A stretch of 32,000 bases of DNA from Candidatus Thorarchaeota archaeon (GTDB taxonomy: Archaea > Asgardarchaeota > Heimdallarchaeia > Hodarchaeales > Hodarchaeaceae). The stretch's first letter is position 1; every line of letters starts with the position of its first letter. The notes below the pieces were generated by a model. It saw only the letters and a list, made by a program, of their open reading frames with translations. It searched no databases and was not told the DNA's origin. The stretch covers positions 1 to 32,000 of the forward strand of contig JBHLRO010000029.1 in NCBI GenBank assembly GCA_048882505.1, in the 5' to 3' direction. Shown piece by piece: positions 1 to 32,000 of this stretch. Position numbers and translations under genes: made by a program.

Positions 1-1
1 A

Positions 2-1681
2 TGGATAAACATCCACCAAAGTAATGTTTTCGGGGGTTTCCCATAGCCATTTGTTCTGTTCATCATTGGTGGTAATTTTTATCCAATCTCCAGCCAAGGA
101 ATCGTCGTTTTTTCCAGTTACAATCCATTTAACGCCATACTTCTGGGGATGATCTATTACATCGGCAATAAGCGTGGAATTTGGCCTGTATTTCTGTGTA
201 CTAGGAGGAGTACTTTGAAACCAGTTTAATCGCACGCCAGGAGGGTTCCATCCATCAAAATAGGGTTTGTCTGCCAAGATTGGTAGATAAGCCATATGAT
301 CACCTTGGTATCCTTTGGGGCATGCGTAGTATAGGCCGTCTCGATTTTTCAGCTCCTCCGCCACTGGCACTAAGTCTCTCCATTGATTATCATCAAAATC
401 CTGGTAACCGTAGTTGACAATTCCATTCTGAGCTTCTGCCAATGGCAGAAGCAGCACAATCAATAGGAATATAGATGATCCCCACCCCCTGACCCCTCTA
501 ACCGAGACAAATACTATCAAGATATGAGTTATTAGAATAAAACGCAACACATCCATCCCTCTAAGCACTAAGGGCAATATGGCATTTGTTTCTTGATAAA
601 ACATTAAAATCCCTGTAAGAGTAATAAAGAAAGTTGCAATTACTAGGGCCCTTTCATTGGCATTCAGTTTTTCATTTTTCAGGGACAAAGCAAATAGTGC
701 TAAGAACATGAATATGAATATACTCAGGTAGCTGTAAATTATATCACGTAAAACTCTTAAGAACCAATATATTTCTCCTGGTCCATCTGCAAAGACAGAT
801 AAAGATCGAGACGAGACGAGAATTAATCCTATGGGTTGCTGAAAAAAATCGATCATCAAAAAGAAAATCCAACCAAATGGAATAAGCCAGATACTGTTTC
901 TTCTAATAAAATGCGTCAGTTGACTTTTATAGACATTCCATAATTTTTCGGGTTTATCCTGGTCAATATCATTGACTTTTTCCCTTGATGAGGAATGTAA
1001 TGGATTTGGATTATCAGAACTATATTTCAAGCCACTTCTGGTTCTTTCAAAGAAATAAATTAGCTCTGTTAGGCTAACAATAACGAAAAAGAATCCGAAC
1101 ATCATGAAATGTGTTAAACCCAGTAGACATGCCAATACAATAGTGCTAGCCCGTTTGTTATCATAATAAAATCCCAATCCAATAACAAGCAGAGCAATTC
1201 CAATATGGGTTGGTGCTCGTGAATAAAACATGAAATTTGTATTCAGATTAGGTAGAGTCATGACGAACAAGGATCCGAGCAAAGAACTGATTTTATTTTT
1301 CCCGAGTCGTGTAGAGGCGTAGAAAACAGCTAAAGAAATTATTAGGTGAGTAATTACCAAGAAAATCACATAAGATTGATCTGAGGCAAAAAAAAAGCCC
1401 AAAATCCATAGGAGGAAGGTTGTGTTTGGAGGATATTGTTCCAAAAAGGGGGTGCCAGTGTACCAACTAGGATTCCACTCTCCATTGAGCCCATTCTCCT
1501 GAAAAAAGACTAATCGAAAAAGATGTGCTGAAAAGTCAACTCCAGCTGGCCGAGAAAAGAAAAAAGGAAAATAAATCCACAACCAGAGGAAAAAGATGAT
1601 TAGAATCGCAATCAGATTGAAGTGATCCAAAAAAACTCTTTTCAGATCGTTTGTTACAAATTTTTCTTTTTTGAACTTTAT
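2..1681 (-). CDS. Polytopic membrane protein, probable GT-C-fold glycosyltransferase (PTPS-related/YfhO-like); C-terminus runs off the window edge; not in the ORF track
   Basis: Manual translation gives 560 codons with no stop from 1681 to 2. First loop GVDFSAHLFR...WNPSWYTGTPFLEQYPP matches the D-x3-H...W...W-x2-G-x-P...YPP pattern of this family. About 12 hydrophobic segments, then a soluble domain with FDGWNP and KYGVKWIV. Start is ATA 1681 (SD AGGAGG 7 nt upstream) or TTG 1630. Confidence 0.75.
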   Translation of the reverse strand, partial: MKFKKEKFVTNDLKRVFLDHFNLIAILIIFFLWLWIYFPFFFSRPAGVDFSAHLFRLVFFQENGLNGEWNPSWYTGTPFLEQYPPNTTFLLWILGFFFASDQSYVIFLVITHLIISLAVFYASTRLGKNKISSLLGSLFVMTLPNLNTNFMFYSRAPTHIGIALLVIGLGFYYDNKRASTIVLACLLGLTHFMMFGFFFVIVSLTELIYFFERTRSGLKYSSDNPNPLHSSSREKVNDIDQDKPEKLWNVYKSQLTHFIRRNSIWLIPFGWIFFLMIDFFQQPIGLILVSSRSLSVFADGPGEIYWFLRVLRDIIYSYLSIFIFMFLALFALSLKNEKLNANERALVIATFFITLTGILMFYQETNAILPLVLRGMDVLRFILITHILIVFVSVRGVRGWGSSIFLLIVLLLPLAEAQNGIVNYGYQDFDDNQWRDLVPVAEELKNRDGLYYACPKGYQGDHMAYLPILADKPYFDGWNPPGVRLNWFQSTPPSTQKYRPNSTLIADVIDHPQKYGVKWIVTGKNDDSLAGDWIKITTNDEQNKWLWETPENITLVDVYP

Positions 1682-1802
1682 AGTGTTTCCTCCTGTGATC
1701 TAGGAATATATTAGCAATATGTATTCCTCAATATGTGAAACGAGAGGCAAATTAATCTTATTTAAATATCGGGGTACAAACAAATCTTCAAAGCATCTCA
1801 TA

Positions 1803-2159
1803 TTAATGAAGTTCATTTGGATTCACCAGTTGGAACCAATGACCATCGGGATCCGTAAATGTTAGGCAGTTTTTGCTGCCGTCTGTTCCTTCAAATACTA
1901 ATCCTTTGGTTTTCAACATACTTGCTGATTTTTCCAAATTGTCAGTATACAAAACTAACCCTACTGATGTTTCTTGATAGTTTTGAACCTTCTGAGGGAA
2001 TCCTTGTCTTAATAGTATTTCTGTTTCCCCTAATTTTATCCAAATTACATCTTTTTGCTTCGTTACTACCTCGAAATCCAATATATCGCAAAAAAAATCT
2101 TTTGATGTGTTGGTATCCCTCACAAATAGTTCAATATGACCAATTTTCACATTTATCAT
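1803..2159 (-). CDS. VOC family (glyoxalase/bleomycin-resistance) protein
   Basis: 118 aa; IGHIELFVRD...SKDFF...LDFEV at the N-terminus and FTDPDGHWFQL at the C-terminus are typical VOC motifs. Confidence 0.9.
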   Translation of the reverse strand: MINVKIGHIELFVRDTNTSKDFFCDILDFEVVTKQKDVIWIKLGETEILLRQGFPQKVQNYQETSVGLVLYTDNLEKSASMLKTKGLVFEGTDGSKNCLTFTDPDGHWFQLVNPNELH

Positions 2160-2235
2160 CTTCTTGTTCTGTGATTCTTTGAATGAGGAGCAATAGTTGT
2201 CTATTGCATATTTTTGATGAACTCCGACTCAATGG

Positions 2236-2243
2236 TTTTATAT
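2236..2243 (+). promoter_or_regulatory. Archaeal TATA box of the amidohydrolase gene
   Basis: TTTTATAT ends 26 nt before ATG 2270, consistent with a leaderless or short-leader transcript. Confidence 0.55.
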
Positions 2244-2269
2244 GAATTCAGGACAGGTTATGTTGCTGA

Positions 2270-3895
2270 ATGGCTGAAAAGATTTTAAAGCCCGAGCTAC
2301 GAGTTGTTGGTATGTTAACAATCACTGGAGGTACTCTCATTGATGGTACAGGGAAACCTCCCATTGATAATCCTGTGATAGTCGTTTCTAAAAATAGAAT
2401 TCTTAAGGTCGGAACTGAAGCGGAGGGTGATATGCCAAAAACCTCAAAGATCATTGATGCAACAGGCAAAACCATTATTCCAAGTTTCATTGATTCTCAC
2501 ACTCATTTCTTGCTGATGGGAATCCGATCATTAACGCACCTAGATTTATCTAAAACAAAGTCGATAACAGAAGTACTAGCAAAAATCGAGGGCCAGCTCA
2601 GAACGTTTCCTGAAGGTGCTTGGTTATATGGACATGGATGGGACGAAAGTAACTGGCAAGAAAAACGCTATCCAACGAGAAAGGATTTGGATAGCGTCTC
2701 TCTCGAAAATCCTGTCAGCTTGACACCCATGTATGGACATTTAATGGTGGTAAATAGCCGCGCTCTTGAACTTGCTGGAATCACGGCGTTGACTCCAGAA
2801 CCTCAAGGAGGTAGGATCGACAGGGATCCCAATACTAAAGCGCCAACGGGCATTCTTCGCGAAGAAGCAATGGAGTTAATTGGGAGTCTTAAATCTCCCA
2901 CCTCAAGGGAGGAATATCTTGCGGGAATACAAAGAGCGTGTGAAATCACGTTGAGCTGGGGCTGTGCAAGCATCCATGATCTTGGCTTAAAAGCGGCGGA
3001 AATTCAAGCCTATCAGCTTGCATGGGAAAAGGGCTTGCTTAATGTAAGATCATATCTAATGCCAGATGTTCGGGAAACAGAATCGATGCTAGATGGATTG
3101 GAAGTTCTAGGAATAAAAACAAATTTTGGAAATGAATTTCTAAGATTAGGCCCAATCAAAATATACGCTGATGGTTCAATGGGAGCGCGCACAGCCGTAT
3201 TTTACGATCCATATTCTGACGATTCTTCAAGCTCCGGATTATTAACTATTTCACCCAAAACACTTGAAGAAAGAGTGATAAGGGCCCATAAATTAGGAAT
3301 TCAAGTAGCCATCCACGCCATAGGGGATAGAGGGATTGATGTGGCTCTGGATGCGATTGAAGCCGCTTTGACGCTAGATCCAAGGAAGAATCATCGCCAT
3401 AGGATAGAACATTGTGAAATTCTAAACCAATATCAAATTCAAAGAATAAAACGCCTTGACGTTATCCCCTCAATGCAACCTAACTTTGTCGGAGAGTGGG
3501 GACAAGCAGGAGGCATGTATGAACAACGAATAGGCCCGCGGATAGAGAATAATAATCCCTACAGAAGATTGCTGGATGCAGGTGTGGTCGTTTGTTTTGG
3601 ATCTGATTGCGGATATTGCCCACCATGGCCCTTCAATCCACTTTATGGCCTATGGGCCGCGGTTAACCATCCCATAAAAGAATATCAGATCTCCATACCT
3701 GAAGCCGTAAAATGCTACACCCTTAATGGAGCTTATGCTTCCTTTGAAGAAAATCTCAAAGGATCTATCGAACCCGGCAAATATGCAGATATTGCAGTTC
3801 TTTCAGAAGATTTGAGTTCTATCGCTCCAGATGAAATCAGGAACGTCAAGGTTGATCTGACGATGGTGGAAGGTATTGTTAAATGGAAGAGATAA
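2270..3895 (+). CDS. YtcJ-like metal-dependent amidohydrolase (Amidohydro_3 type)
   Basis: DSHTH (HxH), GHGWDE, HLMVVNSRALELAGI, KIYADGSMGARTA, HAIGD, RIEHCE and GSD metal-ligand motifs. Confidence 0.9.
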   Translation: MAEKILKPELRVVGMLTITGGTLIDGTGKPPIDNPVIVVSKNRILKVGTEAEGDMPKTSKIIDATGKTIIPSFIDSHTHFLLMGIRSLTHLDLSKTKSITEVLAKIEGQLRTFPEGAWLYGHGWDESNWQEKRYPTRKDLDSVSLENPVSLTPMYGHLMVVNSRALELAGITALTPEPQGGRIDRDPNTKAPTGILREEAMELIGSLKSPTSREEYLAGIQRACEITLSWGCASIHDLGLKAAEIQAYQLAWEKGLLNVRSYLMPDVRETESMLDGLEVLGIKTNFGNEFLRLGPIKIYADGSMGARTAVFYDPYSDDSSSSGLLTISPKTLEERVIRAHKLGIQVAIHAIGDRGIDVALDAIEAALTLDPRKNHRHRIEHCEILNQYQIQRIKRLDVIPSMQPNFVGEWGQAGGMYEQRIGPRIENNNPYRRLLDAGVVVCFGSDCGYCPPWPFNPLYGLWAAVNHPIKEYQISIPEAVKCYTLNGAYASFEENLKGSIEPGKYADIAVLSEDLSSIAPDEIRNVKVDLTMVEGIVKWKR

Positions 3896-4242
3896 AATGA
3901 TAGAGATTTTCTGAATTGCTAAATTACTTGAAAAAGAAGCTCTGTGGGGAGAATCAACCGGCCAAAACTTGATTAATAGGCATTATTGACGGGCCAGACT
4001 ATTCTTTGGTAGTTTTATGCTAGGCGCCTTTTCATTATCCTGGCCCTCTGTTAGATTTATCAACGGTTGAATTACTGGGGTATTCAGCATTGTTTATTAT
4101 CTGCGGCGGGCCAAGTCATATCCAGCCTAGAAAAACTAGAAAAAGGGAAATATCCTCTTTAATTCAGAGTCTAGCACGTTAATCCGGACATTCATCCTAT
4201 CAAAGCGTCTAATTTGTTCCGAAATCAAAGGAGTTACATGAA

Positions 4243-5448
4243 TTGAGTAAATACAAGTTACTTATGAAATCTATTGTCTTCAGTACCCGATCACGGCGGC
4301 GATTCTTCACATTCGTGATTGTATTTTCCATTCTTTCGGGAGCCACAATCATCCTCTTGAGTTATTTCGATAATTTCTCACGAGAAGGTCTATTGGTGCA
4401 CAGAGGAGTTGTAATAAATACTGAAGGATTAGATACGATTACTCTTGACCAGGTCCAAACAGATCTCGGAGTAAATGATGGCCAACCAGTCACGGGGGCG
4501 GAAATCGTCATTTTCTTCAAATATGTAAACTTCGGCTCCAATTTGAGGATTTTCAGCCTAAATTCAAATTATCCCTGGGCGTTTAACGCTCTAAATCCAA
4601 ACCATTTGGTGAGCGGTAGCTTCCCAACAGGTAAGTATGAAGCTCTAGTTTCTGAAGATGCTTTGGTTCCACTGAACGATACTGAGGGGGCTATCAACAT
4701 TTACACGAAACCCGTGATAGGTACCAAACTCACTATCGGTGCAAGTACGGATTCTGATTTTGAGTTGACGGTGTCTGGAATTTTTCGGAAGCCTGTAACC
4801 CCAATAATCAGCTCAGATAGTCGAGAATGGATACTGCTTACAGAGGGAGCCTTTGCAGAGCTCGTAGGAGGACAACATCTCGCTTTGGATTCCAGTGAAA
4901 TTGGTGTGCTCTCAGTAACAATTATCGCAGGAGGAGACATATTTGGAGGAGAGGCTTACAGCAATGTGGATGCTTTGGCAACCACCTTTCAGGAAGAAAT
5001 AACTGGAAATCCGCATTTATACGATATTGATTTTGTTGAAAAAATCGCGAAAGATAGTACTCGAGATAGTGCAATAATTTCCCTTCTCTTTGGTTTATTT
5101 GGAACCTTCATGGTGAGTACGTTGTATGCTTACCTGATAACCCGCTTTCGCAGACGAGAAGTCGCCATATTGAAGGCCATGGGTTATTCAAAATGGGATG
5201 TTAGAACAGTTGTTCTGACGGAAATCCTAGTGGTAGCAATAACGGGATTTCTGATAGGATTACTCGCGATTCAGGCATACTTTTGGAACCCCCTGGGACG
5301 TGAAACGTCATATTTTTATCTAATTGCCTATTCTTCAGCAACGTTTCTTGCTTTCGGCGCAGTCGTTCTATCTACCGTACCTGGTTTCATCTTGATCTCG
5401 GCCCGAATTCTCTCCGTTCGTCCCATAGAAATTTTTAGACAGAAATAA
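4243..5448 (+). CDS. FtsX/MacB-like ABC permease
   Basis: One N-terminal TM, a large extracytoplasmic domain, then RRREVAILKAMG...E and three C-terminal TMs; ends LSVRPIEIFR. TTG start. Confidence 0.85.
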   Translation: MSKYKLLMKSIVFSTRSRRRFFTFVIVFSILSGATIILLSYFDNFSREGLLVHRGVVINTEGLDTITLDQVQTDLGVNDGQPVTGAEIVIFFKYVNFGSNLRIFSLNSNYPWAFNALNPNHLVSGSFPTGKYEALVSEDALVPLNDTEGAINIYTKPVIGTKLTIGASTDSDFELTVSGIFRKPVTPIISSDSREWILLTEGAFAELVGGQHLALDSSEIGVLSVTIIAGGDIFGGEAYSNVDALATTFQEEITGNPHLYDIDFVEKIAKDSTRDSAIISLLFGLFGTFMVSTLYAYLITRFRRREVAILKAMGYSKWDVRTVVLTEILVVAITGFLIGLLAIQAYFWNPLGRETSYFYLIAYSSATFLAFGAVVLSTVPGFILISARILSVRPIEIFRQK

Positions 5449-5462
5449 GGTGAAAGTGGCTA

Positions 5463-6143
5463 ATGAGCAATTCAAATATTTTAATTGAAGCAAAGGATCT
5501 TACAAAAGAGTACATGCGTGGAAGAAATGAGGTTGTTATTGCCCTTAACGATATAGACCTCAAAATCCCCAAGGGAAAACTTGTGATGGTAACAGGTCCC
5601 TCAGGTTCAGGGAAAAGTACTCTACTCAATGTTCTATCGGGTTTGGATAAGCCTACCGAAGGAAAAATCCTCTATGAAGATGAAAACATTGCAGATTGGG
5701 AGGAGGAACGTATATCGCAATTTAGACAGCAAAATATTGGTTTTATATTTCAAAATTGGGAATTAATCCGCACTATGAAAGCCCTCGAAAATATTGAATC
5801 TCCCCTGTACCCTCTTAAAATCAAAGGTAAGGACATTCGGACACGTGCGGCCGCTCTGCTTAGACAAGTCGGATTATGGGACAAGGCAGATAACTATCCC
5901 GATGAGTTAAGCGGGGGTGAGCAGCAAAGAGTAGGGATAGCCCGAGCTTTGGTGGGAAAACCTCGGATTATCTTCGCAGATGAACCTACTGGAAATCTAG
6001 ATCAAGATAATGCCACTTCCACAATGCGCCTGCTTAAAAGTTTCACAAAACGGGACACTGCTATTCTAGTGGTCACACATAACGAGGAACTAAAAAAATA
6101 CGCTGATGAATCCCATCAATTGTCATCGGGCAGATTTGTCTAA
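5463..6143 (+). CDS. LolD/MacB-type ABC ATP-binding protein
   Basis: [37 protein letters not shown]; SD AGGTGA upstream; 14 nt after the permease. Confidence 0.95.
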
Positions 6144-6193
6144 ATCATAAGCCTAAAAGGAGCTAGGGTTCTCCGCCATAACGGAGGTCTAAT

Positions 6194-6946
6194 ATGCTCG
6201 AAACCGAGAGACAGGGTGGGGTGGGAATCATTAGGCTTAGTCGAGGAATTACTAATGCCATCAATTCCGAATTGGTAGCTGAATTAACTGCCGCCCTTGA
6301 AGATATGATATTAAATGATTCAGAGATCAAAGTTATCCTCCTTACAAGCAGTAACGACAAGTTTTTTGCGATTGGCTTTGATTTACCAGAAGTCCTAGAG
6401 TTATCGCGTTCGGAATTCCAGGAATTTTATCAAGGATTCAATAAGTTAACCTTATTACTGTACAAGACACCTAAACCAACTGTGGCCGCACTGACAGGTC
6501 ACGCTACGGCTGGAGGTTGTATTTTGGCTCTCTGCTGTGACTATCGCATTATTGGACAAGGACGTACCTTAATGGGGTTGAATGAAGTCAAATTGGGAGT
6601 TCCAGTCCCCTACCCTGGAGACGTCATCCTCCGTGATTTGGTGGGGACTCGTCATGCCCGTGAAATCATGGAAATCGGAGAGTTCTATCAACCTGACAAG
6701 CTTTTAGAACTGGGGATGGTAGATGAAATTGTACCAAAAGCCGAGGTCAGAGCAAAGGCTCTAGAAAAAGCGCATGAGTACCTTTCATTACCGTCTCCAG
6801 CTTTTCAAGTTATTAAGAAAAATCGGATTCAACCAGTTATGGATCGTATCCAAGAGAAGTTGGCCGTTAAGGAACAGCAATTTCTCGCTTGTTGGTTCTC
6901 TGAAGAGACTCAATCTACTTTGAGGAAAGCAATGGAAAAATTCTAA
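6194..6946 (+). CDS. Crotonase-superfamily protein, probable delta3,delta2-enoyl-CoA isomerase
   Basis: FAIGFDL, GHATAGGCILALCCDYRI and GLNEVKLG; only the second crotonase Glu is kept. SD GGAGGT upstream. Confidence 0.88.
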   Translation: MLETERQGGVGIIRLSRGITNAINSELVAELTAALEDMILNDSEIKVILLTSSNDKFFAIGFDLPEVLELSRSEFQEFYQGFNKLTLLLYKTPKPTVAALTGHATAGGCILALCCDYRIIGQGRTLMGLNEVKLGVPVPYPGDVILRDLVGTRHAREIMEIGEFYQPDKLLELGMVDEIVPKAEVRAKALEKAHEYLSLPSPAFQVIKKNRIQPVMDRIQEKLAVKEQQFLACWFSEETQSTLRKAMEKF

Positions 6947-6967
6947 CCAGAGGCGGCGGTTTCCTTC

Positions 6968-7762
6968 CTAGAATCCACTTACTATGGCGTCTGCGAGTTT
7001 ATCAATATACTGTGTGAACGGATGATCAGGATACTTAAGGGAAAAGATCGTTCGTGATCCCTCACGAGCTACTTCACAATAACATGGGATACTGGTAATT
7101 ACTCGCATTCTCATCTCAGATTCGATAGTGGCTTGAAACTCATTCACCAATTTTAGGTCCGTTTCGCTCCAAACACCATGTTCAGGCGGACAGGTTTCGG
7201 CCACAACACGGTTCAGTACCACGTAATTTTTGGCATCAAGTAACGAGTAAAGTTGGGTTACCATACTCTTTGTTCCGCTGATATCAAAATCATCGGCCTT
7301 TAAAACGAGACATGTGGCATCGGAGATGACCAACCCATCAATACTCTCCATTTGTACCCCTGGACTTGTGTCAATTATTGTATAGTCAAATCCAGACTCA
7401 GTTAGCTCGTCTCTGAGCCGGAGAATGCGTTTCAAGGACCTTTGTCGTTGTTTCTTGTCCGCTCGCACGATTTCTCCCATTTTACGAAAGTCCGTGGATG
7501 CAAAAGCTGCGTATAATGGAATCTTGTACTCCTCTTCGAACGACTTCAAAATGTCCTCGCCTGTTAGATCAGGGTCAAAGAGTAAGTCATTGATCGTGAC
7601 ATCTGTGTCAATTCCGCATAGGGTCTGAAGATTGGGCCCTCGGAAATCAAGATCCAAGATACATGTCTTGTGCCCCTGGCGAGCAAGAATAGTTGCTAAG
7701 TTGGCACTTAGATGGGTTTTTCCTGTTCCCCCTTTATAGCTGTGGAAAGCAATAATCTTCAT
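6968..7762 (-). CDS. ParA/MinD-family ATPase
   Basis: Deviant Walker A KGGTGKT, switch I DLDFRGP, Walker B IIDTSPG, VLNRV. Confidence 0.9.
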   Translation of the reverse strand: MKIIAFHSYKGGTGKTHLSANLATILARQGHKTCILDLDFRGPNLQTLCGIDTDVTINDLLFDPDLTGEDILKSFEEEYKIPLYAAFASTDFRKMGEIVRADKKQRQRSLKRILRLRDELTESGFDYTIIDTSPGVQMESIDGLVISDATCLVLKADDFDISGTKSMVTQLYSLLDAKNYVVLNRVVAETCPPEHGVWSETDLKLVNEFQATIESEMRMRVITSIPCYCEVAREGSRTIFSLKYPDHPFTQYIDKLADAIVSGF

Positions 7763-7806
7763 TAATCACACCTTAATCGAATTCTAATCCTTAATGTGGG
7801 CAAAAA

Positions 7807-8487
7807 TTAAATTTCCTCTTCATCTGATATCCTGATTGCCATCCGCGTTTTTTTCATGGCATGATTTAAATCATCATCAGAACCGTTGCCATTTTCTCTA
7901 GATCCCTCTCCGGAATAGAAAAGCACTTTCTTTCCCTCTCTCATTTTAGAAATTAGTCCTTTATCAGTAAGTTGGTTGAGATAATCGGATTCGGTCGGCC
8001 TTGATTTACCCGTTCTAGCGGCGACCTCTTGCGCTGTTACACCGCGTTCAGCCTTCATAACAGTCCCGTAGGTACCTCGTAAGTGACGGGGTACCTGCAT
8101 TAGTATATCCAATCCTGTTGATATCTTCGAGGAATTGGTAGACGATCCGGGCGTCTTGAGCGACACTTTCTCAATCATCCGACGGTTCACTTTGGCCATA
8201 TGTTTTATTTCTCTAATGTCTGCGAAGATTCCTTTGATCTCCCCATGAATTCCCGTAATTAATACCTCGATTGACGTGCGGGTCTGCTGTAACGCGTTAT
8301 TAACCTCCTCACGTACCTCTTGTAACTCTTTCTTGAGAGCATTATATAATTCATCAGGAATGGGTTTGTCTTTTCGATCCGCGTTTGTTCCATCCGGGGA
8401 ATCCATAAACCCAAAACCTAAATCATCTGGAGAGTATTCAACCTTATTTATTTTCCTTAAGGAAAATCGATCTCCAAATTTCGGCAC
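7807..8487 (-). CDS. Coiled-coil plus C-terminal winged helix-turn-helix DNA-binding protein
   Basis: Heptad-like LYNALKKELQEVREEVNNALQQ region; wHTH VTAQEVAARTGKSRPTESDYLNQLTDKGLISKMREGKKVLFY. GTG start with GGTG SD. Confidence 0.8.
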   Translation of the reverse strand: MPKFGDRFSLRKINKVEYSPDDLGFGFMDSPDGTNADRKDKPIPDELYNALKKELQEVREEVNNALQQTRTSIEVLITGIHGEIKGIFADIREIKHMAKVNRRMIEKVSLKTPGSSTNSSKISTGLDILMQVPRHLRGTYGTVMKAERGVTAQEVAARTGKSRPTESDYLNQLTDKGLISKMREGKKVLFYSGEGSRENGNGSDDDLNHAMKKTRMAIRISDEEEI

Positions 8488-8593
8488 TTATGACACCACG
8501 AAAATTCCAACCGATAAAATAAAAGTTTTAAATCGGCGAACATCTAGAGCCGCCCTTATTTACCCAGTACTATCCGTAAACGAGACTGTTTCG

Positions 8594-8857
8594 CTAGTTC
8601 AGGGCGTAATAATGAGACCGTAGATCTCGAAGGTCGGGTACTCTTCGTACGAGGGCATCTTCGATCAAAATCTTTAAGGCGTATCTAATTGTTCGGTTAC
8701 TTAACGTGGTGTGATTACCGATTTCTTGTGGCTTAAGGGCGCCATTTACTTTTAAAAGGTAGTACACTTCCCGTGCAGATTTGGGAAGATGCGTAATCCG
8801 AGTATCATCATCATCAAGTAGTTGATTTCCGAGCTCATCTCTTGAATCAATCGCCAT
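8594..8857 (-). CDS. Small archaeal winged-helix (MarR/ArsR-like) protein
   Basis: 87 aa; LPKSAREVYYLLKVNGALKPQEI...LSNRTIRYALKILIEDALVRRVPDLRDLRSHYY. GGAG SD upstream. Confidence 0.8.
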   Translation of the reverse strand: MAIDSRDELGNQLLDDDDTRITHLPKSAREVYYLLKVNGALKPQEIGNHTTLSNRTIRYALKILIEDALVRRVPDLRDLRSHYYALN

Positions 8858-8881
8858 ACCGATTTCTCCGAGTATGTTGAA

Positions 8882-8975
8882 TTGTTGATGATTTGATGAT
8901 AGGGATTTAAAAACCTTCCTCTTATCTTATTTCTCACCGAATACTCCGATCTATGGCAATTATCTTGTTGATGAT
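8882..8975. repeat. Direct repeats in the wHTH/ParA cassette promoter
   Basis: TTGTTGATGAT at 8882-8892 and 8965-8975; its core TTGATGAT is repeated in tandem at 8885-8892 and 8893-8900. Confidence 0.6.
8906..8913 (-). promoter_or_regulatory. TATA box of the wHTH-wHTH-ParA cassette
   Basis: Minus strand reads TTTTTAAA, preceded by purine-rich GAGGAAGG, about 50 nt upstream of ATG 8857. Confidence 0.55.
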
Positions 8976-9176
8976 GTAACTGTCATACAGCCTCATGTAT
9001 GAGTCCGTTTCGCCCTAATGAAAGGAAAATCGTATGAAGTGTTCTGTGTAACACAATCTGCCCTTCAATTCTCCGCCTTGTTTTTTCGTCGGATATTTTG
9101 AGCTCATCATGGTTTTAATGAAAAAGCTCGACATATTTAATTCAACCTAAGCGGCATTGTCTGATGGGGTAATCTT

Positions 9177-9989
9177 ATGAACTTTGGCTGTGTTTTTCCG
9201 AAATCAGACCCTCTGAAGGCCATCGAATTCGCCAAGGAGGCCGAAAAATGTGGGTGGAACGGATTTTTTGTTTGGGAACCGATCTATGGAGCTGATGCAT
9301 GGGTAACGCTTTCAGCAATTGCCAGTCAAACCAAAACCATCAAGCTTGGAACCCTTATTAGTCCATTATCGCGGATGCGACCATGGAAGATAGCTAGTGA
9401 GGTTTTGACCCTTGATATCATTTCCCGTGGAAGAGTAATATTGGCAGTTGCTTTAGGAGCACTTGATACGGGATTTGCAGAGTTTGGAGAAGTAACAGAG
9501 AGAAAAACAAGGGCTGAATTACTAGATGAAGCATTAGAAATCATTACGAATTTTTGGAAGGGAGAATATACATACAGTGGCAAGCATTATGATATCAAGG
9601 AGTGTACCTTTTTTCAACAAGTTCCTCCACCAAAGCCAATCCAGAAAGAACTACCTATTTGGGTTGTTGGTGCCTGGCCACGAACTAAATCATTGAAACG
9701 GACAATGAAATATGCTGGCATTCTCCCAAATGTCCTGAATGAACGAAATCAACACGAAGAAGTAACTCCTAAACATATTCAGAAAATAAGAGAATTTATG
9801 ATCGAAAGAATTGAAGAAAAACCATTTGACATTGTAGTTGAAGGTACAACCTCAGAAAGCTCTTTGAAAGCGAAAGAAACTGTTCTTCCTTTTAAAGAAG
9901 CAGGAGCAACTTGGTGGATCGAATCCCAATGGATGGCCGAATCCTTAGACGAGGTCCTCAACAGAATCAAAGCTGGGCCACCGATGTAA
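9177..9989 (+). CDS. Luciferase-like (LLM class) flavin-dependent oxidoreductase
   Basis: AKEAEKCGWNGFFVWE, DAWVTLSAIASQTKTIKLGTLISP, RPWKIASEVLTLDIISRGRVILAV, PIWVVG. Confidence 0.9.
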   Translation: MNFGCVFPKSDPLKAIEFAKEAEKCGWNGFFVWEPIYGADAWVTLSAIASQTKTIKLGTLISPLSRMRPWKIASEVLTLDIISRGRVILAVALGALDTGFAEFGEVTERKTRAELLDEALEIITNFWKGEYTYSGKHYDIKECTFFQQVPPPKPIQKELPIWVVGAWPRTKSLKRTMKYAGILPNVLNERNQHEEVTPKHIQKIREFMIERIEEKPFDIVVEGTTSESSLKAKETVLPFKEAGATWWIESQWMAESLDEVLNRIKAGPPM

Positions 9990-10015
9990 CTTGAAACCAT
10001 AGAAGGTTGATCACC

Positions 10016-10117
10016 ATGGGTACTTTGGAAGGATACGAAATGTACCCATCAAGAAATAAATTTGGACGTCAAAAAAGGGGTCACAAATGGTGGAAACAGA
10101 AACCGAGGGATCTGTAA
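10016..10117 (+). CDS. Possible 33-aa cationic small protein MGTLEGYEMYPSRNKFGRQKRGHKWWKQKPRDL
   Basis: ATG...TAA frame fills most of the intergenic gap, with SD-like AGGTTGATC just upstream; no homology recognised. Confidence 0.3.
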   Translation: MGTLEGYEMYPSRNKFGRQKRGHKWWKQKPRDL

Positions 10118-10145
10118 AAAACCTGAAGTGACTGACTAAAACGTA

Positions 10146-10153
10146 TTTAAACA
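10146..10153 (+). promoter_or_regulatory. TATA box of the ABC-2 operon
   Basis: TTTAAACA preceded by A-rich TAAAAC, ending 26 nt before TTG 10180. Confidence 0.55.
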
Positions 10154-10179
10154 ATTTCCCTAGATCACCAAGAAGTGAG

Positions 10180-11163
10180 TTGATCCCCGTGGGAAATGAT
10201 ATTGCGATAAAAGTGTCGGGACTAACAAAGATTTTCGGGAAGGGGGAACAACAGGTTAAAGCAGTCGATAATATTAGCCTGCAGATTAATCAAGGGGAGA
10301 TCTTTGGGTTTCTGGGGCCCAATGGAGCAGGAAAGACAACCTCCCTAAGAATGATGGTGGGTCTTTTAGAGCCAACGAAAGGAGAGGTTGAAATCTTAGG
10401 TATTAATCCCAAAGAAGGCCAAAATGAGATTAAGCGAGTTCTGGGGATTATCCCGCAAGAGATCAGCCTCTATCCAGAGTTGACTGTGGAGGAAAATATG
10501 AAATTTCTCGCGGATGCCTATAAAATCCCGAAAGAAGTTGCAAAGGAACGCATTAACCGGTTAATCCAAGCACTGGGCTTAGAAGACAAACGTAGAACCT
10601 ACGTGAAGAATCTTTCAGGCGGATTAAAGCGTAGAACAAACTTGATTGTTTCTTTAATACACGATCCGGACATTATCCTCTGTGATGAACCTACACCAGG
10701 CTTAGATCCTCAATCCCGCGTTGTAGTGTGGGATTTCATCAAGAATCTAAAGGAAAAGCACGGAAAAACTGTAATTCTGACGACGCACTTTATGGAGGAA
10801 GCAGATCGTCTCTCGGATCGAGTGGCGATTATAGACCACGGAAAGGTCCTGGTGATGGATAATCCAGCAAAACTCAAAGCTTCTATTGGGGAAGGGGATT
10901 TGTTAGAGCTCGAGCTAGCAGATGCCAATGAAGAACAGCTAGAAACTTTTGTTAACGATTTAAAGGGATTTGGTAAACCCATAGAAGATGCCTATTCTTC
11001 AGGAGGCCGGATCTTAGTTCGTGCGTTAGATATAGTTCGTAATTTGGCAAAAATCCTCAATTCAATAGAGGACAAAGGCGCAGTTGTGGAGAATATGTCG
11101 ATTCGAAACACAACCCTAGAGGACGTCTTCATCAATTTAACGGGACGAGCGCTTCGTAATTGA
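10180..11163 (+). CDS. ABC-2 type exporter ATP-binding subunit (DrrA-like)
   Basis: GPNGAGKTT, LSGGLKRR, ILCDEPTPGLDP, TTHFMEEAD, C-terminal TLEDVFINLTG. Confidence 0.95.
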   Translation: MIPVGNDIAIKVSGLTKIFGKGEQQVKAVDNISLQINQGEIFGFLGPNGAGKTTSLRMMVGLLEPTKGEVEILGINPKEGQNEIKRVLGIIPQEISLYPELTVEENMKFLADAYKIPKEVAKERINRLIQALGLEDKRRTYVKNLSGGLKRRTNLIVSLIHDPDIILCDEPTPGLDPQSRVVVWDFIKNLKEKHGKTVILTTHFMEEADRLSDRVAIIDHGKVLVMDNPAKLKASIGEGDLLELELADANEEQLETFVNDLKGFGKPIEDAYSSGGRILVRALDIVRNLAKILNSIEDKGAVVENMSIRNTTLEDVFINLTGRALRN

Positions 11164-11169
11164 GCATAG

Positions 11170-12552
11170 GTGCACAATTTGGTTCAATTAGCTTTTCTAA
11201 GTGTCACTGGACTGTACGGAAAGGCACTTCTCAGATCTAGATGGACAATCGTTGTCTTATTGGTTATGCCCGGATTCATGGGTTTTATGTTTTGGTTTGC
11301 TTTTGGAAACGTAGGTTTACAGGGAGCTACAACCTACTCTATAGGTGTAATTAACAACGATGAAGGGATAGCAGAGGATCTGGCAGCTTTTCTAGAAGCA
11401 GCCAAGGGTTTTGGCTATGATAGCGGAATAACATCATCTACTCTCGAGTTAGGCTTTGCCTCCGATTTTATTGAAATTTTAAACACCACTGAATACCCTA
11501 CAGAGGCTAATACTGATTCAATACGAATTTTTAGGGTACAGGAGTTCAATAATTTATCTGAAGCACGGAGAGCCGTAGAAAACCAGGTGATTGATGGTTT
11601 GGTGATATTTAATCCTGATTTTTCCAATATGACTTTAAGTGCCATCAATGAGGTTCAAAAAATCAAGATTGGATCGTTTATAGATGAGGATCCGAATTGG
11701 ATCTCTTTCAATGGTCCCGAATTTCCGAAAAATTACAACAGCTCTCTTACCCTATTAGGAGACGAGAATAACTTCAACTATTTTATTGTCCAGAACATTT
11801 TGACCAGTTTCTTCACAAGTTATGCGGAGTCAATTGCTTCCCTCGACTATACGGGGGGTCATCTAAAGTTAGAGATTGGCGGGATAACCTTGCAGGACTA
11901 TAGTCTCTTTGATTCAGTCATGCCTGGAATACTCGTTTTCGCAATTTTGACGCAAGCTAGTATGATTGCTGCCACCCTTGTTGGCGAAGTCACAGAATCA
12001 AAAACCATCAGTCGTATTCGACTGAGTGTGTTATCCCCATGGGAATATGTACTGGGAGTAGCGTTACTAAACTTTTTGGGTTCATTCATCCAAACTGTTG
12101 TCTTACTTGGCGTATCAATTGTATTCCTGGGTTTCAATCCCGCGGGGGACGTTATTCAGGGGATTCTTATCCTTATGGCTTTAACAGCCTTTACAACAGG
12201 ATTAGCTTTTATTTTTGGAGGCATTTTCCATTCAGCTGATATGGCTGGACAATCCGCGGGCTTTATAATGACTCCATTGGCATTCATGTCTGGTGCGTTC
12301 TTTGAAATCCCAGGAATTACCTTAATTCCCGCGTTTTTCCCAACAGCTGCAGGAATTCCACGAGATTTCATCCTTTGGGACCTGTTACCTCCAACACATG
12401 CTGTGAACGCCTTACGCTCAATCTTGCTTTATAATTTTAGTTTGATTGAAGAGATTGCCAGTTTTTTGATGATTTTAATTACAGGATTCCTTTTGCTCGG
12501 AATAAGTATGGTTTTTTACTCAAAACGCAGGTTTTCCGGTGATATTACATAA
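11170..12552 (+). CDS. ABC-2 type permease with large extracytoplasmic domain
   Basis: N-terminal TM, SIGVINND, a soluble domain, then five TMs with E-x5-RIRLS and LLPPTHAVNALR. True start may be TTG 11179 (AGGTG SD). Confidence 0.9.
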   Translation: MHNLVQLAFLSVTGLYGKALLRSRWTIVVLLVMPGFMGFMFWFAFGNVGLQGATTYSIGVINNDEGIAEDLAAFLEAAKGFGYDSGITSSTLELGFASDFIEILNTTEYPTEANTDSIRIFRVQEFNNLSEARRAVENQVIDGLVIFNPDFSNMTLSAINEVQKIKIGSFIDEDPNWISFNGPEFPKNYNSSLTLLGDENNFNYFIVQNILTSFFTSYAESIASLDYTGGHLKLEIGGITLQDYSLFDSVMPGILVFAILTQASMIAATLVGEVTESKTISRIRLSVLSPWEYVLGVALLNFLGSFIQTVVLLGVSIVFLGFNPAGDVIQGILILMALTAFTTGLAFIFGGIFHSADMAGQSAGFIMTPLAFMSGAFFEIPGITLIPAFFPTAAGIPRDFILWDLLPPTHAVNALRSILLYNFSLIEEIASFLMILITGFLLLGISMVFYSKRRFSGDIT

Positions 12553-13873
12553 TCAGGTGATGAAAGTGAACGTTGCTGTCTCAATTCTCATTAGAACGGT
12601 GAAACAAACCATACGTGATCCTTCACGAATCCTCTTAATCGTTGGGTTCCCATTCGTTTTTATTGCAGTTTTCGCCTTTATATTTGCAGATTTTGGGGGC
12701 CCACAAGCCTTTTCTATCGGGATCATCAATAACGACGATGTAGATCTGAGTACATTCCAGAGTGATTTTTCTCCTTATGTCCCCGAAGCATCCAACAACA
12801 CTATCAACCCTTTTGTGCATGGCTTTGGTCACCTGTTTTTAGAAGGTCTGCAGGGAAATACAGAACTAAAATTGTCAAACCTGACGTTTCGGTTAACTCC
12901 GTTCGATTTATTGGAAGATGCAAAAGCTGCTGTTCAAGCAAGAGCTGTGGTAGCGGTAGTACAAATTAAAAATGATTTCTCATACGGTATTCTCTCGGGA
13001 ATTAACTCTATGGTTGCCACTCTGAATGGAACTCCAATCACCCCAGATCCTCAAGTTAATAATTGGAATGCCACGATTTTTATTGAGGGTGACCCAACAT
13101 ATCAGACCTTCCAAACCGCACGGACGGAGATTGAGGCTGCATTTAAAGTGTTCCAAGGACATTATTACGGCATAGAACGCGCAGGCGGTAATCTTGGTAT
13201 TCGTTACCAACTAGTACAAAGCGTGGAACTACGGGTGTTCGATAACTTCGTGGCAGGATTCTTCACATTTGGTGTCGTTCTAAGTGCATCTTCAATCGCA
13301 GGAATCATTGGGATAGAAAGAGCAGAGGGAACCTTGGATCGGTTAAAACTCTCTGATACCAGTTCTCTAGAAATGCTTACCGGGTTGACAATGGGTCATG
13401 TTATAGCCGTAGGAACGCAGATGGCTTTCATGTTTTTGGCTGCCCTATTTTTTGGATTTCGAGGCCAAGGGGATGTCCTATCAGCTTATTTGATAGGCAT
13501 CCTAACAATTTTCCCAGTCCTAGGCCTTGCATTCTTCGTTGCGGCCTATATTCCAAATGGTAGAGATGCGAACTCGGTCATTGCTATCCTTTCCGCACCT
13601 ATTGGGTTTCTTTCGGGATCTTTTCTAGAAGTCCCTGCGGTTCCATTAGTCCCTAATATAATTCCTGATGGCACAGGTGGGCTTCGTGCCCTTCAATTAT
13701 GGGATTTCTTTCCATTTGCACCAAGTGTGAGCGCTATAAAGAAGATTTTGTTATCAGAATACTCTCTTATACAGGTCCTCCCAGAAGTTTTCCTCCTTGT
13801 GTTAGGGGGAGTATTATTTTATGTTCTGGGAGCCATATTTTTCCTTAAACGCGTGTTAAAACCCGTAAGATGA
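12539..13873 (+). CDS. Second ABC-2 type permease (paralogue of the preceding gene)
   Basis: SIGIINND, ERAEGTLDRL, LWDFFPFAPSV. True start is likely 12560 or 12566, after an AGGTGA SD. Confidence 0.9.
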   Translation: MILHNQVMKVNVAVSILIRTVKQTIRDPSRILLIVGFPFVFIAVFAFIFADFGGPQAFSIGIINNDDVDLSTFQSDFSPYVPEASNNTINPFVHGFGHLFLEGLQGNTELKLSNLTFRLTPFDLLEDAKAAVQARAVVAVVQIKNDFSYGILSGINSMVATLNGTPITPDPQVNNWNATIFIEGDPTYQTFQTARTEIEAAFKVFQGHYYGIERAGGNLGIRYQLVQSVELRVFDNFVAGFFTFGVVLSASSIAGIIGIERAEGTLDRLKLSDTSSLEMLTGLTMGHVIAVGTQMAFMFLAALFFGFRGQGDVLSAYLIGILTIFPVLGLAFFVAAYIPNGRDANSVIAILSAPIGFLSGSFLEVPAVPLVPNIIPDGTGGLRALQLWDFFPFAPSVSAIKKILLSEYSLIQVLPEVFLLVLGGVLFYVLGAIFFLKRVLKPVR

Positions 13874-13960
13874 AGAAAAGGTAAAATAATATTCTTGGTA
13901 TTGTCATAGTACGTGATTAACTACCCTGAAGTTAATTATCGTGTTAAGGAAAACCATTAA

Positions 13961-16051
13961 TTGGCGGTATGGACGATGGCACGTCAAGATAAACCCTTAT
14001 ATCCGCAAACGGAACAGATTCCCGTAATAAACACTCTCCATGGGATGGAAATTACCGATAATTATCAATGGCTCGAAGATACCGATAGTGAAAAAGTTAA
14101 AACGTGGGTAACAAATCAAAATGATTTTTCAAAACCCTATCTTGAGAGTATCCCAATTCGGAAAGATATTCGGGAACGAATTCAGGAGCTTTATGAGTTC
14201 GAGCAGGTTTTGGATGTAATCGAACGGGAGAATGGCTGGTTTTTTCGAAAGAAACATGTGGATAAACAACAGCCCGTCCTATACTTCCGTTCAAAGAAAG
14301 ATCCAATGCACGATCGGGTTCTGATTGACGCCAATGCGCGCGATCCTTCCGCGTTAACGACAATAGACTACGTATATCCTTCACATGACGGGACATTGCT
14401 CGCTTATGGGCTTAGCAAGGGAGGCGATGAATGGTCGACCCTGTATCTTATGAATGTTGAAACAGGGGAAGATTTTGGCGAAAAAGAATGCATTCAACGG
14501 GCTAAATATTCGCATGTTTCCTGGAAAAAGAACAAAAAGGGATTTTATTATACACGATTCTTTCATCCTGGGGAGGTACCTGAGGGAGAGGAGAATTTTC
14601 ATTCACATATTCGCTTCCATAGTTTGGGAAGCGATCCCGATCAGGATCCTATAGTCTTCAGATACGCAGAAGAACCCACGGCATATCCTGATTATGTGTT
14701 ATCCCCTGATGAAACGTTCATGGTGGTCTATATCTATCGTTTTGTTTCATCAGATCTTCATCTAATAGACCTAGCTAATGATAACCGTATAATCCCTATC
14801 GTAACAGGAAGTAAATGGTTATTCTATCCGTACGTGAGTTCTAAGCATATTTATGTTCTTAGCAATTACAAATCATCCAATTATGGTCTATACCGTTTCA
14901 CTAGGAACGAGACAAATCTCAGCGATTGGGAGGAGGTGATTGCACCAAGAGAATATGTATTACAGGACATAGAATTAGTGTATCAAAATATTGTGGCACT
15001 ATGGATGCACAATGTAAGCAATAAGTTGACTCTGCATGATTTTGATGGAAAAGAGCTCGATACAATTTCTATTCCGAAAAACGGTTCGATCCAGACCTTC
15101 CCTCCGGGTTCAATGTTATTTGGATCCTTGGACACAGAATACTTATTTTTTAATTTTCAGACCTTTCTCCAGCCTCCTGTGACCTATCAGTATCACATCC
15201 CGTCCCAAACCCTAGTTCACTTCTTTAAACATGATATTCGAATTCCTTCAGATGAATTTAAGATTACCGAGGAATATTTCCCTTCGAAAGATGGAACCAA
15301 AGTGCATATGTTCATTATTAGCCGCCCTAACGTCGAAAGGAATAAGAAAAATCCCACAATACTGTATGGGTATGGCGGATTCGGTATCAGTATTTCCCCG
15401 ACCTACAGTCCAAATTTTCTTCATTGGATAGAAAGAAATGGAGTGATTGCAGTAGCAAACATCCGTGGAGGTGGTGAACATGGTGAAAAGTGGCATCAAG
15501 CAGGAATGCTTGGAAGAAAACAGAACGTGTTTGATGACTTCATTGCTGCCGCTGAATATTTAGTGAAAAGCAATGTGTGTTCTCCTGAAACTTTAGGAAT
15601 GTATGGTGGAAGCAATGGAGGTCTTCTAGTAGGAGCAGTTCTCGTTCAACGTCCTGAGCTATTTGCTGCCGTCTATTGTGCCGTACCCCTTCTTGATATG
15701 CTTCGTTATCATCGTTTTTTGCTTGGAAAAACCTGGGTTCCTGAATATGGTGATCCAGACAATCCCGATCACTTTCATTGGCTTCAGGCATATTCCCCTT
15801 ATCACAATGTAGACCCCCAAGGCACTTATCCCTCAGTTTTATTCAAGACGGCCACGAATGACAGTCGAGTGGATGCTAGTCATGCTTTTAAAATGGCAGC
15901 GTTAATGCAGAATCTTTCATCTGCATCAGAACCCATTCTATTGAAGGTAGACACAAGCGCTGGACACGGTGTGGGACGATCCCTCACGAAACTTGTGAAT
16001 GACAGTACTGATCTCTTAACGTACTTTTGCTGGCGATTAGGGGTGAAATAG
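13961..16051 (+). CDS. Prolyl oligopeptidase (peptidase S9A)
   Basis: ITDNYQWLED, LYGYGGFGIS, NIRGGGEHGEKWH, GGSNGGLL (Ser), DSRV (Asp), AGHG (His). Start may be ATG 13976. Confidence 0.95.
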   Translation: MAVWTMARQDKPLYPQTEQIPVINTLHGMEITDNYQWLEDTDSEKVKTWVTNQNDFSKPYLESIPIRKDIRERIQELYEFEQVLDVIERENGWFFRKKHVDKQQPVLYFRSKKDPMHDRVLIDANARDPSALTTIDYVYPSHDGTLLAYGLSKGGDEWSTLYLMNVETGEDFGEKECIQRAKYSHVSWKKNKKGFYYTRFFHPGEVPEGEENFHSHIRFHSLGSDPDQDPIVFRYAEEPTAYPDYVLSPDETFMVVYIYRFVSSDLHLIDLANDNRIIPIVTGSKWLFYPYVSSKHIYVLSNYKSSNYGLYRFTRNETNLSDWEEVIAPREYVLQDIELVYQNIVALWMHNVSNKLTLHDFDGKELDTISIPKNGSIQTFPPGSMLFGSLDTEYLFFNFQTFLQPPVTYQYHIPSQTLVHFFKHDIRIPSDEFKITEEYFPSKDGTKVHMFIISRPNVERNKKNPTILYGYGGFGISISPTYSPNFLHWIERNGVIAVANIRGGGEHGEKWHQAGMLGRKQNVFDDFIAAAEYLVKSNVCSPETLGMYGGSNGGLLVGAVLVQRPELFAAVYCAVPLLDMLRYHRFLLGKTWVPEYGDPDNPDHFHWLQAYSPYHNVDPQGTYPSVLFKTATNDSRVDASHAFKMAALMQNLSSASEPILLKVDTSAGHGVGRSLTKLVNDSTDLLTYFCWRLGVK

Positions 16052-16110
16052 AAATCTAGATAGAGATATCTACGCGGCCGGATTTTTTTAGCCATAGTGT
16101 TTTTTGATAA

Positions 16111-17112
16111 ATGACTGGGAGTCAAGTTGGACTTATGCTGGATTCAATAGATTTAGCTTTACTCTATGCATTAAATCAGAAATGCCGTTCGTCATTTTCA
16201 GAATTGGCATCTAGGCTTGAATTGCCTGTACAAGAGATAAAGGACCGAATGAGTCGCTATCTTCGTGAACGAATCATCCAGAAGTTCACTGTTGTCCCAA
16301 CCCCTGCGTTGTTTGGAGCAAAGGAGGCCGTAATCCATTTTTCAAGCGGTGCTGGAAATGAGCAAGAACCAATAGACCTAGATCGGATTACGCTGATGGG
16401 GGTTTTTTCACCGGTAACTTTGATCTCAACCGGTACTCTCACGGAAGGGTTTGCGATCGTTCATTATCGGTCAGAAATTGAACTCGCAGAGGTAGTATCT
16501 CATTTTCGGCAGGTTTGCCCCTTCTTCGCCCAACTAGCCGCATTTCCTGTCCAAACTTTGACACAAGATGTTCTTAAAAGGCCGAAGAAGAGTCTCCTTG
16601 AGTTTGAAAAAGTTGATTGGCTAATTCTCACCCACCTACGAGAACAGGGTCGACTCCCATTAGGTGATCTTTCAATAAGGACGCATTTGCCAGTAGAAAC
16701 TATTGTAGAACGGCTGGATTTTCTCCGAACTCATCAATTAATTGACGAAACGATTTGGCTAAATCCCGCTCTTTCCCACAAAAGAGGCACCTGGACCTTA
16801 TTTAAAACCGAACTAACTTTCTTTACCTCCCTTCTTCTAGAAGAACTGGAAGGCGAAATCACAAGAAATTCATGTTTTTGGCCCCCAAGTTTTTGGAAGG
16901 TGGAGGATCAGAACATCCTAATTTTGGGATTCTTTTGTTCCTCGTACACTGAGGTGGAGAAAATCCAGAGTACATTAACGGAGATACCTGGATTGAAGAG
17001 TATTGAGAAACTTATGGGCGGAACCACCTATTATTTCCAAGACTATAGAGATGAATTGTTGGAAGAAAAAAAGGCACACGGATGGTTTTCTCCCGAACAA
17101 TGGGTTGTCTAG
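16111..17112 (+). CDS. Tandem Lrp/AsnC-type winged-helix regulator
   Basis: Two Lrp-like HTH modules, LDSIDLALLYALNQKCRSSFSELA and FEKVDWLILTHLREQGRLPLGDLS, each followed by an alpha/beta domain. Confidence 0.8.
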   Translation: MTGSQVGLMLDSIDLALLYALNQKCRSSFSELASRLELPVQEIKDRMSRYLRERIIQKFTVVPTPALFGAKEAVIHFSSGAGNEQEPIDLDRITLMGVFSPVTLISTGTLTEGFAIVHYRSEIELAEVVSHFRQVCPFFAQLAAFPVQTLTQDVLKRPKKSLLEFEKVDWLILTHLREQGRLPLGDLSIRTHLPVETIVERLDFLRTHQLIDETIWLNPALSHKRGTWTLFKTELTFFTSLLLEELEGEITRNSCFWPPSFWKVEDQNILILGFFCSSYTEVEKIQSTLTEIPGLKSIEKLMGGTTYYFQDYRDELLEEKKAHGWFSPEQWVV

Positions 17113-17210
17113 CCAAGGCCGTTGTGAAAAGTAATTTGGGAGGCCAGAAACAAGGAATCAAGAACAAATTCATCTATTAACAGAAACTCCTACGAGTGCT
17201 GAATTCCACC

Positions 17211-18545
17211 TTAAGGTTCCTTTTTCGATCTCGTTTGAACAATCGAGAAGAGGATGGCCGCAAGGCCTGCTAAACCCAGCATAAATCCACCAAGTTGAGT
17301 GACTTGGGCCAGGGAAAGTCCTTCTTCCAATAAGAAAGATCCTAGTAATGATCCTATCCCAAAACAAAAAATACCCACGGATTTAAAAACACCGATTATG
17401 TTTTCTGGCTGGAGATTATGTTCATGCTCATGGGAATGCATACCTAAAATGAATCCTGTGCCTTGGGTAAATCCCAGGTCAAGGTGAGCATGCAAGTGGC
17501 GGTAACTCTGATCTTCAAGCTCAAAGGTCAGCGCTGCCTTGTTTCTTGCTGGCTCAAGAAGGCCTTCAGACAATCCGGCCAGGAATAGGACGCTAAATAA
17601 GAGTAAGAGAATAGCAATTCCTGGATAAAGAAGAATGATGGATCCTTTTAATAAAAGACTTATAACAAGGGGAATAGAATAACCTATCTTGTCAATAAGA
17701 CGTCCTGCCAGGATTTGGCTTAGCCCCCAAGTAATATCGGCAAAAAAATATCCTAAACTGATACTAGGGGTGTCAAAGCCATTTTGATTTAATAGAATCG
17801 ATAAATTGGGGGTATAAAAGCCGTGTGCAAAGTCATAGATTCCGTATATGAGCGCTAGTAAAAGAACGGAGGGAAGTAACATGAAGTTCTTTATCCATGA
17901 GTTTAAATGGAAATGTGGCAGGATCCACTTTCGGTTCGAGGAAATTTGCTTTTTTTGCTCATACCTAGGCAGTAGTGGCATGAGCATGCCCCAGGCTAAT
18001 AAAGAGAGGGTAAAACCGATTGCGGCAATGACTTGCAGGATTTGAAGGGAGGATAGCATAGGAATTATTACCTCGATCATTTGCCACCCGATTCCAGCAA
18101 GAACCTGACCCATTGCAAGTCCAGAAAAAACGGCAGCGAACAACCCTCCAAGAACCTCCCCCTCACGTGTGGCAAAGCGCATGGCGATTTTGATCAGAGC
18201 TAAGAAATAAAAACCGTATGCCATTCCTTCAAAAAACCGTACCCACACAAAAACGGAAGGATCTGTCATAAAAGCCATAAGAGATGCAGTACCGAGTGTA
18301 CATACTCCTGCAATTAAAAAACGGGATTGAATAGAAACCAATAGAGAGGTTAGAACGAGAAAGACAATAAGCTGTCCAACCGCGAGAATAGAGCTCCCTA
18401 TTGAGACCAAGGAAGTAGATCCTCCCATCAGAATTATTTGGAAAGGAAATATAAAACGTAATGCTCCCAGACTAAGATGCAAGAGAAAAATTCCTATACA
18501 ATAGACTTGTAACCGACGATCAGTCAATAGTAACCATGATGACAC
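17211..18545 (-). CDS. MFS transporter with His-rich cytoplasmic insert
   Basis: About 12 hydrophobic helices; motif-A-like AGRLIDKIG; VRFFEGMAYG in TM4. GTG start with AGGAGA SD. Confidence 0.85.
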   Translation of the reverse strand: MSSWLLLTDRRLQVYCIGIFLLHLSLGALRFIFPFQIILMGGSTSLVSIGSSILAVGQLIVFLVLTSLLVSIQSRFLIAGVCTLGTASLMAFMTDPSVFVWVRFFEGMAYGFYFLALIKIAMRFATREGEVLGGLFAAVFSGLAMGQVLAGIGWQMIEVIIPMLSSLQILQVIAAIGFTLSLLAWGMLMPLLPRYEQKKQISSNRKWILPHFHLNSWIKNFMLLPSVLLLALIYGIYDFAHGFYTPNLSILLNQNGFDTPSISLGYFFADITWGLSQILAGRLIDKIGYSIPLVISLLLKGSIILLYPGIAILLLLFSVLFLAGLSEGLLEPARNKAALTFELEDQSYRHLHAHLDLGFTQGTGFILGMHSHEHEHNLQPENIIGVFKSVGIFCFGIGSLLGSFLLEEGLSLAQVTQLGGFMLGLAGLAAILFSIVQTRSKKEP

Positions 18546-18675
18546 AAGGAATCATCTCCTACCCAAGAAAAGAGCTTGAAATAGGTAGAAAAAGAATCGT
18601 TTTTTGAAATTGTGATTTGATTACAACAAAATCCTGATTTAAAAGTCAGTATTCTTTGCAGGCTACCTCCTCTGA

Positions 18676-20160
18676 TTAATGCGACTCAAATAATACATCA
18701 GAAGTTAATGTGATTAGGTCCGCGGCTTCCATTTGAGAAATGGCACGCCCATCGGAATCTTGGGTCAAAAAAAGTTTCCAAAAACCAGAGGAAAGTTGGT
18801 CATAAACTTTTAGAGCTTCTTTACGTTGTCCTAATTCATTGAGAAGAACTCCCTTCAAAAACAAATATGGTTCCAACATCGGGCCACTGCGAGCGGCCGG
18901 TAAATCAGCCAACAGTTTTATGGATCTTTTTAAAGCGTCCCCTGCATCCTTGGGGATCCAAAATCTGAGTGAGTTCGCTATATCGTTGCTGATACGATCT
19001 ACAAATGAAAATTGTTTTACAGAAATCGCTCGTGGTCGAAAGAAAGCCTCGATAGAAACAGTCATTGAAGCACCACTGAAGAAAATTCGGATTTCTTTTG
19101 TGACTTTCAAGCTACGATCCACTAGTAGAATTTGAAGTGGAATTTCGTCCATTTGAGGAGGAATTGCGGTGACCTTCAACCTAATGGGGTATCTGCCCGC
19201 TACCTTTCTACTGACTTTAAAATCGAAATGAAAGTCAGGACGTGGAACCCCGCGCAAGTAACGATCGTAAAAGTTTTTTACCTGCCAGATATATTCCTCG
19301 GGCCATATTTTTTGTGCAGAACCAGAGGTCACACCATGAACCCACCACAGCTGGTTCGGACACTTCAAATACATGGCATTATAGTTTTTCCATATTTCAG
19401 TATTAGGAAAGGTCTGGTCTTCTCGTACAGCAATCATAAGTGTAGGGCAGGCATGAAGGTTATTAACAACAATCTCCCTTTTTTGCCAGGTGGTATCCCA
19501 AAGAACAGGCCAAAGTACAAAAGCTAGGATCAACTTGGTTAACCGAAATGGAATTCTCCTATTGAACTGAAGTTTTCCTGCAATATAATTCCAAACCCCT
19601 ACGGGGCCGTCCTCCAGAATTACGGCCTTAATCGGCTGATTTCTGATCACCTGGGAGGCAAGATAGGTACCAAAGCCGCTGCTATAGATTCCTATCTGAC
19701 GTTTATCTATTTCTGGTCGTGTAGTCAGATATTCAAATGCTACTTGTATTATGTTTTCACAGGTCTTCGGAGCGAGCGTTAATTCGTTAAATTTACGTTT
19801 TTCTTCATCCAGATGATGGTAGAGAGGCATTAAAACATTATATCCTAGAGATTGAATGATGGATCCAGTTTGAAGACTCTGTGTATAATCAGATCCGTAA
19901 AACCAGTTTGGAACCACTAAAATACTTGCCTTAGATTCACTACTTGGGAAAAAGATCGCATGTCGGGGTGGTGAGCCATTTGATGGGATCTCCACCAATT
20001 CTACTTGTATATTGCATTCATCTGGATGAACAAAAGGGAATTCTTGTCCCTGGGCAAATATCCAGAACAAAAGGTGAGGTATTATCTCCAAGTAACGAAG
20101 AATGATGATAGTGATTAATGACAAACCTGTAAATCCAACGATGATTTCCACCAGAGCCAT
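18676..20160 (-). CDS. Membrane-anchored alpha/beta-hydrolase-fold protein with C-terminal extension, probably inactive
   Basis: N-terminal TM; LGYNVLM, AFEYLTTRPEIDKRQIGIY, IKAVILED, PTLMI and QLWWV follow the fold order. Start taken as ATG 20160 (track gives 20169). Confidence 0.72.
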   Translation of the reverse strand: MALVEIIVGFTGLSLITIIILRYLEIIPHLLFWIFAQGQEFPFVHPDECNIQVELVEIPSNGSPPRHAIFFPSSESKASILVVPNWFYGSDYTQSLQTGSIIQSLGYNVLMPLYHHLDEEKRKFNELTLAPKTCENIIQVAFEYLTTRPEIDKRQIGIYSSGFGTYLASQVIRNQPIKAVILEDGPVGVWNYIAGKLQFNRRIPFRLTKLILAFVLWPVLWDTTWQKREIVVNNLHACPTLMIAVREDQTFPNTEIWKNYNAMYLKCPNQLWWVHGVTSGSAQKIWPEEYIWQVKNFYDRYLRGVPRPDFHFDFKVSRKVAGRYPIRLKVTAIPPQMDEIPLQILLVDRSLKVTKEIRIFFSGASMTVSIEAFFRPRAISVKQFSFVDRISNDIANSLRFWIPKDAGDALKRSIKLLADLPAARSGPMLEPYLFLKGVLLNELGQRKEALKVYDQLSSGFWKLFLTQDSDGRAISQMEAADLITLTSDVLFESH

Positions 20161-20217
20161 TATCCTCACGCACTTCGATAACCAAGAAACACCTTATCGC
20201 AAATTAAAACATTATGA

Positions 20218-20664
20218 TTATGTTCTTTTATTCTCTTCCTTTCTAATGAGCCTCAGTTCCTTCTCCAGCGCATTCATCGAGAGGCCGATATTTTTTACGA
20301 GTTCATAGTGCTGGTGAAGTTGTAGATTGATAGGTTCAATCAGGTTCCTGAATTTTTCTTGAAAACTTTTGATAAGTTGGATCTTATTCTTCTTCTGGTT
20401 GAATGGACTCTGTTTCTTCAATTGACGTTCTCTTTGAAGTGCTGCTCTGCGGGAATGATAGAATTCGAGATAAGCTAATTCAATTGGTTGTTTATTCGTT
20501 AAACGAGCACCTTTCGTGGCAATCAATCCACTATGGGAAGCAATTCTCTGGCCAAGTCGATGGGTATACCCCGTGTAGATTTTTCGATTAAAACCTTGAG
20601 CTTTTTCTCCGACAAGAAGCATATATACAAAATGTGAAACCAAAATGAACTCAACACCCTTCAT
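20218..20664 (-). CDS. GIY-YIG nuclease (UPF0213/YhbQ/Slx1-like)
   Basis: FVYML...IYTGYT...RIASH...KGARLT...PIEL.YLE...SRRAALQRERQLKK. ATG 20664 is preferred because 20724 would overlap the divergent promoter. Confidence 0.85.
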   Translation of the reverse strand: MKGVEFILVSHFVYMLLVGEKAQGFNRKIYTGYTHRLGQRIASHSGLIATKGARLTNKQPIELAYLEFYHSRRAALQRERQLKKQSPFNQKKNKIQLIKSFQEKFRNLIEPINLQLHQHYELVKNIGLSMNALEKELRLIRKEENKRT

Positions 20665-20707
20665 TCCGGAACTTTGAGTAAGCAAATGAAACTCAGATTG
20701 CATGTTA

Positions 20708-20715
20708 TTTATATT
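20708..20715. promoter_or_regulatory. Probable shared TATA element of the divergent GIY-YIG and GT-C genes
   Basis: TTTATATT on plus (AATATAAA on minus) lies midway between starts 20664 (-) and 20753 (+). Confidence 0.45.
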
Positions 20716-20752
20716 TCCCTGCAAAAAAACGCCAGCTAGAGAGGTTCAAAGG

Positions 20753-23700
20753 ATGCCCAGTCTAGATCCTCCTCATCAAGAATCCAAACCCCCTAGTATT
20801 GTTAAATCCTTTGTTGATCGTGTGTGGAGATGGATTCTTGTCATCAGGTTTCCTTTATTGATCGCTCTGCTCGCTATTCTTGTGAAGGTTGCTTTTAGCG
20901 GGAGTATTGCCATGTGGGATGAAGGATGGTTTGTGGCAATCGCCAGCCGTATGGCGGACGGTTTATCTGACCCTATGCTTCCACTGTACTATCCTTCTGA
21001 AGATGGAGGTATCAACTTCTTCGATAAACCCCCTGTGGCCTTTTGGGGGGGTGCCATATTGATGTGGATCTTTGGCCGAACAACTTTTGCAGCCAAGGGG
21101 ATTATAGCCCTAGGAGGAGCGGGGCTGGCTGTCACTACCTATCTTTTGTTCAGCCATCAATCAGAAAATAAAAGCGCGGGCGTCATTGCAGGGCTTTTGG
21201 TGGCCCTTGCTCATTTCTTGTCTTTTTATTCTAGAACTGCTTATATAGATCCCTTCGTGGTTTTTATGGGAGCTTTGGTCATGGTTCTGGCCATTCGGAC
21301 TATCGATGCTGTTTTTGTAGAGAAGAACATGAAAAAAGGCTATATCTTGATTATAATAACCGGAATCGTGAATATATTCAATATCATGACAAAGGCCTGG
21401 CAGGGAATTCTTATTGGTCCAGCGATTGTGATTTATTTAGTTGTTCGCTATATTGAACGTGATGTACAGCTTGAGGAATTATCTGGAATTATTAATGAAA
21501 CACGAAGTAAAATGAAGCGAGACGGAGGGGAGCTTCAGGATACTACAGGTGATTCTACATCCCACATATCCTCTCAAAAGGGAGCATCCGATTCTGAAAG
21601 CAATATAGATTCCGATAAAAATTCGAGGTTAGACTCTAAAGACGATAGAGAAGCTGATCCCTATTATCAAAGAAAATCAATCTGGTTGTACGCTCTTCTG
21701 GGTGGCATTACTTCTTTTCTTGTAGCGGGCTTTCTTTCAAACCTATTGGTAGCCAGTACATTCCTAGCTTTGATATCAGGGATAGCTTGCTATTTCATGG
21801 TTGTCCGATTTGAATCGGATGAGCGGCCTGGGGTGAGGTGGAAGCTAGCGATAGCCAGCAGTATGGGAGGAGGAGTTGGAGGGATTATTGGCGGCATTAT
21901 AGTAAAAATCTTTTTCGACAGAATGATTGATCCGATTCTATCTATCGCGCAAGAACTAGGAACAAAAGAAGTTTCTTGGGGGCCATTTGGAGGTATCATC
22001 TCATTCTTGTCAGACTCTCTTACATCTTTGGAAGGGTGGGCCGTCATTCTTTTAGAAGTTCTTTCAGCACTGATTGGAGCTTTCTTTGTTTTTGCGGTTA
22101 CATTTCTTTTTAGTGGATTTATTCTGGATCTTCTTCGTCGAAAAGGAAGATTTCTGATCGTTTTTTATGATTTATTAGATTTAATTCCTTTGGGGATCAT
22201 TGGAGCGTGGTTTGGAGTATGGTTTTTTTTCCTCCTCCTCGAAGGTGAGATTTTCGATCGAAATGCCCTTGCTATCACGATTGTTGGTACTGCGGTTTCC
22301 CTGCTCTTAATTCCTTTGATAATCGCATTTACGGTTCTAAAGGATCGCGCAATTACATATTTTAATATTAAACGATCGTCCCGCTCCCCTCATGAACAGG
22401 GTGAGTTTATTAAACGCCTGGTATTCCTTACAATTACAATCATCGTCATAATGATCAGTTTTTATCCCTTTGTTGCCTGGATACAATTCCTAGACACGAA
22501 CATTGCGAATGGAACCTTTCCGTGGCCGATTCGCACGCCAGGAGAACTTGCCGGAGATCCGTTAAAACCAGAAAAGGTGACATATGATTTTCTATTCTTT
22601 ACTTATTATATCGGGTGGCGTTACACTCATGGAACGAAATACACTTTGGCAGATAGCATTGGTGGAGCTGTGAACGATTATACTATCATTATTATGTTAC
22701 CGTTTTTTATTGTAGGTATTTGGGCGTTTTTCTTGTCTGAAAAACGTAATCCTGCATTAGGAGCCTCTCTAATAACATGGTTACTCACCATACCCCTTGT
22801 TTTCTTTCCCGCTCAATCCCAACTCAATTATTACTATATACCACTTGTAATTCCGTACTTTGCAATTGGCGCGAAGGGGATAGAGTTTATCTACTCTTCT
22901 GAACGCTGGCGGATCACGGTAACCGATAATGTGGAGAAACTCCTTGCTGCAACCTATTTTTATATAGAAATTGGTTTTACTCTTCTTCTGCCTACATTAG
23001 CGACGTTTTTAGATTATATTCTCGGATTTTTGACAGGAATGACCTCTATTTACGTACTAATTGAATCTATAGATATTATAGGCCCCACCCTTCTCCTAGC
23101 GGGGATTTTTTTAATCCCTTTCACTTTTCTGGTATTTCGAGTTTTAAAAACGTTTCCAGGGATAATAGCAATTGGGTTTGCTTACCGCTTATTTGTGCTT
23201 TCTTGGATGAAAGAGGAGAATATCAAGATTCTTTACGATGTGATTTTTCATGATCTTCTCATTACCCTAGTTCAATTGGATTTTGTATGGATTCAGGAAG
23301 TTTTGGAATTTGGGGCACCATTGGTTACCCTGTTTGGAATTATTTTATTGATTTTTGGATTATCTTGGTTGAAACCTAACACAAAACCACAAGCTTTCAT
23401 TTTTCTTGGGCTTGTACTTTCGGCCATGCTCGTTAATATATCGGTAACAGCCCATTACGACCAAATATTGGATCTTAGGTTTGAGGAAATGGCGGGGTAT
23501 ATCAAGAATCATGGTGGTCAATACAACCATTCAACCTGGGTGATTCCTGAAGGTGGAGCCCAGTTTTCTATGCGATACTATTTGGCAGTAGAAGTGGTGG
23601 ATACTAAAAAAACTCTATTCAGTAGTAATTCCGCAACTCGCATGGCGAATTATTACAATGACCATACCTATATAAAATTCTGGGTTATTACTAACCAATC

Positions 23701-23884
23701 ACACTGGGACTTGCCTATTTATTCTGAGGAATATCCGAATGCCTATCGTTGGCTAACCACGAACCCTCATTTCGCAAATGTCGATGCAATTGTGGGCCTA
23801 CCCACCTGGTATAAGATGCACCTATTTGTAAATCGAACTTGGATAACCGAGCAGGGGTATGAGTGGACAACTTTCCAAGGATGA
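20753..23884 (+). CDS. Large ArnT/PMT-like GT-C glycosyltransferase (about 1043 aa)
   Basis: WDEGWF...FFDKPP.AFW...FGRTTFAAK, SR-x4-DP, TKAWQG, YYYIPL. ATG 20753 has a GAGGT SD (track gives 20702). Confidence 0.85.
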   Translation: MPSLDPPHQESKPPSIVKSFVDRVWRWILVIRFPLLIALLAILVKVAFSGSIAMWDEGWFVAIASRMADGLSDPMLPLYYPSEDGGINFFDKPPVAFWGGAILMWIFGRTTFAAKGIIALGGAGLAVTTYLLFSHQSENKSAGVIAGLLVALAHFLSFYSRTAYIDPFVVFMGALVMVLAIRTIDAVFVEKNMKKGYILIIITGIVNIFNIMTKAWQGILIGPAIVIYLVVRYIERDVQLEELSGIINETRSKMKRDGGELQDTTGDSTSHISSQKGASDSESNIDSDKNSRLDSKDDREADPYYQRKSIWLYALLGGITSFLVAGFLSNLLVASTFLALISGIACYFMVVRFESDERPGVRWKLAIASSMGGGVGGIIGGIIVKIFFDRMIDPILSIAQELGTKEVSWGPFGGIISFLSDSLTSLEGWAVILLEVLSALIGAFFVFAVTFLFSGFILDLLRRKGRFLIVFYDLLDLIPLGIIGAWFGVWFFFLLLEGEIFDRNALAITIVGTAVSLLLIPLIIAFTVLKDRAITYFNIKRSSRSPHEQGEFIKRLVFLTITIIVIMISFYPFVAWIQFLDTNIANGTFPWPIRTPGELAGDPLKPEKVTYDFLFFTYYIGWRYTHGTKYTLADSIGGAVNDYTIIIMLPFFIVGIWAFFLSEKRNPALGASLITWLLTIPLVFFPAQSQLNYYYIPLVIPYFAIGAKGIEFIYSSERWRITVTDNVEKLLAATYFYIEIGFTLLLPTLATFLDYILGFLTGMTSIYVLIESIDIIGPTLLLAGIFLIPFTFLVFRVLKTFPGIIAIGFAYRLFVLSWMKEENIKILYDVIFHDLLITLVQLDFVWIQEVLEFGAPLVTLFGIILLIFGLSWLKPNTKPQAFIFLGLVLSAMLVNISVTAHYDQILDLRFEEMAGYIKNHGGQYNHSTWVIPEGGAQFSMRYYLAVEVVDTKKTLFSSNSATRMANYYNDHTYIKFWVITNQSHWDLPIYSEEYPNAYRWLTTNPHFANVDAIVGLPTWYKMHLFVNRTWITEQGYEWTTFQG

Positions 23885-23958
23885 ATTTTACCCATTCTAC
23901 AAAGGCGAATAAGGCTAATCGCGTTCTTTTGTTTGATCTAGATGATCCAAGGGTTTTG

Positions 23959-24402
23959 TCAAAGAATATCCGCAAGAATTTCTCCTGCATCCCGCACAAA
24001 TCTCGAACAATTTGAGAAAGCTTTATTCTCTCGCGCAGTTTGAAGCTTTTCTTCAGTCGAAATATCATAACCAATAAGATCCTTACATAATAGAGTCCCG
24101 TTTCGGTGTTTGAACCTATTCATGAATCGCTCCCCCAGTCCATTTACGGTGGGCGCATCCCGTTTCGAGGATTCCGTCTTTCCTGCCTTCCCATATTTTA
24201 GGCTGATTGCCATTAACCCGCCAGTTATTGCCCCACACACGTTTCCCGAGCGAGCCACACCTCCTGAAAAGATTTCAGCAAGATTAAGACAGGTGTCCTC
24301 ATCTAAATCCATCCCTTGCGCAAATGTTGAAAACAGAGCTTGTGCACAATTATCCTTTTCTTCAAATCTTCTTACTGCCGCTTCGATAAAGTCATCTGCC
24401 AT
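23959..24402 (-). CDS. C_GCAxxG_C_C family putative redox-active protein
   Basis: NCAQA, FSGG-x5-VCGAITGG, LLCKDL, NCSRFV give four conserved Cys. ATG 24402 has a GAGGA SD. Confidence 0.9.
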   Translation of the reverse strand: MADDFIEAAVRRFEEKDNCAQALFSTFAQGMDLDEDTCLNLAEIFSGGVARSGNVCGAITGGLMAISLKYGKAGKTESSKRDAPTVNGLGERFMNRFKHRNGTLLCKDLIGYDISTEEKLQTARENKAFSNCSRFVRDAGEILADIL

Positions 24403-24582
24403 AATCAATTTCCTCATCGTGAATTTTTCGATCATTCGAAGGTTTATCGGATATAAGGTTGCTATATCTATGCGTGCGAGAAGAATAGCCTTGTATTTAA
24501 AATCCTATTAGTTTTTATGGGATGTGTCCCAACAAACCGTCTCTCGCTATACGGGGGATTTTATAGTGAATTGTGAGTCACT

Positions 24583-25488
24583 TTGGATTTGACGAAGCAA
24601 GATCTTAAGGATTTGGCCCTAGCAGGAAGGATTTCTTGTCTTACACTGGATGCTGTAGCAAATTACGTTCGCCCGGGGACATCAATCGGTACCCTTCACG
24701 ATACCTTGGTTAAGCTTATCACGAAAACCCCGGGAGCTAGGCTGGCATTTCCTCCAAATATTTCTGTAAATGAGTGTGCAGCCCACGATACTGCGGCTCC
24801 TAAGGAATCACGGGTAATACCAAAGCGCGGTTTGGTTAAAATCGATATCGGTACAAATGTGAATGGGATGCTCTCCGATACCGCCCGAACATTTTCTATG
24901 GACGGAAAATACGGACATCTCACGGCAGCACCGAAAATTGCCCTAAAAAAAGCGATAGAGATAATCAAACCTGGTGTACGAGTGTCAGAGATTGGGGAGG
25001 TAGTTCAAGAAACGATTGAAGGTTTTGGGTTCAAACCGATCGCGAATCTTACTGGGCACCAGATGAAGAAAGGACTTCTTCACGCAGGTTTATCTATTCC
25101 AAGTGTTAAATCCTTTCCTTTGGCCAAACGCTCCAAATTAAAAGTTGGAACGATAGTAGCGATAGAGCCATTTGCCACTACAGGCGAGGCTGGACTGGTA
25201 GAAGATGCGCAGAGTCCCGCATTAATCTACTCGGTAGGAAATGGTAACCCAAAGACGCCGATTGGTCGTCGTTTGACTGGGCAATTTCAAAAGCTGCCCT
25301 TTTCATTACGGTCTGCTTACTTTTCCTTCCAGCAAGAAAAAATCGAATTAGAGGAAATTACACATAGTCTTAGTAAGGATAAATTCCATGGATATAAACC
25401 GTTGGTGGAAAGAACGGGAGGATTAGTGAGCCAAGCAGAACACACCATCCTTGTTATGCAAGAGGGAGCAAAAGTAATTACTCGATGA
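24583..25488 (+). CDS. map: Methionine aminopeptidase, type II
   Basis: Metal ligands in KIDIG, SDTART, TGHQ, IEPF and AEHT; a helical insert lies between IEPF and SQAEHT. Confidence 0.92.
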   Translation: MDLTKQDLKDLALAGRISCLTLDAVANYVRPGTSIGTLHDTLVKLITKTPGARLAFPPNISVNECAAHDTAAPKESRVIPKRGLVKIDIGTNVNGMLSDTARTFSMDGKYGHLTAAPKIALKKAIEIIKPGVRVSEIGEVVQETIEGFGFKPIANLTGHQMKKGLLHAGLSIPSVKSFPLAKRSKLKVGTIVAIEPFATTGEAGLVEDAQSPALIYSVGNGNPKTPIGRRLTGQFQKLPFSLRSAYFSFQQEKIELEEITHSLSKDKFHGYKPLVERTGGLVSQAEHTILVMQEGAKVITR

Positions 25489-25632
25489 ATGTTCTACTTT
25501 CAGATACGTTAATAATTTCTAGTATTCTGTGGATTGAGAGAAAATTCTTGATTCTTCGAGTAAGAATGTTTAGGTCCCTGGAAATTCTTGCTTTTAATTC
25601 AAGACCACATATTCCTAAAGCAGGAATTGGGA

Positions 25633-26439
25633 TCAAATGATCTTGTGGTTTTTTAAAAATTCAAAAACGAACTTATTGAAGAATTCTGGTTGTTTTGGTG
25701 TATCATGATCTCCATCGAGGTTAATCCTCTGAACGTGAGAAAGATGTTTTTCTAGGACTTCGAACGCAATTGAGGGGTTTACTGTGTCCTGATTTCCTGT
25801 TATCATTAGAATAGGGACCTTAATCTCTAAAAGCTGATTTAGATAAATTTTTGATCCCCCTCGATTCCGTTTGATCTGGATTTCAGTGTACGAAAATAAT
25901 TTTTGGATTCTTTTGACAATCTTCCATAGCCACGAAGCGCTTCTCTTCTTTTGATCACCAGAGCGCTTTTCCTTACTCAAAAAATTCCAAGCTCTGGTAG
26001 TTTTGCTCATGAAGGGTCTTGGACTAATCAGAACAATGGCTTTGACGTCCTCAGGATGCCCTAATGTATACATTAACGCTAATGTTCCCCCAATACTGTA
26101 TCCCACCAGGATCTGCCCTTGAAGTCCCAATTCATCCTTGATAAGAGCACGAATATCAAGAAGATGGTCTTCGGTCTTGTGTTTCTCCACCTTTTTCCCT
26201 AGGGAGGATTTCGCAAATCCCCTGAGATCTGGTGCAACCAATTGAAACTGGCTATTCAAATCAATATCGTTGAGTTGGGCTCCCCAATGCGACACCGAAC
26301 TTCCTAGATAACCATGAATAAATACCATGGGAGGTTTATTATTTTCGCCTGTGATTTGGTAAAATAGCTTGTATCCTTCGCGAAAATAATATGGCATTCG
26401 TGTTCGGGCCCCTAGCAATTCTGGCTTTCTACTTGTCAA
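25633..26439 (-). CDS. Alpha/beta hydrolase
   Basis: FIHGYLG, APDLRGFA, GYSIGG (Ser), GNQD (Asp), GDH (His); triad intact. Start may be ATG 26397-26398 region (MPYY). Confidence 0.9.
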   Translation of the reverse strand: MTSRKPELLGARTRMPYYFREGYKLFYQITGENNKPPMVFIHGYLGSSVSHWGAQLNDIDLNSQFQLVAPDLRGFAKSSLGKKVEKHKTEDHLLDIRALIKDELGLQGQILVGYSIGGTLALMYTLGHPEDVKAIVLISPRPFMSKTTRAWNFLSKEKRSGDQKKRSASWLWKIVKRIQKLFSYTEIQIKRNRGGSKIYLNQLLEIKVPILMITGNQDTVNPSIAFEVLEKHLSHVQRINLDGDHDTPKQPEFFNKFVFEFLKNHKII

Positions 26440-26517
26440 AAATAATTATCAGAATGGAACTTTCAACTATAATAAAACCAAAAGGAGTGAGATTTTTATA
26501 ACCTTATATCAACATAA

Positions 26518-26538
26518 TAAATGTGATAATCACGTTTA
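26518..26538. promoter_or_regulatory. Operator-like palindrome upstream of the cation antiporter
   Basis: TAAATGTGAT-A-ATCACGTTTA (9 of 10 pairs), about 18 nt downstream of TATA TTTTTATA at 26493-26500. Confidence 0.5.
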
Positions 26539-26623
26539 GGATTCACGCTGGGAAATCTTATAGATTCATGGTTTTGTCCCTTTAAAGGATAATCAATCCA
26601 TAGTTAGTGGATAAGGGATTTTT

Positions 26624-27835
26624 TTGAGCCAATTGAGTTTTACAAATAGAGACATTGGACTTTTCAGTATCTTTACTGTTTTAATATTGACATTTGCTCT
26701 ATTTAAGGATGCTTTTCGTCACAATCCCTTAATTTTAACCTTTTTTATGGGCATTGGTTTAGTCTACGCAATTTTGGCGAGCGAGAAAGCTGTAGGTGGA
26801 ATGGATGCCGTTGGCAAGAGGGCCAAGCTTACTCCTTACGTTTCGGGAATGCTATCTAGTTTAGCCAGCAATACCCCTGAGCTGGTAATCGGGTTCTTTG
26901 CAATTCTCTCAGGCCAAGTTGAGTTCGCAATTGCATTTATAATCATTGCAACCGGTTTTAACATCCTTATGCTGGGAATTCTTATCATTATTGGAAATTT
27001 CCGTCGAAAAAAGAGTATTTCCATCCCTCCCGAGGTTGTTGAGGTTGAAATCCCCATTGTTCGGGTGGCTATTGTCTTTGTGGGAGCTATCTGGACACTA
27101 GGTATTGTCCTTTTTGCCTTGGAGGCAATCGAAATTGCGACCGAAGCTGAAGCTGTTATACCGTTCCTTCCATACGAAGCAAGCGCTTTGATGGTAATTG
27201 TCTATCTCTTCTATCTTTTTTTTATCCTACGTCATAATCTCCAGCACCGTGTTCAATCATCCCCCAGTGCCTCCTCCGCTTCTAATCAAGCTGAAACTAA
27301 CAGAGGCTTTCTACTGTTCATTCTTGTTCTTGCGTTTACGGCCATTTTTTTTGCAGGAGAAATGATTTCCTCTTCCGTTGAGCTATTCTTAGAGAGTACT
27401 CAACAGATAGGGATTTCTATAAACGAATTTCAATTGGCCTTCGTTATCGGAGCCGCCGCATCCATTCCAGAACACGCTATTGCTCTACTTGCCGTCAGAC
27501 ACGAAGGGGGGATAGAGCTCGGTTTGGGTAATCTCATAGCAGGATCCATGCAGAATCTACTCTTAATGACGGGTCTTGTCTCCTTGTTTTCTTTTCTGGG
27601 GGCGATTCTAGGCATTCCTGGTAATGATCTTCGTGGGATACCTCTAATACACTTTGTTGAAGGTGAAGTCCCTATTCCGTTTCTCCTCGTTCAGTATGGT
27701 TTCGCATGGCTGCTCCTATTTCTGATCAAATCTTCTATGACGGACGATCAGAAGCTGGATTTCTACGAGGGGTTTACAATTACCATAGCTCAATTATTTG
27801 TCTTTATTATATTCTTACGTGGGATCCTTGTTTAG
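26624..27835 (+). CDS. CaCA-family Ca2+/cation antiporter
   Basis: Alpha-1 repeat SLASNTPEL...G.FNIL and alpha-2 repeat AAASIPEH...GN.IAGSMQN; about 11 TMs. Confidence 0.88.
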   Translation: MSQLSFTNRDIGLFSIFTVLILTFALFKDAFRHNPLILTFFMGIGLVYAILASEKAVGGMDAVGKRAKLTPYVSGMLSSLASNTPELVIGFFAILSGQVEFAIAFIIIATGFNILMLGILIIIGNFRRKKSISIPPEVVEVEIPIVRVAIVFVGAIWTLGIVLFALEAIEIATEAEAVIPFLPYEASALMVIVYLFYLFFILRHNLQHRVQSSPSASSASNQAETNRGFLLFILVLAFTAIFFAGEMISSSVELFLESTQQIGISINEFQLAFVIGAAASIPEHAIALLAVRHEGGIELGLGNLIAGSMQNLLLMTGLVSLFSFLGAILGIPGNDLRGIPLIHFVEGEVPIPFLLVQYGFAWLLLFLIKSSMTDDQKLDFYEGFTITIAQLFVFIIFLRGILV

Positions 27836-27882
27836 TAGAAGTCTCCCCATGTTGTATTAGTGGATAAACAGGTGAGACGACA

Positions 27883-28584
27883 ATAAAATCGCTCGATAAG
27901 TCCCCAGAGACCATTTCACGAATGTTCTCATCTATCGCGTCACGCTATAATCTGATGAACAACGTGATGACGGGGTTTACCCATCACTTAACTCGAAGAT
28001 TTGCCTTCTCTCTCGCCAAATTTAAGACCGGCCAGCGTGCAGTCGATCTTGCAACAGGTACAGGAGATTTTGTAAAGCTATTAAATGCTAAAGGCGGCGA
28101 AAAGTCGGTTGTTATTGGGTGTGACCTATCTAGGGAAATGCTTGGTCTGGCGAAGAAACATAATCATCGAACTGACTTTATACAAGCAGATATTAACACT
28201 CTTCCATTTTTAGACAATTCTTTTGATCTATCTACGATATCATATGGTCTCAGGAATGTTCAAGATCCTCTACTCGTGCTTACAGAAATATTTCGAATAA
28301 CCCGCCCAGGAGGCCATCTTATAATTGTTGAATCGAGCATCCCGATGAATACGGGAAGTCGGTTTCTTATTTGGTTTCATTTCACAAAAATTGTCCCGCG
28401 TTTGGCATCGTTTTTTCGTTTAAGCACAGCTGCCTACAATTATTACTTCGAATCCGTCAAACAGTTTCCAATAGGAACAAGATTTTTTCATCTACTAAGA
28501 AACGCAGGATGGAGTCATGCGACATGGTATACAAGACTTTTCGGAGCTGTCTCGATCTATCTTGTCACGAAAGGGGTATCCTAG
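27883..28584 (+). CDS. menG: MenG/UbiE-family quinone C-methyltransferase
   Basis: MFSSIASRYNLMN, DLATGTGD, GCDLSREML, AD-x3-LPF.DNSFD, YGLRNV. The frame extends upstream to ATA 27883 (track starts at ATG 27922). Confidence 0.85.
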   Translation: MKSLDKSPETISRMFSSIASRYNLMNNVMTGFTHHLTRRFAFSLAKFKTGQRAVDLATGTGDFVKLLNAKGGEKSVVIGCDLSREMLGLAKKHNHRTDFIQADINTLPFLDNSFDLSTISYGLRNVQDPLLVLTEIFRITRPGGHLIIVESSIPMNTGSRFLIWFHFTKIVPRLASFFRLSTAAYNYYFESVKQFPIGTRFFHLLRNAGWSHATWYTRLFGAVSIYLVTKGVS

Positions 28585-28593
28585 CTTTGATCG

Positions 28594-29460
28594 CTATTCA
28601 TTCAATAGCTCGGCTTCACCGTGGGTCAGGACTGAATACCCATCTTGATTATCAGTCCTAAATCCCAGAATTCGACTTTCATTGGTTTTCTTGATTAACC
28701 AAGCATGAGTTGTTAGGAAGTCCCCCATAAAAACGGGTCTGGAAAATCGCGTTTTTATACTTTTGAGTTTGGTTGGACTTGTATCTGTCCCATTTAATAT
28801 TGCCTGTGCGGCAAACGCCATTGTACAAAGGCCCTGTAATATCACATCTGGTAAACCCACCATCCGAGCAAAATCTGGGTCAAGATGTATTGGATTCATG
28901 TCACCAGATGCTTTTGAGTACCGAATGGCTTGGTCTGGTTCAACAACCATCTTTTCTTGGAAGAGAGGTTCCTGAATTTGAGACGGGGATGGTATCTTTT
29001 GAGTTTTCGATTTGGATATCACCTTTTCTTGATTTTTGAAGAATAAACCTGCCCGCATTACAAAAATCAGATCAGAATGGTCATGTCCTTCGATTCTTAC
29101 CCACAGCACTTCGCCAGATGATTTGACATCAATGGATTCGAGTTGGATGGAAGTCCGGATTTGGTTACCTGGTTTTAAGGGTCGAGTATAAGTGATCGAA
29201 TGTTCTCCATGAACCATTCGTGAGAAATCAAGATTTAAAGTTGGGTCTTGTACCAGTTTATTACTGACTAAGAACATCGTGGTCACAGGGAAGAGAGGCG
29301 GGACTAGGCGCAGCGATTCATTGGTTTCGAAATAACTTGGATTCGTCTCATTTGTAGCCTTGGCAAACTCAAGAGTTCGAATTGGATCAATAATTTCAAT
29401 CGAACCAGAATAATTTCTGCCAATGATGGACGAATCGAGAATTTGAGGGGACTTATTCAT
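28594..29460 (-). CDS. Double hot-dog MaoC-family (R)-specific enoyl-CoA hydratase (hydratase-2-like)
   Basis: N-terminal domain with FAKATNE.NP and VHGEH; C-terminal YSKASGDMNPIH...ILQGLCTM...RFSRPVF.GD. ATG 29460 preferred. Confidence 0.88.
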   Translation of the reverse strand: MNKSPQILDSSIIGRNYSGSIEIIDPIRTLEFAKATNETNPSYFETNESLRLVPPLFPVTTMFLVSNKLVQDPTLNLDFSRMVHGEHSITYTRPLKPGNQIRTSIQLESIDVKSSGEVLWVRIEGHDHSDLIFVMRAGLFFKNQEKVISKSKTQKIPSPSQIQEPLFQEKMVVEPDQAIRYSKASGDMNPIHLDPDFARMVGLPDVILQGLCTMAFAAQAILNGTDTSPTKLKSIKTRFSRPVFMGDFLTTHAWLIKKTNESRILGFRTDNQDGYSVLTHGEAELLNE

Positions 29461-29589
29461 GGGTAACTCTTCCAATCATATAATCAGCGCTTTAAGATTT
29501 GAGCAACAAATGCAGAATTTGCCAAGTTAAATCAACCTTATCCCGATTTTAAAGAGAAGACATAATACAGGAGTTACTCGTGCGGAATT

Positions 29590-29609
29590 AGTATAAACAT
29601 CTTTATACT
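29590..29609. promoter_or_regulatory. Perfect inverted repeat in the divergent MaoC/TPR promoter
   Basis: AGTATAAA-CATC-TTTATACT, immediately upstream of TATA TTTATATA at 29617-29624. Confidence 0.5.
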
Positions 29610-29655
29610 GATCATATTTATATACTAGTTCAACCCTAATGAAGATTGTTAGTCA

Positions 29656-30861
29656 ATGAAATCCGCCTCCACCATTCCAGAGATTAGCTATCATCTGCAT
29701 CGGTTGTCCTTGGACCTCCAGAATGACCTAACCGAGTATTCTCAACGAAATCATTGGGCCACCAAGGATTTACATGAGATTTGTAATGATCTGGAATTGT
29801 TTATTGAATCTCGCTCAACCGATGAACCAACTTATGGTGTACTCCTATTTATATACGCCCAATTACTCTTTTTCTCTGGAAATCTTACTAAACTAAATGA
29901 TCTTTTTGCATTGACAGCCAATACACCAACCATGGGTGTTCAGCTTTACTATGCAATTGGTTTGGTATTTCAAGGTCATACACAAGAGGCCGAAGAGATT
30001 TTGGAGCGCATTCGTAAAGATCAAAATTTCAACGAACTAGATGATAGTTTTCAATTGGAGGTTTTAGGGATAGATTTGTTTATTCACTCTATCAAACGTG
30101 AATATCTCAAAGTTGCACAGAAATACGAGAAACTAATTAGTTTTGCGATTTCAAAGAATCTGGCTACAGATGAGGCTGGAACCCACCTTCTTACCCTCCC
30201 TAAAATACGGCATGCCTATTCTCTTCGAGGAAGTGGGAAGGTGGGAGAGGCAATTAGGTTATTAAAAGCCTGTCAAAGAGATTTGGGAACATTTCCTCAT
30301 CGATATTACCAGGTGATGACACTTACCCGTCTTGGTCATTGTTACCACAATGGTGGAAGAATAAAACGAGCTATCGAGCTATACGATGAAGGAATTGATA
30401 TTGCCTTGGAAATACAAAGTTGGGTCTTACTTTCTATCCTTTACAATCGCGTTGGATTTGTGATGATTCAGAACGAAAATTCCTCAAGAGCTAAAGATTA
30501 TTTTGAAAAGGCATTAACATACGCAGAGATGGCTGGAGCCATTTGGCTAACTATTGGGCCTTTGGCTAATCTGGCACGTTGGAAAATAGCACAAGGGAAA
30601 ATAAAAGAGGCAATCGATGACTATCATCAATTTGCCAAGGTTGCTGAAGGCGTGGGTGATCACCGGGAATTATGTTATGCCCAACTCGGGCTGGCTGATC
30701 TATATGAAAAAATCGATGATATTCCAAAATCAATGTACTATTTAGGGAAAGGTGTTGAGCTTGGGGTTAAGCTCGGGATTCTCGAAATTATTCCTCAGGA
30801 CCGTCAACGTAAAAGCTCCAGACAAAGATGGTCTCGCCATAAGGACGAGGAGAAAAATTAG
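29656..30861 (+). CDS. Tetratricopeptide-repeat protein
   Basis: Repeated helical units such as LTRLGHCYHNGGRIKRAIELYDEGI, YNRVGFVMIQ...AKDYFEKAL and LANLARWKIAQGKIKEAI; no catalytic domain seen. Confidence 0.8.
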   Translation: MKSASTIPEISYHLHRLSLDLQNDLTEYSQRNHWATKDLHEICNDLELFIESRSTDEPTYGVLLFIYAQLLFFSGNLTKLNDLFALTANTPTMGVQLYYAIGLVFQGHTQEAEEILERIRKDQNFNELDDSFQLEVLGIDLFIHSIKREYLKVAQKYEKLISFAISKNLATDEAGTHLLTLPKIRHAYSLRGSGKVGEAIRLLKACQRDLGTFPHRYYQVMTLTRLGHCYHNGGRIKRAIELYDEGIDIALEIQSWVLLSILYNRVGFVMIQNENSSRAKDYFEKALTYAEMAGAIWLTIGPLANLARWKIAQGKIKEAIDDYHQFAKVAEGVGDHRELCYAQLGLADLYEKIDDIPKSMYYLGKGVELGVKLGILEIIPQDRQRKSSRQRWSRHKDEEKN

Positions 30862-30900
30862 CTAGCCAAATAAACTTTCGAAGTACCGAGGATAACTGCC

Positions 30901-31842
30901 ATGGGCAGTCAGGATTTAAATCCCAAGCCTTTCTTTGGTGCAACCACCACTGAATTACAGGAGGCTAATTTGGCAGTTCTGGGTATCCCTTGGGATGCTT
31001 CTTCCTCATTTCAAACAGGAGCCGCCTCAGCCCCCCATTATATTCGAAATGCTACATCAGGCCAACTGTATAATCCATACACCGAAGATCTCGTGAATCT
31101 TAAGGAGAAATGGAAGATATATGATTGGGGTGACGTTCAGGTCCCCGATGATGTACAAGAAGCAAAAGATTACCTAGTTAAGATTCATGCTACCTTGAAA
31201 ACCGTTCTACAGGAGAAAAAGGACATAAATTTTCTTTTTCTCGGAGGAGATCACCTTTCTACATATTTTTCTCTTACCAGTCTTTATGAATTGGGAATTT
31301 TCCGTAACCTGGGTTTAATCTATCTTGATGCCCACCCTGATCTTTATTTGGAATATGAAGCTAGCCCGTACTCTCATGCTTGTGTTGTCCGACGACTGAT
31401 CGAGGAAATTCAGCTTGATCCAATAAATATCTTTCAGGTAGGAATACGTGCAACAACTCCTTCACAAGCGGATTTTGCCAAAAAGATGGGAATAACAACT
31501 ATCTCAGCACGTGAATTTCAGCAATTGGGAGCTGATGCTGTGGCAAAAATAATAAGCAACCTTCTAACAAATGCAGTGGACAGCATCTATCTTTCCATAG
31601 ATCTTGATGTATTGGACCCGTCCTGTGCTCCTGGCGTACCTAATCCAGAAGCAGGGGGACTGCTTACGCGTGATCTTGTAACGTTCATCCAAACATTGCC
31701 AAAAACTCCAGTTCGAGCTTTTGACATAGTCGAACTTCTTCCCGCAAAAGATATGACCGGAATCACAGGATTTGCGGCAGCGAAGATTATTAGAGAATCT
31801 TTGGGTAAGATCGATCCTTTTTCGGATATATCGGAAGATTAA
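30901..31842 (+). CDS. speB: Agmatinase (ureohydrolase family)
   Basis: GIPWD, GGDH, DAHPD, SHAC, SIDLDVLDP.CAPGV..PEAGGL, DIVE; all Mn ligands present. Confidence 0.88.
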   Translation: MGSQDLNPKPFFGATTTELQEANLAVLGIPWDASSSFQTGAASAPHYIRNATSGQLYNPYTEDLVNLKEKWKIYDWGDVQVPDDVQEAKDYLVKIHATLKTVLQEKKDINFLFLGGDHLSTYFSLTSLYELGIFRNLGLIYLDAHPDLYLEYEASPYSHACVVRRLIEEIQLDPINIFQVGIRATTPSQADFAKKMGITTISAREFQQLGADAVAKIISNLLTNAVDSIYLSIDLDVLDPSCAPGVPNPEAGGLLTRDLVTFIQTLPKTPVRAFDIVELLPAKDMTGITGFAAAKIIRESLGKIDPFSDISED

Positions 31843-32000
31843 TTTTTGGACGATATCCATTTACCAATGCCAGTAGGATATAAATCATTGATCCTCTTGG
31901 ATTGACGATCCAAGAAAACTTTTCAACAAATTAGCGGATCCCAAATTCTTGAAAACGACTAATTATTGTTAAGGGATTAGGTTCTCATCGCGTGAACATT

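Follow-up and report, generated by a model that had tools for sequence, protein, structure and literature searches.

Li, Burroughs and Aravind named the ParA-wHTH system from a computational analysis (bioRxiv 10.64898/2026.10.19.760177, 22 Oct 2026). According to the available part of that preprint, it consists of a ParA gene coupled to at least one fast-evolving wHTH protein with an elongated N-terminal helix and is mostly archaeal; its ATPases are placed in the ConB2 branch of ParA, which is rich in nuclease, TIR or toxin–antitoxin partners and is marked by an arginine in place of a Walker A lysine and by a PG motif. The same part of the text puts forward anti-invader immunity through the interception of invader DNA, a computational hypothesis argued from ParA-HeH systems, which include an antiphage subtype (10.64898/2026.10.19.760177).

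SegAB of the Sulfolobales (PMC8682754, PMC12284271) likewise joins an archaeal ParA-type ATPase to an adjacent partner other than ParB, in this case SegB, a site-specific binder of RHH type encoded after segA. The Sulfolobus plasmid pNOB8 carries AspA-ParB-ParA, with DNA sites upstream of the operon and a ParB that has a ParB-N and a histone-like fold (PMC5120986). HpaAB of Haloferax shows that an archaeal ParA-like pair with a novel partner can position DNA; we rejected it as a relative of the locus described here, HpaB being an RHH protein and HpaA of the bacterial ParA/MipZ type (PMC13722703).

The window, a stretch of 32,000 nt analysed as a whole (contig JBHLRO010000029.1, from an Asgard archaeon of the family Hodarchaeaceae), was found on reading its ORFs to carry three co-oriented genes on the minus strand, encoding in order a small wHTH protein, a protein with a coiled coil and a wHTH domain (the middle protein) and an ATPase of the ParA/MinD superfamily (Table 1). 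The ORF coordinates bore out the layout given in an earlier note on this DNA, with intergenic gaps of 106 nt and then 44 nt if the middle gene starts at its GTG. Relatives start this gene at the residue equivalent to M28 (ATG 8406), and the 27 codons before M28 showed three non-synonymous changes versus one synonymous change by comparison with the nearest genome; the 199-aa form is therefore more likely, which makes the first gap 187 nt.

Table 1. Coordinates of the three genes and of their putative control elements within the window.
Feature	Position	Strand	Basis or remark
Upstream motif copy, ATCATCAACAA on the minus strand	8965..8975	-	Repeats 8882-8892 exactly (11 nt, direct)
TATA box of promoter P1, TTTTTAAA	8913..8906	-	Read directly; ~50 nt before the first ATG
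Putative operator, two tandem ATCATCAA(C) units	8900..8885, continuing to 8882	-	Starts 4 nt after the TATA box
Small wHTH gene	8857..8594	-	ORF, 87 aa
TATA-like box of probable second promoter P2	8534..8526	-	Lies between the small wHTH gene and the middle gene
Middle gene, coiled coil and wHTH	8487..7807	-	ORF, 226 aa from GTG 8487; alternatively 199 aa from ATG 8406
ParA/MinD-superfamily ATPase gene	7762..6968	-	ORF, 264 aa

We consider the trio, with a probability of roughly 60%, to be a chromosomal member of the ParA-wHTH system that has been extended by a lineage-specific regulator gene and that acts as proposed below. As in the published system, a ParA gene stands beside the gene of a partner with a long N-terminal helix and a wHTH domain. 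The module had first been thought undescribed, and in this the earlier note was mistaken, its two-gene core having been published in the preprint. The same note would have yielded to a description with another function; because the available preprint text describes the pairing but only hypothesises its other role (immunity), this objection carries half its weight.

The ATPase gave clear Pfam matches to AAA_31, ParA and CbiA and scored far under the NCBIfam cut-offs for MinD, ParA and Mrp. Its deviant Walker A motif is intact, KGGTGKT being present in all 33 aligned family members, and the family alignment showed HSYKGGTGKT, DxD, DTSPG, C227xC229 and P245xH247 to be invariant; K10, K15, the P-loop, the switch I DxD and the Walker B Asp are thereby all retained. 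Judged by these residues it is a catalytically intact ParA/MinD-type protein, and its dN/dS of 0.016 denotes very strong constraint. The PG motif after the Walker B Asp, here within the invariant DTSPG, is common to this ATPase and the ParA-wHTH system, whereas the arginine that marks ConB2 in the available preprint text is absent, both Walker A lysines being kept; among 59 ATPases beside the same partner family in metagenome loci, two had RGGTGKS.

The ATPase model (pLDDT 91.5) was closest in fold to FlhG, archaeal MinD, FleN, MinD and Soj, with PDB 5J1J, 7EJW and 8P53 among the matches. It stops with the last helix of the core (248–263) and has no extension, in keeping with the first reading that a C-terminal membrane-targeting extension is missing. 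Archaeal MinD (P. furiosus 1G3Q, A. fulgidus 1HYQ) shares the deviant Walker A motif and a similar size and fold; the amphipathic membrane-targeting helix by which MinD is recognised is not present here, and the ATPase reached only 58 bits with the NCBIfam model minD_arch (cut-off 202) and 47 bits with minD_bact (cut-off 213). Within the motif IPCYC, C227 was invariant in the family alignment. This cysteine occupies what we take to be the position of the DNA-binding arginine of Soj (R189-type), whose motif reads IPR; helix 100–122 offers another basic surface. The invariant CxC motif of the ATPase family is new here and, with the equally invariant PxH, could form a metal or redox sensor.

The middle protein, a putative adaptor that we call PwHTH1-like, gave only sub-threshold matches to wHTH domains of the MarR/ArsR/TrmB type (Pfam, NCBIfam). 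Numbered from M28, its predicted structure comprises a helix (18–83), a wHTH (98–165) and a disordered tail (168–199); both ends are disordered, and the tail is acidic with a short basic patch. This is the shape that the earlier note had foreseen for a coiled-coil/wHTH adaptor with disordered N-terminus and tail. Structure comparison of the model showed the wHTH fold to resemble ArsR/MarR/Lrs14, and the family, which numbers 542 clusters at 50% identity (E<=1e-10), has the invariant signature TGKSRPxESDYLNQL. A feature search of the ESM Atlas with this protein returned archaeal clusters at 0.90 and nothing usable.

Taken whole, the middle protein is 33–44% identical within the genus, versus 81–86% for the ATPase. 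Its coil, linker and tail are only 22–32% identical (coil 32%, dN/dS 0.41), whereas the wHTH head is conserved (60% identity, dN/dS 0.06) and the recognition helix still more so, with 86% identity in the genus and 58% to other phyla; dN/dS was below 1 in every part examined. By comparison with the fast-evolving wHTH partner of the available preprint text, it is thus the coil, linker and tail that evolve fast here, and not the wHTH head. The recognition helix (ESDYLNQL) carries Glu and Asp, which is unusual for DNA reading, and might contact the ATPase instead of DNA.

Binding between the ATPase and the middle protein, for which the earlier note had looked to complex prediction, received weak support: the predicted complex scored 0.58 (median of three runs) against 0.00 for the best control, agreement between the runs covered at least 62% of contacts, and the partner had a pLDDT of at least 64. 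Of 80 solved complexes, 58 attained the mark, as did two of 110 mismatched pairs; at scores of 0.60 or less, however, it was reached by only seven of the 80 solved complexes and by both of the passing mismatches, and the prediction, which came without a returned interface, was a weak pass.

For the small wHTH protein, too, matches were sub-threshold only and of MarR/ArsR type (Pfam, NCBIfam), and hhalign aligned it weakly with the middle protein's wHTH (E 1.7e-4, probability 49%). Its orthologues are 56–94% identical with a dN/dS of 0.07, and they are encoded upstream of the core pair (coiled-coil wHTH gene, then ATPase gene) in every locus of the genus and in the more distant L031. It is the likely repressor of the module, a reading prompted by the promoters. 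The P1 TATA box occurs at the matching position in all orthologous loci, and the ATCATCAA(C) units that follow it in the window read as TGTTGAT heptads on the other strand and cover the expected transcription start. GTTGAT/ATCAAC was present in at least two copies in 12 of 12 non-redundant orthologous promoters, each of which has a TATA box and then two to five GTTGAT copies. It ranked first among the 6-mers when these were counted without bias, and none of 1000 shuffles reached its total of 36 copies, in a set of promoters that were drawn from related genomes and so lack independence. The direct repeats first noticed in this one promoter are therefore beyond chance and kept in all 12. A heptad operator also follows the TATA box in L031, and the repeats at operon promoters are 7-nt units, direct or inverted, spaced 7 to 11 nt.

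Most members of the genus have at P2 a TATA-like box followed by one to four ATCAAC motifs; in the window the operator is shorter and the P2 motif degenerate. The three genes had been described as lying behind one TATA box. The P1 box is indeed present, but with a second TATA-like box in the first gap, accompanied by the same motif in most relatives, that picture is probably incomplete, and a single transcription unit was rejected as a certainty on this ground. The conserved TGTTGAT array after the TATA box, mostly repeated before the second gene, points to a dedicated repressor. In genomes G007 and G015, such tandem arrays were confined to the module. The source genome has better arrays before other, unrelated genes, the heptad operator also precedes three genes outside the module there, and the regulator may therefore not be dedicated to the module here. 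The bare motif was in mild excess genome-wide (256 GTTGATGA versus ~168 expected), and a dispersed centromere signal was rejected on this count. The heptad operator, with the small wHTH protein as likely repressor, is new relative to the published description of ParA-wHTH.

On the reading that we prefer, the 87-aa protein would bind the TGTTGAT heptads next to the TATA box in its own promoter, as a strong phylogenetic footprint suggests, and in most relatives would bind the motif at the second promoter before the core pair as well, so that the module stays repressed. The middle protein would dimerise via its 65-residue helix and offer two wHTH heads to DNA, a geometry suggested by the model and by the conserved recognition helix; it may then bind the ATP-bound sandwich dimer of the ATPase, whose catalytic residues are intact. 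ATP hydrolysis would govern assembly and release of this DNA–protein complex, by analogy with the ParA/MinD/FleN switches. We take the complex to be an ATPase switch that is directed to DNA, accessory and under tight control. As to what it serves, a role of the cell's own (positioning of DNA or cargo, or control of a regulator) is a tentative assignment at somewhat below even odds, and the interception of invader DNA, as read in the preprint, is doubtful; the context leans slightly to the former over the latter.

The strongest alternative to our reading is anti-invader immunity, in which the fast-evolving wHTH protein would sense foreign DNA and the ParA protein would multimerise on that DNA and block its replication or segregation, the small wHTH keeping the system off until it is needed. 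We hold this to be questionable, although the ConB2 placement and the ParA-HeH analogy in the available preprint text speak for it (10.64898/2026.10.19.760177) and tight repression would suit a costly system. Spread within the lineage has two sides in this respect. It is patchy, as immunity would allow: at E<=1e-40 the module was present in 15 of 201 sampled Asgard genomes, and it was not found in five of the 22 genomes of the genus, including the closed genome G009 (96% complete). Against this, the order of the trio is kept in 15 of the 22 (contig ends cut two more), with the same ABC ATPase and FtsX-like permease flanking it across the genus; the linkage of the three genes in relatives, which the earlier note had wanted checked, is that of a conserved unit with the same ABC transporter adjoining. 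The module thus holds the same chromosomal place among species whose ATPases are ~17% different, whereas defence islands usually turn over. The locus has no effector gene, its neighbours are metabolic or transport genes in the window and in the seven other lineages examined, and PADLOC returned only generic P-loop and wHTH matches there. The relaxed constraint on the partner's coil would again fit an immune function, but the DNA-reading head with its conserved recognition helix, and a dN/dS below 1 everywhere, do not. With its partial presence in the genus, fixed neighbours and strong purifying selection, the module is accessory but stable, and its genomic behaviour looks more like that of a stable cellular function than that of a defence island.

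Beyond the genus, the core pair was also present in a Thor locus (L029), in a second family of Hodarchaeales (L031), in Bathyarchaeia (L033, L141) and in L140; of the 66 metagenome loci long enough to reveal it, 57 had the pair, which amounts to 12 of 20 clusters once the set is dereplicated, and the gap was mostly 13 nt. Named relatives were archaeal throughout (Hod-, Heimdall-, Thor- and Bathyarchaeia, and Nitrososphaera), in line with the mostly archaeal spread of the ParA-wHTH system. The available preprint text makes no mention of Asgard archaea, nor does it contain a separate small wHTH, a heptad operator, the invariant CxC/PxH, a conserved wHTH head or a stable non-defence neighbourhood. 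The last two of these sit uneasily with its immune hypothesis.

A system for partition or positioning akin to that of pNOB8 or to type Ib, in which the small wHTH would mark an iteron-like centromere at its own promoter and the adaptor would stimulate the ATPase so that DNA or cargo is moved, is unlikely. The gene order does parallel aspA-parB-parA, as the earlier note had pointed out, in that a small DNA binder, an adaptor and a ParA-type ATPase follow one another (PMC5120986), and the sites upstream of the operon are a further likeness. The trio is chromosomal, however, and not plasmid-borne; its adaptor is a coiled coil with a wHTH by comparison with the ParB-N and histone-like folds of pNOB8 ParB; and it has no similarity to AspA, ParB or SegB, no chain of AspA appearing among the PDB sequence matches even with a profile at E<=10. 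Plasmids, phages and viral contigs yielded no relative: in the plasmid and phage collections the middle protein was without a match and the ATPase had only generic MinD/ParA matches of at most 32% identity, and viral contigs had only sequences of at most 30% identity over part of the ATPase. The disordered ends of the partner, the basic patch in its acidic tail and the weak complex prediction would suit an adaptor that stimulates an ATPase.

The short repeats recall another system. Omega of pSM19035 (type Ib) is a small repressor and centromere binder that acts on 7-nt repeats, its heptad iterons, at several promoters, including that of the ParA-type delta; it is a ribbon-helix-helix protein that itself stimulates delta, and it is plasmid-borne and works without a coiled-coil adaptor. 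The promoters here share 7-nt repeats, direct or inverted, with omega–delta, but their putative binder is a wHTH and not an RHH protein. Delta (PDB 2OZE) was at rank 43 among the fold matches of the ATPase. The arrays, moreover, are short (two to five copies) and degenerate in the source genome, where the best ones stand before unrelated genes.

The ATPase has the signature lysine of the deviant Walker A motif, as in ParABS and type I partition, and matches MinD and Soj dimers in fold. It nevertheless lacks a ParB_N/Srx partner, has a cysteine at the R189-type position of Soj, invariant in the family, and is encoded neither on a plasmid nor near an origin: in the closed genome G015 each orc1/cdc6 gene is 500 kb or more away from the module, and in the source genome it is on a different contig from those carrying orc1/cdc6. 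Nothing observed points specifically to the chromosome segregation envisaged in the earlier note; this distance, the failure to find the module in the closed genome G009 and the cysteine speak against it, and the context fits origin-linked chromosome partition as poorly as it fits a defence island. The note was correct that ParB and MinE are missing; ParB_N was found neither in the module nor in the whole 94.6%-complete genome, and MinE was not found in that genome. By comparison with SegAB, the partner is a wHTH protein encoded before the ATPase gene, and the ATPase resembles MinD/FlhG more than it does Soj-type ParA. That the trio forms, in place of a defence system, a machine of the cell's own for positioning DNA or cargo, in which the wHTH pair replaces ParB (one marking the heptads, the other serving as coiled-coil adaptor) and the ATPase is gated by a metal or redox site made of its Cys-x-Cys/His residues, is a reading to which we give little credence.

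It is similarly improbable that the module is a transcriptional switch like FleN–FleQ, with the ATPase tuning the coiled-coil wHTH factor by ATP or by a signal sensed through Cys-x-Cys/His. In the bacterial control of flagellar number, FleN/FlhG is a MinD-like ATPase that acts on a DNA-binding transcription factor, and both FlhG and FleN are among the best folds here, although FleN, MinD and Soj match it about as well as one another. Unlike a coiled-coil wHTH protein, FleQ is an enhancer-binding protein of the AAA+ class, and the locus has no flagellar or archaellum context. Both DNA-binding partners have a wHTH of ArsR/MarR/Lrs14-like fold, as regulators would, but a long coiled coil with disordered tails is not what simple regulators typically have, and no target regulon is known for the middle protein. 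In the two-gene loci of Bathyarchaeia, two TATA-like boxes flank a conserved inverted repeat, which would suit a switch, as would the heptad operator before three other genes of the source genome. The invariant CxC and PxH would suit it too as a possible sensor if these Cys and His residues were close in space. An Fe-S carrier of the Mrp/NBP35 type was rejected: the ApbC and MrpORP models scored 33–47 bits versus cut-offs of 348–450, the CxC aligns to '...PLHISL' of ApbC and not to its CxxC, and the source genome encodes a true Mrp on contig C22.

We know of no ParA-type system that has been studied from Asgard archaea, where, to our knowledge, neither the organisation of DNA nor its defence is understood. 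The module is widespread by the number of its partner clusters and strongly constrained, and its role has so far been the subject of one hypothesis. The TGTTGAT operator, the likely repressor, the conserved head as against the variable coil and tail, and the CxC/PxH of the ATPase make this immune hypothesis testable. Should it be true, the module would represent effector-less ParA defence in archaea; should it fail, the lineage closest to eukaryotes may have a new positioning system here. If the trio were a positioning machine, it would add a third kind to the ParA-based systems by which archaea segregate or position DNA or cargo, SegAB and HpaAB being the other two.

In L041–L048 and in two more loci of the source genome, the ATPase is followed instead by a protein whose N-terminal part is longin-like and whose C-terminal part is a wHTH, the longin-like part being judged by sequence pattern and having no Pfam match. 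Such pairings, seen with Asgard relatives of the ATPase and at the two further loci, correspond to the profilin-like variant in the available text of the preprint, and the profile of the middle protein matched two of the longin-like wHTH proteins at E 1e-6. As a separate observation, and as a lead only, the 151-aa protein behind the C3 heptad array aligned with a longin-like wHTH protein in BLASTP at E = 0.11.

[quoted passage not shown] The preprint describes a mostly archaeal system in which ParA is coupled to at least one gene encoding a wHTH that evolves rapidly and carries an elongated N-terminal helix as a fusion; variants have V4R or profilin/longin-like fusions. [quoted passage not shown] The window architecture and the longin-like variants among its relatives match that description. 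Half of the sequence marks that the preprint gives for the wider ConB2 branch of ParA were found: the PG motif is present in the window ATPase family, whereas none of 33 aligned members has the Walker A Arg, which occurs in 2 of 59 ATPases adjoining the same partner family. SegAB, SegC, HpaAB and pNOB8 were rejected as relatives; their partners are RHH or ParB-like, whereas those in the window are wHTH proteins.

The three minus-strand open reading frames were confirmed, with intergenic gaps of 106 nt (small wHTH/middle) and 44 nt (middle/ATPase) when the middle gene is counted from GTG. From sequence comparison, a middle-gene start at ATG 8406 (199 aa) is more likely, because the more distant relatives without exception begin the protein at the M28-equivalent residue and because the preceding 27 codons differ from the nearest genome by three non-synonymous and one synonymous changes; the longer frame is still open in close relatives. 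The small wHTH and middle protein gave only sub-threshold wHTH matches (MarR, TrmB, ArsR, Lrs14; Pfam/NCBIfam); the ATPase has clear AAA_31, ParA and CbiA matches and falls far under the NCBIfam cut-offs of MinD, ParA, Mrp and BcsQ. The genome (4.3 Mb, 94.6% complete, with the window as its contig C29; close relatives are MAGs labelled Hodarchaeota or Heimdallarchaeota) was searched throughout and encodes neither ParB_N nor MinE, as the window alone had suggested.

Features of the module, its flank and heptad arrays elsewhere in the window genome (contigs C1, C3 and C5)
Feature	Position	Strand or orientation	Remark
TATA box	8913..8906	-	read in sequence upstream of small wHTH gene
Small wHTH protein, 87 aa	8857..8594	-	ORF
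Middle protein, 226 aa from GTG (8487)	8487..7807	-	ORF
ATPase, 264 aa	7762..6968	-	ORF
Enoyl-CoA hydratase gene	6194-6946		between ATPase and ABC transporter
FtsX-like permease and ABC ATPase pair	4243-6143	convergent to module	co-occurs with module genus-wide
Heptad array outside module	C1:174560-174590
Heptad array outside module	C3:11453-11483
Heptad array outside module	C5:18299-18320

The linkage of the three genes held in 15 of 22 genus genomes, always in the same order, and contig ends cut the module in two more; it was not found in the closed genome G009 (one contig, 96% complete) or in four less complete ones. The window genome has one copy. Within the genus the ATPase is 81-86% identical to its window counterpart, the small wHTH 56-73% and the middle protein 33-44% (99%, 94% and 90% in the nearest genome, G016). 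The core pair, a coil-wHTH gene with a related ATPase gene directly after it, was also found at L029 (Thorarchaeota), L033 and L141 (both Bathyarchaeia), L140 and L031; the last belongs to a second Hodarchaeales family and carries the small wHTH and heptads as well. The Nitrososphaera relative stands alone. The signature ESDYLNQ retrieved 80 metagenome loci, 66 with room of at least 400 nt, and in 57 of these the ATPase lies at -10 to +82 nt from the coil-wHTH gene, mostly at 13 nt; after dereplication, the core pair was found in 12 of 20 clusters. With the middle-protein profile, 542 clusters (50% identity) were matched at E<=1e-10; these are mostly proteins of 100-150 aa with a short coil and wHTH. 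ATPase matches at E<=1e-40 came from 15 of 201 evenly sampled Asgard genomes. More distant Asgard ATPases (~36% identity) are followed, instead of by the coil-wHTH partner, by a ~202-aa protein with a longin-like N-terminal sequence pattern, no Pfam match, and a C-terminal wHTH akin to the middle protein's.

Two additional ParA-like ATPases (LSHKGGVGKT; ~28% identical to the window ATPase) are encoded in the window genome at C3:64683-66220 (L137:1184-2721) and C13:3263-4740 (L138:1264-2741), each with a partner gene behind it. The partner proteins, of 182 or 211 aa, combine an N-terminal half that is longin/roadblock-like with a C-terminal half that is wHTH-like; the genome therefore holds three ParA + wHTH modules of two architectures. 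In other Bathyarchaeia, a 98-aa HTH_45 wHTH gene (L033:3150-3446, L141:5148-5444) immediately precedes the coil-wHTH and ATPase pair, forming an analogous trio whose small wHTH is unrelated to the window's.

The putative operator, heptads (TGTTGAT) placed after the TATA box, is an addition to the preprint's description. Two tandem ATCATCAA units begin 4 nt after the box and there is another ATCATCAA copy 60 nt upstream. Each of 12 non-redundant orthologous promoters has 2-5 (T)GTTGAT(G) copies immediately behind its TATA box, direct or inverted and spaced 7-11 nt; the motif ranked first among the 6-mers of these promoters when all were counted without bias, with a total reached by 0 of 1000 shuffles. 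The TATA box and repeats were as first read, but the claim of a single TATA box is probably incomplete, since most relatives have a second TATA-like box and heptad motif between the small wHTH gene and the middle gene. The small wHTH is the probable heptad binder, as sequence comparison points to, because Bathyarchaeial pairs retain the middle protein's recognition helix, have no small wHTH orthologue and carry a different conserved inverted repeat. In Bathyarchaeial two-gene metagenome loci (L057-L126), this repeat, CTACA(C/T)ATCTACA ... TGTGT(T)TGTGTAG, lies between two TATA-like boxes, 40-120 nt ahead of the coil-wHTH gene, and large secreted proteins are encoded on either side of the loci.

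Tandem heptad arrays are confined to the module in G007 and G015. Those that the module has in the window genome are short, and perfect three-copy arrays in 11-nt phase precede three other genes. At these sites three TGTTGATGA repeats follow a TATA box, the site on C5 being a palindromic ATCAACAC-TGTTGAT; the genes behind encode a secreted protein of 215 aa, a 151-aa protein that belongs to no family and shows a weak longin-like pattern, and a DUF362 protein. The arrays look like a small regulon using the module's operator.

Measured against the nearest genome, dN/dS is lowest for the ATPase (0.016), followed by the small wHTH (0.07) and the middle protein (0.24; coil 0.41, wHTH 0.06); within the genus, middle-protein identity is 22-32% in coil, linker and tail, 60% in the wHTH and 86% in the recognition helix. 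The model of this protein (one 66-residue helix joined by a linker to a canonical wHTH, with a disordered tail) agrees with its earlier description as coiled coil plus wHTH, and its fold matches are generic ArsR/MarR/Lrs14. That of the ATPase (pLDDT 91.5) terminates at a core helix, in keeping with the claimed lack of a C-terminal membrane-targeting extension; its nearest folds are FlhG, archaeal MinD, FleN, MinD and Soj. With two ATPase chains, two ATP and one middle-protein chain, complex prediction scored 0.58 (best control 0.00), above a mark that 58 of 80 solved complexes reached, as did 2 of 110 mismatches; passes at or below 0.60 comprised only 7 of the 80 and both mismatches. Runs shared at least 62% of contacts with partner pLDDT of at least 64, and the prediction weakly supports binding of the middle protein by the ATPase.

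Profile alignments of the ATPase were made to chains of known structure from MinD, Soj and ApbC. The family alignment has invariant C227-x-C229 and P245-x-H247, which extend from Asgard to Bathyarchaeia and Nitrososphaera. Soj has the motif IPR and MinD IPED; reading the alignment against these, we take C227 to occupy the position of the Soj DNA-binding arginine, where MinD has IPED. The four residues may form a metal or redox site, which is absent from the preprint (bioRxiv 10.64898/2026.10.19.760177).

In the mechanism we propose, a repressor would act on the heptads, the coiled-coil wHTH protein would be the adaptor, and the module would form an ATP-driven switch on DNA. A FleN-like regulatory switch is possible; what speaks for it are its fold matches and the wHTH nature of the partners. 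Anti-invader immunity, the preprint's hypothesis, is slightly disfavoured: the preprint's phylogenetic argument, the patchy distribution and the fast-evolving coil are set against stable synteny over a deep genus, a conserved DNA-reading head, metabolic or transport neighbours in the window and seven other lineages, no effector gene and no specific PADLOC signal. Classical partition, the idea of the earlier note, is doubtful. Gene order, iteron-like arrays and an adaptor-like partner speak for it; against it, the module was not found in a closed genus genome (G009), in closed G015 its distance from orc1/cdc6 genes is 500 kb or more, searches turned up no relatives on plasmids or viral contigs, and the ATPase has no Soj-type arginine. 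The locus is therefore filed as a ParA-wHTH member; on its role we lean slightly away from defence.

Upstream of the module the flank varies among relatives, and downstream a convergent ABC ATPase and FtsX-like permease are the same in nearly all. This pair is missing from the three module-less genus genomes checked (G009, G018, G021), a co-occurrence that fits either shared ancestry or a functional link. The enoyl-CoA hydratase gene occurs only in the window genome and its nearest relative; in other genus members the transporter directly follows the ATPase. In L029 (1312-2292) and L031 (1140-1694), a gene for an Arf-like small GTPase stands upstream of the module in divergent orientation, which may be chance, Asgard genomes being GTPase-rich.
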